Position numbers and translations under genes: made by a program. A stretch of 64,000 nucleotides of DNA from positions 11,877 through 75,876 of the forward strand of contig JBBRPR010000043.1 in NCBI GenBank assembly GCA_038227875.1. Reading direction: 5' to 3'. Shown piece after piece: positions 1 to 64,000 of the stretch (position 1 is its first letter; every line of letters begins with the position of its first letter). Under the pieces are notes generated by a model. The model saw only the letters and a list, made by a program, of their open reading frames with translations. It was not told the origin of the DNA and did not search any database. The stretch comes from Planctomycetota bacterium. Lineage in GTDB: Bacteria > Planctomycetota > SZUA-567 > H5-PLA8.

Positions 1-13
1 GTTTCAACCGTGC

Positions 14-973
14 ATGGATAGTTTTCTCGGCTCGCTATCCGGCGTGCTGAAAGTGCTCGGCGACGAGAAGGGCATGGACGACCTGTGGGGTCTCTCCGCG
101 CGCGGACTGACCACACAGATCCACCGCACGCTCGAACCCGTCGGCCTGCTCGGCGGACAATGGGACAAGTCGCTGGCGAAAATCGTGCGGCGGCTCGGCC
201 ACGATTGCATCGCCGGTCTGCGCGATCACTTCTATACTGACAAGGATCTCCGCGAACTCCAGTTCGTCTGGATGCGCAACGTCGAGAAGGCGCTCCAGGA
301 TGGCCGTCCGGCGATCTGCTTCGGTCTGCACGGCCCCGCGTTTGGCATCATCAACGGCCTCGATCCCGACACCGAAGAATTTCATGTCAGTACCGTCATG
401 GACGGACGCAACGACGCGCCGATCAACGTTCAAGATATTGGCTCCAAGAATCCGCCGCTGATCTTCGTCCTGATTCCGACCGGCCCACTGGGCGGCTACG
501 ATCCGGACGTCGCGGCGCGTGAGTCGCTGAAAGAAGCGCTCGACCAGCACCTCGGCCAGGATCGCGACGAGGCCGGGAAGCTCAAGCCCGTGCCGCCGGA
601 CATGGTCGTCGGCATGGCCGCTTACAATGCGTGGTCGACGGCCGTGGAGCTCGGGCAGATCCAGCCGTTCTGGGGTTTGGCGTACTACGCGGGATATTAT
701 GCCGAGGCGCGTTCGGCGGGCGCGTTCTGGTTGAGAACGCTCGCGGAGACGCCGAGTTTTGAGGCGACGCAGAAGCCGCTCCACGCGGCGGCAGAGCATC
801 TCGAAAACGAAGCGGAAGGACTGGCGCGGATTCCGCAGCTTTTTCCCATGAATCAGCCGCAGTCTCTTCAGGAGCAGCCACGTCGTACGGAAGCCTCGGC
901 CTGCTTGCGTCTTGCGCGGGCGGAGCACATTGCGGCGATGGAAGTCCTGATCGAGGCAAAGCTCAACGAGTAA
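14..973 (+). CDS. Hypothetical protein, possibly papain-like/BtrH-N-type fold; may be 5'-truncated by the window edge
   Basis: 319-aa ORF with typical codon usage; frame is open back to position 2 (FQPC-M). The 'ALQDGRPAICFG...FGIINGLD' segment resembles C39/BtrH-like folds (weak). Confidence 0.6.
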   Translation: MDSFLGSLSGVLKVLGDEKGMDDLWGLSARGLTTQIHRTLEPVGLLGGQWDKSLAKIVRRLGHDCIAGLRDHFYTDKDLRELQFVWMRNVEKALQDGRPAICFGLHGPAFGIINGLDPDTEEFHVSTVMDGRNDAPINVQDIGSKNPPLIFVLIPTGPLGGYDPDVAARESLKEALDQHLGQDRDEAGKLKPVPPDMVVGMAAYNAWSTAVELGQIQPFWGLAYYAGYYAEARSAGAFWLRTLAETPSFEATQKPLHAAAEHLENEAEGLARIPQLFPMNQPQSLQEQPRRTEASACLRLARAEHIAAMEVLIEAKLNE

Positions 974-1105
974 CCATTTTCGTTGTCCTTGCGCACTGAT
1001 GAGCGGTTAGGAGTAGAGTAGCTCTTGGCTCTGTCGGTTAGGCCTATAGCTAATGACTCACCGACGGGACTCCCAAGAGCCAAGAGCCAGAAGATTGGAA
1101 CAGTC

Positions 1106-2194
1106 ATGAAGAACAGTTGGGCATATTGGATCGGTGGCGTGATTGTGCTGGCGGGTGTACTGGCGGGGTTGTTGCGTCATGTGCCGCAGTCGAATACCGG
1201 TCCGGGCGCGCGCAATCTGGGAATCGCGCCGACGACGAAGGTGCCGGACATCAAAGCGGTCAATAATGTCCCCGTCGTCACCGGATTCAAAGGCGATGTG
1301 GAAGACGGCGGCATCCTTCAGAACGACGGCACCAAAATTCCCTTCGTGATTGGCGACACGCTGAAGCTCGAAGCCGACACCTTGAACGCGATGGAGTACC
1401 GTTGGGTGGTCGACGGCCAGGTGATCAAGGATAAGGATCAGGAGTGGAGCAACAAGCCGGACCGCGAGTGGGACGTCACGAGCGGCGGCGACCATGTGTT
1501 CACCGTCCAGGTCCGCGGCTCGGATCCGACGCAGATGTCGCAGGTCCGCGAGAAAACGGTGAAGACCGAGAAGCTCTTCATCACGTCCTTCGAAGCCAAC
1601 ATCACCGAGGAAGAAGACCGGGCGCTGGTGGGCTCCGATTACACCGTCGAGGTGTCGATGGCCGATCCGCTGACGGCTGACGCGGACTTCTACCGCTACC
1701 GCTATTCGATCAACGAGGAAGTCATCAAGCACCCGGAAGACGGTGAAGAGTGGACGACAGAATCGTCGCTGACCTACACCTTCCCGTCGGCAGGAAAGTA
1801 CTCCTTTAAGGTGGAGGTTCGGCGCGCAACGGAGAAAAATACGGAAGCCACGGCGACTCTGGCCCAGACCATCGAAGTGGCCGACGCAGTACTGTTGAAA
1901 TTTGACGCCTACCCGGACAACACTGCAGCACTGGGTACCACAGTGAATTTGGATTCCTTCCCGACCAGCAGCTTCGGAAAGTCGGAGGTGCGATTTGGGG
2001 TGCGTCGAATTGACGCGGCGGACTTCGATTGGATCCCCGAACAGGACGGCACAGTGTGGGGTGACTCCGAAAGGGACTGGCATCCGACCGAACCCGGTAC
2101 ATATATAGTTCGCGCGGAGATCCGCGAGCCCGGAAAGCCCGATTGCGACGATCACAGAGAGCTAAAATATACCATAACTGAAGGCGGATTCTGA
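1106..2194 (+). CDS. Membrane-anchored protein with three Ig/PKD-like beta-sandwich repeats
   Basis: ATG at 1106 followed by a TM helix (WAYWIGGVIVLAGVLAGLL). Three repeats with YRW/YRY..W..G.(H/Y).F.V.VR patterns. Confidence 0.75.
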   Translation: MKNSWAYWIGGVIVLAGVLAGLLRHVPQSNTGPGARNLGIAPTTKVPDIKAVNNVPVVTGFKGDVEDGGILQNDGTKIPFVIGDTLKLEADTLNAMEYRWVVDGQVIKDKDQEWSNKPDREWDVTSGGDHVFTVQVRGSDPTQMSQVREKTVKTEKLFITSFEANITEEEDRALVGSDYTVEVSMADPLTADADFYRYRYSINEEVIKHPEDGEEWTTESSLTYTFPSAGKYSFKVEVRRATEKNTEATATLAQTIEVADAVLLKFDAYPDNTAALGTTVNLDSFPTSSFGKSEVRFGVRRIDAADFDWIPEQDGTVWGDSERDWHPTEPGTYIVRAEIREPGKPDCDDHRELKYTITEGGF

Positions 2195-2496
2195 CTTTCA
2201 GTAATTTATGATAAAGTATCACCTCCAGTAACCGATACCCTCTAAAGTTCCACAAACTTCGGTGAAAGAAGCGTGGGTTTTGCCGCGCCTTTCGCATGGC
2301 CTTTCATTTTTAAGAATGAAATAGGCTTGACGTTGGTTGCAAGGTGCCTAGAGTGGCGACGTTATTCCATTATAGCTCTCGCAGCCAATTTCAATCTTCT
2401 TCCGCTCATTCAGGGAAGAGCTGGGTTTACCTGACCGTGTCCAGGTGGGCCTTTAAAGTACAAGTGACACACTTTGCTGGTGGGGGAATTTGACGT

Positions 2497-4230
2497 ATGC
2501 AAAAACAATACGGATTCGCACGCGTAGCGTGCATTGCTCTGGTTCTGGCGCTCGCTGGATTTTCATATGCGATTGCGACAGCCGGACGAAGCACCGAAGT
2601 AGCCACGGTGGCTGCGCGCACGGTGTCTTCCAACCTGAATTTCTCCAATCCGTTTGTCGATCCAACTTTGAAGTCGACGCTCGACCGCGACCTGGGTGAT
2701 GCCGTCATCGGCAGCGCCGTGGTCCGCCGCGTCACCGCGACCGGCGGCGTGCGTCCGTACTCATTTACCTCGACGTCGGTGAGCACCAACTCGTCGCTGG
2801 GCCTCGACAGCAGTGGTCTCTTCCACACCCTGCCCGTCACCCCAGCCTCGGGCACGCAGTTGACCACCTACGGTCCGCTGACGGGCACACCAGGCAACTT
2901 CCGCTTCAACGTTACGGTCGCCGATAACTCGGGCACCAACGTTCCCAAGACCGAACCGTACCGCCTGTCGATTTTCTCCAATTCGACAACGGCGTTCCGC
3001 TTCGCCATCACCAGCCTGAGCAACGCCACGCAATTCAACGAGTACGCTGACTACATTTCCACGATCAACGGTCATGGACCGCTGAGCTACACGGTGTCGA
3101 ACGTGACGGCAGGTGGCACTTCCGCTGCCAGTCTCGAATCCCTCGGCCTGACCATCGGCAAGGACGGCCAGATCTTCGGCATCCCGCTGAAGGCTGGCGC
3201 GATCACTTTCACGGTGGTGGCCAAGGACAGCACCGGCGCGACGGCTTCACCCCGCACGGGTGTGGGTTCCAGCCAGACATTCACGATCAACGTCGCCGGC
3301 AACTCGGTGATTCAGGACGTCATTGTGGTCACCTCACTGACCTGCAGCGGCGATAGCGCCGTCGGCGGCAAGGACAAGATCTCCATCAGCGGCGTCTACA
3401 ATCCGCTGCTCTTCAGCTCGATCGGCACGACGATCACGCTGCGCCTCAATGGCTATGTGATCACCGGCACGATCGGATCGCGGGGCAAGATCTCCAACCT
3501 GAGCCTGCAGGACTTCGCGGCCCGGGCCAAGGTTCCGACACTCAAGGGAACGGTTAACGGCAAGGGTCAGTTCAAGCTGCAGGTTTCGAACGAAAGCTTC
3601 GGGCGCAGTGGACTGCTCGGTACGATCGTTTCGAACGTCAATGCCATGGTTGAAGTGCAGATCGGCACCAAGGTCGACGGCTTCAACGCCGTCTCGCTCA
3701 ACAACAAGGGCCGCGGCACGAAGTTTGGACTGGGCTTCAAGCTGGGCCAGGCCAATAAGAAGTCGGGCCCGCTCAATGCCTCCCTCGGCGGTGCGTTTAT
3801 CCTGACCTCCGTGGCCGGCAAGGACGACACGAAGGGCGCCACCGGCGACTCCTTCAAGGTCGGTATTATCGCGGTTCCGCCCAGCGGCATCACCTTCGCT
3901 GGCGCAACCAAGGCGACGGTATCGGTGGGAACATCCTTCACTGATAGCCCGTCGGTCACGTCCAGCAAGGGTATCGTCAAGACGGGCCGCATCGACGCCA
4001 AGCAGGCCAACAAGGTCACGCGCCTGTCGCTCTCCGAAAAGGGCAAGGGTAGCTATCAGACCAGCTTCCTGGCCTCCTCGCAGACGGGCATCAAGCTCTC
4101 GTCGGCCGGTACTTCGACTGGCGTCCCGTACGCGACGGGAATCACGATCAACAGCACCACGCCGTTTGGCGGCGTCGGCTCCCTGTTGATCTTCCCGAAG
4201 GGTAAGGGTTACACCAGCGCTCAGAAGTAA
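2497..4230 (+). CDS. Secreted Ser/Thr/Gly-rich protein with putative Ig (He_PIG-like) domains
   Basis: Signal peptide; TATGGVRPYSF and GLTIGKDGQIFGIPLKAGAITFTVVAKDS are putative-Ig motifs; strong codon bias. Confidence 0.8.
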   Translation: MQKQYGFARVACIALVLALAGFSYAIATAGRSTEVATVAARTVSSNLNFSNPFVDPTLKSTLDRDLGDAVIGSAVVRRVTATGGVRPYSFTSTSVSTNSSLGLDSSGLFHTLPVTPASGTQLTTYGPLTGTPGNFRFNVTVADNSGTNVPKTEPYRLSIFSNSTTAFRFAITSLSNATQFNEYADYISTINGHGPLSYTVSNVTAGGTSAASLESLGLTIGKDGQIFGIPLKAGAITFTVVAKDSTGATASPRTGVGSSQTFTINVAGNSVIQDVIVVTSLTCSGDSAVGGKDKISISGVYNPLLFSSIGTTITLRLNGYVITGTIGSRGKISNLSLQDFAARAKVPTLKGTVNGKGQFKLQVSNESFGRSGLLGTIVSNVNAMVEVQIGTKVDGFNAVSLNNKGRGTKFGLGFKLGQANKKSGPLNASLGGAFILTSVAGKDDTKGATGDSFKVGIIAVPPSGITFAGATKATVSVGTSFTDSPSVTSSKGIVKTGRIDAKQANKVTRLSLSEKGKGSYQTSFLASSQTGIKLSSAGTSTGVPYATGITINSTTPFGGVGSLLIFPKGKGYTSAQK

Positions 4231-4250
4231 GGAAATTTAGTGTCACGAGA

Positions 4251-4283
4251 AAGCCCCGGCGCAACTTGCCGGGGCTTTTTTTT
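4251..4283 (+). terminator. Rho-independent terminator
   Basis: AAGCCCCGGC-gcaactt-GCCGGGGCTT followed by a T-run, just after the stop at 4230. Confidence 0.9.
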
Positions 4284-4526
4284 GGTGATGACGAATTCAG
4301 CTCGTGCAGTATGCTTACGCTATTCACATCTTGTAAAAGACCGCTTTTCCGTGTAAACGAAAAGGCGTTAATCTTCACAAGTGCTTGGGAAATGGCCAGC
4401 TTAAATAGCGCGTGTCACCCCACGCACTTCAGGTGTCGAAACCAGCAGAAGGGAAACCTACGCTGGATATTCAACACTGAGTTCTGTGTGCGTTCGGTAG
4501 TTTGAATCGCTGCGAAAGGAGTTCGT

Positions 4527-6416
4527 GTGTTACTCGCTAAGAGCCAGACCGTTCGGCGTGCTGTGATCCTGGGGCTGATCCTCGCCGTCGCCGGTTTCTG
4601 TTATGCCACCGGTACGAGTTACGCCACGGCCAGCCGTTCGACCGACGTGCCTGAAGCCGGGCCGCGGCTCGTGGGCAGCTCCAACCTGCGCTTCATGAAT
4701 CCGCGTCTGCCCACCGGTGAATTCGATCTCGGTGACGCCACCTACGGATCGATGATCCAGCGTTACGTCACCGCCGCCGGCGGCGTGCGGCCGTACAAGT
4801 ACGTCTCCCCCGATTTGTTGAGCAAGCTGGCCAACAATTCCAGCCTGTTCCTCGGGAACTCCGGTTACCTGTTTGGCTCCATCACCTCTAATACCCGTCC
4901 GCCGTTGGTCTTTTCCGTTACCCTGACGGACAGCACCGGTTCCCAGACTCGAAATCAGTCCGTGAACGGTACGTTCCGCATCGGCATTCAGCTCGGTGGT
5001 GCGCAGAGCTTCCGCTTCGCGGTCGACAACATCAACAACGGCCAGAAGGGCCTCAGCTACGCCGGAGCACTCGACACACTCGGCGGAGTGGGTACCGTGA
5101 CCTACTCGGTGATCCCCAACACCCTGACCGTCAACGGCACGCCGCGCGGCACCAATGGCGCGCTGGAGACCCTCGGCCTCTCGCTCTCCGCCGACGGCAC
5201 GATCAGCGGCAAGCCGCTGGAATCCGGACTCGTCAGCTTCAAGGCACACGCCACGGATACGCTGAAGCGCACCGCCAACGACCGCACCAACACGGTGCCC
5301 GACCAGGTTGTTGCGTTCAATATTGAAGACAACGCCATCGCCTCGACCGATTACACGACGCTCAACTGCACCGTCCGCGGCGACCTGGGCGCCACCAACA
5401 AGGACACGATCAAGTTCAACGGCCTGATCAACATGACCGGCAACGCCATCAACTCGCTGCGCTTCACGACGTTCCAGTTCCGCCTGGGCGCCTACAACGT
5501 CACCGGCCGGGTGGACATCAGCGGCAACGTGGTGAACATCAAGCAGAACACGCTCAAGCTTCCCGACGGCAGCCAGTTCAAGGCGAAGATCGACGCTCAC
5601 AAGGGCACGCTCTCCGGTTCCTTGAGCAAAGCCACCGTCGCCAAGCTGCTCAACGGCGCCAGCATCACCGACCGCAGCACGTCGCGCCTGGGCATGCAGT
5701 TCGTGCTCTCCAACAACGTCGTTTGCGCCGATACGCTGGAATTCGCTTCGCGCCGCAAGGGCAACAAGATCGCGCTGGATTACAACATGAGCCGGACGGG
5801 CAGACCGCTGGGCGGCACCTTCCAGATCCTCACTGTTGTCGGCAAGGACGGCACCACGATCAGCGGCACCCGCGGTGACGCCTGGAACGCCAAGTTCCTG
5901 ATGATTCCGCGCTTCGGCATCGACACCAATCCCGGTCTCGACTCGCTTTCGTCGATCACCGTCCGCATCGGCCAGAACTTCGTCCAGAAGATTCCTGCCA
6001 ACGCATTCACCAGCAACAAGAGCGGGAGCATCAGCCTGCTGAAGCCGGCGACCAAGGGCGAACAGGTCGCCAAGTTCAAGCTCGATGGCCGCAAGTTCGT
6101 CGGCGAAGTCCAGACGTTCGTGCTCGGCTCGACGCGCACCTTCATCTCGCCGGCCGTAGACGTGGTCAATCCGGCCTCGCCTGCCGGCAATGGCGCCATC
6201 CCGATCAGCAGCTTTGTGACTACCGGCTTCGATCTGGGAATCGACCTGGCCCGCACCGGCAACAACGCCAGCCTCACCGGCGAATACGGCAAGCTGGTCA
6301 TCGGCGTGCCCAACCAGAAGGCCTGGGTCGACAACATCGGCAAGGCCAGCCGCGGCTTCCAGATTCCCGCCGCGCCACAGCCCGTTCCGAACAACAACTT
6401 CCGCTTGGATAAGTAA
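4527..6416 (+). CDS. Secreted putative-Ig-domain protein, paralogue of 2497..4230
   Basis: GTG start with AAGGAG RBS; shares RST.V...SSNL.F.NP, DLGDA, T..GGVRPY, FRFA and LE.LGL motifs with the upstream gene. Confidence 0.8.
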   Translation: MLLAKSQTVRRAVILGLILAVAGFCYATGTSYATASRSTDVPEAGPRLVGSSNLRFMNPRLPTGEFDLGDATYGSMIQRYVTAAGGVRPYKYVSPDLLSKLANNSSLFLGNSGYLFGSITSNTRPPLVFSVTLTDSTGSQTRNQSVNGTFRIGIQLGGAQSFRFAVDNINNGQKGLSYAGALDTLGGVGTVTYSVIPNTLTVNGTPRGTNGALETLGLSLSADGTISGKPLESGLVSFKAHATDTLKRTANDRTNTVPDQVVAFNIEDNAIASTDYTTLNCTVRGDLGATNKDTIKFNGLINMTGNAINSLRFTTFQFRLGAYNVTGRVDISGNVVNIKQNTLKLPDGSQFKAKIDAHKGTLSGSLSKATVAKLLNGASITDRSTSRLGMQFVLSNNVVCADTLEFASRRKGNKIALDYNMSRTGRPLGGTFQILTVVGKDGTTISGTRGDAWNAKFLMIPRFGIDTNPGLDSLSSITVRIGQNFVQKIPANAFTSNKSGSISLLKPATKGEQVAKFKLDGRKFVGEVQTFVLGSTRTFISPAVDVVNPASPAGNGAIPISSFVTTGFDLGIDLARTGNNASLTGEYGKLVIGVPNQKAWVDNIGKASRGFQIPAAPQPVPNNNFRLDK

Positions 6417-6437
6417 GTAAGGAAGTAATCCTGAAAC

Positions 6438-6469
6438 AAAAACTCCCCGCGCAAGCGGGGAGTTTTTTT
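6438..6469. terminator. Bidirectional Rho-independent terminator
   Basis: AAAAACTCCCCGC-gcaa-GCGGGGAGTTTTTTT between convergent genes. Confidence 0.9.
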
Positions 6470-6504
6470 GTTCCTTAGTCCTCAGTCTTCTCAGTCCTCG
6501 CCGT

Positions 6505-7974
6505 TCAAGCCTTATTCCACCCCTTCACGATATTCTCCGTGGTGAGCTGTGCGTAGAGCTCCTCGATCTGCTCGCGGGAATTGGAGACCCGAATGTCGCG
6601 CTCCAGGCTGGTCTTCCGGTTGGGGGAGAAGTCAGTGAAGTGGACCACGAAGCCGGGATAGTTGCTGCCTTCGCCTTCCTTGTTCGTCTTCCACATCACG
6701 AATTTGCGAACCATTGTCTGGCCCTTCAGCACTTTGGTGTAGACCTCGCGCTTCAGGACTTCACTCTTGGGCAGTGAAAGCTTGCGCGCATCGGCTTCCA
6801 GCATGCGCACTTCGACCAGGTCGGAGACCTGCTTGATGCGCAGGTCCGCGGGCTTGACCTGCTTGTCTTCGCGCCGGCGCACGAACTGCGGCGAGATCAC
6901 GCTGACCAGCGGCAGGCGGCGGATCACGTTGTACTTCTTCGCCTTGCTGTCGTAATCGAGGACCATGCGGTCGATCGAACTGCCGCGCGTGGTCTGCGAA
7001 ATCAGATCCAGGCAGCTCATTTCAATCACCCATTCGGGGCGGACCATTTCATACGCGACGTGATCGGGATTGACTTCGGCGTACTCGCTTTCGACCACGG
7101 TGTCCTTCAGGTCTGAATAAAACGAGCGGCGGTCTTCGTCGGAAAAGCCACCGCCGACGCGCGCGAAGAGATGAAACGTCCCGTCGTCGCGCATCAGCGC
7201 CACGAGCATGTCGTGGAGCATGCCTTTGCGTTCGTCGGTCGATTCAGTAAACCCCACGACCACGGCGTCCATGTTGTGCCGCGGTTTGATCTTGAACATG
7301 CCGGCCGTGTCGCTGCGCGCGACCAGGCCTTCGTCGCCGCCGGTCTCGACCCACTGTTCGAATTTCTTCTCGATCTCCGCCGTGGACTTGGCGAAAATCG
7401 CTTCGACCGGCGTCACACGCTCGCCGCCGTCGAAGATCTTCCGGATGCGCTTCCAGGTCTCGGGAAACGCGGAGACGACCGGCTTGTCGTCGGTCTCGAG
7501 CAGATCGAAGACCGCGAAGCGCAGGCTGCCCAGGTCCTCCTTGCTCTCCGGCTGGCGCGCGACGCGGCTGACGTCGTGAACGCGCGCGCGTTTGCCGTCA
7601 CTGCGCTGCACGTACATTTCACCCGCGACCAGCGCCGCTTTAACGCCGGCCTTGTTGAGCAGTTCCGCCGCTTCGTTGATGAACGGCAGACCGACGCGGA
7701 CGGTGCCGCCGGGGTTAACGGTGATCGCCTGCTTGCCGTCGTAGACCAGCACCGTGAACTCGCCGTCGACCTTGCGGCTGACGTGGTACTCGCCTTCCGG
7801 CAACTTCTTTTTGATGTCGTCCTTGCCCAGTGCCATCATGCGCGAGCCGGAGAGGCGGCGGTATTCCTGAGCGCGGCGGTGGGAGGTTGGATCGGAAAGC
7901 TCCAGCGCGCTGCCGACAGCGTAGTCGCCGAACTTCGTCTCCAGGCGGCTCTTATTGATGTTCAACGTTACCAT
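6505..7974 (-). CDS. ATP-dependent DNA ligase (adenylation + OB domains) with WGR-like C-terminal extension
   Basis: Motif I SRKVDGEF, III LVAGEM, IIIa FAVFDLL, IV DEGLVAR, V FKIKP, OB domain DAVVVG...VGGGFS, VI PQFVRRREDK. Confidence 0.85.
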   Translation of the reverse strand: MVTLNINKSRLETKFGDYAVGSALELSDPTSHRRAQEYRRLSGSRMMALGKDDIKKKLPEGEYHVSRKVDGEFTVLVYDGKQAITVNPGGTVRVGLPFINEAAELLNKAGVKAALVAGEMYVQRSDGKRARVHDVSRVARQPESKEDLGSLRFAVFDLLETDDKPVVSAFPETWKRIRKIFDGGERVTPVEAIFAKSTAEIEKKFEQWVETGGDEGLVARSDTAGMFKIKPRHNMDAVVVGFTESTDERKGMLHDMLVALMRDDGTFHLFARVGGGFSDEDRRSFYSDLKDTVVESEYAEVNPDHVAYEMVRPEWVIEMSCLDLISQTTRGSSIDRMVLDYDSKAKKYNVIRRLPLVSVISPQFVRRREDKQVKPADLRIKQVSDLVEVRMLEADARKLSLPKSEVLKREVYTKVLKGQTMVRKFVMWKTNKEGEGSNYPGFVVHFTDFSPNRKTSLERDIRVSNSREQIEELYAQLTTENIVKGWNKA

Positions 7975-8019
7975 GAGAACCTCAGGGGCCAGGGTAAGGG
8001 GTCAGAGTGGGAAGTGTGC

Positions 8020-8964
8020 TCAGCTCTTCTTGCGTCCTTTTTTCGGCGCGGGCTTTTTCTCTTCGGACTTTTCGGGCTCCGCCGGAGTTTCTTCGACGAC
8101 CTCGGCCTTTACTTTTTTCAATTTCTTCGCCGGAACATCCGCGGGCTTCTCCGCTGCTTTTTCAGCTTTTACCGGCAGCGCGGGAGCCGCAGGTTCCGGC
8201 GGCTTTTCAGCCACGGGCGCGGCCGGTGCAGCGAGCGGAGCGGGTGGGGCCGGCGGTGCGGCGATCGGCTCCGGCGCCTTCAATTCCATGTTGGAGAGAT
8301 GCAGGATCAGGCAGTACTTTTCGCCCTGCGTGCGCCCTTCCAGAAAGCCGCGGTACGACGTGCCGCCGCGCTGAAAGACCAGCGGCAGATTCGATTTCGG
8401 CCCCGCGCCCATCAACATCAGGCTCTGCTTCTCTTCCAGATCCTTGGCCATCGCGAAAAGGAAGTCGAAGGTCAGGCCGTTGACGTGAACAATCTGCAGC
8501 TTCGTCGCGAAGACGAATTTGTTGAAGACTTCACTCTTCTTCATCAGCTTGCCCGACCACTTCAGCGGCGTTTCCGTGGCGGTGTTCGGCGGCAGCACTT
8601 TGCGCGGTCGGCGTTCTTTCTCGGTGCCGTCGGGATTGCGGACGATCTCCCACTCCTGAACCTTGTGGACGATCTTCTTGTCGGCGTCGATGTACACCCG
8701 CGACGTGTCGCTCAGGAAACGGCCGTAGCTTTCGAAGTCGATTTCCGGATCGCCCTTGAGCAGCAGCTCCGACACTTTCTCGAGCGCACCGGCCTGCTTG
8801 ATCAGCTCATCGCAATCGCGATCGATGGTGCAACGCAGGATGCGGAAGTTCGACGCCTGCCGCCCCTTCTCATCCAGCCACCGCACGCGCAGCGGCGTGC
8901 GCACCGTCTCCGTATTGACGATGGCATCGCGATTGTTGCTGTTGGCGAGATTGATCGAGCCCAT
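8020..8964 (-). CDS. Hypothetical protein, candidate divergent Ku-like subunit with Pro/Ala/Lys-rich basic tail
   Basis: AGGAG RBS; 314 aa; shares motifs with 9017..9634; ends PAPKKGRKKS. The Ku assignment is by-eye inference. Confidence 0.7.
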   Translation of the reverse strand: MGSINLANSNNRDAIVNTETVRTPLRVRWLDEKGRQASNFRILRCTIDRDCDELIKQAGALEKVSELLLKGDPEIDFESYGRFLSDTSRVYIDADKKIVHKVQEWEIVRNPDGTEKERRPRKVLPPNTATETPLKWSGKLMKKSEVFNKFVFATKLQIVHVNGLTFDFLFAMAKDLEEKQSLMLMGAGPKSNLPLVFQRGGTSYRGFLEGRTQGEKYCLILHLSNMELKAPEPIAAPPAPPAPLAAPAAPVAEKPPEPAAPALPVKAEKAAEKPADVPAKKLKKVKAEVVEETPAEPEKSEEKKPAPKKGRKKS

Positions 8965-9016
8965 TTTAACTCCTGGGGACTGAGTCCGGGGTCTTGGGAC
9001 CGGGGAACAACCGCAC

Positions 9017-9634
9017 TCACATCATTCCAAAGTCCAACGATTCGTCTTCGCCTTCGGCTGCTTCGGTATCGTCTTCCACGGGCGCCGCCGCCTGTTCCAA
9101 ACCTACGAAATGAATCGACGTCGGCTGACCCACGCACATGAAGACCGTGCCGTCCTGTCCGGCGAGCAGGAAGCCGACGTCCGCCTCCAGTCCGCCGCGG
9201 AAACTATAGGGGAACGAGAAGATCGTCCCTTTCTTGAGCTCCGCGGCCAGCGGCGCGAGATCGCCCTCGCAGCGCAGCACGTAGACGCCTTTGATGTTGT
9301 GCGAGAGGTAATCTTCGAGTGTCGCGAGCTTGGTCAGCGGCACCGGCGCACCGTAGGTTGACTGCACCGGCGTGATGGTCCGGCCTTCGGGGTCGACGGG
9401 CTGCAGCTTGGTTTTGTCGAGCCACAAACCATCGGACGAAAGATACGCAAACGAGCTCCCGCCCTGTCCGACGATGGTGCGGCCGTCGTCGGCGAGGGTG
9501 GCCAGCTGGCATTTGCGGCTCTTGCCGTCGAGCGCTTCGACATCGACGAAGCCGTAAAGCTTCGTGCGGTCGACCTTGTCGGGACTGCAGACAAAGTCCG
9601 TGCCGTTGAACTGAAACGTCAGAGCTCTCGCCAT
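9017..9634 (-). CDS. Hypothetical protein, candidate divergent Ku-like subunit with acidic tail
   Basis: ATG at 9634 (MARALTF) preceded by GGGGTG; 205 aa; ends EDDTEAAEGEDESLDFGMM; first gene of the ligase operon. Confidence 0.7.
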   Translation of the reverse strand: MARALTFQFNGTDFVCSPDKVDRTKLYGFVDVEALDGKSRKCQLATLADDGRTIVGQGGSSFAYLSSDGLWLDKTKLQPVDPEGRTITPVQSTYGAPVPLTKLATLEDYLSHNIKGVYVLRCEGDLAPLAAELKKGTIFSFPYSFRGGLEADVGFLLAGQDGTVFMCVGQPTSIHFVGLEQAAAPVEDDTEAAEGEDESLDFGMM

Positions 9635-9835
9635 ATCCGCACCCCAATTTATAGGTTGTAGTGTCAAAACATAACAGAGCGCCGTCGAACGGGCAAGAAG
9701 GCTTGGCGAGCGGGCACTCACATCACAAATTGACCACCCGCCGCTCAGAAACACCATCTAATTGGCCAGCGCGCCTATTCTCAATCCCCTTCGCATCTGA
9801 TTAACTGAAAACTTCATGACCGGAGAACCTCAACA

Positions 9836-11989
9836 GTGCCAAACGTCACATTCGATCAACGCTCCGTCCGCCTGGATGGCAAGCCTGTGCCGATTATTTG
9901 CGGGGCGATCCACTATGCGCGCAGCACGCCGGGAATGTGGCCGGAACTGCTTCGCGCTTCCGTCGAAGCGGGCATCAACACCATCGATACGTATGTGTTC
10001 TGGGGTTTGCACGAACGCGAGAAGCGCAGGTACGACTTCACCGGCCGCCTGGATCTCGCCTACTTCTTGAGCCTCTGTCAGCAGCACAAATTGAACGTGC
10101 TGCTGCGCATCGGACCGTACATTTGTGCGGAGACCAATTTTGGAGGCCTGCCGCCGTGGCTGATTCACGAACCCGGGCTGGTCACACGCACCGATAACGC
10201 TGCTTGGAAACGCGAAGTGCTGACGTGGTGCAAGGTGCTGATGGCGCAGATCGGAGAATTTCAGGCGACGCGCGGCGGTCCGGTGATCCTGGCGCAGCTG
10301 GAGAATGAATACAACACCGTCGCCAAGCATTACGGCGCCGACGGCCCGAAATACATGGACTGGGTCATCGCCAGTGCGAAGGAAATGGGACTGGAAGTAC
10401 CGCTGGTAATGTGCGAAGCGCCCGGCGACAACAAGCTGGAACTCCACGACGCGTCGCTGCCGCGCATTATTAAAGGGATGAACGGCTTCGCCATCGCCGA
10501 TCGCGTTCCGGAATTTCAGCGCCAGTTTCCCGCCGCGCCGCCGATCTGGACGGAAGCGTGGGGCGGGTGGTACACGAATTTCGGCGACGTGACCCACTTC
10601 CGCGAGGACGCCGATTTCGCGTGCGCGATCGCGCACTTTTTCGCCGTTGGCGGAGCCGGCGTCAGCTACTACATGTGGCACGGCGGCACGAATTTCGGTC
10701 GCGAATCGGTCTACATGCAGACGACGACCTACGATTCCAACGCGCCGCTGGACGAATATGGCCTGCCGCAGCGCGCCTTCGCGCACCTCAAACGCCTCAA
10801 CCACATCGTCGCTGATCACGCCGAAGTGCTGCTCGAAGGCACGCGCAGCGTTCAGGTGCTCGAAGCGCCGCGCGAGAAGGAACCGCTGCCGCGCGCCGCG
10901 ATTTATTCGTGCGCGAAAGGCACGCGGACGCTCGCGTTTCTGATCAACGAATCCGGGCAACCGTACACCATGAAATCCGGCGCACTCTCGATCGCGTTAA
11001 AATCAAAGAGCTGCGCGATCACGCTCGATCTCAACGGCGACACACGCGTGCTCTTTGAAAGTCATCCGGCCACTGCCGAGGCCGCGATTCAACCGCCACC
11101 CGCCGCGCAGTGGGCGGCGTCGAACGTCGAACTGAACTTCGTTGCTTTCGATGAGCCGCTCCCCGATGAACAACCGACAAAATTCTCGAACGCGATTGCG
11201 ATGTCCGAGCCGCGATCGATGCTGCCGCACACGCGCGATCTGAGCGACTACGGCTGGTACCAGACGGTGCTCAGCAGCGCCACCGACCGCGATGCGACGG
11301 TGGTCCTGCCGGAAGTTCACGACTTCTCGACGCTGTACCTCAACGGAAAATTTGTCGGTAGTCAGCCGGAACGCTTGAACGAGGACCCGAAGATTTTCGC
11401 CAAGCACACCTATAATGTGCGGCTGAAGAAGGGCGAGAATCGCATCAGTATCCTCGCCAGCGCGCTGGGTCTGATCAAAGGCGATTGGGCTTACAACGAA
11501 CCGATGAGCAAAGAGCGCAAAGGAGTCATCGGTGCGATGCTCGTCGACGGCATGCCGCAATCGCTGTGGTGGACGCTCCACGCCGGACTCTTTGGGGAAC
11601 GCGCGCGGCTCTTCGCGCCCGACACGTCCGATCTGGCCGCGTGGCAGGCCGGGCCGCTCACGCCGCGCCGCCTGCGCTGGTACCGCGCGAAATTCAAAAC
11701 GCCGGATTCGCTGTTGAAAGCCCGGGCGCTCGCGCTCGATGTCGGCGCGCTCTACAAGGGCTTGATCTGGCTTAATGGCGAGTGCCTTGGCCGCTACTGG
11801 CAGATTCCCGCAACCGACTACGTCGCCGAATGGATGCGCGGCATGACGCAAACCTACGGCGCCGGCCAACCCGTTCAGCAGCGCTATCACATTCCGAAAG
11901 ACTGGCTGAGGGCCGAGAACACGCTGGTGGTCCTGGAAGAAACGGAGGCCTTTCCCCGCGGTGTGAAGCTGTTGGAGCGCGCGGTGTAG
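9836..11989 (+). CDS. Beta-galactosidase, glycoside hydrolase family 35
   Basis: GAIHYARS, LRIGPYICAE, GGPVILAQLENEY, WTEAWGGWY, YYMWHGGTNFGR, YDSNAPLDEYG. Confidence 0.92.
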   Translation: MPNVTFDQRSVRLDGKPVPIICGAIHYARSTPGMWPELLRASVEAGINTIDTYVFWGLHEREKRRYDFTGRLDLAYFLSLCQQHKLNVLLRIGPYICAETNFGGLPPWLIHEPGLVTRTDNAAWKREVLTWCKVLMAQIGEFQATRGGPVILAQLENEYNTVAKHYGADGPKYMDWVIASAKEMGLEVPLVMCEAPGDNKLELHDASLPRIIKGMNGFAIADRVPEFQRQFPAAPPIWTEAWGGWYTNFGDVTHFREDADFACAIAHFFAVGGAGVSYYMWHGGTNFGRESVYMQTTTYDSNAPLDEYGLPQRAFAHLKRLNHIVADHAEVLLEGTRSVQVLEAPREKEPLPRAAIYSCAKGTRTLAFLINESGQPYTMKSGALSIALKSKSCAITLDLNGDTRVLFESHPATAEAAIQPPPAAQWAASNVELNFVAFDEPLPDEQPTKFSNAIAMSEPRSMLPHTRDLSDYGWYQTVLSSATDRDATVVLPEVHDFSTLYLNGKFVGSQPERLNEDPKIFAKHTYNVRLKKGENRISILASALGLIKGDWAYNEPMSKERKGVIGAMLVDGMPQSLWWTLHAGLFGERARLFAPDTSDLAAWQAGPLTPRRLRWYRAKFKTPDSLLKARALALDVGALYKGLIWLNGECLGRYWQIPATDYVAEWMRGMTQTYGAGQPVQQRYHIPKDWLRAENTLVVLEETEAFPRGVKLLERAV

Positions 11990-12093
11990 GCCAGCGTCCC
12001 GATTCATTACACTCCTTTTCGGTTTCCAACGCCGCTCGCGCGCGCTAAGCTTTGCGCCGTTCGAACGCGTGGTCCCATCAGGAGAATTCCCGC

Positions 12094-14433
12094 ATGCAGC
12101 GACGCCACTTCCTGGCCGTCATTTCAATTGCAGCGTTGGCCGTGTCGCTGTCCGCGTCTGCGGCGGAGGACGCCTCGCCCGGTCTGGAAGGCTTGCCTGC
12201 GGTCGTGGCCGATGTCAACGGGCACCCGATTACCCGCGAGGATCTCGTCCGTGAACTGGCGGGACGCTCCGGCCAGGCGGCGCTCGACCGTTTGATCCGA
12301 CGCACGCTGGTGGAACAGGAAGCGGAAGCGTCGCACGTCAAGGTCACCGACGACGAAATCGAAGCTCAGTACAAGATCGACACCCGCGACTTGATGAAAG
12401 AGCTGATCAATATTCCGTGGAATGGCAAGGACAACAGCAAGCCGTTTCCCATGGCCGACATCATCCGCGCGCGCTTTCGCATGAGCGTCGAGGAGTACAA
12501 AAAATTGGTCATCCGGCAGAAGCTGATCATCCGCCGCTGCGTGGCCAAGGATCTGCATCCAACACAGGCGGAGTTGCGCAAGTTCTTCGACGACTACCGC
12601 GAATTCTTCTTTCAGCAGCCGGTGCGCTATCACGCCTGCCACATTCTGATCACGCCGCTGGATCCGCGCGACGTCAACCGCGGCTTCCAGTTTCAGACCA
12701 GCATCGGCCAGATGGACCGCGAGAAAAGCGAACGCCTGAAGCGGATCCAACTCTACAAGGACTACAATGTTGACCTGAGCAACGCGCCGTCCGTCGACGA
12801 CCTCGCTCCGGAATGGGCCAAGGCGCGGACGATTGCGGAGAAGGTGCTGCGCGACATCAAGTCGGGCGTCAAAACGTGGGATCAGGCACTGCGTGAGAAC
12901 ACGCAGGATCCGCTGGACGTGGAACGCGTGGACCGCAAGACGGGAAAGAAAATTCCTTCGGAGCGTTCGCGCTCGCTGGTGCAGCCGCCGGTAGCGCCGG
13001 GCGACGTGGGCTGGTTCCACCTGGACGGTCCGCTGGTGAAGAAGTTCTATGAGGGCGCGAAAAACCTGGCGCCGGGGGAAATCGGCGGGCCGGTGCAGAC
13101 GGAGTACGGCTTCCACTTGATCAAGATGCTCGAAGTCGATCGCCCGCCGCCGGTCACCTTCGAACAGTGCGGCGCGAAAGTCGAAGAGGTCTTTATCGAG
13201 CACGCGATTCAGCTGCGACTGCTGCCGGAAGACCCCACGGAAATCGGCTGGCTCGAACAGCTCTACAACAGCGCGCAGATCCAGATGGAACAAGTCTACA
13301 TCTGGCCGCCGCTGCAGACGGCCACGCGCATCGACGGACCCGTCGCCGTCGCCGCCGAACAGGTCGATCCCGATCCGATCATCGCGCACGTCGGCCCGAC
13401 CATCCTCAAGCGTTCCGACGTCTGGCGCGAACTGGTCCGCTACGAAAGCGAGGAAGCGCTCACGCGTCTGATCAATCGCGAAATGGTGCTGACAATGCTC
13501 AAGCCCATGGGTATCGCGCGCATGGACTGGGAGTGCGGCCGCGCGGACTTGAAGCGCCAGGTGCCTCCGCCGCCGCCCACGCCAATCACGATCCCGCCGG
13601 AGGTGCTCGACCAGGAGCTCAACAGCGACCGCATCCGCTGGGATATGCTCAACGCCGACCGCCAGCATCTGACGCCGCCGCTCCCGGAATTGACGTTCAA
13701 GGATTTCATCTACCAGCAGTACGGGCAGAAGCTGGATGAGTACAAACGATCGCTGGAGGCCGGGCGCGTGCTGCTGGAGGCGGTGCGCAAGAAAGTGCAG
13801 GTCGATTCGGAAACGCTGCGCGTGCAGTTTGCGATTTCGCGACCGGACTATTCCGTGCCGGCTTGGTATGAAATTTCACACATCATGATCGTCCCGACCG
13901 GCGGCCAGAAAGCCGATAAAAGCGCAAAGCTGAGCGCCCGAATGATCGCCGACCAGTTGTACCGGCAGTGCAGCAACAATCCGGAACAGTTCGAACCGTT
14001 TGTGCCGCAGTATTCCGCAGATACCGCCACCAAATCCCGCGGCGGCAGCCTCGGCGCGCTGCTTTCCGAAGGCCGCCGAGATCCAAACCAGTTGCGCAAT
14101 GCCACCGACTCGCTCAGCAGCGATGACGCACGGATGATTTACGACGCGATTGTGAAAAACAAAACCACGCGCGGCCAGATCGTCTTTGTGCAGACGATGC
14201 ACGGGTACCACATTGTCCGCATCGATGCCGTGCACGCCGAACGCCAGGTGGATTTCGAAGAAGTGCTGCCGCGGCTGGAACGCGATTACATGACTGAGCG
14301 CGCGAAGATGTATTCCGACATCTGGCTGCGCGAATTAAATGTGCAGGCCCGCGTCAAACGATTCTTCGGGACCACGGAGAACGAGGAACCCAAAGGCGAC
14401 GTGCACGATAATTTCCCGCTGCCGAAGAAATAA
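12094..14433 (+). CDS. Secreted foldase with two SurA-N-like/parvulin (PpiC) modules
   Basis: AGGAG RBS; signal peptide; VADVNGHPITRE; parvulin motifs ACHILI...GPVQTEYGFHLIK and ISHIMI...VQTMHGYHIVR. Confidence 0.85.
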   Translation: MQRRHFLAVISIAALAVSLSASAAEDASPGLEGLPAVVADVNGHPITREDLVRELAGRSGQAALDRLIRRTLVEQEAEASHVKVTDDEIEAQYKIDTRDLMKELINIPWNGKDNSKPFPMADIIRARFRMSVEEYKKLVIRQKLIIRRCVAKDLHPTQAELRKFFDDYREFFFQQPVRYHACHILITPLDPRDVNRGFQFQTSIGQMDREKSERLKRIQLYKDYNVDLSNAPSVDDLAPEWAKARTIAEKVLRDIKSGVKTWDQALRENTQDPLDVERVDRKTGKKIPSERSRSLVQPPVAPGDVGWFHLDGPLVKKFYEGAKNLAPGEIGGPVQTEYGFHLIKMLEVDRPPPVTFEQCGAKVEEVFIEHAIQLRLLPEDPTEIGWLEQLYNSAQIQMEQVYIWPPLQTATRIDGPVAVAAEQVDPDPIIAHVGPTILKRSDVWRELVRYESEEALTRLINREMVLTMLKPMGIARMDWECGRADLKRQVPPPPPTPITIPPEVLDQELNSDRIRWDMLNADRQHLTPPLPELTFKDFIYQQYGQKLDEYKRSLEAGRVLLEAVRKKVQVDSETLRVQFAISRPDYSVPAWYEISHIMIVPTGGQKADKSAKLSARMIADQLYRQCSNNPEQFEPFVPQYSADTATKSRGGSLGALLSEGRRDPNQLRNATDSLSSDDARMIYDAIVKNKTTRGQIVFVQTMHGYHIVRIDAVHAERQVDFEEVLPRLERDYMTERAKMYSDIWLRELNVQARVKRFFGTTENEEPKGDVHDNFPLPKK

Positions 14434-14437
14434 ATAG

Positions 14438-14464
14438 AGTCAGCAGAAGATTCTTCTGCTGACT
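14438..14464. repeat. Perfect 13-bp-arm palindrome after the foldase stop (terminator-like)
   Basis: AGTCAGCAGAAGA-t-TCTTCTGCTGACT. Confidence 0.7.
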
Positions 14465-14530
14465 GACCGGAATTGGCACCGGTATTGACGAGAATTGTTA
14501 AATTAGTACCGAACACCCACGCGTTCGTCG

Positions 14531-14546
14531 TGGCATGCCAAATGCT
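14531..14546 (+). promoter_or_regulatory. Candidate sigma54 (-24/-12) promoter
   Basis: TGGCATGCCAAATGCT has GG-N10-GC spacing, about 100 bp upstream of the 14643 ATG. Confidence 0.45.
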
Positions 14547-14642
14547 TTATTCAAATTAGCTCGAATTGAATTTGTACGAATTCGGCGTACATGCGTCCGC
14601 ATGCGCGCTGTGCTTTCGCGTTCCTTATGAGTCGAGGATGGC

Positions 14643-16328
14643 ATGAGTACTTCAGGAAATGTCAGTCGTGCGCCCATCGGTTCTCTTGGAATATTCGAAC
14701 AACTGCGGAGCGCGACGTGGCGCGTACTGCAGCGGAATGGAATTCTGTATCTGCTCAGCGCCCTTTTCATGCTGATTGGATGCTACCTGGTCTGCCAGCC
14801 GCACCTTCTGGAATATAAACAATTCAGCAGTCTGCTCACGCTGCTTTCAGTGGTGAATTGTTACGAAGTCATGGTGATTGCCGCGTGCGTGCATATTCTG
14901 CGGCGGCTGCCATCGAGCCGCGAGAGCAGCACGCTGATCGTGGTGGAAGTTCTATTTCTGCTCGACGCCACGTTCACCAACAACAGTTGTCTGGCAGTCA
15001 ATTTTTCCCGCGGAATGCTCGTCTTAACGGTGGCCATGACGCTTGGATTCGTGAAATTCTACGCGCTGGAATCGGCTGCCGGCCCAGGCCGTTCGTACTT
15101 TGGTGAAAGCCGCGGAATTCTTGTCGCGTCTATGGTCTTCACCTATTCCTTCCAACCCGTGATGGCCGCGCACGCGCCGCAAGCGGGTGCGCTGCAATCG
15201 TGTATGACCTACCTCGTCTGGCTGGGCTACGGCGCATTGCCGCTTTTCATTCATAAAATGGATACGCCGGTCGCGGCGGTGGCGTCGAGCGCTGAGGTGC
15301 GCGCGGTATTTCAGGAGAAGAATCTGCAGCGCGTCGTGATGGTCATGGCACTGGTGGTGCCGCTGCTCCATGTCGCCGGACAGTCGTGGGTCCATCGCGC
15401 GCCATTCGAATGGGATTTCCTGGTTCCGATGCTTGTCGGACTGATGCTTGCCTTGCCGGAGCTCTTTCCGGACATTTCCAAAACGTATACACGTCTCGCG
15501 ACATTGGCGCTGCTCGGTGGGTGCGTACTGACCAGCGGCGCAGACACGGGATGGCGAATTCATCTCGATCCTCTTCCAGCCGAGCTTTCGTCGACACGCT
15601 TAACGCTGCTCTTCTCCGCAGCTTGTTTTATACTCGGCTGGCTGCGGTCCGGTCGGACTAGCCGGCTGGATTTGGCGCTGGCGGCGTTGACGGCAATGCT
15701 GGCGCTGTTCGGCAGTCATTCCGGAAATATGTTCGAGTTCTTGTTAGCGCCGAAGGGTTTGAAGATTATTATTTTTATAGTTCTCTCGGTGACATGGGCA
15801 TTTTTTGATCGAAATTATTGGTTGCATTCTGCCTTAATTATCGCCAATTTGTTTCTCGTCCTTCAATGCTTCTCCGCGGGCAATGAATCGCTACAAATGC
15901 CGAGTGAATTATTCTATTATATTCCAATCGTCGCATTCTTGGTGATGCTCCCGTACCGAAGCGTGGCGGAAGTGTGGGCGTTGGTACCGTATGTGACGAT
16001 TTTTGTCTGCGGTTGTCTTAGGGCCGGCGAGTTGAACGGCGTTGCGTTGCTATACGCGGTGATCGCAGGGGGCGCAATTGCCGCAGGTTATCTGCTCTAT
16101 GGCCGCGCCGCCGTTTACGCGGTGTGCGCGTACCTGGTGATCGTGCTGCTGCGCCGCTGGAACGGGGGTGCGACAACTGGAATCAGCTGGGGCTGGCTCG
16201 CCATCGTGCTTGCTTTCGCTCTGTTCGTACTGGGCTTCTACGGAACCCGCTCACGCCTGACTTCCACTGCGGAAGGCAACAGGTTCGACGAAATGAGCGA
16301 CGCGTTCTCCAGCACGCTGCCGCCTTAG
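14643..16328 (+). CDS. Polytopic integral membrane protein of unknown function
   Basis: 561 aa with many hydrophobic helices; GAGG RBS. Confidence 0.75.
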   Translation: MSTSGNVSRAPIGSLGIFEQLRSATWRVLQRNGILYLLSALFMLIGCYLVCQPHLLEYKQFSSLLTLLSVVNCYEVMVIAACVHILRRLPSSRESSTLIVVEVLFLLDATFTNNSCLAVNFSRGMLVLTVAMTLGFVKFYALESAAGPGRSYFGESRGILVASMVFTYSFQPVMAAHAPQAGALQSCMTYLVWLGYGALPLFIHKMDTPVAAVASSAEVRAVFQEKNLQRVVMVMALVVPLLHVAGQSWVHRAPFEWDFLVPMLVGLMLALPELFPDISKTYTRLATLALLGGCVLTSGADTGWRIHLDPLPAELSSTRLTLLFSAACFILGWLRSGRTSRLDLALAALTAMLALFGSHSGNMFEFLLAPKGLKIIIFIVLSVTWAFFDRNYWLHSALIIANLFLVLQCFSAGNESLQMPSELFYYIPIVAFLVMLPYRSVAEVWALVPYVTIFVCGCLRAGELNGVALLYAVIAGGAIAAGYLLYGRAAVYAVCAYLVIVLLRRWNGGATTGISWGWLAIVLAFALFVLGFYGTRSRLTSTAEGNRFDEMSDAFSSTLPP

Positions 16329-16418
16329 CTGGACTGACTTCTGCCGCTGCCTCCTGCCTTCTGATCGCTACCTCGCCGTGCGATAGCGTCCCGCGCAATG
16401 CAAGGTATACTCGCGACC

Positions 16419-18320
16419 ATGTCACTGGTCTCGCTCTCCAATCTTGAAAAGGCGTTCGGTCCGCGCGCTGTCTTGAAACAGCTCTCGCTCTCGGTCGAGC
16501 CTGGCGACCGCATGGGGCTGATCGGGCGCAACGGCTGCGGCAAGTCGACGCTGATCAACATCATCATTGGCCGCGAGGAGACCGACCGCGGGCAGGTGCA
16601 CCGGTCGCGTGATTTAAAGCTCGCGTGGCTCGACCAGAATCCCGATCTTAATCCGACGCTCTCCGTGTGGGACGAAGCCCGCACGGCGCTCGCCGGGCTG
16701 GCGGAACTCGAACAGCGCATCAACGATTGGCACCACAAGATCGCCGAAGCCGAGAACCACGAACTCAGCGCTGCCGAACACGCCGCGTTTGCGCGCGACG
16801 AAGCGCAATTCGCCGCGATGGACGGTTTCAGCCGCGAACGCCGCCTGCAAATCGCGCTCAAGAAACTGGGCCTCGACGAAATGCTCGACCGGCCCTGTGC
16901 GCAACTGTCCGGCGGGGAACGGACGCGCCTGGCGCTGGCCAAGTTTTTGGTCTCGCCCTTCGACCTGCTGATCCTCGACGAACCGACCAATCACCTCGAC
17001 GTCAACGGCATCGAATGGCTGCAGGAAGCGCTGCTGGAAACCGCGCGCACCTTCATCGTCGTCAGCCACGATCGCGCGTTTCTCGACGCCGTCGCCACGA
17101 AGGTCGCGGAAATCGAGGACGGTAAAGTCACGGTGATCAGCGGCAACTACACACAGTTTGCGATGGTCAAGGCCGACCGCCTCAAGTCGTTGCAGCGCGC
17201 GGCCGATCTCGAGACAGAATTCCTTGAGAAGGAAATGGAATTCATCCGCCGCCACATCAACAGCCAGCGCACGCGCGAGGCAAAAGGACGGTTGAAAAAA
17301 CTCGAACGCCGCGAAGTAATCGAAGTCAAAGCCGACGAGCGCGCTGTGAACGTGCGCTTCAAGGGCGGAAAGACGCACGCCGATGTGGTGCTCAGCGCGA
17401 CAGGTTTGAGCAAAGAGCTCGGCGGAAGGATGCTCTTCAAGGAACTGAGCCTGGAAATTTACCGTGGCGAAAAGATCGGCATCGTCGGCCCCAACGGCGC
17501 GGGCAAAACCACACTGCTGAAAGTACTGCTCGGAAAACTTCCTGCCACCGAAGGTAAACTGCGCCTCGCGCCGCAACTGCATGTCGGTTCGTTCACGCAG
17601 GACCTCTCTCATCTAATCGACGACCGGACCGTGTTGGAAGAATATGGCCGTCTGGCCAATCCGCCGAACTTGAACGCCGCACGCGGACCGCTGGGCGCGT
17701 ACTTGTTTTCGGGCGCTCGTGTCGAACAGAAAGTCGGCAGCTTAAGCGGCGGAGAGCGCGCGCGGCTGGCGCTGTGCGTGCTCGTCTCGAAAGAAAACGA
17801 CGTACTGGTGCTCGACGAGCCCACAAATCATCTCGACATTCCGTCGCGGCAGGCGCTGGAAGAGTCGCTCCTCAATTACCCCGGCACGTGCCTGATCGTC
17901 AGCCACGACCGCCGCTTCCTCGACCGCGTGACGACCCGCACGCTCTGGATCGATGGGGCGCGGACGAAGACATACCTCGGCTCATACACCGAAGCCCGCG
18001 CGCTGCGCGAAGAAGAACTCGCCGACGCGGAAGCCGCTCAGGCCAGCACTGAAGCGCGCCGTGAAAAGGAAAAGCCGTCGAAGGCCGATCCGGTGTTGCC
18101 GAAGCAGAAGAAGATCAACGAATTCAAGCTCAACGCGATCGAGACGGAAATCGCCGAGCTGGAACAGCGCAAGGAGAAGCTGAACGCGGCGCTCTACGAC
18201 GAGGCGATTTTCCGCGACGGCAATAAAATGCGCGAGATCAACGCGGAGTTGGAGGAGATCGAAAGGAAGCTGACGCAGCTTCAGGCCGAATGGGAAGCGG
18301 TGATCGATGCGGCGGGATGA
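16419..18320 (+). CDS. ABC-F family ATPase (Uup/YheS-like) with C-terminal coiled coil
   Basis: Two NBDs (GRNGCGKST/LSGGE/LDEPTNHLD and GPNGAGKTT/LSGGE/LDEPTNHLD), inter-domain linker, no TM domain. Confidence 0.92.
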   Translation: MSLVSLSNLEKAFGPRAVLKQLSLSVEPGDRMGLIGRNGCGKSTLINIIIGREETDRGQVHRSRDLKLAWLDQNPDLNPTLSVWDEARTALAGLAELEQRINDWHHKIAEAENHELSAAEHAAFARDEAQFAAMDGFSRERRLQIALKKLGLDEMLDRPCAQLSGGERTRLALAKFLVSPFDLLILDEPTNHLDVNGIEWLQEALLETARTFIVVSHDRAFLDAVATKVAEIEDGKVTVISGNYTQFAMVKADRLKSLQRAADLETEFLEKEMEFIRRHINSQRTREAKGRLKKLERREVIEVKADERAVNVRFKGGKTHADVVLSATGLSKELGGRMLFKELSLEIYRGEKIGIVGPNGAGKTTLLKVLLGKLPATEGKLRLAPQLHVGSFTQDLSHLIDDRTVLEEYGRLANPPNLNAARGPLGAYLFSGARVEQKVGSLSGGERARLALCVLVSKENDVLVLDEPTNHLDIPSRQALEESLLNYPGTCLIVSHDRRFLDRVTTRTLWIDGARTKTYLGSYTEARALREEELADAEAAQASTEARREKEKPSKADPVLPKQKKINEFKLNAIETEIAELEQRKEKLNAALYDEAIFRDGNKMREINAELEEIERKLTQLQAEWEAVIDAAG

Positions 18321-18374
18321 AGCGAGCAGTCAAGCGGTGAACAGGCGAGCAGGTGAGAGGCGTACGGTGTTCCT

Positions 18375-19199
18375 ATGGCAGCGCTGAATTTTTCGACCAA
18401 CATCCGTCTCGGCCTCTGGCTGGACGATTTGAAACTCGGCATCAAGGACGGCCTGAAACTGGTTGCGCCGATGCTGCCGGATGTGCTTGGCATCGATGCG
18501 TTCAGCGCGGAACTGTCGCCGCGCACGCTGAGCCAGACGGGACGGCGCGATCTCGCGAATCTGGTGCGGATGAAAGGGATGAAACTCTCCACACTGCGCG
18601 CCGATGTGGGCGGCCGGCGTCTGGCCGATCCGCAGACACTGGACGTCAACCTCGGACGCATCCGCGAAGCGCTGCAAATGTGCGCCGACGTAGGAGCAAA
18701 GGCGCTGGTCGTGCCCGCCGGATACGTGCCGCCAGCCGACGACAAAAACGGCACGACCGCGCGTTCGACGCTGACGGAAGCGGCGCGAACGCTGGCGGGA
18801 TTCGTCTCGAATACCGGCGTGCGCGTGTGCTGGTCGGGCGGCAATGAACCGCCGGAAGTCCTCGCGGAATTCTTGAAGCAGGTCGATTCCAGCGGCATCA
18901 TGGACATCGAATTCAGCCCCGGCGGACTGGTGATGCGTGGCATCGATCCGGTGAAAGCGCTGAACGTGCTCGGCTCGCGCATTTTCCTGGTGAAGGCCAT
19001 CGATCATTACCAGGGGGGCGCGGAAGCACCGTTTGGCAAGGGCGACGTTCCGTGGGGCGCGACGATGGTCGGCATTTCGACGCTCAATAAAAATGCGCCG
19101 ATCGATTTCCTGGCGGGTTGTTCGCTCGACGGCGATCGCGTGCAGATGCTTGCGACCGCATACGCCAGACTCGTGGCGCTGCGCAAAAATCCGATGTGA
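18375..19199 (+). CDS. Sugar phosphate isomerase/epimerase-like TIM barrel with degenerate metal site
   Basis: AP-endonuclease-2/xylose-isomerase-like layout, including the PFGKGDVPW motif. Confidence 0.7.
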   Translation: MAALNFSTNIRLGLWLDDLKLGIKDGLKLVAPMLPDVLGIDAFSAELSPRTLSQTGRRDLANLVRMKGMKLSTLRADVGGRRLADPQTLDVNLGRIREALQMCADVGAKALVVPAGYVPPADDKNGTTARSTLTEAARTLAGFVSNTGVRVCWSGGNEPPEVLAEFLKQVDSSGIMDIEFSPGGLVMRGIDPVKALNVLGSRIFLVKAIDHYQGGAEAPFGKGDVPWGATMVGISTLNKNAPIDFLAGCSLDGDRVQMLATAYARLVALRKNPM

Positions 19200-19210
19200 T
19201 GAGTTGCAGC

Positions 19211-20017
19211 TCACGCTCCGAAGATGACACGCTCGCCAACCTGCATCACCTTGACGTTCTGTTCCGGCGCGTTGATCGAGAGGCCTTTCGCGAACACCTG
19301 CGGATCTTCAGTATAGCCTTTGAACATGCCGTAATGCATCGGAATCGCCAACCGCGGCTGGTGGTTGCAGCAGAAGTACACAGCCTGCTGCCAGAATAAA
19401 TTATCCACACCGCTGATCGGCAGAAACGCGACGTCGAGCTTGAATTTGCTCAGCCGCGCGTCCCAGCCCGGATAGGGCTGCGTGTCGCCGGTATGGTAGA
19501 GCGTCACGCCGTTGCCCTGGATCACGTAGCCCAGAAAGCAGAATCCCAACTCGGGTTTGAAGTCCAGCCGCTGGTGCGCAGCCGGAATCGCGTGAATTTT
19601 TAACGTATCGAGACCCAACGCGTCGTCACCGCGCAGCGACTTCAGGCGCGCGGCGGGCACGCCCAGTTTCTCCGTAAACTCGCGATGCCACTCGGGAACC
19701 ACGATGGTCGCGTGCGACGACGCGGCGGCGGCGCCAGGGAGTGTCTTCGGGTCGATGTGATCGTAATGATGATGCGTGCAGCAGATCAGATCCGCATCGG
19801 TGAATTCCGCCGGCGTCAGCGGCGTCTCCTGCATTGTCGGCGGGTCATCGGTCTCCGCGCGGTAAAATGGGTCGAGGTAGATGATCGACACGCCCAGCTT
19901 CACGCAGAACGTCGCCTGACCCAGCCACCAGATCGCGGCCTGGCCGTGTTTCACCTCTGTCGCGCGAATTTCCTGCTGCAGCGCGGAGCCTTTTAAAATC
20001 GCGGGCGTGCGGGGCAT
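19211..20017 (-). CDS. MBL-fold metallo-hydrolase (UlaG-like)
   Basis: WWLGQA, THHHYDHID, LYHTGDT, AIPMHYG; ATG at 20017. Confidence 0.88.
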   Translation of the reverse strand: MPRTPAILKGSALQQEIRATEVKHGQAAIWWLGQATFCVKLGVSIIYLDPFYRAETDDPPTMQETPLTPAEFTDADLICCTHHHYDHIDPKTLPGAAAASSHATIVVPEWHREFTEKLGVPAARLKSLRGDDALGLDTLKIHAIPAAHQRLDFKPELGFCFLGYVIQGNGVTLYHTGDTQPYPGWDARLSKFKLDVAFLPISGVDNLFWQQAVYFCCNHQPRLAIPMHYGMFKGYTEDPQVFAKGLSINAPEQNVKVMQVGERVIFGA

Positions 20018-20051
20018 CGGGGAGTTCTCCTGTTGGCCCAATAGCTTAATA

Positions 20052-20180
20052 TCTCACGCAAAGCCGCCAAGACGCAAAGACCGGCTACAGCAAATAGACA
20101 GGATTTTGGATCGCGCACAATTGCTAAATCCATGCCCAAATCCGTTGCTGTTCTTAGCGTCTTTGCGTCTTTGCGTGAGA
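20052..20180. repeat. REP-like inverted repeat built from CGCAAAGA units
   Basis: TCTCACGCAAAGCCGCCAAGACGCAAAGA (20052-20080) pairs with TCTTAGCGTCTTTGCGTCTTTGCGTGAGA (20152-20180). Confidence 0.8.
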
Positions 20181-20206
20181 TTGAAAACTACTTTCGCGCG
20201 GGAAAC

Positions 20207-21787
20207 TCAGTTCACTTCCACAATCGCATACGTCTGCACGCCCTTCAGCGTGAACTTCGCGTTTGCGGTGCCGGTTTCGATGATGGTGAGTTGCGGAGTC
20301 GGCTCATCGGGGGAGTGGGCGGCGAGCGTACGGCCACCGCAGCCGGGGAGCGCGACGGTGGCGTCGACGGGCTTCGAGGTGTAGTTGATGACGTGGACCC
20401 AGCGCTTCGTACCTTTGCCCCAGAGCAGCGCGATAAGATTCCCGACGGATTCCACTTCAATGGGCGGCTCGCCCGCGAAGCGCCGGATGTCTTCCAGCCA
20501 GGCTTTCGCACTCTCCGCAGTCAGCGGCATGCCGTGGTGGAGAATGCGGCCTTTGCCCTTTTCTTCCTCCGAACGCGGGGCGTCCGCGCTCGTCGCTTGC
20601 AGTGAGGTGCCGCCGAATTGCGAAGCGAAGGTGCTCAGCGCCTCCGAGGTGGCCGGGGTCGCAGCGCGCAGATGCGTGCCGATCAGCACGCGGTATTTCT
20701 TGAGATCGAAGCTGCCCAACTGGCCGGCGGGAATCACATCGAACTGGATGCCGTGCCGGAGCAACTGCGCGAGCGCGGAGTCGGAGCGGAGGCTGGCGAG
20801 CGACGCGGCATCGTCATCAACCAGGAGTGCAACGGAATTGACCGGATCGGCGCCACTAAGAAGGTCGGCGTGTTCGGCGAAGAAATTCTGATACGCCGCC
20901 GGCATTCGCAGGCCGTGGCAACTGCCGCCCATGGCCAGAATTTCGGCTGTGGCCACGCGCGCTTCCTTTTCCGTCAGGCCTTCGGCAAGGCCGCAGACGA
21001 AACCGAGGTCACGTCCGCCAAGCTCGAAGAGCGCTTTGAGTGCGATCAGGTTGGCGCCGGGATGTTCAGAATCGAGCACGGGTTTGTCGAGCGCTTCGAC
21101 GCGCTTGAGATTGGTAGAAGCGGCCAGCGCCGGAAGGGACGCGGCGCAGAAGAAGAGCATCTCGCCGGATTCCGGCGGACGCGCGGTTGTGGCGATTTCG
21201 CGCAGCCACGTCAGGAAACTGGCGGCCTCGGCCTCGGTGGCGTGAACGTCGCTGAAATAAAATCCATCAAATCCTGCGCCGGCGGCCATGCGGACTTTGT
21301 GCGACAGGTATTGCCGCCAGCCGTCGTGATGCGCGTTCATCTGCAGACAATTTTCGTTGCGGTGCGAGACGGGTTTGCCGTCGGTTTGCCGTTCCAGCCA
21401 GCTCTTGGCCTCCGCCACGCGCGGCAGGAACTCTGCCGCAAAGCAGCCGGTCAGCGAAAGATCGGCGATGGCGCGGATCTTCTTTTTCTTGAGCAGCGGC
21501 AGGAGCAGCGAGACCAGTTCCCACTGCGGAACGTCGCCTTCGAGCGAGAATCCCGGCGACCAAGTCAGCACAACGGCGTTGATCTTCTTCTCCGTCAACT
21601 CCGCGACCAGATCCGCGCTGTACCGGCCCGCGCAGAGCAATCCCGCCGGCGTCTTGTCCCACAACCCGGAATAGATCAGCCGTGCGGCCTCGGCCGGCCC
21701 TCCAGGCACATGAGCCAGCCGCAATTTTCCGCGCACGGCCCAACCTGGAGTTTTCGCCGCGCCTTTTGCTCGATTTGTTGCTGCCAT
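20207..21787 (-). CDS. Glycoside-hydrolase-like TIM barrel plus class I GATase-like (beta-gal trimerisation) domain protein
   Basis: AGAGFDGFYFSD, VALLVD...LLRHGIQFDVI...LKKYRVLI, C-terminal VHVINY beta-sandwich. Confidence 0.6.
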   Translation of the reverse strand: MAATNRAKGAAKTPGWAVRGKLRLAHVPGGPAEAARLIYSGLWDKTPAGLLCAGRYSADLVAELTEKKINAVVLTWSPGFSLEGDVPQWELVSLLLPLLKKKKIRAIADLSLTGCFAAEFLPRVAEAKSWLERQTDGKPVSHRNENCLQMNAHHDGWRQYLSHKVRMAAGAGFDGFYFSDVHATEAEAASFLTWLREIATTARPPESGEMLFFCAASLPALAASTNLKRVEALDKPVLDSEHPGANLIALKALFELGGRDLGFVCGLAEGLTEKEARVATAEILAMGGSCHGLRMPAAYQNFFAEHADLLSGADPVNSVALLVDDDAASLASLRSDSALAQLLRHGIQFDVIPAGQLGSFDLKKYRVLIGTHLRAATPATSEALSTFASQFGGTSLQATSADAPRSEEEKGKGRILHHGMPLTAESAKAWLEDIRRFAGEPPIEVESVGNLIALLWGKGTKRWVHVINYTSKPVDATVALPGCGGRTLAAHSPDEPTPQLTIIETGTANAKFTLKGVQTYAIVEVN

Positions 21788-21968
21788 CCGTCGCTTTAAC
21801 TCCCTGATTTAGAGTGGACTCGGTATCGGCAGAATTGGGTCCGGAGTTCATCAATTGCGCGGGCCTCAAAAATCGAACTTCGAGCGAATTGGGAAATGTG
21901 ATTTTTGACACAATTGGTATGCTTGATACGGTTAAATCGTAACACTCTGAAAAGGATGACATCGACCG

Positions 21969-22772
21969 ATGAAAGTCGCAATCAATTCATGTACGTGGGG
22001 TGCGTATGCGGGCTTCACGAAAGTGCCACTGACGGCGGAGCACTTTTTTGCCGAAGCTGCGGCGGCCGGGTATGCGGGCGTTGAGGTTGGCGGCGGCAGG
22101 AATTTTCTGGGTTCGCCACCCGATTGCATGAAACTCGCCAGGCGTTATGGGCTGGAACTCGCTGCTTATGGCACAAGCGTGACGTACAACCCATGGAAAC
22201 CGAACACCGACGCCTATCGCGCGGACATTGAGTACGCGGCGGACCTGGGCGTAAAAATGCTGATGGTCTGCGGCGGGTTCATGCCTGTCCAGCGGCGCAA
22301 CACGTATGATTTCGACTACGACATGTTCGCCGGCAATCTCAGCGCGCTGATCCGCTACGCGGCGAAGTATAAAATCGTCGCGGCGTTTCATCCGCATCGC
22401 GGCTGCATTGTCGAGACGGTCGAAGAGGCCGCAAAAATGGTGAAGCGCTTGAAGGCATTGAAATTCTGCGTCGACACCGCGCATCTGGAAGGCGCCGGCT
22501 CTAACGCACTGAAATTCATCAACACCTACGGAAAGCGCTGCGTCTATGCGCACGTCAAGGATTTCCGCTGGGACACCGGCGCGTTCACCGAACTGGGTAA
22601 GGGAAAGAGCAAACTGAATGTAGCTGACTGCGTCGCGGCGCTGCGCAAGAAAGGCGCGGTGGAGTGGCTCTGCGTCGAACTGGATAAAAAATTCGAAGGC
22701 GATAAGCCGCGCACGCCGCTGGAGAGCGCGAAGATCAGCCGCCGGTATTTGAAATCGAAGTGCGGGCTGTAA
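21969..22772 (+). CDS. Sugar phosphate isomerase/epimerase (IolE-like)
   Basis: AGYAGVE, FHPH, CVDTAH, YAHVKD, FTELGKG, WLCVELD. Confidence 0.85.
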   Translation: MKVAINSCTWGAYAGFTKVPLTAEHFFAEAAAAGYAGVEVGGGRNFLGSPPDCMKLARRYGLELAAYGTSVTYNPWKPNTDAYRADIEYAADLGVKMLMVCGGFMPVQRRNTYDFDYDMFAGNLSALIRYAAKYKIVAAFHPHRGCIVETVEEAAKMVKRLKALKFCVDTAHLEGAGSNALKFINTYGKRCVYAHVKDFRWDTGAFTELGKGKSKLNVADCVAALRKKGAVEWLCVELDKKFEGDKPRTPLESAKISRRYLKSKCGL

Positions 22773-22773
22773 T

Positions 22774-22806
22774 AAAAAGCGCCCCGCATTCGCGGGGCGC
22801 CTTTTT
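22774..22806. terminator. Bidirectional terminator
   Basis: AAAAAGCGCCCCGC-attc-GCGGGGCGCCTTTTT between convergent genes. Confidence 0.88.
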
Positions 22807-22827
22807 CAAATTCACACTCCAGACTGC

Positions 22828-23703
22828 TTACGCGCTGCGCAGGAAATTCAGCCCGTGGGTCAGTCCGGCCTTCTCGCCGTCTTCGTTGGTGTTGAAGTTT
22901 TCGTCTTCCAGTTCGATGCTGACGACGCCCTTATAGTTGTGCGCCGCGAGAATCTTGAACACTTCCGTCCAGCGCGTGCAGCCGTGGCCGGGGATCGTGT
23001 AGCGCCAGGCGTGCTCGCCGAAACCGTGGCCCTTGGTGAACGCCGAGCCCTGGTACAGCCCGTATTCGTACACGTTTTCGGAGAGGACTTCCGTGTCCTT
23101 GCCGTGGACGTGCCAGACGCGCGCCGCGAATTCATTGAGGAAGCGGATGTGATCGATGCCCATGCGGATCAAGTGCGACGGATCGTAGTTGACGCCAATC
23201 GACTTGGTGCCCGATTCCTTGATCAGCGCGCGGTAGGTTTCCGGATTGCAGCCGGGATTCGGCAGATTGCCGCCGCCAGGCCAGCCTTCGATGGCGATGA
23301 ACGCACCGAGTTCGTCGGCGGCTTTGCCAGCGGTGGTGCAGTAATCCAGCGCGTAGTCGAAGTTTTCCTTGCGGCCCTTGCTGCCGTCGGCGCAGAGGCA
23401 GGCGAAGAACACTTTCGCGCCGGCCGCCGAAGCTTCCTTCATGTAGGCGACGTTCTTGGCGATCGCTTCCTTGCGCTTGCCGGAATCCGGCGAGACGATG
23501 CCGCCGAAGTCGACGACGTCGGCCGAGCCGAGCTGCAAGCCGGCGGACTTCAGCGTCTTGACGTCTTCGCTTGTCGCCGCGCCCAGGTCGACGTGATCGA
23601 AGCCGGCCGACTTCGCCCACGTCGACAGGTTCTTCAGGTTCTTCTGCCACTCACTCCAGCCACGCCGGAAACCGATCGGGAAATTGCCCGTCCGAGTGCC
23701 CAT
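22828..23703 (-). CDS. Sugar phosphate isomerase/epimerase
   Basis: IAIEGWP, NYDPSHL, HVHGKD, YTIPGHG, SIELED; GAGAGGA RBS before ATG 23703. Confidence 0.88.
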   Translation of the reverse strand: MGTRTGNFPIGFRRGWSEWQKNLKNLSTWAKSAGFDHVDLGAATSEDVKTLKSAGLQLGSADVVDFGGIVSPDSGKRKEAIAKNVAYMKEASAAGAKVFFACLCADGSKGRKENFDYALDYCTTAGKAADELGAFIAIEGWPGGGNLPNPGCNPETYRALIKESGTKSIGVNYDPSHLIRMGIDHIRFLNEFAARVWHVHGKDTEVLSENVYEYGLYQGSAFTKGHGFGEHAWRYTIPGHGCTRWTEVFKILAAHNYKGVVSIELEDENFNTNEDGEKAGLTHGLNFLRSA

Positions 23704-23867
23704 GCTGCACAGTCCTCTCAAAAAAGTATGTCAGTTGGTTTGCAGGCTCCCGACGACGACGCCGGAAGCCCAATAGTGTAAAACACTAGTCGCCAAACCG
23801 GGCATGGCAATAGCAAGCCGGGAATACGAGCGCCCGATGGCAGGACTGAGCTTGACAAGGGGTGTTT

Positions 23868-24362
23868 ATGGGCGAATGGACTTCGAAATTGGGCATCCAG
23901 CAGTGGCTGTTTTTCACGCTGCTTTCAGCGGTCTTTGCCGCGGCCACAAATATTCTGGGAAAGATTGGCGTCGAGAAGATCAATTCCAACATGGCGACGT
24001 GGATCCGCGTGATCGTGATCTTCTTCGTCACCAGCGGCATCATCGCGCTGCGAAATGAATGGGTGCCGCCCGCGACGATTCCCAACCGCACGCTGCTGTT
24101 CCTGGTGCTCTCTGGAATCGCGACGGGGCTCTCGTGGCTCTGTTACTACCGCGCCCTGCAACTCGGCCAGGCGTCGTTGATCGGCCCGGTCGACAAGCTC
24201 AGCGTAATCCTGGTAATGATCATGGGCGTGCTATTTCTGGGCGAATCGTTGAGCGTCAAGCAATGGATCGGCGGCGCGCTGATTCTCGCGGGGGTCTTGT
24301 GCGTGGCGTGGCCGGAAACGAAGCCAGACGTTCCCGCGGCGGCCATTCAGCAGGCGAAGTAA
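23868..24362 (+). CDS. EamA/DMT family transporter (single-repeat type)
   Basis: LLSAVFAA...LGKIG..INSN.ATWIR; SGIATGLSWLCYYRAL; PVDKLSV. Confidence 0.88.
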   Translation: MGEWTSKLGIQQWLFFTLLSAVFAAATNILGKIGVEKINSNMATWIRVIVIFFVTSGIIALRNEWVPPATIPNRTLLFLVLSGIATGLSWLCYYRALQLGQASLIGPVDKLSVILVMIMGVLFLGESLSVKQWIGGALILAGVLCVAWPETKPDVPAAAIQQAK

Positions 24363-24463
24363 GTCAGCAGGCGAAGTAAATTTTTGCGGTTTGACATCCG
24401 CGAACCGGATGAAAAGATGAGCGCGTTCACACATTCGTCAACCCGGGATTGCGAGGAACCTTC

Positions 24464-25060
24464 ATGCTACAGAAACGATCGATCATGACCGTGTTGGCGG
24501 CATTGGCGGCTGTCTGCGTAACGCAGAGCGCGTTCGCGCATCCCGGTCATCACGTTTACGGACTTTCCAGCGGCCTGTCGCATCCGCTCGGCGGCGCCGA
24601 CCATTTATTGGCGATGATCGCCGTCGGCGTGTGGGCCGCGCAGTTGGGTGGACGGGCGCTGTGGATGCTGCCGTGCGCGTTTGTCGCGACGATGGCCGGC
24701 GGTGCTGCGCTCGGCATGAACGGCCTGCACCTTCCGATGCTCGAAAGCGGCGTCGCCGCGTCGGTGCTGGTCCTGGGATTGGTGATCGCGACGGCGACCA
24801 AGGCGCCGCTCTACGCCAGCCTGCCGCTCGTCGCGCTGTTTGCTCTTTTCCACGGCGTGGCGCACGGCACTGAACTTCCGGTCGATGCCTCCGCATTGAG
24901 CTACGGCGTCGGCTTCATCGCCGCGACGCTCGCGCTGCACGGCATGGGCTTGGCGCTGGGCACGCTGACCAAGCGCTTGTCGGCTTCGCAGACGCTCTTC
25001 CGCACCGCCGGTGCCGCGATTTCGTTCTGCGGACTGATGCTCCTGGCCGGCGCGATCTGA
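24464..25060 (+). CDS. HupE/UreJ family nickel/cobalt transporter
   Basis: Signal peptide then AHPGHH, HPLGGADHLLAMIAVG, FHGVAHG.E. Confidence 0.92.
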   Translation: MLQKRSIMTVLAALAAVCVTQSAFAHPGHHVYGLSSGLSHPLGGADHLLAMIAVGVWAAQLGGRALWMLPCAFVATMAGGAALGMNGLHLPMLESGVAASVLVLGLVIATATKAPLYASLPLVALFALFHGVAHGTELPVDASALSYGVGFIAATLALHGMGLALGTLTKRLSASQTLFRTAGAAISFCGLMLLAGAI

Positions 25061-25086
25061 CGGCACGCACGCTCTCTTGAAAACCG

Positions 25087-25120
25087 AAAGCGCCACCGGC
25101 AGAACCGGTGGCGCTTTTTT
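25087..25120 (+). terminator. Rho-independent terminator
   Basis: AAAGCGCCACCGG-cagaa-CCGGTGGCGCTTTTTT. Confidence 0.9.
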
Positions 25121-25152
25121 AATCGAGGTCTTCGATTTTCATCGCTATCACC

Positions 25153-25767
25153 ATGCTCAGTATGTCCAGCGTCTCCGAATGGCTGCATCACATTCCCGGG
25201 CTGGAGCGCCTGCGGCAATTGCCGTGGGGGCGTATCGGTTCGCTGTACATCGGTGAAAAACTGGCGCTGGGCGTGCTCACGTTTGTGACGGTCACGGAAG
25301 TCGTCGTCGCCGCCAATCGCTTCATGGCAATGGAATTTGCTTTCCCCGTCGCACGAAAAACCGTGCGCTCACCGAAGCGCAAAAAAGGCTTTGGCCTTAA
25401 ACACCTCGCGCTGGCGCTGTTGGCCTTGCTGCCCGGCGGACTGGTCGGCACGTTCAGCGTGATCCTGGTGATGGGCAAGGAACACTGGCGCCGCGACGCG
25501 TTCTGGATCGTCGGCATCTCGCTGCCGTTCGCGTTGATGCTCTTCCTGTTGCGCGCGTCCTTTTTTCCGTGGCCGCACTGGGCCGACGCGCTCTACATCA
25601 GCGGCACGATCGGCCTGATCTTCGGCATCCTGCACGCGTGGGCGATGATTAAACTTCTGCGCGAATGGTGGGGCGAGCCCGACGAATGCGTGGCGTGGTG
25701 GCCGCCGTTGGCGCTGTGGTGCCAGGCGCTGATGCTCGCGGCGGTGCTCTACCGGATTTTTGCGTAA
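25153..25767 (+). CDS. Hypothetical membrane protein
   Basis: 204-aa ORF with about 5 hydrophobic segments; start uncertain. Confidence 0.6.
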   Translation: MLSMSSVSEWLHHIPGLERLRQLPWGRIGSLYIGEKLALGVLTFVTVTEVVVAANRFMAMEFAFPVARKTVRSPKRKKGFGLKHLALALLALLPGGLVGTFSVILVMGKEHWRRDAFWIVGISLPFALMLFLLRASFFPWPHWADALYISGTIGLIFGILHAWAMIKLLREWWGEPDECVAWWPPLALWCQALMLAAVLYRIFA

Positions 25768-25768
25768 G

Positions 25769-26527
25769 TTATTTCGGAGAAACTCTGGAGACGATACGCA
25801 GTGCGCTCATCGCCGCACCGAAGCCGTTGTCGATGTTCACGACGCTCACGCCGGACGCGCAGGAATTGAGCATGCCCAGCAGTGCCGCGACGCCATTGAA
25901 GCTCGCGCCGTAACCGATGCTCGTCGGCACCGCAATCACCGGACACGAGACGAGTCCGCCGACTACGCTGGGCATCGCGCCTTCCATGCCTGCGATGGCG
26001 ATCACCGCCGTCGCGCTGCGCAGATCGGGCATCACGTCCAGCAGGCGGTGCAGACCGGCCACGCCGACGTCGTAGATCTTTTTCGCCGGACATCCGAACG
26101 CGCGCAGCGTATCGAGCGCTTCTTCGGCGACGGGAATGTCGCTGGTACCCGCGGCGACGACGGCGATCACCGCGTTGGTCTTCAGCGGCACGGGCTTGCC
26201 GGCCAGCAATGTGCGGCCGCGTGGGTTGTATTCGGCCTTGCGAAATTTCTTTTTGATCGCCGCGGCCTGTTCGGGCGTCACGCGCGTCACCAGCACGCAG
26301 GGCGTGCGCTTCAAACTGTGTTGCAGGATGTGGATGATGTCGCCGGCCGTCTTGCCGCCGCCGAAAATCACCTCGGCAAATCCGCAGCGCAGTTCGCGGT
26401 GGTGATCGACGCGGGCGATGCCGAGATTCGAAAACGGCAGCTGCGCCAGCGCTTCGAGGGCTTCGGTCGGCGAGCACGTGTTGTCTTTCACGCGCTCTAA
26501 AAGGGAGAGAAGTTTTTTGCGTTCCAT
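25769..26527 (-). CDS. larB: Nickel-pincer cofactor biosynthesis protein LarB (AIR carboxylase-like)
   Basis: ARVDHHRELRCGFAEVIFG, AGTSDIPVAEEA, DVGVAGLHR, AGMEGA, PTSIGYG, MLNSC, VVNIDNGFGA. Confidence 0.93.
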   Translation of the reverse strand: MERKKLLSLLERVKDNTCSPTEALEALAQLPFSNLGIARVDHHRELRCGFAEVIFGGGKTAGDIIHILQHSLKRTPCVLVTRVTPEQAAAIKKKFRKAEYNPRGRTLLAGKPVPLKTNAVIAVVAAGTSDIPVAEEALDTLRAFGCPAKKIYDVGVAGLHRLLDVMPDLRSATAVIAIAGMEGAMPSVVGGLVSCPVIAVPTSIGYGASFNGVAALLGMLNSCASGVSVVNIDNGFGAAMSALRIVSRVSPK

Positions 26528-26532
26528 GGTTG

Positions 26533-26985
26533 CTACTTGATCGACTTGTTGTCGCTCTCGTCCTTGTTCGCCTTGGAGTAGCCCTTCTCCTGGCGCTCCT
26601 GGTTGATGCGGTGTTTGGCAGTGTAGAGGCGGTGGAGCTCATCGGCCGTCAGCCCCGCGGTCAGCGCGAGACTGGTTAGGAAGTGCATCAAGTCGACGAT
26701 CTCAACGCGGATGTTCTGGATGTCGATCTGATCTTTGCTCCACCATTTCCAGAGCAGATCCTGCTCGAGTTCCGCCGCTTCGCCCTGGAGCGCGCGCAGG
26801 TAATTGCGCAGCCACAGATTGGGCAGGCCGTTGGGACCCAGTTCTCCGCGCTCCAGCGCCGCCTGCATCGCGGCGACGGTGAGCAGCTTGCCGTCGGGAC
26901 CGTTCATGTTCTGTTTCTTGAAGATGCCGTCGTTCAATTCGGCCTGCAGCGCAAAGATATCGTGGAGCTTGTCGGTTTCAGGCAT
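26533..26985 (-). CDS. Dimeric (all-alpha) dUTPase family NTP pyrophosphohydrolase
   Basis: GEAAEL, WKWWSK, EIVDLMHF, YTAKHRINQERQEKGY. Confidence 0.85.
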   Translation of the reverse strand: MPETDKLHDIFALQAELNDGIFKKQNMNGPDGKLLTVAAMQAALERGELGPNGLPNLWLRNYLRALQGEAAELEQDLLWKWWSKDQIDIQNIRVEIVDLMHFLTSLALTAGLTADELHRLYTAKHRINQERQEKGYSKANKDESDNKSIK

Positions 26986-27024
26986 GGACGGTTCCTTTTT
27001 CAGATGTTCGCGGGAAAGCGGAGT

Positions 27025-28485
27025 TTACTTCTCGCCTTCGATCTTCGCGCTGGTCTGCAGGTCGGTCGCGAGACTGGCGCGGCGGTCGTGGATCAGGTTG
27101 ACGTAGACGTGCTCCGCAGCCTCGTCGAAAGTGACATCCTGCTGATCGAGGCATTTCAGGATGTGCCAGCCGAAGTCGCTGCGCACCGGCGGTGAGATTT
27201 CACCGGGCTTGAGCTTCGCCGCGGCATCGCGGACCGCGACGTCGCAGGGCGGCATCAGCACCGTTTCTTTGCCAACGCGGCCGATGGTGCCGCCGACGCG
27301 GGAGCTTTCGACATCATCGGAGAACTTCTTCGCGGTCGCGACGAAATCGGTCTTTGCCGGTTCGACCAGGGAATCGATCTTCGGCTTCGCGGCGGCGAAT
27401 TGTTCATCGCGGCGCTGCGCCACATAAGTATTGAGCGGCGCGTGGCCGGGTACTTTCCACGCGGGAGTGTACGGACGGCCTTCCGGGTCGAGCACGCGGA
27501 TGAAGATGTGCGCGATCAACGGTTCGGTGCGGTTGTAGCGCTTGGGATTGTTTTTGAATTCCGCCTGGAGCTGCGCCGCGCCAATCTTCGCGCGCGCCAG
27601 CTTGGTCATGGTCGCGTCGATGCGCGTGAGGCGATTGTGGATGAACTGTTCCGGCGTGATGCCCTGCGCCGCGAGCATCTGGCGCATCACCACGCGTCCC
27701 GGCGCGAAGGGCGGTTCCAGTTCCTTCTGGCGGCAGAGGTAGCTGAAGTGGAATTCCAGATCGTCCTCGGTGATCTCAAGTTTCGCCTTGGCCAGCGCGT
27801 GCTGGAAGATCTTCTCCAGTTTCAGCGCCTCCAGGCAGCGTTCAAATTCGCTCTTGGTGAACTGGCTGTGCGCTTCGGCGATGAAGTCGCGAATCATCTG
27901 CTTGCTGTAACCGCGGCCGCCGATGCGCACACCTTCGCCGCCGCCCAGTTCCTTGGGATCTTTGACGATGCCCTTCTCGGAAAGCCGCTTTTCGAGCAAT
28001 TGCTGCAGAGCCTCGCGGAACGCGCGGTCGTCGGTGTGCGCGTCGGGCTTGACGATTTTCTCCTGCTGAAACAGGCGCAGCATCGCCACCGCTTCGCGGG
28101 TCTGGCGGCGCAGCACGGACATCTGCAGGTTGAATTTGCTCGCCAGGTTTTCCGGCGTCAGGTCCTTGGGATCCAGTCCGGGAATTTTGTCGGCATAGGT
28201 TTTCAGGAGGTACTTTACTTCCTGGTCGGCGTCCGCATCGGTCACCGTGATCTTGCCCAGCTCAATTTCATCTTGCGTCAGCGCGTGCTGGACGAAGCCT
28301 TCGAGTTCCTTGTCCCAGACTTCTTCGATCTTGAGATCGATCAGGTCCTTGCCCAGAATCGGATCGCCGTCGATTTTGCTATAAATGTGCGCTTCGTCGA
28401 TGGCCACCAGCGGCTCTTCGTCGAGCGCCCAGACGGACGCTGAGACGGCGCAGCACACCAGCACGGCAAGGAAACGGTTAGCCAT
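27025..28485 (-). CDS. Secreted peptidyl-prolyl isomerase (SurA/PrsA-like parvulin)
   Basis: Signal peptide; IAHIFI, AKKFSDD, GGTIG, LKPGEISPPVRSDFGWHILK. Confidence 0.87.
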   Translation of the reverse strand: MANRFLAVLVCCAVSASVWALDEEPLVAIDEAHIYSKIDGDPILGKDLIDLKIEEVWDKELEGFVQHALTQDEIELGKITVTDADADQEVKYLLKTYADKIPGLDPKDLTPENLASKFNLQMSVLRRQTREAVAMLRLFQQEKIVKPDAHTDDRAFREALQQLLEKRLSEKGIVKDPKELGGGEGVRIGGRGYSKQMIRDFIAEAHSQFTKSEFERCLEALKLEKIFQHALAKAKLEITEDDLEFHFSYLCRQKELEPPFAPGRVVMRQMLAAQGITPEQFIHNRLTRIDATMTKLARAKIGAAQLQAEFKNNPKRYNRTEPLIAHIFIRVLDPEGRPYTPAWKVPGHAPLNTYVAQRRDEQFAAAKPKIDSLVEPAKTDFVATAKKFSDDVESSRVGGTIGRVGKETVLMPPCDVAVRDAAAKLKPGEISPPVRSDFGWHILKCLDQQDVTFDEAAEHVYVNLIHDRRASLATDLQTSAKIEGEK

Positions 28486-28739
28486 GCCGTATGTTTAGTC
28501 CCTTTTCAGCACGCCCGCAAGCGGAGAGGAGTGGGGGAAGGGATCGAGTGGCGAGCGACGAATGAAGATAACGAATGACGAAAATACCCGCAAGGGGTGG
28601 GCTGGCGAGTCGGTTGCGCGGGTTGCTCCAGTTTGGCCGGCTGGAACTTGGCGGCGAGTTCGTGGCGATTGAGCGTCAGTAGGCGCTGGTGCTCATCGGC
28701 GGGTTATTCGTTTGTCATTCATCAGAGGCGACACTCCCG

Positions 28740-29183
28740 TTATTTGCTCCGCTCTGTGATGTGGGGGTCGAAGTAGTGGTCCATGGCGAGGAAGAGCGAC
28801 TTGGAATGGCGAATGAACATGAAATTCAGCACGGGTAGCGGCGGAATAAAGAGCATCAGCATCTGAGCGGTGGTCAGGTTGAAATAGTCACCGATGGTGA
28901 ATATGGAAATCAGGCCCAGCATCCCCACGATGCCGTAGTTGAAACCCCAAGTCGAGAGCAGGAAGTAACCGTTCTCGCGGTTGTAGGCGTAGCCGCAGCG
29001 CGGGCAGCCGTCGAGCGGCTCCATCCAATCGGAGAAGCGCTTCATCTTGTGGACAGGAACGAAGACCGGCGAGATCCCGCACTCGGGGCAGCACAGCCGC
29101 ATCCCGCGCTTGAAGAAACTCCACGCTTCTGGTTCGGGTCGGGTCCGCTTGATTTTGGTCAATTGCTGCTGTTGCTGCGCCAT
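28740..29183 (-). CDS. DUF983-like membrane protein with two CxxC motifs
   Basis: CPECG...CPRCGYAYNRENGYFL followed by two TM helices; the likely start is ATG 29183, not the long ORF start at 29846. Confidence 0.78.
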   Translation of the reverse strand: MAQQQQQLTKIKRTRPEPEAWSFFKRGMRLCCPECGISPVFVPVHKMKRFSDWMEPLDGCPRCGYAYNRENGYFLLSTWGFNYGIVGMLGLISIFTIGDYFNLTTAQMLMLFIPPLPVLNFMFIRHSKSLFLAMDHYFDPHITERSK

Positions 29184-29414
29184 CGGACTCAAGCCCCCAG
29201 ATTGCATATGTATTGCGAGATTATTCCGTGATCCAGCCGCGGTAGATAAAAAGCAATTCGCGGGCCGAACTGGAATTGCCACGGTGGCGCGGAACGCACC
29301 GGGGAGTAGACTGCGGCGACAGGACTTACGCTTCCGGAACTCTCCCGAACGACGCGGCGCGATTCCGGATTGCGATAAAGCGTTTCTCGTTTTTGAACAC
29401 GGTGGAGACCAGGT

Positions 29415-29963
29415 ATGAAACGCGTCTTCTTCGTGGCCTTGCTGGCGGCCGCTGTCATCGTGGCAATCTGGATGTACCTCCACACGCCTCAATCCAAACC
29501 ACCGGTCGTTGGTCCTGTCACAGTTCCGCCGATGACGACTCCGCCGGGAACTCTGCCGAACGGGCCACTGATTTACGAAGACGACATTTCCAACCGGGAT
29601 ATCCAATGGGAAGACAGCGGTCGGGCCGCAGGTCTGCTGCATGTTAACGAAGCCGTAACCGGAGCCGGTAACGTGAAGGTTGCCACGCGGCAGGTTGGCG
29701 AAGCCCGCTGGGTGCTGCTGCTGACGCCAGGAATGCAGAAGTACGCCTCGCTGGACGGCACTTGGCAGCTGGGTGATTTTCCGGAACTGGCGACCGCCGG
29801 TTTTCAAGATCCGCCGCCGCCGATCCTGCGCGGGATGAGCATCCACCGTTCGCTGACCCGGGCGGAGATGAAGTACTCCGTTGCAGCCGGAGACCGGATC
29901 GTGGTTCTCGTCTGCCCAAAGGAAGTGTGGGATCGGCTGAACTTGCGCTGGCCGGCCAAATAA
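29415..29963 (+). CDS. Hypothetical membrane-anchored or secreted protein
   Basis: GGAG RBS; N-terminal hydrophobic helix followed by a Pro-rich linker. Confidence 0.7.
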   Translation: MKRVFFVALLAAAVIVAIWMYLHTPQSKPPVVGPVTVPPMTTPPGTLPNGPLIYEDDISNRDIQWEDSGRAAGLLHVNEAVTGAGNVKVATRQVGEARWVLLLTPGMQKYASLDGTWQLGDFPELATAGFQDPPPPILRGMSIHRSLTRAEMKYSVAAGDRIVVLVCPKEVWDRLNLRWPAK

Positions 29964-30145
29964 CGCTCGGCGGCAAGCCTTTCCGGGCCGAAAAAATCAT
30001 CGCACGTTGTGTGAAATCGCAAGTTTAACTAGAAAAAGGTATGAACATTTTTGGTAGGCTATTAAGCTTCTCCGATCATCCGTGACACATAGCGCCTTCT
30101 GAGCCCATTACGTACATCTATTCCGTTCGAAGGAGCTGCTCTTCG

Positions 30146-33100
30146 ATGCGTCGTTGGTTGCCTTCCTTATTGCTCCTGATGTTCATCAGCTGCGCGCTGC
30201 ATGCGGCGAGTATTCCCACGGGCGCCGTCGGCGTGCAGATTGCGGCGCCGGCCGATCCGCTTCACGTTGCGAAATACGACAAGTTGGAACTGCTCGTCAG
30301 TCTGACGACCTCCGCGACGAACAATTTCAATCCAGATCCGACGACTGGCGTGGATCTCAACGCGACCTTCACGGCGCCTGACGCATCTACCACGAAAGTC
30401 AACGGCTTCTACGACGGCTCAAGCTGGCGCGTACGCTTTGCGCCGACGCAGTTGGGCAACTGGACGTTCACGGTTTCGGCGACGGACAGCGGCGGCACAG
30501 CCACGTGGACAGGGGGCAGCTTTACCTGTGTGGCGTCGAGCAGCCCCGGGTTTGCGAAGATTGATGGCACGTACCTGCGCTTTTCCGAAGGGCAGGCGAT
30601 GTTTGCGATCGGGCACAATAACGGCTGGCTTTACGACGTTGAACAGCCGTCGTTCTCCAGCATGGCGGCGCAGGGCGAGAATCTGCTCAGCTTCTGGCTC
30701 AATTCGCCCTGGAAAACTCCGGGGGAAGCTGAGCCGCGTTGCCCGATCGAAAATGTCACGCAGGGCATCGGCGTCTACAACCAGCCGGCTTGCGCATACC
30801 TGGATGGCGTGGTCGCACGCGCGGAGAGCGCGGGCGTGTATCTGCTGCCGAGCATCTGGTCGCACGGCAATCTGCGCTATTATAATACGGTAAGCGATCC
30901 GCAGAATCATCCGTGGGGCCAGGGCTGGTGGAGCAACAACGCGTACAGCGCGATCTGTTCGGCGGCGGATTTTTTCAACACGGGCGGCGGCACGGACACG
31001 GCGCAGTGGAAGTACCAGAAAAATTATTACCGCTACCTGATCGCGCGCTACGGTTACAGCCGCGCGATCATCGGCTGGGTGGCGGTGGTGGAGATTGAAG
31101 GCACAACCGGCTACGGGGTCAGCGGACAGCCCGCCGGTTACGCCAATGCGGCGCAGGCGCGGACGTGGTGCGCGGCGGTACGCAATTACTTCGCGGCCAA
31201 CGATCCGTTCCGCTTGAGCTCGAGTAGCAAGTATCCGATCTCCGTCAGCCAGACCGATTACTACAATACCGAAACAACGTGGGCCAGCGGCTGCGACATG
31301 TCCGCAGCCGATTCCTACACGAAGCAGACCGACGCCACAGCGGTGGCGACGGCGATCGCCAACGAGATCGGCGGCGGCGGTGGCGTTACGGCGATGCGCG
31401 CGTCGGGGCGGCCGAGCTTCATGGCGGAATTTGGCGCGAGTGAACCGAATTCGAATTACAACACGTATCAGCCGAAGCATTTTCACAACGGGCTGTGGGC
31501 AGGCACGGCGGCCGGCAGTTGCTTGGCACCTTTATTGTGGTGCGACGAAGGAAACTTCCCGATGCTGACCGACGCGAACATCGGAACGCAACTCCGCGCG
31601 CAATTGCAGCATCTCCAGGAATTCACGTCCAGCATAGTTTACATCGATGCGCCGAGTTTTGCGCCGCTGACCGTTTCGGTTGGATCGGGCTTCAACGCGC
31701 GAGGCATGGGCCTGGCCGACCGCGGCTTTGGCTGGATTCAGAACACGGCCGGAAATGTGGGCGGACAGACGCTGACGGTCTCGGGGCTGACAGCGGGAAA
31801 ATACAATGTCTTCTGGTACGACACGTGGACGAGCGGATCGACGCCGCTGTCGCTTCAGCCGCAAGTGATCACGGTGACCGGCACGGGCGTGTTGACGGCG
31901 ACGGTGCCGACGCCCGGCACGGCACGCGCGGACCTGGCGTTCAAGTTTTTCCTGAACGCGGCGCCGACGATTGCTGTCGCGGCGACGGCGAGCCCGAGTC
32001 CGGTGATTGGCACAACAACGACGCTGAGCGTGCTGGGGGCGGACGACACGAGCGAAGCGTATCTCACCTATCAGTGGGCGGTCGTGGGCACGCCACCGGC
32101 CGCGCCGGTGATTGCGATCAACAATTCCAACGTGGCCAAGTCGACGGGCGTGACATTTTCGAAAATCGGCAGCTATGGTTTCAAGGTAACGATTACCGAC
32201 ACCGCGGGTGCGACGGTCAGTAGCGGCACGGTCACGGTTCAGGTCAACGCGACGCCCACGTCGATCATCGTTTCACCGGCCAGCACCACCGTGCCGCTCA
32301 ATGGCAGCGCGAATTTTACGGCGCAGGTATTTGATCAGTTTGGCGCAGCGACTTCCGCGACGGTGGGTTACGCGGTCTCGGGCGGCGGCAGCATTGACGC
32401 GGCCGGACTATTCACGGCAGGCGCGATCGAAGGCGGGCCGTTTACCATCACCGCATCGGCGGGTTCGGCGAGTGGCACGGCGACCGTGGGCATCATCAAC
32501 GCGGCTCCGTCGATTTCCGCAACCACGGCCAATCCCACGACCGTAAGCGGCACGTCCACGGCGCTGAGCGTCACCGCGACCGACGATGGCGGCGAAGCGG
32601 GCTTGTGCTACACGTGGGCCGTGACGGCGGCACCGCCGGGCGGGACTGCTGTTTTCAGTCTCAACGGTTCGAACGGGGCGAAGAATTCCACGGCAACGTT
32701 CACCAAGGCGGGTGCCTATACATTCTCTGTCGTGGCGGCCGACGGCGGCGGTCTCAACGCGAGCAGCACAGTCAGCGTCACGGTCTCGCAGACGGCCACG
32801 ACGGTCCTGGTTGCGCCGGCCACGGTGTCCATCGCCGAATTTTCGACGCAACAGTATACGGCCAGCATCGCCGACCAGTTCGGCGCAGCAATAGTGGCAA
32901 CGCCGGCGTGGTCGGTGACCGGCGGAGGTTCGATCAACGGCGCAGGGCTTTACACGGCGGGACTCGCGGGCGGCGCGACAGTGAAAGCCACGAGCGGTGC
33001 GGCGAGCGGTTCGGCGAGCGTGACGATCGTTCACATCAACACTGCGCCGGTCATTTCCGCGGCGTCGGCCACTCCCGCGACGGTCAGTGGAACCACCAGC

Positions 33101-36100
33101 GCGCTTTCCGTCACCGCGACGGATGATGGTGGTGAGGCGGGGTTGACGTATGCGTGGTCGGTCGTCAGCGCTCCGAATGGCGCGACAGTGAATTTCACTC
33201 CCAATGGCACGAACGCCGCGAAGAATGCCAGTGCGCTGTTCAGCGCGCCGGGCAACTACCAGCTTTCAGTGAGCGCCGTCGACTCCGCGGCGTTGAGCGA
33301 TTCGAAGACGGTGAATGTGACGGTGCAGCAGACGCTGACGAGCATCGACGTCTCTCCCGCATCGCCGGTGGTCGTCTCGAATGGAACGCAACTCTTTACT
33401 GCGACTCCGCGCGATCAGTATGGATCGCCCATGGTCGCGCCCCTTATATGGAGCGTGAGCGGCGGCGGCAGCATCGATCAGAGCGGCAATCTGAACGCGC
33501 AGACGGCGGCGGGGTCGTTCACCGTGAACGCAACCAGCGGCGCGATTGTGGGCAGCACGAACTTCACTGTTTCGAATACGGCACCGGTGATCGCCGCCGT
33601 TACCGCGACGCCGGACACGGTCGCGGGCGCGACGACCAACTTGCAAGCCACGGCCAGCGACGATGGCGGCGAAGCGAACCTGACGTACGCATGGTCGCTG
33701 ACCAGCGCGCCCAGCGGCGGGTCGGCGAGTTTCAGCGCCACGGGTTCGCATGCGGCGCAGAATTCCACGGCGACGTTTACGAAGTCGGGCAACTATCTGT
33801 TGAACGTCACGGTGACCGACGGCGCGGGGCTGGCGAGTTCGTCGTCGGTTGGGGTCACGGTCGCGCAGACGCCGACGGTGATCACCGTTGCGCCGGGCAG
33901 CGTGGTGCTTGAACCCAACGTCACGCAGAATTTCAGCGCGACGGTCACCGATCAATTTGGCAGCGTTTTTTCCCCTGTACTAACGTGGAGCGTGGACGCC
34001 GGCGGCAGCATCGATTCCAGCGGCGTGTTTACCGCCGGTGCGGCACAGGGCGGGCCCTTCACGGTTTCCGCCGCCGCAGGCAGCGCGACGGGCACGGCGA
34101 GCGTATCCCTTCAGCACACCAACACCGCGCCGGTGATTGGCGCCGTCGCCGCGAATCCAACGACGGTCACCGGCACCACCAGCGCGCTGAGCGTGACCGC
34201 CAGCGACGACGGCGGCGAAGCGGGACTCGCGTACACCTGGGCCGTGACCAGCGCGCCCAGCGGAGGTTCGGCGAGCTTCAACCTCAACGGTTCGAACGCG
34301 GCGAAGAACGCGACGGCGACGTTCACGAAGGCCGGGACCTATGGGTTCTCGGTCACGGCGACGGATGGCGGGAATCTCACAGCGGTCGGGACGGTTTCCG
34401 TGACGGTAACGCAGACGGCCAGCGCGGTAGTCGTCACGCCGGCGAATGTGTCGCTCAACGAAAACGCGACGCAGCAGTACGCGGCGAGCATCACCGATCA
34501 GTTCGGCGCCACGTTGATCGCTACGCCGACCTGGTCGGCGACGGGGAATGGATCGGTCAACGCGTCTGGCCTCTTCACTTCAGGACTGGCGGGTGCGGCG
34601 AGCGTGAAGGCGACCAGCGGAGCGGCCAGCGGCACGGCGAGCGTAACGGTCGTTCATCTCAACACCGCGCCGGTGATCGGCGCCGTCGCCGCGAATCCCA
34701 CGACGGTGACCGGCACGACCAGCGCGCTGAGCGTGACCGCCAGCGACGACGGCGGCGAAGCGGGACTGAGCTACACGTGGGCCGTGACCTCAACGCCCAG
34801 CGGCGGTTCAGCGACCTTCAGCTTCAACGGAACGAATGCGGCAAAGAACGCGACGGCGACGTTCACGAAGGCCGGGACGTACGGGTTCTCGGTCACGGCG
34901 ATGGACGGCGGTAGTCTCTCGGCGGTCGGATCGGTTTCGGTGACGGTGACGCAGACGGCCAGCGCGGTAGTCGTCACGCCGGCGAATGTGTCGCTCAACG
35001 AAAACGCGACGCAGCAGTACGCGGCGAGCATCACCGATCAGTTCGGCGCTACCTTGATCGCCACGCCGACGTGGTCGGCGACGGGGAATGGATCGGTCAA
35101 TGCATCAGGATTTTTCACGGCAGGATTGGCGGGCGCGGCGAGCGTGAAAGCAACGAGCGGCGGGGCCAACGGCACAGCGAGCGTGACGATTGTTCATCTC
35201 AACACACCGCCGGTAATCGGAGCAGTGAATGTCGGCGCGAATCCGGTCTCGGGAACGAACACAACCTTGAGTGCCACGGCCAGCGACGATGCGGGCGAGC
35301 CGCTGCTGATTTACACATGGTCGGTGACGAGTGCACCGCCGGGCGGGTCGGCGAGCTTCAGTGCCAACGGCACGAACGCGGCGAAGAACGCGGTCGTCAC
35401 GTTCACGACGGCCGGTGCGTATACGTTTGGTTTGACAGTCAAAGACGGCGGCGGTCTGAGCGGCATCGGCAGCGTGTCGACGACAGTCAACGCTACACTC
35501 GGCGCGATGTCGATGTCGCCGACTTCAGCGATGCTACCCGTGAACGGATCGATGCAATTCAGCGCCACGGTCACGGATCAGTTCCAAAAATCGATGAGCG
35601 TAGCGTGGGCCGCGACGGGCGGGACGGTCAGCCCCACGGGAATTTACACCGCCGACACGACGCCGGGGACGTACGCGGTGACGATCTCGGCGGGCGGAAG
35701 TTCCCAGAACGCCACGGTTACGGTGGCGCAGGGCACGCTGACAGCCACGCTGGCGACTCCGGCGACTTCGACCAACCTCGCCACGGAAGGCACGACCGAC
35801 TGGGCGCATTGGGGCACGACCACGGCACTGAGTTACGACCACAAGGCCAACGTCACGCCGCAGATCAGCACGTTCGCCAAAGTGGGCAACGGCACGGTCA
35901 CACGCGTGACCACCGGAGCGACTGCGACGTGGACCGGCGGCACGCCGACGGCCAAGGGTTCCGGAAAAACCGGGCTGCTCACGACGGGCGTGAACAACGG
36001 CTACTCCATCACGGTGCCCGCCACGTCCGCCGTGCAGCGCTTGAATGTCTACGTCGGCGTCTACAAGGCGAAGGGCAAGCTCACCGCAACGCTCAGCGAC

Positions 36101-36331
36101 GGCAGCGCCGTGAGTTACGTGGACACGTCGGTGACCACCGCTTCAGGAACGCTCAACCGCGTTTACTCCTTCCAGTTCGCGGCTGTCAACCCCGGCGCAA
36201 CGCTGACGGTGACGTGGACGATGGTGTCAGGCAGTAGCGGCGGCGGCGTGACGCTGCAGTCGGCGACGCTGGGCAGCGGAGCGCTGACGGGCGCGAAAAT
36301 CGCAGGCGTGACGGGATCGAAGAAGAAGTAA
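30146..36331 (+). CDS. Large secreted protein: DUF5060-like Ig domain + clan GH-A-like TIM barrel + tandem PKD/bacterial-Ig repeats
   Basis: AAGGAG RBS; signal peptide; GFYDG..WRVRFAPT..G.W; RYLIARYG, VEIE and MAEFG acid/nucleophile-like motifs; about seven N.AP...DDGGEA.L.Y.W / DQFG modules. Confidence 0.85.
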   Translation: MRRWLPSLLLLMFISCALHAASIPTGAVGVQIAAPADPLHVAKYDKLELLVSLTTSATNNFNPDPTTGVDLNATFTAPDASTTKVNGFYDGSSWRVRFAPTQLGNWTFTVSATDSGGTATWTGGSFTCVASSSPGFAKIDGTYLRFSEGQAMFAIGHNNGWLYDVEQPSFSSMAAQGENLLSFWLNSPWKTPGEAEPRCPIENVTQGIGVYNQPACAYLDGVVARAESAGVYLLPSIWSHGNLRYYNTVSDPQNHPWGQGWWSNNAYSAICSAADFFNTGGGTDTAQWKYQKNYYRYLIARYGYSRAIIGWVAVVEIEGTTGYGVSGQPAGYANAAQARTWCAAVRNYFAANDPFRLSSSSKYPISVSQTDYYNTETTWASGCDMSAADSYTKQTDATAVATAIANEIGGGGGVTAMRASGRPSFMAEFGASEPNSNYNTYQPKHFHNGLWAGTAAGSCLAPLLWCDEGNFPMLTDANIGTQLRAQLQHLQEFTSSIVYIDAPSFAPLTVSVGSGFNARGMGLADRGFGWIQNTAGNVGGQTLTVSGLTAGKYNVFWYDTWTSGSTPLSLQPQVITVTGTGVLTATVPTPGTARADLAFKFFLNAAPTIAVAATASPSPVIGTTTTLSVLGADDTSEAYLTYQWAVVGTPPAAPVIAINNSNVAKSTGVTFSKIGSYGFKVTITDTAGATVSSGTVTVQVNATPTSIIVSPASTTVPLNGSANFTAQVFDQFGAATSATVGYAVSGGGSIDAAGLFTAGAIEGGPFTITASAGSASGTATVGIINAAPSISATTANPTTVSGTSTALSVTATDDGGEAGLCYTWAVTAAPPGGTAVFSLNGSNGAKNSTATFTKAGAYTFSVVAADGGGLNASSTVSVTVSQTATTVLVAPATVSIAEFSTQQYTASIADQFGAAIVATPAWSVTGGGSINGAGLYTAGLAGGATVKATSGAASGSASVTIVHINTAPVISAASATPATVSGTTSALSVTATDDGGEAGLTYAWSVVSAPNGATVNFTPNGTNAAKNASALFSAPGNYQLSVSAVDSAALSDSKTVNVTVQQTLTSIDVSPASPVVVSNGTQLFTATPRDQYGSPMVAPLIWSVSGGGSIDQSGNLNAQTAAGSFTVNATSGAIVGSTNFTVSNTAPVIAAVTATPDTVAGATTNLQATASDDGGEANLTYAWSLTSAPSGGSASFSATGSHAAQNSTATFTKSGNYLLNVTVTDGAGLASSSSVGVTVAQTPTVITVAPGSVVLEPNVTQNFSATVTDQFGSVFSPVLTWSVDAGGSIDSSGVFTAGAAQGGPFTVSAAAGSATGTASVSLQHTNTAPVIGAVAANPTTVTGTTSALSVTASDDGGEAGLAYTWAVTSAPSGGSASFNLNGSNAAKNATATFTKAGTYGFSVTATDGGNLTAVGTVSVTVTQTASAVVVTPANVSLNENATQQYAASITDQFGATLIATPTWSATGNGSVNASGLFTSGLAGAASVKATSGAASGTASVTVVHLNTAPVIGAVAANPTTVTGTTSALSVTASDDGGEAGLSYTWAVTSTPSGGSATFSFNGTNAAKNATATFTKAGTYGFSVTAMDGGSLSAVGSVSVTVTQTASAVVVTPANVSLNENATQQYAASITDQFGATLIATPTWSATGNGSVNASGFFTAGLAGAASVKATSGGANGTASVTIVHLNTPPVIGAVNVGANPVSGTNTTLSATASDDAGEPLLIYTWSVTSAPPGGSASFSANGTNAAKNAVVTFTTAGAYTFGLTVKDGGGLSGIGSVSTTVNATLGAMSMSPTSAMLPVNGSMQFSATVTDQFQKSMSVAWAATGGTVSPTGIYTADTTPGTYAVTISAGGSSQNATVTVAQGTLTATLATPATSTNLATEGTTDWAHWGTTTALSYDHKANVTPQISTFAKVGNGTVTRVTTGATATWTGGTPTAKGSGKTGLLTTGVNNGYSITVPATSAVQRLNVYVGVYKAKGKLTATLSDGSAVSYVDTSVTTASGTLNRVYSFQFAAVNPGATLTVTWTMVSGSSGGGVTLQSATLGSGALTGAKIAGVTGSKKK
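34121..35200 (+). repeat. 540-bp intragenic tandem duplication
   Basis: Units start at 34121 and 34661, with the next module at 35201; 34411-34509 is identical to 34951-35049. Confidence 0.9.
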
Positions 36332-36337
36332 ACTCTC

Positions 36338-37837
36338 TCATTCCTTCCGTTCGAGATAAATCACTTTCACGTCCCACGCGTCACCGAAGCACATCTTCAG
36401 GTATCCGCGAGTGGCGACGCGGTAATTTGCGGCTATGGCGTCGAAAAGTGCTTCGGAATGATAGGCCGGGCCGTCGAATATCATCACTCGCGCGAATTTC
36501 TTCTCCCGGAACGGCGCGGTCAGGGTGTCGTTGGAAAGCCGGCCCGGCGGCAGCACGAAAAGATGCGTGGGTTCGATGAAGTAGGCGTCGGCGTCGGGCC
36601 GTTCGGCGATCGCGCCCCAGCAGCGTTCGGCATAGACAGGCTGCGCGCCGGTCAGGAAATCGTACGCGATTTCCATCTCATTCACTTCATCTTTGTCGGG
36701 CGGAGTGAGGTTTTTTTCGAAGGGCAATTGCAGGTAAAGCTGCAGACCCAGCAGGCCGCAGAGCCCCAGAATCACACCGGGAAATCGCGTTGAAGATTGT
36801 GACGGAGTAGGGCATTCCTTTTTAAGCCACGCATCGGTCAGCAGTGCCGCGGCAATGACCATGCCGGGAAACGCCGGCAGAAAATAGTTGCTGCTGCTGT
36901 ACATGAAAAGCAGAAACGCAGTCTGGATGCTGTGCCCAATCACGTACGCGTCGAGTACATCCCACGACCGTCGGGCGGCGTGCCAGAGCGCGCGGCCATA
37001 CGCGGCGGCGGCGAGCACACCGAGGCTTTTCAACGCCGGAAGATAACCGTACCAGAACTGTTCCAGCCGCAGCGGACGACGGGAGGACAGTGAGGTCATC
37101 GCTTCAATCATGGGCTGGCCGAACTGCGCGAGCGCGAGGGCCAGCAGAATCACGCAACTCAGCGCGGTGGCCCCGAGCGCGACGAGTCCCTTGCGCGGAT
37201 GTTTGATCAGCAGCGTCAGTTGGATCAGCGCGAGGCCCGGGAGCGCCGTCTGCTTGGTGAACAGCGCCAGCGCAGCCAGCGCGCCGCCGAGAATCAGATC
37301 GCGGCGGCGGAGTTCGGGAGACGTCAGAAAATAGAGGCTGGACAGGCAGAAGAACGCCATCCAGTTGTCGCAGCGCGGCACAATCAAGAAGTGGCTCATG
37401 CTGTAGCAACACGGGATCAGCAGCACCGCCCCGGCGATCAGTGCGGGGAGGACGCGGGCGCGCTTTAAAAACAAGCCGGTGAAGAGCATCGTGAGCAATA
37501 GCGGAACGGTGGCCAGCACGCGGGCGGAGGCGAGCGTCGGCGTCACGATTTTGCCAACGAAGGCGGAGATCCAGAGGTAGACGGGCGGATAAATGTTGCC
37601 CAGCATCGGGAAGGCGGAACTGTTGGTATAGACCGGCTCGCCGCGGATGACGCGCCAGGTGTAGACGAGCGCGTCGCCTTCACCGAAGAAATAATCGATT
37701 GGATAATGGAGCAGATCGCGGACGAAGAGCGGCACCACCAGCGCGCGTGCAAGCAGGACGCCGATTACCGCGATGGCGGCGAAGAGCGTCCACCGCGGGA
37801 ATGCGCGGGGCGCTGGTACTTCCGGTGCGTCAGACAT
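36338..37837 (-). CDS. GT-C fold membrane glycosyltransferase (ArnT/PMT-like)
   Basis: N-terminal TM, GEG in the first loop, IYPPVY, PRCD, ALFTKQ; multiple TM helices. Confidence 0.75.
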   Translation of the reverse strand: MSDAPEVPAPRAFPRWTLFAAIAVIGVLLARALVVPLFVRDLLHYPIDYFFGEGDALVYTWRVIRGEPVYTNSSAFPMLGNIYPPVYLWISAFVGKIVTPTLASARVLATVPLLLTMLFTGLFLKRARVLPALIAGAVLLIPCCYSMSHFLIVPRCDNWMAFFCLSSLYFLTSPELRRRDLILGGALAALALFTKQTALPGLALIQLTLLIKHPRKGLVALGATALSCVILLALALAQFGQPMIEAMTSLSSRRPLRLEQFWYGYLPALKSLGVLAAAAYGRALWHAARRSWDVLDAYVIGHSIQTAFLLFMYSSSNYFLPAFPGMVIAAALLTDAWLKKECPTPSQSSTRFPGVILGLCGLLGLQLYLQLPFEKNLTPPDKDEVNEMEIAYDFLTGAQPVYAERCWGAIAERPDADAYFIEPTHLFVLPPGRLSNDTLTAPFREKKFARVMIFDGPAYHSEALFDAIAANYRVATRGYLKMCFGDAWDVKVIYLERKE

Positions 37838-37841
37838 ACGA

Positions 37842-40800
37842 CTACTCTAGCAGTTTCTTCAGATCCATCTGCTCGAGATTCTGGCGCACGGCGCGGATGA
37901 AATTGGCGGCGTGCGAACCGTTGAAGGGCCGGTGATCGAAGACCAGCTTCAGGTTGAGCAGGCTGCGCAGGTCGAGTTTCTTTTCGCCGACGTAGCGCGG
38001 TCGCTCCAGGATCGAACCGGCGGTGAGCATCGCCAACTGCCCCGGAATGACGAACGGTGTGCCGCGCGTGGCTTCGAACGCGCCGATGTTGGTGAGCGTC
38101 AGCGACGCGCCTTGCAGGTCGGCGGAGTTGATCTGGCCGGAGCGGACTTTCTCCGTCAGTTCCTGGATGCGCAACGCGAAGGGGATGAAGCCCATTGTTT
38201 CGGCATGCTTGACGACCGGCGAGTAGAGATTCTCTTCCGGCCCGACGGCGGTGAAGCCGAGATTGATGTGCGAATCGATCAGCAGAGCGTCGCCGGCGGG
38301 ATTGAGCTTCCCGCGGAAACCTTCGTGCTTGGTCTCTTTCATCGCCTCGCGCATGGCCCAGAGGATGAAGTGCGTGTAGGTCGGCTTGACCTTGTGGCGC
38401 TTGACGAACTCGTCCTTCAACGCTTCGCGCTGTTTGACCAGATCGGTCAAGTCGGCTTCACATTCGACGTCGACGGTCGGAATTTCAAGCTGGCTCTTGA
38501 GTGCCAGCGCGCCGACCTGGATCTGCGCGTGGCTGAGGCGGACTTCGCGCGGTTTCTCGACGGGAGCCGCAGCCACTTTGGGCGCGGCAGGAGCGGGAGC
38601 GGCAGCACTGCCAGCGGTGACTTTGCCGGGAGCTAGATCAAGCGTCAGCAGCACGCTTTCGACGCGGACGCGCTCGCCTTCCTTGGCGATCAGGTGCGCG
38701 ACGACGCCGTCGTGTGTTGCTTCGATGTCGAACGAGCCCTTGTTCGCTTCCATTTCGGCGAGAGGTTCGCCGACTTTCACAGCCTGGCCCACTTTAACGT
38801 GGTAGCGGACGAGCATCGCGTCTTCGTCGGTCGGCGACTGACGCGGAATTTCGATATCGACGCTCTTGGCGCCGCCCGCGACAGGCGCAGCCACGACGGC
38901 GGTTTCCACTTTCTTGGCGGCAACGACCACCGGCGCGGCGGTTTGATGCGCTGCGCGGAGATTCTGTGCGCAGAGGTCGCGGATGGCGCTGGCGATCTCT
39001 TCGACGCTGGGCAGGATCGCCAGTTCGAGCGCGTAGTTGAACGGGTTGTGATCGTCGGACTTGGTGACGCGCCGCGGTACGGCGCGCAGGTGCTGGAAGC
39101 CTTCGCTGACGACTTCCGCCAGAATTTCCGCGCCGACGCCGCAGGTCTTCGCGTCTTCGTGGACGACGAGGATGCGGCCGGTCTTCTTGACGGAGGCCAT
39201 GACGCTGTCGATGTCCCACGGGTTGATCGTGCGCAGGTCGATGATCTCGCTGCTCATGCCATCGCCGGCGGCCTTCTCGGCGGCGGCGACACACATCGCG
39301 ACGCAGTTGCCCCAGGTCACGATGGTGAGATCGGAGCCTTCCTGAACCGTGCGCGCTTTGCCGAAGGGAATGATGCAATCCTTCGCCGGCTCGTGGACCG
39401 TGTCTTCGGCGCCGTGGAGCAGCGCTTTGGGATAGAGGAAGAGCACCGGCCTACCGCAGCGCAACCCGTAACGCAGCAGTCCCGCGGCGTCACCGGGATT
39501 GGACGGGATGACGACATGCATGCCGGGGATGTGCGCGTATATCGCTTCGTTGGTCTGGCTGTGCCAGGGGCCAAGGCCCGGGAGGTACGCACCATACGGG
39601 GCCATGATCACGAGCGCGCAATTCCATTCGCCCAGCGAACGCCAGTACATCGTCATTACTTCGTTGAAGAGCTGGTTGAGCCCCGGGCCCATGAAGTCGA
39701 TAAACTGGATCGCGGAGACCGGCAGGTCGCCCATCAGCGCGCGGCCGACGGCAGAGCCGATGATGGTGGCTTCGGCCAGCGGGGAATTTTTGACGCGGCC
39801 GGGAAACTGACGCGAGAGTCCGCGCGTGGTGCCGAAGACGTCGCCCTTCGGATCTTCGATGTCTTCACCGTAGAGACAGACGCGATCGTTGGCGCGCATC
39901 TCCGTCTCGAGGACCAGGTCGATGCACTGGGCCATGGTCATACCGCCGGAGCGCTTGGCCAGCGGCGTGGGGAGATGCTGCTCGACTTTCGGCAGTCCCG
40001 GCGGGAGCGGCGCGTAGGCGGAATTGCGGACTGTTTCCAGATCCGGTTCGGGCGCGGCCTTGGCGTGCATGATCGCGATTTCGACATCGGCCTTGATCTT
40101 CTCGCGGATCGCGTCGACTTCCGCGGGGGTGACGATCTTTTCCTTGAGGCAGGCTTCCGTGTAGCGCTTGACCGGGTCCTTGGTCTGCAGCGCCTGGAGT
40201 TCTTCCGGCGAACGGTAGAGGCGGTGGTCGTCGGAGCTGGAGTGGCTCTTCAGGCGTTCGAGCTTGGTGATCAGGCAGGTCGGTCCGCCGCCGCTGCGCG
40301 CGCGTTCGATGGCGCTCTTGGCCGCCTCGTAGACCGTCACGGGGCACAGTCCGTCGACGATGTCGACGCGGCAACCGTGGAACCACTGGGTGTTATCCGG
40401 TCCTGAGGCGAGGCTGTGGGGGATCGTCCAGAACGTCTTGCCGACGGTGGCCGTCGAAATGCCGTAACCGTTGTCTTCAATCAGAAAGACGATCGGCAGC
40501 TTGTCGACGACCGCCTGGGCGATGGCTTCGAGCGATTCGCCTTCGCGCGAAGTGGCGTCGCCGATGGACGAGACGATCACTTCCGGAATCTTGCGTTCCT
40601 TCAGCGACATGGCCATGCCGACGGCCTGCAGCATATTCGTTGCGACGGGGCTGGAGAGCGAGACAATGCGGTGCTGGCGCGAATTGTAATGCACGGGCAT
40701 CTGCCGGCCGCTCGAGGGGCCGGCGTCCTTGCTGAAGAAATCGAGGAAGAAATGTTCGTGCGTGACGCCGCGGCCCAGCACAATGGCGCGGTCGCGGTAG

Positions 40801-41015
40801 TGGGGATGGAGCCAGTCTTCCGGATGCATTGCCAGCGCTACGCCCGCCAGCGCTTCGTGGCCTTCCGACGACATCTGAAAATGGCCCTGTCCCCGCCGCT
40901 TCAACGCCTGTTCTGCTTCGTCGTTGAGCCGGGAGCTGAGCATCAACGTGAGCAGCTTAAGTTTGAGTTCGGTGCTGGTGGGGGTGGCGTGTTGAGTGGG
41001 AGTGGTGTTGGCCAT
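37842..41015 (-). CDS. Fused 2-oxoacid dehydrogenase: E1alpha + E1beta + lipoyl domain + E2 acyltransferase
   Basis: GHEA, HYRD, TPP motif GDATSREG...IEDN, HSSSDD; GEDI, SPLAEATIIG, PWHSQ, VHED; lipoyl EMEANKG; TLTNIG and FDHRPFNG; GGAGG not required, single uninterrupted ORF. Confidence 0.9.
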   Translation of the reverse strand: MANTTPTQHATPTSTELKLKLLTLMLSSRLNDEAEQALKRRGQGHFQMSSEGHEALAGVALAMHPEDWLHPHYRDRAIVLGRGVTHEHFFLDFFSKDAGPSSGRQMPVHYNSRQHRIVSLSSPVATNMLQAVGMAMSLKERKIPEVIVSSIGDATSREGESLEAIAQAVVDKLPIVFLIEDNGYGISTATVGKTFWTIPHSLASGPDNTQWFHGCRVDIVDGLCPVTVYEAAKSAIERARSGGGPTCLITKLERLKSHSSSDDHRLYRSPEELQALQTKDPVKRYTEACLKEKIVTPAEVDAIREKIKADVEIAIMHAKAAPEPDLETVRNSAYAPLPPGLPKVEQHLPTPLAKRSGGMTMAQCIDLVLETEMRANDRVCLYGEDIEDPKGDVFGTTRGLSRQFPGRVKNSPLAEATIIGSAVGRALMGDLPVSAIQFIDFMGPGLNQLFNEVMTMYWRSLGEWNCALVIMAPYGAYLPGLGPWHSQTNEAIYAHIPGMHVVIPSNPGDAAGLLRYGLRCGRPVLFLYPKALLHGAEDTVHEPAKDCIIPFGKARTVQEGSDLTIVTWGNCVAMCVAAAEKAAGDGMSSEIIDLRTINPWDIDSVMASVKKTGRILVVHEDAKTCGVGAEILAEVVSEGFQHLRAVPRRVTKSDDHNPFNYALELAILPSVEEIASAIRDLCAQNLRAAHQTAAPVVVAAKKVETAVVAAPVAGGAKSVDIEIPRQSPTDEDAMLVRYHVKVGQAVKVGEPLAEMEANKGSFDIEATHDGVVAHLIAKEGERVRVESVLLTLDLAPGKVTAGSAAAPAPAAPKVAAAPVEKPREVRLSHAQIQVGALALKSQLEIPTVDVECEADLTDLVKQREALKDEFVKRHKVKPTYTHFILWAMREAMKETKHEGFRGKLNPAGDALLIDSHINLGFTAVGPEENLYSPVVKHAETMGFIPFALRIQELTEKVRSGQINSADLQGASLTLTNIGAFEATRGTPFVIPGQLAMLTAGSILERPRYVGEKKLDLRSLLNLKLVFDHRPFNGSHAANFIRAVRQNLEQMDLKKLLE

Positions 41016-41252
41016 TCCGGAGGTTTCCTCGCGATGTACTTAATGGGCGCTTGTCGTAAACCTCAGATTAGATCAATTCGAGTTCGGATGCCAAGGAAGG
41101 TTGGCAAATTTCACCGGACTGTGAGTTAACTGAACGAATTGGACCCAATGAAATCGGGTCTCAAATTGCAGTTGCTACTGGCAATGGAATGCGGACAGAA
41201 CTAAACTGAGCTTATATTTGGGATACGTCTTGCGTATGATCTGGGGAGGTTT

Positions 41253-42833
41253 ATGGGGACGGATGTGCTAACCGAACCATCGAACGTGATTCCACCCGTC
41301 AGCCGGGATGTCCGCGTACTTGTGGTCGATGACGCTGACGATCTGCGCCGGACTTACGTCCAGGGCCTGGAACTGCTGGGCTACGCCGTCGATCAGGCGC
41401 GCAATGGTCATGAAGCGCTGGAGCGCATCCACAAGGAACACTTCGACGCGGTGGTGCTCGACCTGAACATGCCCGGCATGGACGGCTTGAGCTGCCTCAA
41501 GGCGCTGAAGGAAGAACGCAAGGATATCGAAGTGCTGATTGTCACCGGCTACGGCACGATTCCCTCGGCCGTGGAGGCGATGCGGCTGGGCGCGTACGAC
41601 TACATTGCCAAACCCTTTTCCTTCGATGAACTCGACCAGCGCCTGAAACGCTGCATGGAAGCGCGCGACCTGCGCTGGGAAAATCTCCACCTGCGCGGGC
41701 TGTTGCGCGAGAAGTACCACTACGAAAATCTGATCGGCAAGTCTGAACCGATGCGCCGCGTCTTCCGCATGATCCGCCAGGCCGCGCAGAGCCGTTCGAC
41801 GGTGCTGCTGCTGGGCAAGTCGGGCACCGGCAAGGAACTGGTCGCCCGCGCGATCCACTTCGGCAGCCCCGTCGCCGCCGGACCGATGGTGACCGTCGAT
41901 TGCGGCGCAATTGCGCCGACGGTGATCGAGAGCGAATTGTTCGGCCACGTCAAGGGCGCGTTCACCGGCGCGGTCATGAACAAGGAAGGCATGTTCCGCC
42001 AGGCTCGCGGCGGAACGATTTTCTTCGACGAAATCGGCGAACTGCCGCTGGAAATGCAGACCAAGTTGCTCCGCGCGCTGCAGGAACGCGAGATCCGGCC
42101 GGTCGGTTCCGACCGCACGTATCCCGTCGATGTCCGCGTCGTGGCCGCCACGCACCGCGACCTGCAGCAGGCCGTGAAGGAAGGCCGTTTCCGCGAAGAT
42201 CTCTTCTACCGCCTGAACGTGATCAGCATCCACATACCCGCCTTGAGCGAACGGCGCGAAGACGTGGCCGCGCTGCTGACGCACTTTTTGAAGAAGCATG
42301 CCCGCACCAGCCGCACCGTGGAGCGCATCGACGGGCAGGTGATCGAAGCGATGACCGCCTACGATTGGCCCGGCAATGTGCGCGAACTGGAAAACATGGT
42401 CGAGCGCGCGTTGGCGCTGGGGCAGGGCACGATGCTGCTGCTGAGCGACCTGCCACCCCATGTCGCCGCACTGGCGCGGTCGTCCCGCCTTGCGGAGCAG
42501 GCGACCGCTCTGGCCGAATCGCAAGCCGCCGCCACATCCGCCTTGCAACCGCCGGCGAAGCCGCCCAGCGACATCGACCTGACGCGTGTCTCCGACGAAC
42601 AATCGCTGGTCAACGAATCGCCGCTGGTTCCTCCCGGCGAAAACGCGAAAGGCGAAGGCCTGATCAGCGGTCAGAATACTCTCGATGACATTGAACGGCA
42701 GGCGATCATGGCGACGCTGCAGAGCACCGGCGGCGACCGCACCAGTTGCGCGCGCATCCTAGGCATCGACAAGTCCACGCTCTACCGCAAGCTGAAGCGC
42801 TACAATTTGGATCACGGCCGCGCCGAAGAGTGA
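41253..42833 (+). CDS. Sigma54-dependent response regulator (NtrC/AtoC family)
   Basis: REC domain (VVDD, DLNMPGMDG), GKSGTGKE, ESELFGHVKGAFTGA, FREDLFYRL, WPGNVREL, Fis-type HTH. Confidence 0.93.
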   Translation: MGTDVLTEPSNVIPPVSRDVRVLVVDDADDLRRTYVQGLELLGYAVDQARNGHEALERIHKEHFDAVVLDLNMPGMDGLSCLKALKEERKDIEVLIVTGYGTIPSAVEAMRLGAYDYIAKPFSFDELDQRLKRCMEARDLRWENLHLRGLLREKYHYENLIGKSEPMRRVFRMIRQAAQSRSTVLLLGKSGTGKELVARAIHFGSPVAAGPMVTVDCGAIAPTVIESELFGHVKGAFTGAVMNKEGMFRQARGGTIFFDEIGELPLEMQTKLLRALQEREIRPVGSDRTYPVDVRVVAATHRDLQQAVKEGRFREDLFYRLNVISIHIPALSERREDVAALLTHFLKKHARTSRTVERIDGQVIEAMTAYDWPGNVRELENMVERALALGQGTMLLLSDLPPHVAALARSSRLAEQATALAESQAAATSALQPPAKPPSDIDLTRVSDEQSLVNESPLVPPGENAKGEGLISGQNTLDDIERQAIMATLQSTGGDRTSCARILGIDKSTLYRKLKRYNLDHGRAEE

Positions 42834-42855
42834 TTCCCGAAGCCGTTTACGGAGT

Positions 42856-42887
42856 TGGACCATGCCGCAAATTTGCGGTATGGTCCA
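42856..42887. repeat. Near-perfect palindrome downstream of the sigma54 activator
   Basis: TGGACCATGCCGCAAATTTGCGGTATGGTCCA. Confidence 0.65.
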
Positions 42888-43070
42888 CACCAGTGACACA
42901 GGCTTGATATCGGCAGTTCATAATTCATCATTTCATTCCTAACGTCCCCCTATTGTACTTATTTCCCCATTGAAACGCCTCCGGGCATGGACTATAAAAA
43001 CTCCTCCGCATTGCTCTTGTGCGGCCGAATCTTATCTCTCAATTTTTGACGCCGTGCGCGGGACTCTTGC

Positions 43071-46000
43071 ATGTCGGATTCCGGGATCGATATCGAACCA
43101 GCCGCGTCGAAACGGCCGGGCTCCAGCCGCGTCAAAAACGTGGCCGACGACACGCCCAAATCGATCAAGGAAGTCAACGGATTCGCGATCATTGAGAAAG
43201 TGGGCCAGGGTGGCATGGGCGCCGTTTACAAGGCGCGTCAGAAATCCCTCGACCGCGTCGTCGCGCTGAAAATCCTGCCGCCACGCATCGCCAAGAACAA
43301 GCAGTTCATCGAACGCTTCCAGCGCGAAGCCCGCGCGTCGGCGAAACTCTGCCACCCCAATCTCGTCCAGGGCATCGATTTCGGCCAGGATCCCGTCAGC
43401 AAGCTCTGGTATTTCGCCATGGAGTTCATCGATGGCGCGACGCTCAAAAAAGTGATCAAGGAAGAGAAACGCATTCCGCAAAAGCGCGCGCTGGAAATAG
43501 TGCGCGAAGTCGCCCGGGCGCTCGACGCCATTCACAGCATGAGCATGATTCACCGCGACATCAAGCCTGATAATATCATGCTGACCTCGCGCGGCGACGT
43601 GAAGGTCACGGACTTCGGCCTGACGCGCGAAGTCGAAGACGATGCGGAGATGACGCAATCCGGCAGCGCCGTGGGCACGCCGCATTACATGCCGCCCGAA
43701 CAGGTCCGGGGCTTACGCGATCTGGACATCCGCGCGGATCTGTATGCGCTCGGCGCGACGCTCTACCACATGGTCACCGGCAAGACGCCGTTCGCGGGCA
43801 GTTCCAGCGCGGAAGTGTTGAGTAAACATCTGACCGATCCGACGCCGCTGGCGCACAAACAGTGTACCGATGTCAGCGAAGGATGCAGCCGGCTGATTTT
43901 AAAGTTGATGGAGAAAAAGCGCGAAGACCGCGTGCAGACGCCACAGGACTTGGTCGCGCGCATCGATGTGTTGCTGGATCCGGGCAACACGACGACGGGC
44001 AAGAAGACGGCGATCATGAACGCCGCGCGCTCGTCGGGGACGCGGTCGGCGGTGCGCGGCGGCATGAGCGGCCAGCGCAATGCCGTCGGCGGGTTCGAAT
44101 CGACCGGACCGTTGCAGCGCGTGACCACCGGAAAGCGCACGGCCATCACCAATGCAGTCTCCTTCGCGACGACCGGGTCGGTGACGCCGGTCGGCGAAGC
44201 CCGGCCTGATGCCTCAGTCAGTGCCGCGCGCAAGGCGACGCGAAAAGGCGGGCTGCCCGTCTGGGCGCTCGCCGCCGTTGGCGCGGTGGTCTTGATCGTG
44301 CTCGTCGCGGTGCTCGGCGGAAAATCAGAGAAGCCGCCGGTCGCGCAGAAGCCGCCGGAAAATCCGATGCCAGCCCCCGTACCTCTTCCGACAACGGTTC
44401 CCGCGGTCGCGTCCAACGCTCCGAAGGAACCGGGACGCGACGAGAAGGCGCGCTCGGCCCTCACTGCGGCGCTGGAGATGGAGAAAGCCCACGCAGAAGA
44501 CTACGGATCGATTCTGGATCTAATGACCGCCGCTGCGCAGCTCGGCCGCGACCTGTCGATCGCGACGACCATCGAGCAGGCGCGGAAGGAAACCGAACAC
44601 CGCTGGTCGGAAGCGTTCTCAAAATCGCTTAAGGCGCTTAGCGCCACGGCCGAAGCCGCCTGCGCGAAGGGCGAATTCGCGGCGGGACTCGCGGCGCTCA
44701 ACGACGCGGCGATCCCTGAAAATCTGCGCGTGTTGAACTGGCGCGAACAGCTCGACGCGGCGCGCAAACCGATCAAGGACTCCGCCGAAACGGCGCTGAC
44801 GAAGATTCTCGACGACGCACAAGCCCTGGCCAAACCCGGCGATGCCGCGGGCATGAACGGCGCGTTGGAGAAATTGAAAGCCGGCGATGCCATTCCCGCC
44901 GACATGGCGCCCTCGGCCGGAAAGCTCGGCGAACTGCGAACGCGCTGGACGGCAGAGATCGCCGCGCTGCAGGCCAAGGCCGATGCCTCCAAGCAGGAGC
45001 GTCTGGAAAAAGCGCAAGCTGCCGCGGCGGGTGTGCGCAAGGAACTCGCGCCTGTGCTGATGCAGTTCCATTTTTCAGCGGCGCTCGAGCAGCTTGACCG
45101 GGCGATGCAGGACCCCGCGCTGGCGCCCGCGAAAGAAGCGCTGGCGGCGGACAAGTCTGATCTCGAAGCTGTTATCGCGCTGCGCCAGAATGCCATTACG
45201 GCGATCCATGCCTCCGGCGGCAAAGCCATTACACTCAATCGCGGCAAAACGACGATCAGCGGCAAGGTGAAGGACGAACCGAGCGGCAAGCGCATCAACC
45301 TGGAGTTGGCCGACGGACCGGAGATGTCGATCGGCGTCGATCAGCTGGAGGCGCGCGACATCAACTCGTTCGCGCCGCCGGTGGACGGTGCCGGCAAAGC
45401 CGAAGACGCGCGCCGTCGCGGTCTGCTCTTCTTCGTCACCGGCGATTTCACGAAGGCCAAGTCCTGGTTCAAAACGGCTCAGGAGAGCGGACTGGGCGAC
45501 GTGGCCAAGGCGTACCTCGACCGCATCGAAATCCTGGAGCTGGGTGAAGTTGAAGTACACGCGCGGAAAGACTGGACCGATGCGGACGTGATCTTCCAAG
45601 CCAAGCGCTGGGACGACGCGCTGAAAGCGTACACGCTCTTCGGTCAGATGTACGCGAAGACGAAATACGGTGTGCAGATGGCCGGAGAGCTTAAGGCACG
45701 CTTGGACGCCATCGACGCGGCGCTGCATCCCACCAAGCCCGGACTTTCAGCAGTCTATTATCGCGGTAAGGAATTCAAGGATGCCGACAAGATCATGGCA
45801 CGCGTCGACGCGAACGTGAATTTTGATTGGAGCGGCCAGACCCCCTCACCGGAGGTGCCGCACGACGACTATTGCGTGCGCTGGACCGGCCTGTTGAAAG
45901 TTCCGAAAGCCGGCCACTACACGATCGCGACCGTCGCCGACGACGGCGCGCGCACGTGGATCGATGGTAAGCAGGTAAGCAGCGATTGGGGCATCCATCC

Positions 46001-46175
46001 GCCCCAGCGCTTTTCCGGCGAGCTCGATCTGACCGAAGGGCTTCATGAGTTCAAGGTTGAATTTTTTCAGCACGGCGGAGGTTCAGTCATCAACCTGCTG
46101 TGGGGCTTGAAAGACGGTTTTCCCGAAGCGACGATTCCCGCCAGCGCTCTCTTCCACGATCCGCGCGTGAAGTAA
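43071..46175 (+). CDS. Hanks-type Ser/Thr kinase with TM helix, helical region and C-terminal PA14 domain
   Basis: GQGGMGAVY, VALK, HRDIKPDN, DFG, GTPHYMPPEQ; TM LAAVGAVVLIVLVAVL; PA14 motifs VNFDW, VRWTG, ADDGAR. Confidence 0.92.
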   Translation: MSDSGIDIEPAASKRPGSSRVKNVADDTPKSIKEVNGFAIIEKVGQGGMGAVYKARQKSLDRVVALKILPPRIAKNKQFIERFQREARASAKLCHPNLVQGIDFGQDPVSKLWYFAMEFIDGATLKKVIKEEKRIPQKRALEIVREVARALDAIHSMSMIHRDIKPDNIMLTSRGDVKVTDFGLTREVEDDAEMTQSGSAVGTPHYMPPEQVRGLRDLDIRADLYALGATLYHMVTGKTPFAGSSSAEVLSKHLTDPTPLAHKQCTDVSEGCSRLILKLMEKKREDRVQTPQDLVARIDVLLDPGNTTTGKKTAIMNAARSSGTRSAVRGGMSGQRNAVGGFESTGPLQRVTTGKRTAITNAVSFATTGSVTPVGEARPDASVSAARKATRKGGLPVWALAAVGAVVLIVLVAVLGGKSEKPPVAQKPPENPMPAPVPLPTTVPAVASNAPKEPGRDEKARSALTAALEMEKAHAEDYGSILDLMTAAAQLGRDLSIATTIEQARKETEHRWSEAFSKSLKALSATAEAACAKGEFAAGLAALNDAAIPENLRVLNWREQLDAARKPIKDSAETALTKILDDAQALAKPGDAAGMNGALEKLKAGDAIPADMAPSAGKLGELRTRWTAEIAALQAKADASKQERLEKAQAAAAGVRKELAPVLMQFHFSAALEQLDRAMQDPALAPAKEALAADKSDLEAVIALRQNAITAIHASGGKAITLNRGKTTISGKVKDEPSGKRINLELADGPEMSIGVDQLEARDINSFAPPVDGAGKAEDARRRGLLFFVTGDFTKAKSWFKTAQESGLGDVAKAYLDRIEILELGEVEVHARKDWTDADVIFQAKRWDDALKAYTLFGQMYAKTKYGVQMAGELKARLDAIDAALHPTKPGLSAVYYRGKEFKDADKIMARVDANVNFDWSGQTPSPEVPHDDYCVRWTGLLKVPKAGHYTIATVADDGARTWIDGKQVSSDWGIHPPQRFSGELDLTEGLHEFKVEFFQHGGGSVINLLWGLKDGFPEATIPASALFHDPRVK

Positions 46176-46180
46176 TCCCT

Positions 46181-46333
46181 GTGTGACAAGGAGCAAGCCG
46201 CTGTTTGCTTGCTCCTTGCTCAACGCTCGGCCTAACGAAATGGATGTCGTCGTTCGTTCGGCTGACTCACTCGCTTGCGAACTCCGTGCGTTAAGCAGGG
46301 AGCAAGCAAACTGCCGCTTGCTCTCTGACACAC
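46181..46333. repeat. REPIN-like inverted pair of short hairpins
   Basis: 46181-46220 is the near reverse complement of 46294-46333; each arm contains GAGCAAGC-N8-GCTTGCTC. Confidence 0.8.
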
Positions 46334-46367
46334 ATTCGCCAGCGCTTGCCAAATAGAATGTTCCGTC

Positions 46368-47525
46368 CTACGCAAAGTCCTCTTTGGCCAGCACCGGTTC
46401 CTGCGCGGAGCCGATGTTGATCAGCAATCCCAGCGCGATGAATGAGCTCATGATCGAACTGCCGCCGTAAGAGACGAATGGCAGCGTCAGCCCCGTCGTG
46501 GGCAGCAGGCCAATCGCAACGCCGGTGTTGATCAGGACCTGCGAACAGAGCATCGCGACGCAGCCGACGGCAATCAGGCGGCCGGCCGGTTCGCGCGTCC
46601 GCGCGGCGATGCCCAAACCCGCCAGCGCGACGAGGAAAAACAGAACCAGCAGCAGTCCGGCGAGAAACAGTCCGCCTTCCTCGCAGACAACGGCGAAGAT
46701 GAAGTCGGTGTGCTTTTCCGGCAGCAGGTTGATGTGACTGGCGCTCGCGCCGCCCCAACCCTTGCCCCAGAATCCGCCGGACCCGATGGCCGTCTGGGCG
46801 CGCAGCAGCTGCCAGGCTTCGCCGAGCTTGTACTGTTCCGGATCCCACCACGCCAGCACGCGCGCTTTCTGAAATGGCTTCAAGACGGTGAACCACATTC
46901 CGACCATGCCGCACGCGCCGAAGAACATCATCAGCGCCAGGTGCCGGAATCGCGCGCCCGCGGCAAAGAGCATGATGAAGACCACCGGCATGCACGCCAT
47001 CGCCGTGCCCAGCTGCGGTTCCTTGGCGATGAGGACCAGCGGCACCATCGCGAGGACCAGCGGCACGAACAATCCCGTGAGGTGCTTGTAGCTGTCGCGG
47101 TACATCAGGTAATGCGCGAGCGTGATAATGATGATCGGCTTCATCAGTTCGGAAGGTTCAAGGCTGATGATGTAAAGATTGTACCAGCAATGTGCGCCCT
47201 TGATCGCCGGCGTAAGAAAAACGCCGCAGAGCAGCAGCAGACCGACGAGGTAAAGCAGCGAGGCGTGGCGCAGGATCTGCAGGTAATGGATGCGTTGCAG
47301 GCCGATGACGACGCCCAATCCGAGCATCACAAAAATCATCTGCCGACCCACGAAGCCGAGGCTCGACCCGCTCATGTCACGCGTCGCGCTGGCGATGAAG
47401 CAGAGCCCGATCAGCAGGATCAACGCAACGCTGCCGACGAGCATGGCGTCGACGCGGCGGAAGATATTTAGCAGCGGCGCGAGTGAGAAGCCGGGCGCGG
47501 GTGAGGTAACGAGGCTTTGGTTCAT
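46368..47525 (-). CDS. rodA: SEDS peptidoglycan glycosyltransferase RodA
   Basis: EPSELMK, AIGSGGFWGKG, LPEKHTDFIFAVVCEE.G, LPTTGLTLPFVSYGGSS; lies downstream of PBP2. Confidence 0.9.
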   Translation of the reverse strand: MNQSLVTSPAPGFSLAPLLNIFRRVDAMLVGSVALILLIGLCFIASATRDMSGSSLGFVGRQMIFVMLGLGVVIGLQRIHYLQILRHASLLYLVGLLLLCGVFLTPAIKGAHCWYNLYIISLEPSELMKPIIIITLAHYLMYRDSYKHLTGLFVPLVLAMVPLVLIAKEPQLGTAMACMPVVFIMLFAAGARFRHLALMMFFGACGMVGMWFTVLKPFQKARVLAWWDPEQYKLGEAWQLLRAQTAIGSGGFWGKGWGGASASHINLLPEKHTDFIFAVVCEEGGLFLAGLLLVLFFLVALAGLGIAARTREPAGRLIAVGCVAMLCSQVLINTGVAIGLLPTTGLTLPFVSYGGSSIMSSFIALGLLINIGSAQEPVLAKEDFA

Positions 47526-47566
47526 CGCATTTCCAATCGATCATTTGCTCCGGAGGAGCAACCGTG

Positions 47567-47722
47567 AATAGCCAGGGGCGGAAGCCCCTGGGTGAGTTTC
47601 GCTTTTGAAGCAGAGCCCTGGAAGGGCGAACGAGCCGGTGTTGCAGCGCGAAGTTCGGACGTCCTTTCAGGGCTCGTCAAGAATATACGAGCGGTAACCT
47701 GGGGCTGCCGCCCCTGGCTATT
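47567..47722. repeat. Nested REP/REPIN-like inverted-repeat element
   Basis: Outer arms AATAGCCAGGGGCGGAAGCCCCTGGGT / ACCTGGGGCTGCCGCCCCTGGCTATT; inner arms GAGCCCTGGAAGGGCG / CGTCCTTTCAGGGCTC. Confidence 0.85.
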
Positions 47723-47885
47723 AACGATCGGCCCTCCGAGCCTGACGGAGCGGGGCGCTGCGAGAAAAGCGCCGGGCCATCCTGCGACGTTCAATGCGTC
47801 GTGAACGATTGCCATATCACTGCCTCTCTATTACTGACCTTGGATGGTGCCAGCGGCACCATTACCTCCGCGCAGTCCGTTTCGA

Positions 47886-50174
47886 TCACTCCCCGCCCGC
47901 CACCGCGCGGCCCTTCGGATTATTCTTCGTTCCGTACATCTCTCTCAGGAACTGGTACGCCACCGGCCCCGCCGTTGCGCCGCCGTGGCCGGCGTCTTCG
48001 AGCACGATGGCGAAGGCGATCTGCGGATTGTCGGCGGGGGCGTAGCCGGCGAACCAGGCGTGCGGCGTTTCGTTGTGGCCGTGTTCGGCGGTGCTGGTTT
48101 TGCCGGCGACTTTCACGGACAGTTCGCCGTTCTCGTGAAAGGGCGTGTACGCGGTCCCTTTTTCACCGGGGCGGCCGCAGTTGACGACTTCTTCCAGACC
48201 CTGGTGCACCATTGCGAGGCTCGACGACGAAATGCCCAGCGCGCGAGCAGGAACTTGCGGCGCGTCGAGCCAGACGTGCGGCGTCAACACGCTGCCGTTG
48301 TTGGCGACGGCGGCCATCAACTGCGCGGCCTGAACGACGGTGCTGGTCATCTGGCCCTGCCCGATGGCCAGCAGGTAATCCTGCCCGCGAGGCCACGCGC
48401 GCGCGGCGTCGTTGGCGTAATGCTTCTGGCGCCAATCGCGGTCGGGGAAAATTCCAGGCGCTTCCGAAGGCAGATCAATCCCGCTGCGTTTTCCGAGAAT
48501 CAATTTCGCGAACGGCGCGAGGCCTTCGACGCCGATGCGGGCGCCCAGTTGCATGTAATACATGTTGCAGGAGCAGCGCAGGCCCTTGGTGAGGTTGACG
48601 ATGCCGTGCGCATGACCATCATCGCAATGGTAAACCTGACCGCCTTCTTTCATGAAACCTTTGCATTCAATCGTTTCGTTCGGATTGACGCCCTTGTCGA
48701 GCGCGACGGCAGCGACCAGCGTTTTCATGATCGAGCCGAGCGGGTACTGCTGGGCGATGGCGCGGTTGAGCAGCGGCTTGCGGTCGGTGTCGCCAAGCAG
48801 TTCGGCGATCTTCGCCTGGCGTTCCGGATTGTCGCGCGGCGGCACAAAGACATTGGGATCGAAATCAGGATTGCTGGCCATCGCGAGAACTTCGCCGGTG
48901 TGAACGTCCATGACGACAATCGCGCCGTTGTGGCCTTGCGCGTGGAGCGCGCGTTCGACGGCCTCCTGCCACGGAATAGAAATGGTCAGCGCCAGCGCGT
49001 CGCCGGCGCGCGGCTGAGAATCCTTGCGGTAATCAATGCCACCCTCCTCGTCTTCACGGAAGTAGTCGCCGCGGATTTTCATGCCGGCTTTGTCGCGAAG
49101 CAAGGCGTTGCGAAAGCGTTCGACTCCCATGTCGCCGCAGATGCGGCTGGGGAGAATATTCTTGGCCGCGCTGATGGGCATGTTGATGCCCAGCCAGAGC
49201 ATTTCGGTTTCCGCCAGCGCGATGCGCGGCGGGCGTTCCGTCCAGTGAACCATGTCGCTGAGGCCCAGCGCCGCGACGCGCTGTTGGTCGCTGGGGCGCA
49301 GGTTGGCGACGGTGGTGAAGACCTGGCCGAGCGGCATTTCACGGATATCGCCGTGGAAGAACGGATCGAGACGGTCGGCGGCCGCGTCGTTGAGCGTCGA
49401 GCGGACTTCGTCCCACTGGCGGCGGCGGATGTCGGGGTTTTCGAGCAGGATGCCGTCCTGGCGCAGATCGTTGTCGTCTTCGGCGCTGAGTTCTCCGACG
49501 CTTCCGAGCACAAAGCAGGCGAGCTTTCCGCGCGGATAAACGCGGCGCGTGGAGACGGTGCAGACCAGTCCGGGAAACGGCGGTTCCTGCGTGTCGCTGA
49601 GCGCATCGGCGGCTTTGCCAAGCATCTTGTAGCTGTCGCGGAAGACATCATCGTGAATCGCGCGCAGGCCCAGCCATGTTTTTTCATCGATGCCGTTGAC
49701 GATTTTCAGCGGGGCTCGGCCTGAGGCCCATTTGCGCGCGACGGTGTCGAGCGCTTTGAGGACACCGGCGGCGATTTCCAATTCCGGGCGGTCGACGGTG
49801 CGGGCAAGGTCCATCACGTAGCGTTCGCCGGCGAGCTTTTCGATGATGCGATCGAAGGCGGCGTCGCGTTCTTTCGCGTCTTTGATTTTCTCGCGGACCT
49901 CGCGGACTTCATCGAGCGTCACGGAGGTCAGGTGCAGGCGTTCGACGCGGACGGAGAGATCGTAAAACGGTTCGTCGTAGGCCAGCGCATCACCGAAGCG
50001 GTCGAAGATCGGGCCGCGAATTGAGGCGACCATTTTTTCCATGTTCTTGTCGCGGCTGGCCAGCGCCGCGTACTGATCGTAGCGAGTCACCTGCAGCAGC
50101 CAGAGCCGGCAGAAGATCACAACAAAGCAGATCCCCAGCAGGACAGCAACGATACCGAGGCGAGTTTTAAACAT
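47886..50174 (-). CDS. mrdA: Class B penicillin-binding protein 2
   Basis: N-terminal TM, IRGPIFDR, RRVYP, SIMK (SxxK), SCN (SxN), GKTSTAE, HAWFAGYAP. Confidence 0.9.
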   Translation of the reverse strand: MFKTRLGIVAVLLGICFVVIFCRLWLLQVTRYDQYAALASRDKNMEKMVASIRGPIFDRFGDALAYDEPFYDLSVRVERLHLTSVTLDEVREVREKIKDAKERDAAFDRIIEKLAGERYVMDLARTVDRPELEIAAGVLKALDTVARKWASGRAPLKIVNGIDEKTWLGLRAIHDDVFRDSYKMLGKAADALSDTQEPPFPGLVCTVSTRRVYPRGKLACFVLGSVGELSAEDDNDLRQDGILLENPDIRRRQWDEVRSTLNDAAADRLDPFFHGDIREMPLGQVFTTVANLRPSDQQRVAALGLSDMVHWTERPPRIALAETEMLWLGINMPISAAKNILPSRICGDMGVERFRNALLRDKAGMKIRGDYFREDEEGGIDYRKDSQPRAGDALALTISIPWQEAVERALHAQGHNGAIVVMDVHTGEVLAMASNPDFDPNVFVPPRDNPERQAKIAELLGDTDRKPLLNRAIAQQYPLGSIMKTLVAAVALDKGVNPNETIECKGFMKEGGQVYHCDDGHAHGIVNLTKGLRCSCNMYYMQLGARIGVEGLAPFAKLILGKRSGIDLPSEAPGIFPDRDWRQKHYANDAARAWPRGQDYLLAIGQGQMTSTVVQAAQLMAAVANNGSVLTPHVWLDAPQVPARALGISSSSLAMVHQGLEEVVNCGRPGEKGTAYTPFHENGELSVKVAGKTSTAEHGHNETPHAWFAGYAPADNPQIAFAIVLEDAGHGGATAGPVAYQFLREMYGTKNNPKGRAVAGGE

Positions 50175-50217
50175 GGACGGCGACCCTTGTGGCGTGTGAC
50201 GGCAAAGATAATTCGTG

Positions 50218-50784
50218 CTACGCGCGCTTCAGTTTGCCCCGGCGCGCCGCGTTTATGCGCGCTTCATTGGCCCAGCGTTCCCGCACCGCCGGAGACAGGC
50301 AGTTGGTCCAGGCCAGCCAGCGGCCGGTCAGATAGGCGATGGGCAAGCCCCACACCGCCGCTGCGATGGCCAGCGACGAGAGCGATGCGGCGACCTGGCC
50401 CCAGACGTAATGCACGCCGAAGAAATTGGCGAAGAGCACGTAAAAGACATGCGCGAGGACCGTGCCGGCCAGCCCGCCGATCCACGGTGCGAGCACATCC
50501 CCGCGGACCAGTTCGCGCCACGCGACGAGCAGAATCACGCCCGCCGCCGCGAGGTAGGCGAGCGTCAGCACTCCAAAATGCGCCGAACCAAATAAGTCCG
50601 CCTGCACGCCCAGACAGAAAATCGCAATCAACCCGAATTCGCGCGGCCCAAACGCGAGCACCGTGATCCCCACAAGAATTCCCAGATCCGGCCGCAGCAC
50701 CGGCGGCAAAAACGCCGGCACCAGCGCCAACTGCGCAATGACAACCGCGAGAACGAGAGTGGTGAGTGTGAAGGCGTATCTCAT
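50218..50784 (-). CDS. mreD: Rod shape-determining protein MreD
   Basis: Hydrophobic 188 aa with RPDL and G...DLF...HFG; lies between mreC and mrdA. Confidence 0.78.
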   Translation of the reverse strand: MRYAFTLTTLVLAVVIAQLALVPAFLPPVLRPDLGILVGITVLAFGPREFGLIAIFCLGVQADLFGSAHFGVLTLAYLAAAGVILLVAWRELVRGDVLAPWIGGLAGTVLAHVFYVLFANFFGVHYVWGQVAASLSSLAIAAAVWGLPIAYLTGRWLAWTNCLSPAVRERWANEARINAARRGKLKRA

Positions 50785-50805
50785 GTTTTGCGTTCCTTAA
50801 GCGCT

Positions 50806-51687
50806 TTAGCGCGCCCCGCGTTTCACGCCGGGTGCCGCGGGCCACGGGACTTCGGGCATTGACCCCGTCAGGACGTGGACGATTTCGACGGCGTTGTCGT
50901 TGCAGGCGGGACGGATGGTCAGTTCCCATTGGAAGTCGCCGGTCTTGCGGACGGCGGTGACGACGCCCATCCACAGTCCCGACGGAAACGCGCCGTCGTA
51001 GCCGCTGGTGACCACGTTCTCGCCGACTTTCGGCGCGGCTTCGCGCGCGACGATGGCCATGTGGCAGAAGCGTTCGCCGTTCTCCTCGGCCTTCGCGCCC
51101 TGCAAGACGCCTTCGACGCGGCAATCGGATAACCGCGCGGCAATGGACATGCCACGATGCGTCAACAACGCCAGACTTGCGCCATGCGGTCCGATCCCGA
51201 CGATCCGGCCGAGCACTGCGCCGCGGTGAAGCACGCCGGCATTCATGCGCAGTCCGTCGGCTTCGCCGCGGTCGAGACCCAGGATCGGTTCCTGCCAGAG
51301 AATTTTGCGGATGATCACGTTGGCATCGACGCCTGGCGGAATTTTTCCGGGCAGATTGGCGAACGGTTCGGTGCGGCGCAACTTTTCGAGTTCGTTCTCC
51401 AGCTGAACAATCCGCGCGCGGTTGTAATCCGTTTCCGCGGAAGTGTTCGGAGCAGGCATTTCGACGGGCTTATCCGGTGATGTGGCTTCCAGATTTTGAA
51501 TGCTGGCCACGCGCGGCGCGGGCGCTTTCCACGCGGCGAAACGGCTGAGCACCGGGTTGAGCAACGAGAGCACGCGGGCGCGCGCGGAGTCGACGCTGCT
51601 TTCCGGCACCGCCAGCAAGAGCAGTGCGAGGAAGGCCAACGCTGGAAAGACGATGCGCGATCGCTCGCCATCACGGGTCATAATCAC
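50806..51687 (-). CDS. mreC: Rod shape-determining protein MreC
   Basis: TM, coiled coil LENELEKLR, LDRGEADG, VGENVVTSGYDGAFPSGL..G.V. Confidence 0.88.
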   Translation of the reverse strand: MIMTRDGERSRIVFPALAFLALLLLAVPESSVDSARARVLSLLNPVLSRFAAWKAPAPRVASIQNLEATSPDKPVEMPAPNTSAETDYNRARIVQLENELEKLRRTEPFANLPGKIPPGVDANVIIRKILWQEPILGLDRGEADGLRMNAGVLHRGAVLGRIVGIGPHGASLALLTHRGMSIAARLSDCRVEGVLQGAKAEENGERFCHMAIVAREAAPKVGENVVTSGYDGAFPSGLWMGVVTAVRKTGDFQWELTIRPACNDNAVEIVHVLTGSMPEVPWPAAPGVKRGAR

Positions 51688-51820
51688 TGCTTCCAGTTGT
51701 TCATTGCCGTTCGAGAGATTGCACCGATTTCAATGTATCGGGCACTAAGAGGTGGGAACTGAAGAGAAAGTTTCACAAAATGTGCGTAAGCGCGAGGCCG
51801 CGGTCGATACTGAGTAGGGC

Positions 51821-51973
51821 AATTCAAATTTAAAATTCAAATTCAAAAACGCACGCGGGTAGGAGAGTTGATTTGGACGACGTGTAAGCAAGCGCGAGCG
51901 CAAGATTCCAGGGGAGTTTGTGCAGTCCGCGGTGCATTCAGCCGCGTGCATTTTTAATTTTGAATTTTTAATT
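51821..51973. repeat. AT-rich inverted repeat of AAATTCA-like short units
   Basis: AATTTAAAATTCAAATTCAAAAACGCACGCGG pairs with CCGCGTGCATTTTTAATTTTGAATTTTTAATT. Confidence 0.8.
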
Positions 51974-51993
51974 CCACGCAGGGGGGAGAGTTC

Positions 51994-53379
51994 ATGGCCA
52001 TTCGACACACGTCCATCATCGAGCGCATCCGCAGCGGGGCGCTGCTGAGCCTGGCGCTTTCGTCGCTGATCTGTCTTTTCTCCTGCCAGGAGTCGAATAT
52101 GAAAACGACTGCCGCGCCGACGCCGGATGTGCCGCGCACGTCCGTCCCGCGCGAACAACCCAGAGTACAGTCGCCCTCGCCACAACCGCAGCCTCAACCG
52201 CCGTTCATGGTGGAACCGGACGCCAATTCACCCGAGATCCGTGTCGCGATTTTGAAGGACGTGCACACGCTGAAGATCGGCGCGGGCTCCGCCGACGCGG
52301 TGGTACTCAACAGCGCCGGGCAGGAAGTCGCCCGTATTCCCGCCAACACCGAGGCGCAGTTCGATCCCTCGCCGACCGTCGCCGCGATCCTGATTTCCTC
52401 CACCGGACCCGTGAACGTTTCGAATTCCGTCTCGCCGGCCAACGACGGCACGCTGCGCATCGAAGCGCCGCGCGGATCGACCTCGCCGCTGAAGATCAAC
52501 GGCCAGGACATCGCCCCGCGCGTGACGCTCTACAGGCCCGGCCCGAAGCGCGGGATCACGGCCATCGCGCGGTTGGACCTTGAAGAGTACCTGTTCGGCG
52601 TGCTCGGTGGCGAAGTGCCGTTCGAGAAGTGGCATCCCGAAGCGCTGAAAGCGCAGGCCATTGCCAGCCGCAGCTACGCGTACTTTCAGTTGAAGTCGAA
52701 CGCCGCCGAACCGTACGACGTTGAGAGCACGGTGATGAGCCAGGTCTTCAAGCCCGGCTTCCGCAGCAACCCGATCTTGAGCCAGGCGGTGAATTCGACG
52801 CACGGGCTGATCCTGACCTACAACGGCGCGCCGTTCTCGGCGTACTTCCATTCCACCTGCGGCGGCCACACAGAAAACGGCGCCTCGGTCTTCCCCGATC
52901 AACCACAGGCCCGCGCGCTCCACGGCGCCAACTGTCCGTACTGCACGGCGAGCCCCAACTACCGCTGGCGCTGGACGATCGGCAAGGACGCGCTGACCGA
53001 GAAGCTCCGCCCCGTCGCCACCGGCGGGCAACTTGGCCAGATTCGCAGCGTCGAATTCCTGGACGTCTCCGGCCAGCCCATCGGCCCGGCGCTCGGCGCC
53101 TTCCGCCGCGTAACCACCGTTCGCATCCGCCACGCGTATGGCGCATTCGATCTCACCGGTAACGCATTCCGTCTGGCCGTCGGCGCGAAGGATCTGAAAT
53201 CGCTGCTGCTCTGCCAGGCCGTCGACCGCCCCGATGTCCTCGACGTCTCCGGCGGAGGCTTCGGCCACGGCGTCGGCATGTGCCAGTTCGGCTCCCAAGG
53301 CATGGCGCAAGCGGGGAAGGGGTATGCGGTGATTTTGGGGATGTATTATCAGGGGGCGGCGTTGACGCGCATGTATTGA
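51994..53379 (+). CDS. SpoIID/LytB-domain peptidoglycan lytic transglycosylase, probable lipoprotein
   Basis: LEEYLFGVLGGE, EALKAQAIASRSYA, SQVF, YFHSTCGGHT, GFGHGVGMCQFG; LFSC lipobox-like motif. Confidence 0.9.
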   Translation: MAIRHTSIIERIRSGALLSLALSSLICLFSCQESNMKTTAAPTPDVPRTSVPREQPRVQSPSPQPQPQPPFMVEPDANSPEIRVAILKDVHTLKIGAGSADAVVLNSAGQEVARIPANTEAQFDPSPTVAAILISSTGPVNVSNSVSPANDGTLRIEAPRGSTSPLKINGQDIAPRVTLYRPGPKRGITAIARLDLEEYLFGVLGGEVPFEKWHPEALKAQAIASRSYAYFQLKSNAAEPYDVESTVMSQVFKPGFRSNPILSQAVNSTHGLILTYNGAPFSAYFHSTCGGHTENGASVFPDQPQARALHGANCPYCTASPNYRWRWTIGKDALTEKLRPVATGGQLGQIRSVEFLDVSGQPIGPALGAFRRVTTVRIRHAYGAFDLTGNAFRLAVGAKDLKSLLLCQAVDRPDVLDVSGGGFGHGVGMCQFGSQGMAQAGKGYAVILGMYYQGAALTRMY

Positions 53380-53444
53380 TGGCGCGGTTCGGCGAGGATG
53401 TATTGAGTTCGCGGAGTTCACTAGGCTAATCTACGGGGGGAGTG

Positions 53445-53549
53445 TTCGGCATTACCCGTCCGGCTAAAAGTTGTCGGTGATCGGTCGGGGGAGAGCGAGA
53501 CCGCTCCGGCGCAGTAGTACCGACCACTTTTAGCCAGACGGGTGCCGAA
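53445..53549. repeat. Inverted repeat, GCTAAAAGTGGTCGGT family (copy upstream of pspA)
   Basis: TTCGGCATTACCCGTCCGGCTAAAAGTTGTCGGT pairs with ACCGACCACTTTTAGCCAGACGGGTGCCGAA. Confidence 0.8.
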
Positions 53550-53811
53550 GTTGTATTCAGCGAATCAGCCCCAAAGTTGCCTCAACGCGGCAAGCCCCCG
53601 ACCGACCACCGACTACTTTTAACCGGATGTGTTGCCGCCCCAGCTGCAAGTAATGCTCTCGCAACGAGCAATGTCAACGCAGAGCGCTTCCAAACAACCG
53701 CCCGCTTTGTAATAGCCCCTCCCCCCAAGCGCGTTGACAATCCGAGTCGAATAACTGACACTACAGGTTCACACGTAGTGGCTGCGGCCGAAGGGATTTG
53801 AGGGATAAATC

Positions 53812-54564
53812 ATGTGGGCTCGCATTAAGCGCGTATTCCGCTCGTTCTTGGGCGCCTTCATCAGCATGGGCGAAGATCCGAAGCTGATTCTCGAACAGAA
53901 CATCCGCGATATGCGCGATAAGGTTCCGGAAATGAACACCGGCATTGCCAAAGCGCGTGGCGGCATCATCCGACTCGAAAACGAAGCGACGCAATACAAG
54001 CAGGACATCGCCAAGCTCACCGCCCGCGTCAAAGCCTGTCTGCTCAGCAACGATGAAGCGCTCGCTGGGCAGTACGCCGTGCAACTTAAGAAACAGCAGG
54101 AAGCGCTCGAGCGCAATCAGGGCCAGCTGGATTCCGCGAAGGCCGGCTACGAAGCGCTGCTGAAGCTCAAAGAACGCTACATGCGCGAGATGAAGCTGAA
54201 GACCGAAGAAGCGATGCATGCCATCCGCGAAGCCGAAGCGGCGAAGTGGAAGAGCGAACTGGCCGATGTTTTCGAAACGTTCGAAGTGGCCGGCGTGGAC
54301 CAGACGCATACGGAAATGATCGACAAGCTGCGCGAAAAGAGCGCCATGGCCGAAGGCAAGATCGCCGCGGCGGTCGAGTCCGTCGACATGAAGCAGATCG
54401 ACATGGAAAAGAAGGCGCAGGAACTGGAAGGCGCCGAACTGCTCAAGCAATTCAAGCTGGACTTGGGCCTCGACAAGAAGGCCGAAGCCGCGCCCGCTCC
54501 GGATATCGCCGAACCGGTAAAGGAAGCGCCGAAGACGATTGGGCCTGAGAGAACCAAGGCGTAG
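53812..54564 (+). CDS. pspA: PspA/IM30 family protein
   Basis: Amphipathic N-terminus MWARIKRVFRS, EDPKLILEQNIRDM, EALA, long coiled coil. Confidence 0.88.
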   Translation: MWARIKRVFRSFLGAFISMGEDPKLILEQNIRDMRDKVPEMNTGIAKARGGIIRLENEATQYKQDIAKLTARVKACLLSNDEALAGQYAVQLKKQQEALERNQGQLDSAKAGYEALLKLKERYMREMKLKTEEAMHAIREAEAAKWKSELADVFETFEVAGVDQTHTEMIDKLREKSAMAEGKIAAAVESVDMKQIDMEKKAQELEGAELLKQFKLDLGLDKKAEAAPAPDIAEPVKEAPKTIGPERTKA

Positions 54565-54609
54565 CCTTCGGTTTCTGCGCTGGCCACCCGCTCGGCTTGC
54601 TCTAATCAC

Positions 54610-54651
54610 GTCCTGCTAAAAGTGGTCGGTAACGACCACTTTTAGCAGGAC
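54610..54651. repeat. Perfect 19-bp hairpin, same repeat family as 53445-53549
   Basis: GTCCTGCTAAAAGTGGTCG-gtaa-CGACCACTTTTAGCAGGAC. Confidence 0.85.
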
Positions 54652-54682
54652 AGAGTTCGCACTACGCCGTGCACGCAGTTCG

Positions 54683-57532
54683 CTAGAACTTCGTACCAAT
54701 CATTCTACCCGCCGCCCCGGCATCCACCGACCGCGAGAACAAAAACCCCTGCGCGCTGTCGCAGCGGAGGTCGGTCAGTTTGCGGAGTTGCTCGGCCGTT
54801 TCGACGCCTTCAGCGACGACTTCCATGTTCGTGCTGCGCGCCAGCGCGATCACGGCGCGGATGATCTCCTGATTTTTCTCGGCGACGAGCATGTCGCGCA
54901 CGAAGGAGCGGTCGACTTTCACGGCGTCGGCCGGGACGCGGTGGAAGTAGCTCAGCGACGAGTAGCCGGTGCCGAAATCGTCGATGGCCAGCTTGACGTT
55001 GAGCTTTTTCATTTCGCGGAAGAAGGCGTCGGTCTGGTCGGCGCGCTCGACGAAACTGCTCTCGGTGATCTCCAGTCGCAGGCATTCCGGCGCGATGCCC
55101 GTCTGCTTCAATACGTCGGAGACCAGCACGGGAACATCGGAATTCGAACAGCTCCAGCCGGAAATATTGACGCTCATCGAAACGCGCCCCACCGGCTTGA
55201 GCGTGCGGGTCCATTCGCTGAGCTGCTTGCAGGCGGTGCGCAGCACCCAGTCGGTGATCGGCACAATCAGGCCGTTCTCTTCGGCCAGCGGAATGAAGGA
55301 GGCCGGCGAGACGATGCCGCGGTCGGGATGTTTCCAGCGGACGAGTGCTTCGAAACCGGTGACGCTGCGGTCGAGCAGCGAGATGATCGGCTGGTACTCG
55401 AGATAAAGTTCCTCGCGTTCGATCGCGCGGCGCAGCGCCGTTTCCATGTGGAGCGTGCTGACGGCCTGCAGATGCATGCTCGTTTCGTACGTTTCGTGGC
55501 GGTTCTTGCCTGAAGTTTTCGCACGATACATTGCCGTGTCGGCTTCGCGCAGCATGTCTTCGGCGCGTTCAAGGTCCGACGTGCCATGCGTGATGCCGAT
55601 GCTCGCCGAGATAAAGACTTCGCGCCCTTCGATGCGAAAGGGTGAACTGAGTTCCTGGCGGATGCGCCCCGCGACCGTCTGTGCGTCGGTGTCTTTCAGA
55701 TCATCGAGCAGCACCACGAATTCGTCGCCGCCCAGCCGGGCGACGGTGTCGGTGGGGCGCAGGCAGACTTCCAGGCGCCGCGCGATGGAAATCAGGAGCT
55801 GGTCGCCGGCCTGGTGGCCGAGGCTGTCGTTGATCAGCTTGAAGCGGTCGAGATCCAGGAAGAGCAGCACGAAGCGGTAATCCGGGCGGCGCTTGCTGCG
55901 GCGGATGGCCTGGCGCAGGCGGTCCATCAGCAGCGCGCGGTTGGGCAGTCCGGTCAGCGTGTCGTGGTAGGCATCGTGTTCCAGCTGCAGCTCGGCGAGT
56001 TTGCGGGCGCTGATGTCTGTCTGTGAACCGGCCATGCGCAGAGCGATGCCGTCGTCGCCGCGCACGGCCAGGCCGCGGCTGATCATCCAACGGTACGTGC
56101 CGTCGGCGTGGCGCATGCGGAATTCGCAGCGGAACGCGGTCGATTTTCCAGTCAGGTGCGCGTCGAGTCCCGCGCGCAGGGCTTCTCCGTCGCTGGGATG
56201 GACGCGGCCGAGCCATTCTTCGGGCGCTTCGGTCAGCTCCGAATTTTCCAGACCCAGCAGCATGCGCCAGCGCGGCGAGTAGTAGACGCGGTCGGTGCGC
56301 AGGTCCCAATCCCACAGGCCATCGTTGGCGCCGAGCGCGGCCAGCGCATAGCGCTCTTCGCTTTCACGCAGCGCCTCTTCGGTGCGTTTGCGTTCGGTGG
56401 CGTCGCGCTGCAGGCAGACGAAATGGGAGGCCTGGCCGTAGGCATCGTAAATCGGCGCGAAATGAATGTCGGCCCAGTATTCCGAACCGTCCTTGCGGTA
56501 TTGCAGCAGTTCGGCGCGCACGGGCTTGGCGCTGGCCAGCGCGTCCTCAATGCGGCGCAGCTGCTTGGCATCGGTGCGCGGCCCATTGCAGATGATCGGC
56601 GAACGGCCGAGAATCTCCGATGCGGCGTAGCCGGTAAGTTTCGTGAAGGCCTGGTTGATCGAGACGGTACGCAGTGCTTCGCCGGAATTTTCCGGCGCCT
56701 GCGCGATCAGCACGGCATCGTGCGCGTGCAGCACAGCCGATTCCATCAGGTGAAGCTGTTCGGCGGTGCGCTTGTATTCGGAGATGTCCTCGACGGTGCC
56801 TTCGAAGTAGACGACGCGCCCGGCGCGGTCGCGCACGGCTCGGGCGTTCTCGGTGATCCAGATCACGCGGCCGTCGGCGCGGTAGACTTGCGATTCGAAA
56901 TTCTCGACGACATCGTCCTTGCGCAGCAGCCCGATGAATTCCTCGCGGCGTCCGGGCTGTACATAAAGCTGATGGGCGATATCGGTGAGTCCGGCGACCA
57001 GCGCCTTGGGCGAGCTGTAACCGTAGATGCGCGCCAGTGCCGGGTTGACATCGAGGTACCGGCCGCCGGGCGTCGTCTGGAAAATCCCTTCGACGGCGTT
57101 CTCAAAGATGCTGTGGTATTTTTCCCGTTGCTGTTGCTGCTGGATGCGCGCTTCGATGTACGCCAGCCGTTCGGTCGCCACGGCGCTGTTGAGCGGCAGC
57201 GGAAGCAGTTCGTCGGCGCCGATGTTGAGCAGTTCGGCGATGCTGTCTTTGCATTGCGGCGGCACGAGCACGGCGAAGACCGGCGTCGCGCCGGTCGGGA
57301 CGCAGCGGAGCTTGGTCAGCATTTTCGTGGCAGAGGCCGTATCGGCCCAGCGCGCGATCAGCACCAGATCGATGGAATGATCGCGCAGAATCGCGGCTGC
57401 GCCGTCGGTGTTTTCGGCGTGACGGACCAGCTGCCCGCGGCAGCGCAACGCGACGCAGGATTCGGAGTGATTGCCCTCCAGATCGAGCAGCAATGCACGC
57501 ACACATTCCGACTGGGCCGGAAGCGTTTCCAT
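54683..57532 (-). CDS. Degenerate REC + 3xPAS + GGDEF + EAL c-di-GMP enzyme
   Basis: HDTLTGLPNR, ARLGGDEF, FEALVRW, IDDFGTGYSSL, VAEGVET; start could be 57532 or 57619. Confidence 0.92.
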   Translation of the reverse strand: METLPAQSECVRALLLDLEGNHSESCVALRCRGQLVRHAENTDGAAAILRDHSIDLVLIARWADTASATKMLTKLRCVPTGATPVFAVLVPPQCKDSIAELLNIGADELLPLPLNSAVATERLAYIEARIQQQQQREKYHSIFENAVEGIFQTTPGGRYLDVNPALARIYGYSSPKALVAGLTDIAHQLYVQPGRREEFIGLLRKDDVVENFESQVYRADGRVIWITENARAVRDRAGRVVYFEGTVEDISEYKRTAEQLHLMESAVLHAHDAVLIAQAPENSGEALRTVSINQAFTKLTGYAASEILGRSPIICNGPRTDAKQLRRIEDALASAKPVRAELLQYRKDGSEYWADIHFAPIYDAYGQASHFVCLQRDATERKRTEEALRESEERYALAALGANDGLWDWDLRTDRVYYSPRWRMLLGLENSELTEAPEEWLGRVHPSDGEALRAGLDAHLTGKSTAFRCEFRMRHADGTYRWMISRGLAVRGDDGIALRMAGSQTDISARKLAELQLEHDAYHDTLTGLPNRALLMDRLRQAIRRSKRRPDYRFVLLFLDLDRFKLINDSLGHQAGDQLLISIARRLEVCLRPTDTVARLGGDEFVVLLDDLKDTDAQTVAGRIRQELSSPFRIEGREVFISASIGITHGTSDLERAEDMLREADTAMYRAKTSGKNRHETYETSMHLQAVSTLHMETALRRAIEREELYLEYQPIISLLDRSVTGFEALVRWKHPDRGIVSPASFIPLAEENGLIVPITDWVLRTACKQLSEWTRTLKPVGRVSMSVNISGWSCSNSDVPVLVSDVLKQTGIAPECLRLEITESSFVERADQTDAFFREMKKLNVKLAIDDFGTGYSSLSYFHRVPADAVKVDRSFVRDMLVAEKNQEIIRAVIALARSTNMEVVAEGVETAEQLRKLTDLRCDSAQGFLFSRSVDAGAAGRMIGTKF

Positions 57533-57841
57533 AGTACGAGGCGACCGCAGCGTCAATGCGTCCACGTGTGAAGTCCAATGAGTGCCATGGGTAAAATAGG
57601 GACGCAACTCTAACTCCATTTTTACTTAAGGAGAATGAGGAGCGTTAAATATGCAGAAATAGTGCGAACGTTGCACGTGAGCATCGAATAGGAACATGTT
57701 CACAGTTTGTCAAGATTTCCGCGATTTTCTGGCGGGGTTTCACGCATCGGGGACCGCTGTGTTTTGAACGCACTGCGTGCAGGCCAACAGTTCGATCAGC
57801 GAAAACTCGTGAGTGGTTAAACGGAGTCAACGACCAATGAC

Positions 57842-58717
57842 TCAGTTCCCCAGTTCTTTCAGCCGCATCGCCGCCGCGTCTTTCAACAACGGAACTCCGT
57901 CGACGATGCTTTTGAGATAATCGCGTTTGTTCTGAAGCTGGTTTTTCTCGACGTACTCGCGCGCCTTGGCGATGCCGGGATGAGCGGCAATCATGGACTC
58001 GAGCTGCGCCTTCAATGCTGCGTCGGTCGTGGACTTCGCCAGACCGGTCAGGTGCTTGATCGCGAGCGGGAAAAGTTTGTTCAGGTCGGCTTTCGCTTTG
58101 GAACTCACGACTTCATCCTTGTCGGTCAGTTGCGGAAGCAGCGCGTTGATCTTCGCGACGATCGCCGGATCAGCAGCGGAGTAGCCGGACGCGGCCAGCG
58201 CCATCACGACGGGGAGATCGGGAGAAAGCTCGATCGTCACACCCAGCTCGGCAAGCGGGTGGAGCAGTCCGGACTGGACGGGTCCGGTGTTCTGGCGCAT
58301 CAGATCGCGGAACGACCCGGCGTGAAACGGCGGCGAATTTCCCAACGGCGCCAGCGAAGCTCCATTTTCATTCTGCGTCAGCGAGAGCACTTCCTTGGCG
58401 TCGAGCGTCGTGAGTGTGAGTTCCTGAATGTCGCCGTCTTTGGAGACGAGATTGAGCTGCCGGTGCGGCGCTTCCTTTTCGACAACTTTGACGTTGAGAA
58501 AATGCTTGTCGGGATTGTGGATGAACGCGCGGAATTCAAAATTTTTCGAGGTTGTGCCCGGCGATGCGCCGGTCCAGGACGCGGTCAGATGTTCGTTGAC
58601 GATTTCCAGATGGAGCGCGTTGAGGATCGACGGAGCGGGTTCCTCCGCGCGGAGTGGACGGGAGGTCAGTAGAAGGCAGACAGAGGTCAAGGCAAAGGCA
58701 TAGCGCAGTCGCGTCAT
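57842..58717 (-). CDS. Secreted hypothetical protein with helical C-terminus
   Basis: Signal peptide ending PLRA-EE; 291 aa. Confidence 0.72.
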   Translation of the reverse strand: MTRLRYAFALTSVCLLLTSRPLRAEEPAPSILNALHLEIVNEHLTASWTGASPGTTSKNFEFRAFIHNPDKHFLNVKVVEKEAPHRQLNLVSKDGDIQELTLTTLDAKEVLSLTQNENGASLAPLGNSPPFHAGSFRDLMRQNTGPVQSGLLHPLAELGVTIELSPDLPVVMALAASGYSAADPAIVAKINALLPQLTDKDEVVSSKAKADLNKLFPLAIKHLTGLAKSTTDAALKAQLESMIAAHPGIAKAREYVEKNQLQNKRDYLKSIVDGVPLLKDAAAMRLKELGN

Positions 58718-58780
58718 GCCGTGCCAGTCTATGGAAGTGAATTGGGATTGGAAAATACAAATCGATTGTCACAACAACGA

Positions 58781-58808
58781 GGGGCGCAGGCTTCCAGGCC
58801 TGCGCCCC
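58781..58808 (-). terminator. Terminator-like hairpin of the 58838..59614 gene
   Basis: GGGGCGCAGGC-ttccag-GCCTGCGCCCC. Confidence 0.65.
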
Positions 58809-58837
58809 ATTTGGGAAGCGCTTTTGGGTCTCTAACT

Positions 58838-59614
58838 TTAGCGGGCATTGTCCCGCTTGGGTTCGCTTCCCGGATTGTTGGAGGACGCCCCGCCGTTCGT
58901 ATTGCGGCTGGATTCGCGAGCCTTGAGATTGTTGTCGGTCGAATCCTTCACTTCGGCCTTTACTTCACTTCCGGGCAGATTGGCCGAAGGCGTTTCCATT
59001 CGGCGCTGTTCTTCGCGGGAATTCCGGATCTCGTTGCGATTCTCGTTTTGGAGTTCATTGCGGCCATCCACTGACGTGTTCAGCGGCTCGCGTTCCTTGT
59101 CGGGAGGGGTCGCCGTGCTCGGCGGATGCTGAACCGAATTGATCTCGCGATCGAAGCCGGTGTTGGAGCGGCCGTTCATGGCGTTGCGTTCGTCGCGGCG
59201 TTCGTCCCGCTGAATGTCCCGCCGCTCGTCCCGATCGTGACGACGGTTGTTCCAGCTCGCTTCCAGTTCAATATGATGATCGTTCCACCACAGGTCGCCT
59301 TCGTGCGCGCGAATGTAGGCGGCGCGGTCGCGGAAGTACTCGTTGCGGTCAAAGGTGCTGTCCAGGCGATGCTGCCGGAAGTAGATGTCGTTTTCCAGAA
59401 CGGGTTCGTCAGCTTCTGCGTATCCGGTGGGCTGGCCGGGCTGCACTTCGAAGCGGTCGTTATCTGAAACGCGCGGATGAACAATCGGCGCCGGGCTGGT
59501 GTCGCAGGAATTGCAATCGTTGTCGTGGTTGCAGCCACACAGGAACAACATGCCGCCCATGGAAATCGCCGCGCTTGTTGCTGCTACGCGCCTCAGTATC
59601 GTGGTCGTAAACAT
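58838..59614 (-). CDS. Predicted lipoprotein, largely disordered; paralogue of 60000..60746
   Basis: GGAGGAG RBS before ATG 59614; LCGC lipobox; DCNSCD; ENDIYFRQHRLDS.FDR..YFRDR core. Confidence 0.8.
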   Translation of the reverse strand: MFTTTILRRVAATSAAISMGGMLFLCGCNHDNDCNSCDTSPAPIVHPRVSDNDRFEVQPGQPTGYAEADEPVLENDIYFRQHRLDSTFDRNEYFRDRAAYIRAHEGDLWWNDHHIELEASWNNRRHDRDERRDIQRDERRDERNAMNGRSNTGFDREINSVQHPPSTATPPDKEREPLNTSVDGRNELQNENRNEIRNSREEQRRMETPSANLPGSEVKAEVKDSTDNNLKARESSRNTNGGASSNNPGSEPKRDNAR

Positions 59615-59941
59615 CGTTATCTCCTCCATTTTAATTTTGATTCGCCTGTTCGGCGCTTCGAATTTCGGAGCCCATCGCATGGGTTCCCGATGTTTGTTTC
59701 ATTACACTTTGCATGCCATGGAACCAAACTGCCCTGCGTGGGGATATATGGTTGGAACACGTCAAAAGGACGGGGTTCATGTCCCGAAATTAGCGCTGAG
59801 ATTCAGAGAAATTCTGTATTCAATACCGCAAATCAGACGGTGCGTTGACGATCCCCGGACAGTACCTTGCGGGGCGCAGAATTCATGGTGAGAGAGTGGA
59901 TGAAAGCAAATTGAGTGGGCGGAGGATACATCAAATGATAA

Positions 59942-59971
59942 CGGGGCGCAGACGGTGAAGTCTGCGCCCCG
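59942..59971 (-). terminator. Terminator-like hairpin of the 60000..60746 gene
   Basis: CGGGGCGCAGAC-ggtgaa-GTCTGCGCCCCG. Confidence 0.65.
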
Positions 59972-59999
59972 CAATGTGCGGCGGTAGTTAACGTTTCAG

Positions 60000-60746
60000 T
60001 TAGCGGCCGTCATGCTTGGCTTCGTTGCCGGAGGCCGGGGTGCCGTTGTTCCGGCCTTCGCGGCTCTCGTTGGATTCTTTGGATTCCTTCTTCTCCTCGG
60101 TGGCAGGGCTGGTTGTGGCCGCTGTTCCCGCTGAGGTGGATGGCGCCGCGTTGGTGCTCTTGGATTTTTCGCGAGCTTCCAAATCAGTGCGCTGTTCCAC
60201 GCGCGAGTCGCGGATTTCGGCCCGGTTTTCGACTGCGGTATTCCGCGGTGTGCGGATCTTCTCGTTCCGTTCCGAGTTCGTGCGCTGATTGTTCATCGCG
60301 TCGCGGTTATCACGGTTGTCGCGGTTATCGCGATTGTCCCGGTTGTTGCTGCGGTGGTCGCGGTCGGAATGACGGCCGTCGTTCCAGCTTGCTTCCAGTT
60401 CGACACGGTGGTCGTTCCACCAACCGTCGCCATCGTGCAAGCGCACGTAAGCGCCCCGATCGCGGAAATACGCGTCGCGGTCGAAGCGGCTGTCGAGGCG
60501 ATGCTGGCGGAAGTAAATGTCGTTTTCGAAGTCGGCGTCCGTGCTGGTTTCGACGTACTGCGCCGGTTGCACTTCCATTCGCTCCCCGTTATCGGAAACG
60601 CGGGCGTGGTGATGATGCGGGGCCGGGCCGGTGTCGCACGGATTGCAATCGTCGTCGTGATTGCAGCCGCAGAGCAAGGCCAGGCAGCCCACGGAAAGTG
60701 CGGCGCCAGTTCCGGCAATTCGCTTGAACCAATTCGTTGTATACAT
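60000..60746 (-). CDS. Predicted lipoprotein with NRD tripeptide repeats; paralogue of 58838..59614
   Basis: GGAGGAG RBS before ATG 60746; LCGC lipobox; DCNPCD; same conserved core. Confidence 0.8.
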   Translation of the reverse strand: MYTTNWFKRIAGTGAALSVGCLALLCGCNHDDDCNPCDTGPAPHHHHARVSDNGERMEVQPAQYVETSTDADFENDIYFRQHRLDSRFDRDAYFRDRGAYVRLHDGDGWWNDHRVELEASWNDGRHSDRDHRSNNRDNRDNRDNRDNRDAMNNQRTNSERNEKIRTPRNTAVENRAEIRDSRVEQRTDLEAREKSKSTNAAPSTSAGTAATTSPATEEKKESKESNESREGRNNGTPASGNEAKHDGR

Positions 60747-61261
60747 CCAAATCTCCTCCAATTTTTTGTACGGTCGCCGGTTATCGGCGCAGAATCCAAA
60801 ACCCCAACACATGGGCTCTTGGTGCCTGCTTCAGTACACTTCATATGCCACGTATCAGAATCGTGCACTTGGGGGTCGGTGGGGGAGATATATGGCGAAT
60901 TAGGCGCTTCCATTATTGGCATTGCTGCGAATATGCCCGATAGTTAGCGATGGCAACGCACCCGGACTGATTATCTTGCAAACATAAATCAGTCAGTATG
61001 CGCTGATCGCCGGACGGTCAAAAACTTCTGGCTCCTGCCGCCGCCTTCTGCCTTTTAGCTCCGTCCGCGCGCTTTTAGCAAATCACCCACCTTGAGCTTG
61101 TCAAACCCTGCCCCTGGCTCCTCCGCACCGTGCGCCTTCCATTTATAAAGATTGTGTGATAGATCTTGAAGACTTTCGCGGAGCGGCAATCATGGTCCTC
61201 CATGAATCAAATCATCGACAACAAGAAGGTGGTGCCGTTCGGGAAGAAGTCTGGAGATGCC

Positions 61262-61951
61262 ATGACCAAAGAGCGCTTGCTCGTCGTTGAAGACGACACC
61301 GACATTCGCGAGCTGATGCGGCATACCATGGCGCGCGAAGGCTACGAGATCACGTCGACAGCGTCGGGCGAAGAGGGCCTGAAGCTGGCTCAGCAAGGAA
61401 CGTTCGACCTCCTGCTGCTCGACTTGATGCTGCCGGGGATGGACGGCCTGGAAGTCTGCCGCCGCGTCCGCTCGGTGCCCAATCTGCGCCGCACGGGCAT
61501 TCTGATCATCACGGCCAAGGACGAAGAAGTCGACGTCGTCACCGGACTGGAACTGGGCGCCGACGATTACCTGGTCAAGCCCTTCAGTGTCCGCGTGCTG
61601 CTGGCACGCGTCCGTGCGCTGTTGCGGCGCATGCGTGAGAATTCCGGGGAGAGTGAAGAGAAGCCATTCACGCTCGGACCACTCACGATCGATCCCGCGC
61701 GCCATGAAGTCTGCGTAAAAGACAAGCCGATCGAACTGACGCTGGCGGAATTCCGCATTCTGCAGAGCCTCGCGCGGCGGCCGGGACGCGTGTTGACGCG
61801 CAACCAATTGCTGGATCTGGCGCTGGGGCAGGACCATTTCGTACTCGACCGCACGATTGACGTGCATGTCAGCGCCCTCCGCCGTAAACTGGGCGAAGCG
61901 GGCCAATGGGTCGAGACCGTTCGCGGCGTCGGCTACCGGTTGAAGGATTGA
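61262..61951 (+). CDS. phoB: OmpR-family response regulator, PhoB/PhoP-like
   Basis: VVEDD, LDLMLPGMDG, GLELGADDY, RTIDVHVSALRRKLG, ETVRGVGYR; paired with a PhoR-like kinase. The symbol is tentative. Confidence 0.8.
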   Translation: MTKERLLVVEDDTDIRELMRHTMAREGYEITSTASGEEGLKLAQQGTFDLLLLDLMLPGMDGLEVCRRVRSVPNLRRTGILIITAKDEEVDVVTGLELGADDYLVKPFSVRVLLARVRALLRRMRENSGESEEKPFTLGPLTIDPARHEVCVKDKPIELTLAEFRILQSLARRPGRVLTRNQLLDLALGQDHFVLDRTIDVHVSALRRKLGEAGQWVETVRGVGYRLKD

Positions 61952-61982
61952 GACCCGCTTCCAGTTTCCGCTTGGAGCGCTC

Positions 61983-63461
61983 ATGAACCGTTCGCCGCGC
62001 ATCCTTAAAGTGATTCTTCCCGGCGCGCTGGCGGTGTACGCGCTGGCTGTGCTGCCTGTCTGGTTTTTCGGGCGGCGTGAGTTGCCCAACCCCGAAGCCT
62101 TCGACCATGCCGTGATCTGGCTGTTCCTCGCGGGTCTGGCGCTCACCACTGTCTGCACTGTTTTGCTGACGCGGATGCTGATCAAGTCCGCCGACCGCAT
62201 CAGCGAAACGGCGGAAGCGCTCGCGCGCGGACAGCTGACGCGTGCGCAAGCCGCCGGCACGATTCCTTCCGAATTCAGCAGCGTGATTGAAACCGTGGAC
62301 CGCTTCACCTCCGAAATGCGCGCGCGCATGGCCGCTCTGGAAGCGGAGCGCAATGGACTCACCGCGATCCTCGGCGCGATGGAGGAAGGGCTGCTGGTCG
62401 TCGACGCGCAAGGACAGGTGTTGATGGCCAATCTCTCGGCTCGGCGCATTTTGAATCTTCCCGAGACGGAGTTGGAAGGCCGGCCGCTCAAGGAACTGTC
62501 GCGGCAGCAGGACCTCCTGGCGAACATCGACCTCTCGATTTCCGAATCGCAGACCTGCAATTTCGAATTCATGTTGCCGGGCTCGTCGCACCACATCCTC
62601 GCCCGTTGCGCACCGTTTCGCGATGGTCCCAAATCGCTGCTGGGCGCGGTGGCGGTGCTTCACGACATCACCGAACTGCGCCGGCTGGAACGGATGCGCA
62701 CCGAGTTCGTCGCCAATGTCTCGCATGAATTGCGTACGCCGTTGACGTCGTTGATGGGTTACCTGGAGACGCTGCAGGAAGGGCTGTGCAGCGATCCGGA
62801 GCAGATTCAGCAATTCCTGAACGTCTGCCGGCGGCAGGCGGAACGACTGAGCGGCATCGTAGAGGACTTGCTCCGCTTGTCGCGACTCGAGAACCCTCAG
62901 CAGGAAATGGCCGCGGCGAAGACGAACCTGGAAGAGATTCTGGGCGTGGCCGTCGAGCAATCCCGCAGCCTGGCCGAAACGCGGGGAATTTCGCTGGAGC
63001 TTGACCTTCCGGGCCGCTCCGCTGTTATCTGGGGAGACCGCGGTCTGCTGGTCCAGGCGGTTTCCAACCTGGTCGAGAATGCGATCAACTACAATCGCGA
63101 CAATGGCAAAGTGACTGTGCGACTGGCGCAGTGGCCACGCGGTCAGACCGGGCAGCCTCCCGGCCAGGAGCAGTGGGAGGTCGCCGTGACGGACACGGGC
63201 ATTGGCATTCCCAGCGACGCCCTGAACCGTATCTTCGAGCGGTTTTATCGTGTGGACAAGGCCCGCTCCCGGGAGCGCGGTGGTACGGGATTGGGGCTGT
63301 CGATCGTCAAACACATCGCACTGGCGCATGGTGCGAGTGTGCACGTTGATTCTGAACTGGAGAAAGGCTCGACCTTCAGGCTGCGCTTTCCATCTAAAAG
63401 GGAGAGATTAGAGGAAGATAAATCGGCCAAAACTGCCAATTCCGATGCGGTGAGCGTCTGA
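61983..63461 (+). CDS. phoR: Sensor histidine kinase, PhoR-like (2TM-HAMP-PAS-HisKA-HATPase)
   Basis: HDITELRRLERMRTEFVANVSHELRTPLT, NLVENAINY, DTGIGI, RIFERFYRVDKARSRERGGTGLGLSIVKH. The symbol is tentative. Confidence 0.82.
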   Translation: MNRSPRILKVILPGALAVYALAVLPVWFFGRRELPNPEAFDHAVIWLFLAGLALTTVCTVLLTRMLIKSADRISETAEALARGQLTRAQAAGTIPSEFSSVIETVDRFTSEMRARMAALEAERNGLTAILGAMEEGLLVVDAQGQVLMANLSARRILNLPETELEGRPLKELSRQQDLLANIDLSISESQTCNFEFMLPGSSHHILARCAPFRDGPKSLLGAVAVLHDITELRRLERMRTEFVANVSHELRTPLTSLMGYLETLQEGLCSDPEQIQQFLNVCRRQAERLSGIVEDLLRLSRLENPQQEMAAAKTNLEEILGVAVEQSRSLAETRGISLELDLPGRSAVIWGDRGLLVQAVSNLVENAINYNRDNGKVTVRLAQWPRGQTGQPPGQEQWEVAVTDTGIGIPSDALNRIFERFYRVDKARSRERGGTGLGLSIVKHIALAHGASVHVDSELEKGSTFRLRFPSKRERLEEDKSAKTANSDAVSV

Positions 63462-63794
63462 AATTTCGGTTGTGGTTGAATTTGAGCAAAAAACATAAAT
63501 ATTTGAAGGAAACTGGTCGATACCGCAACTGTAAGTGAAATTGATGTTTAGAAGAACCGATCAGGGACGATGGGCGAGCTACGAGCCAGAGAAACCCTGT
63601 TTTGCAGATGACAGAGCGGAAGTCGTGTGTTAGAAGACCGCTCACGTGCAAATGCCCGAGGGGGTGTCTCTGCAAGCTCGTTCAGGAATCCCCTGATCGT
63701 AGATGCTGGGATGTTGCAATTGGAAAACGTGGATCGCGAACGATTGCGTTTCTCCAGATGCGGGAAGTACACGAGTTCACTTGAGCAGGAGGGG

Positions 63795-64000
63795 ATGATG
63801 CTGCAGATGCGCAAATGCATTGCATGCCTTATCGCAGCGTTGGTGTTGGTGGTGCCTTGTGCAGTCAAGGCCGCCGATGCATCGCAGGCGGAAATTGATC
63901 AGTTGAAGCGGGACATTGAGGATTTGCGCAAGCGGCTGAATTCGTCGTCGGCGGCACCTCGGTCCAGTAACGTGGAACGAGCGTTGGACAGCAAGTATGG
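63795..64000 (+). CDS. Partial secreted protein (signal peptide + coiled coil), 3'-truncated by the window edge
   Basis: AGGAGG RBS; MMLQMRKCIACLIAALVLVVPCAVKA-ADASQAEIDQLKRDIEDLRKRL; no stop before 64000; absent from the ORF track. Confidence 0.75.
   Translation, partial: MMLQMRKCIACLIAALVLVVPCAVKAADASQAEIDQLKRDIEDLRKRLNSSSAAPRSSNVERALDSKY

Follow-up and report, generated by a model that had tools for sequence, protein, structure and literature searches.

Among described systems close to the locus reported here is bacterial Ku (PF02735, COG1273) with its partner LigD, as in Mycobacterium and B. subtilis. Bacterial Ku is a homodimer of a barrel fold with a long insert, which makes up the bridge and pillars of a ring round DNA; its dimer interface is formed by the inserts and barrel strands, and its gene adjoins that of an ATP-dependent ligase. 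Eukaryotic Ku70/Ku80, in turn, is built from two unlike Ku-fold subunits that embrace one another and also contain vWA, SAP and Ku80 C-terminal helical domains; a C-terminal motif of Ku80 recruits DNA-PKcs. The same barrel occurs in the Ku-like INTS13/INTS14 and in SPOC domains (PHF3, SHARP/SPEN, FPA, RBM15), eukaryotic peptide-binding modules of ~125-165 residues with no long insert and no link to a ligase. A further point of comparison is provided by ligase-only bacterial ATP-dependent ligases, which consist of a nucleotidyltransferase and OB core with all catalytic motifs; one of these, the LigD-like L008 (341 aa), adjoins a canonical Ku in the source genome itself. The cassette described below resembles the bacterial Ku system in predicted fold, in the corresponding place of a long insert, in predicted dimer interface and in adjoining a ligase gene, but encodes two different subunits, A and B, neither with detectable similarity to PF02735. 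Full-text searches of openly accessible papers turned up no description of this family.

The cassette lies in a window of 64,000 nucleotides, the whole stretch of DNA that was analysed, and its features are collected in Table 1. An earlier note on this DNA had described three co-oriented genes of 205, 314 and 489 aa separated by about 45-52 bp, and the ORF list agreed, giving gaps of 52 bp between A and B (8965-9016) and 45 bp between B and the ligase (7975-8019). The start assigned to A rests on M1, which is almost invariant across 85 aligned homologues of ~203-205 aa. A purine-rich stretch could be read ahead of every start (GGGGTG for A, AGGAG for B and GAGG for the ligase); the earlier note had marked a ribosome-binding site before each gene. 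The closing terminator, previously placed at 6438-6469, was recovered as a hairpin followed by a T run; with an A run also present before the hairpin, it could act on either strand. Because a terminator scan returned more terminator-like sites in the region (11) than in shuffled sequences (4.8 +/- 2.4), weight was given to this strongest site only. No sigma-70-like promoter was found upstream of A (9635-9835); among 67 upstream regions of A, the best common palindrome occurred in 7 only, with no shared operator, and no DNA-damage-linked operator was found.

Table 1. Features of the three-gene cassette; positions are those of the window, and residues are numbered within each protein.
Feature	Position	Strand	Description
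Gene A	9634-9017	minus	205 aa; predicted Ku-fold subunit; frame 9017-9757, ATG at 9634 (ORF list)
A, predicted architecture	9017-9634	minus	barrel strands 5-21 and 106-171; ~84-residue insert (arm) 22-105
A, C-terminal tail, candidate docking motif	9020-9094	minus	residues 181-205; acidic linker ending LDFGMM
Gene B	8964-8020	minus	314 aa (ORF list)
B, core (predicted Ku-fold subunit)	8275-8964	minus	residues 1-230; barrel strands 3-20 and 140-227; ~118-residue insert (arm) 21-139
B, C-terminal tail	8020-8274	minus	residues 231-314 and stop; Pro/Ala/Lys-rich, low complexity, lineage-specific, low pLDDT
ATP-dependent DNA ligase gene	7974-6505	minus	489 aa (ORF list)
Ligase, architecture	6505-7974	minus	N-terminal extension 1-55; nucleotidyltransferase and OB ~56-385; conserved C-terminal domain 386-489
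Ligase, C-terminal domain	6508-6819	minus	residues 386-489; basic, pI 9.6, strongly conserved, no known family
Hairpin terminator closing the operon	6438-6467	.	13 pairs, 7 G-C, loop of 4; A run before, T run after
Intergenic region upstream of A, presumed promoter region	9635-9835	minus	no recognised element

In the window, the cassette is flanked by genes for a GH35 galactosidase and a SurA-like isomerase. Metatranscriptome cover came from 2 runs in 2 studies and amounted to three short contigs, each with 0 or 1 differing letter and all at 7542-7911 within the ligase gene; as DNA carry-over is possible and the remainder of the operon was uncovered, no conclusion on expression was drawn.

Neither A nor B could be connected to Ku by sequence. 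Both lack a family in Pfam, NCBIfam, PADLOC or PHROGs, and PF02735 gave no Pfam match to either protein at E<=1. When compared by hhalign with an alignment of 25 canonical Ku sequences, A and B scored probabilities of 0.2% and 0.8%, respectively, and a profile search of PDB sequences with A or B returned 0 matches at E<=10. Comparisons of A with B, A with Ku and B with Ku, using both narrow and diverse alignments, likewise yielded no link (0.2-2.9% probability); the best of these, a 38-column match between the inserts (A 60-97, B 87-126) at 2.9%, was treated as no evidence. The alignment of A and B to Ku that the earlier note had drawn by eye was thus reproduced by no sequence method (Pfam, hhalign).

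The predicted structures gave a different picture. AlphaFold2 models of both A and B contained the Ku beta-barrel core; the barrel parts were mostly above pLDDT 85, whereas the models as a whole were of moderate confidence (69 and 65; 68.8 for A and 65.2 for B when unrounded). In both proteins the insert sits between the N-terminal strand pair and the remaining barrel, and in the monomer models it was predicted with low confidence, pLDDT falling below 50 over residues 45-66 of A and 73-110 of B; most 10-residue blocks of B 141-220 reached 87-95. Conserved basic residues of B include R118, R119, K142 and K143. In a fold search independent of Foldseek against 48,161 chains, bacterial Ku took ranks 1-2 for A (9vnq_A, Z 11.3, rmsd 3.1 over 102 aligned residues; 9i91_A, Z 11.2), followed by Ku-like INTS13/14 (9.4), Ku80 (9.3) and SPOC (9.0-8.3), with Z dropping to 4.0 past rank 16. 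Foldseek matched A best to B. subtilis Ku (E 1.2e-4) and B best to M. tuberculosis Ku (E 1.8e-5); the rows shown for B were all Ku or Ku-containing entries, with 227-250 aligned columns in the top ten. The viral library BFVD gave 2 matches to A at E<=1e-3, both of them phage Ku proteins. For B, VIA gave bacterial Ku at Z 11.2-10.9, with SPOC close behind at 10.7 on the barrel alone. Atlas look-alikes of B comprised only unannotated clusters at 0.91-0.93, some of them viral-labelled; a cluster labelled 'DNA polymerase III beta' was set aside, its score of 0.89 being under the useful range. Mu Gam was absent among the fold matches listed, which does not exclude it.

SPOC domains share the barrel (Z 8.3-9.4 for A with INTS13/INTS14 included, up to 10.7 for B) but not the long insert. 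Residues 1-176 of A aligned to B. subtilis Ku 19-188, but to a SPOC domain over 439-565 only, indicating that A has a Ku-sized insert absent from SPOC; the SPOC chains matched to A and B lacked the ~84- and ~118-residue inserts, so that neither protein is a compact barrel of the SPOC kind. Taken at the level of predicted models, these results support the view that both A and B have the Ku fold, in a very divergent form. Of the two 'divergent Ku-like paralogues' proposed earlier from the order of core elements, the Ku fold was therefore found in both models by Foldseek and Z scores, while paralogy at the level of sequence was not (hhalign at most 2.9%).

A complex of A with B was predicted with an ipSAE of 0.67, whereas the best of 3 controls reached 0.00; solved Ku dimers known to the predictor may account for part of this score. 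Three runs gave 0.67, 0.68 and 0.37, with at least 73% contact agreement and a partner pLDDT of at least 60; of 157 solved complexes, 116 attained the ipSAE mark that A and B reached, as did 2 of 215 mismatched pairs. The interface consisted of 361 contacts involving the inserts (A 21-87; B 21-44 and 84-121) together with barrel strands (A 112-117 and 170-179; B 151-155 and 211-218). A and B are thus predicted to form an intertwined heterodimer, as the earlier note had proposed with complex prediction as its check. Two unlike Ku-fold subunits embracing in this way recall Ku70/Ku80, and Ku80 chains were among the top fold matches for both A and B. In contrast to the eukaryotic proteins, A and B are small (205 and ~235 aa), have no vWA, SAP or Ku80 C-terminal helical domain and show no sequence relationship to Ku70/Ku80; the heterodimer would have arisen in bacteria independently.

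The third gene was said to carry all motifs of an ATP-dependent DNA ligase, and KVDG at 68, EGLV at 215, FKIKP at 227 and REDK at 368 were found, which we take to be ligase motifs I, IV, V and VI. Residues K68, D70, G71, E215, G216, K228, K230, D370 and K371 were invariant in 21 orthologues. With nucleotidyltransferase motifs that include the catalytic lysine and an OB domain that includes motif VI, the protein belongs to the ATP-dependent DNA ligase superfamily. Its sole Pfam match was PF04679 (3.4e-8), and other matches were to phrog_114 (4.7e-20) and the archaeal ligase 3rr5 (5.9e-12). The NHEJ-type model TIGR02779 matched at 5.8e-15, yet at 55.3 bits against a cut-off of 227.75, which does not place the enzyme in that family; in each of the 7 NCBIfam ligase models that it matched, the enzyme fell short of the cut-off.

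As previously noted, the LigD polymerase/primase and 3'-phosphoesterase domains were not found, either in this ligase or in 4 orthologues; these five proteins matched PF04679/PF01068 only, plus weaker RNA-ligase or capping-enzyme matches in the same core. The remaining 55 and 104 residues match no family and are too short to leave room for a polymerase or phosphoesterase domain. These family-less N- and C-terminal extensions also set the enzyme apart both from LigD and from the ligase-only enzymes. The C-terminal domain had no Pfam match better than E 0.027 and atlas scores of at most 0.84, but contains 22 positions, R409 to W486, that are invariant in 21 orthologues (the basic residues R409, K414, R423, K424, K432, R453 and R459 among them), and was present at 71 of 80 loci.

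Because SPOC scores came near those of Ku for B, and because PF09414 (RNA_ligase) was matched by 3 of the 4 orthologous ligases scanned (best E 5.4e-7), we considered whether A and B might use the barrel to bind RNA or peptides while the enzyme seals RNA. We regard this as very improbable. DNA-ligase models score better, namely PF01068 (found in 2 of the 4 orthologues, and at 1.5e-13 in the same one that gave the best RNA_ligase match), TIGR02779 and phrog_114; an OB domain with the invariant DK at 370-371 is present; and for A, which has the Ku-sized insert, bacterial Ku lies 2 Z units above SPOC.

Both subunits end in tails outside the predicted barrel. The tail of A contains 9 D/E and zero K/R in 25 residues and was modelled at pLDDT <50. 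Its D201 and F202 were invariant in 85 homologues, and in 99 that are more distant both were conserved at 90% or above; LDFGMM is a putative docking motif. A tail of this kind, acidic and carrying a short hydrophobic motif that is conserved, is reminiscent of the Ku80 C-terminal motif. The tail of B (P 20, A 20 and K 16 of 84 residues) is absent from most homologues, which are 233-245 aa long. It is Lys-rich and of low complexity, like the C-terminal tail described for M. smegmatis Ku with its PAKKA repeats (PMC3553676).

B is encoded in at least 580 species genomes, and hosts of the cassette include Planctomycetota, Verrucomicrobiota, Myxococcota, filamentous Cyanobacteriota, Leptospiraceae and Acidobacteriota. 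Linkage to the ligase in other genomes had, together with the fold, been set beforehand as a refuting test; neither of the two went against the proposal. Among the 80 best B loci from other genomes, A was present at 71, the ligase at 72 and all three genes at 66, whereas no other real neighbour was common to more than 11 and the flanks of the cassette were unrelated. Some loci contained B alone or A and B without the ligase, which was missing from the flank at 8 of the 80; in 5 genomes A did not adjoin B, and in 4 of these it was encoded elsewhere in the genome. No fused form was found among 866 candidate proteins of 551-2000 aa, which is weak evidence.

The distribution was patchy: B occurred in 6 of 201 genomes of a phylum sample, one of which had 3 copies, and in 5 of 16 genomes of the family. 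Patchiness combined with high identity across phyla, the triplicated B and a compact three-gene module in unrelated flanks would fit a cassette whose substrate is foreign or mobile DNA, for instance one that serves defence or counter-defence, or that circularises or captures linear molecules, and that does not repair the chromosome. We consider such a role quite unlikely, as there was no PADLOC match, 28 pattern matches in viral_contigs included none that was confirmed, no relative was found in phage records or plasmid collections, and the neighbours here are the galactosidase and isomerase genes. Moreover, the B tree mostly tracks taxonomy: it needs 10 label changes where shuffles need 19.6, and none of 200 shuffles had so few. 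Long vertical inheritance fits this better than frequent transfer.

Conservation of all three cassette proteins far exceeds that of canonical Ku; identity of B across phyla is 50-79%, against 27-37% for canonical Ku within one phylum. Conservation this extreme suggests constraints beyond simple end binding, and an ordinary end-binding role does not explain it. The survey of co-occurrence with canonical Ku proposed in the earlier note found PF02735 in 3 of 15 cassette genomes tested and not in the other 12. The source genome carries both the cassette and a canonical ligase-Ku pair, and is the only one of the 6 B-containing genomes in the phylum sample that also has PF02735.

These observations bear on whether A and B might instead form a Ku-fold ring or cradle that serves as a ligase platform or clamp on continuous DNA, in nick sealing, gap repair or replication-linked ligation. 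The fold, heterodimer and linkage evidence applies to this reading equally, the cassette lacks a polymerase or nuclease that could process ends, very high conservation would fit a housekeeping-like role, and the source genome already has its canonical pair. We nevertheless judge it unlikely: a core role sits poorly with the patchy distribution, every Ku-fold ring characterised so far is, to our knowledge, loaded at ends, and in the 12 genomes in which canonical Ku was not found the cassette may be the only end-joining candidate.

The anatomy of the cassette is supported by the results above, and from it we infer a function: A and B are probably the two halves of a Ku-fold ring, a heterodimer to which a dedicated ligase is recruited so that DNA ends can be joined. 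The three genes would then constitute a self-contained cassette for sealing DNA breaks. A and B would pair as an asymmetric heterodimer, barrels side by side and long inserts wrapping each other like the arms of Ku; the ring would surround a DNA end and recruit the ATP-dependent ligase encoded beside it, by which the break would be sealed. The acidic tail of A could plausibly dock through LDFGMM on the conserved basic C-terminal domain of the ligase, and the Lys-rich tail of B, in this lineage only, could plausibly add DNA affinity. Having neither polymerase nor nuclease, the cassette would either be limited to ends that require little processing or depend on enzymes of the host. We entertain, at somewhat less than even likelihood, the broader proposition that this is a second prokaryotic end-joining lineage, unrecognisable by sequence, in which an obligate heterodimeric Ku-fold ring independent of Ku70/Ku80 is coupled, through a docking motif at a C-terminus, to an ATP-dependent ligase of a new class that has a partner- or DNA-binding domain of its own, under unusually strong constraint across host phyla and as the only end-joining system of most hosts.

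Surveys of bacterial NHEJ look for Ku by sequence; one from 2025 started from BLAST with M. tuberculosis Ku, and a keyword search of it found no mention of Planctomycetes (PMC11936186). In such surveys, most hosts of the cassette would count as NHEJ-negative. If A and B do act as a Ku, current counts understate how widely end joining occurs among environmental bacteria with large genomes, and a two-subunit Ku evolved independently in bacteria. The cassette would then offer a minimal system, with ~440 residues of core, in which to ask what asymmetry adds to a Ku ring, and a new class of ligase whose uncharacterised conserved domain could be studied and used as a tool.

The end-joining operon proposed by the earlier note, a heterodimeric Ku-like pair (A and B) with an ATP-dependent DNA ligase, began from a layout that was borne out: three co-oriented open frames with gaps of 52 bp (A-B) and 45 bp (B-ligase), a purine-rich, RBS-like stretch ahead of all three start codons, and a terminator hairpin beyond the last gene. 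The start assigned to A was preferred over an upstream ATG at 9757 because 85 homologues of ~203-205 aa open at the same methionine. The flanks are unrelated to the cassette and encode two secreted-looking paralogues, a GH35 beta-galactosidase and a SurA-like prolyl isomerase. The paralogues (2497-4230 and 4527-6416, plus strand; 577 and 629 aa) resemble each other in a hydrophobic N-terminal segment and in their early motifs; neither matched Pfam at E<=0.001.

Cassette genes and the hairpin that follows them in the window
Feature	Coordinates	Strand or placement	Description
A	9634-9017	-	205 aa, open frame
B	8964-8020	-	314 aa, open frame
Ligase	7974-6505	-	489 aa, open frame
Hairpin	6438-6467	3' of ligase gene	13 pairs; T run after, A run before

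Neither A nor B was assigned to a family by Pfam, NCBIfam, PADLOC or PHROGs, and profile searches of PDB sequences matched neither; the families they fall into are large (A, 536 clusters at 90% identity and 754 at 50%; B, 3,495 clusters at 90%), and their members are tagged 'hypothetical' or left unnamed. AlphaFold2 models built on the family alignments were of moderate overall confidence (pLDDT 69 for A, 65 for B), the barrel parts being confident and a long middle insert poor. When these models were compared with PDB structures by Foldseek, every row among the matches listed was Ku or a Ku-containing entry, the best being B. subtilis Ku for A (1.2e-4) and M. tuberculosis Ku for B (1.8e-5). 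In a Foldseek-independent search of 48,161 representative chains, two bacterial Ku representatives ranked first for A (Z 11.3 and 11.2), followed by Ku-like INTS13/14, Ku80 and SPOC domains (Z 9.4-8.2), with Z falling to 4.0 past rank 16; phage Ku proteins were its only two significant matches in a viral structure library. For the barrel of B, Ku (Z 11.2-10.9) and SPOC (Z 10.7) were tied. SPOC domains have a similar barrel, but A and B are set apart from them by the insert between the N-terminal strand pair and the remaining barrel (~84 residues in A, ~118 in B); the matched span of A covered 176 residues against 170 of B. subtilis Ku, and only 127 of the SPOC chain. By sequence, hhalign comparisons of A with B, A with Ku and B with Ku, run also with a diverse set of 99 aligned A sequences and with 25 canonical Ku sequences, gave probabilities of 0.2-2.9%, so that no A-B paralogy was detected and neither protein could be placed in the Pfam Ku family (PF02735). 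Together these data support a Ku fold for both models, but not membership of Pfam Ku; of the 'divergent Ku-like paralogues' described earlier, the Ku likeness stands for the models, whereas paralogy is not supported by these comparisons, and the likeness read by eye from the sequences was not reproduced by any sequence method.

Complex prediction agreed with the proposed heterodimer. The A+B pair scored an ipSAE of 0.67 (runs of 0.67, 0.68 and 0.37), compared with 0.00 for the highest-scoring of three controls. Among solved complexes, 116 of 157 reach the A+B mark, as do 2 of 215 mismatched pairs, although the predictor may have profited from solved Ku dimers. Runs shared at least 73% of their contacts, with partner pLDDT of at least 60. 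The predicted interface is very large (361 contacts) and engages both inserts and barrel strands of each subunit, the pattern expected of a Ku-type embrace; such a pair may also close into a ring. That such a pair would act as a clamp for nick sealing is an unlikely reading.

The ligase matched the OB-domain model PF04679 (3.4e-8), phrog_114, archaeal ligase structures (3rr5 at 5.9e-12) and several NCBIfam ligase models, the best of them, TIGR02779 (5.8e-15), at 55 bits and thus below its cut-off of 228; two of four orthologues scanned also reached PF01068. It carries KVDG (68), EGLV (215), FKIKP (227) and REDK (368), which we take to be the ligase motifs, with key residues invariant across 21 orthologues, and, as had been claimed, neither a polymerase nor a phosphoesterase domain of the LigD kind. 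Residues 1-55 form an N-terminal extension without an assigned family, and residues 386-489 a basic domain (pI 9.6, 22 invariant positions) that matched no Pfam family. The ligase appears to be of a new type.

With one genome scanned per species, B was present in at least 580 genomes. Record titles of the best 80 of these loci indicate Planctomycetota (60), Myxococcota (7), Verrucomicrobiota (4), Pseudomonadota-labelled bins (4), Spirochaetota (2), Cyanobacteriota (2) and Acidobacteriota (1). The linkage is conserved: of the 80, 71 had A, 72 an orthologous ligase with the C-terminal domain, and 66 the full set of three genes. Contig ends account for some of the missing genes, and where A did not adjoin B it was found elsewhere in four of five genomes tested. 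In eight loci no ligase flanked B; four of these (L026, L033, L039 and L042) form one B clade on Pirellulaceae-type contigs (SH-aLRT 100). Three of the four also lack A in the locus, A lying on another contig in the L039 genome, and the B genes of this clade may be additional copies whose role has diverged. When all flanking ORFs of the 80 loci were clustered, no other real conserved neighbour emerged. The largest cluster, absent from the window, was a small ORF (~91-195 aa) on the opposite strand ~160-710 bp upstream of A in 11 loci (L019, L025, L027, L029, L035, L041, L046, L048, L055, L076 and L082), whose named hosts are mostly Pirellulaceae; other large clusters were opposite-strand frames within A, B and the ligase. 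The B tree mostly follows taxonomy. Four B sequences from Glaciecola-, Alcaligenaceae- or Pseudomonadota-labelled bins (L026, L083, L017, L032) nest in planctomycete or myxobacterial clades, a pattern that fits misbinned contigs better than gene transfer. In genome G014 (L004/L007), B matches in two frames meeting near residue 201 beside an apparently intact A and ligase, which points to a B gene that is frameshifted, missequenced or decaying. Searches of viral, phage and plasmid collections turned up no relative. A role on foreign DNA is decidedly improbable.

Co-occurrence with canonical Ku was also surveyed. Among 201 genomes of the window's phylum, B was encoded in 6 and PF02735 Ku in 32, both together only in the window's own genome; 3 of 15 further cassette genomes had PF02735. 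In the window's genome the canonical pair lies on another contig (C21, L008), where a ligase-only gene (442-1467, 341 aa; PF01068 1.7e-32, PF04679 2.8e-23), with no fused polymerase or phosphoesterase domain, is followed after 3 bp by Ku (1471-2355, 294 aa; PF02735 3.1e-47) with a Lys/Arg-rich tail. All three cassette proteins show striking conservation: among the matches listed, the identity of B across phyla is 50-79%, whereas canonical Ku is 27-37% identical within one phylum. A distant cassette (L005, genome G015, 260-1714), in which a ligase 32% identical over its full length, with the C-terminal domain kept (37%), comes after a B-like gene cut by the contig end, indicates that the family is deeper than the range of the main survey.

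The best-supported explanation, and probably the correct one, is that the putative function is that of a self-contained end-joining cassette, in which an asymmetric heterodimer of the Ku-fold proteins A and B would bind DNA ends and recruit the ligase encoded beside them. At its C-terminus A has an acidic linker carrying an invariant D-F and closes with LDFGMM, which looks like a docking motif, and this tail may connect with the conserved basic domain of the ligase. The Pro/Ala/Lys tail of B, confined to the window's lineage, is similar to the tails rich in Lys that have been reported for Ku of mycobacteria (PMC3553676). Against the end-joining reading are the missing sequence link of A and B to Ku and the negative outcome of a search for a damage-linked operator, and it leaves the high conservation of the three proteins unexplained; an RNA-related role is very improbable.

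No published description of the family was found in the openly accessible full-text literature. A 2025 evolutionary survey of Ku (PMC11936186) began from BLAST with M. tuberculosis Ku, and the parts of it used here do not mention Planctomycetes. The cassette would keep the Ku-ligase logic of known systems, and what is new would be a predicted heterodimeric Ku unrecognisable by sequence, together with an apparently new type of ligase.
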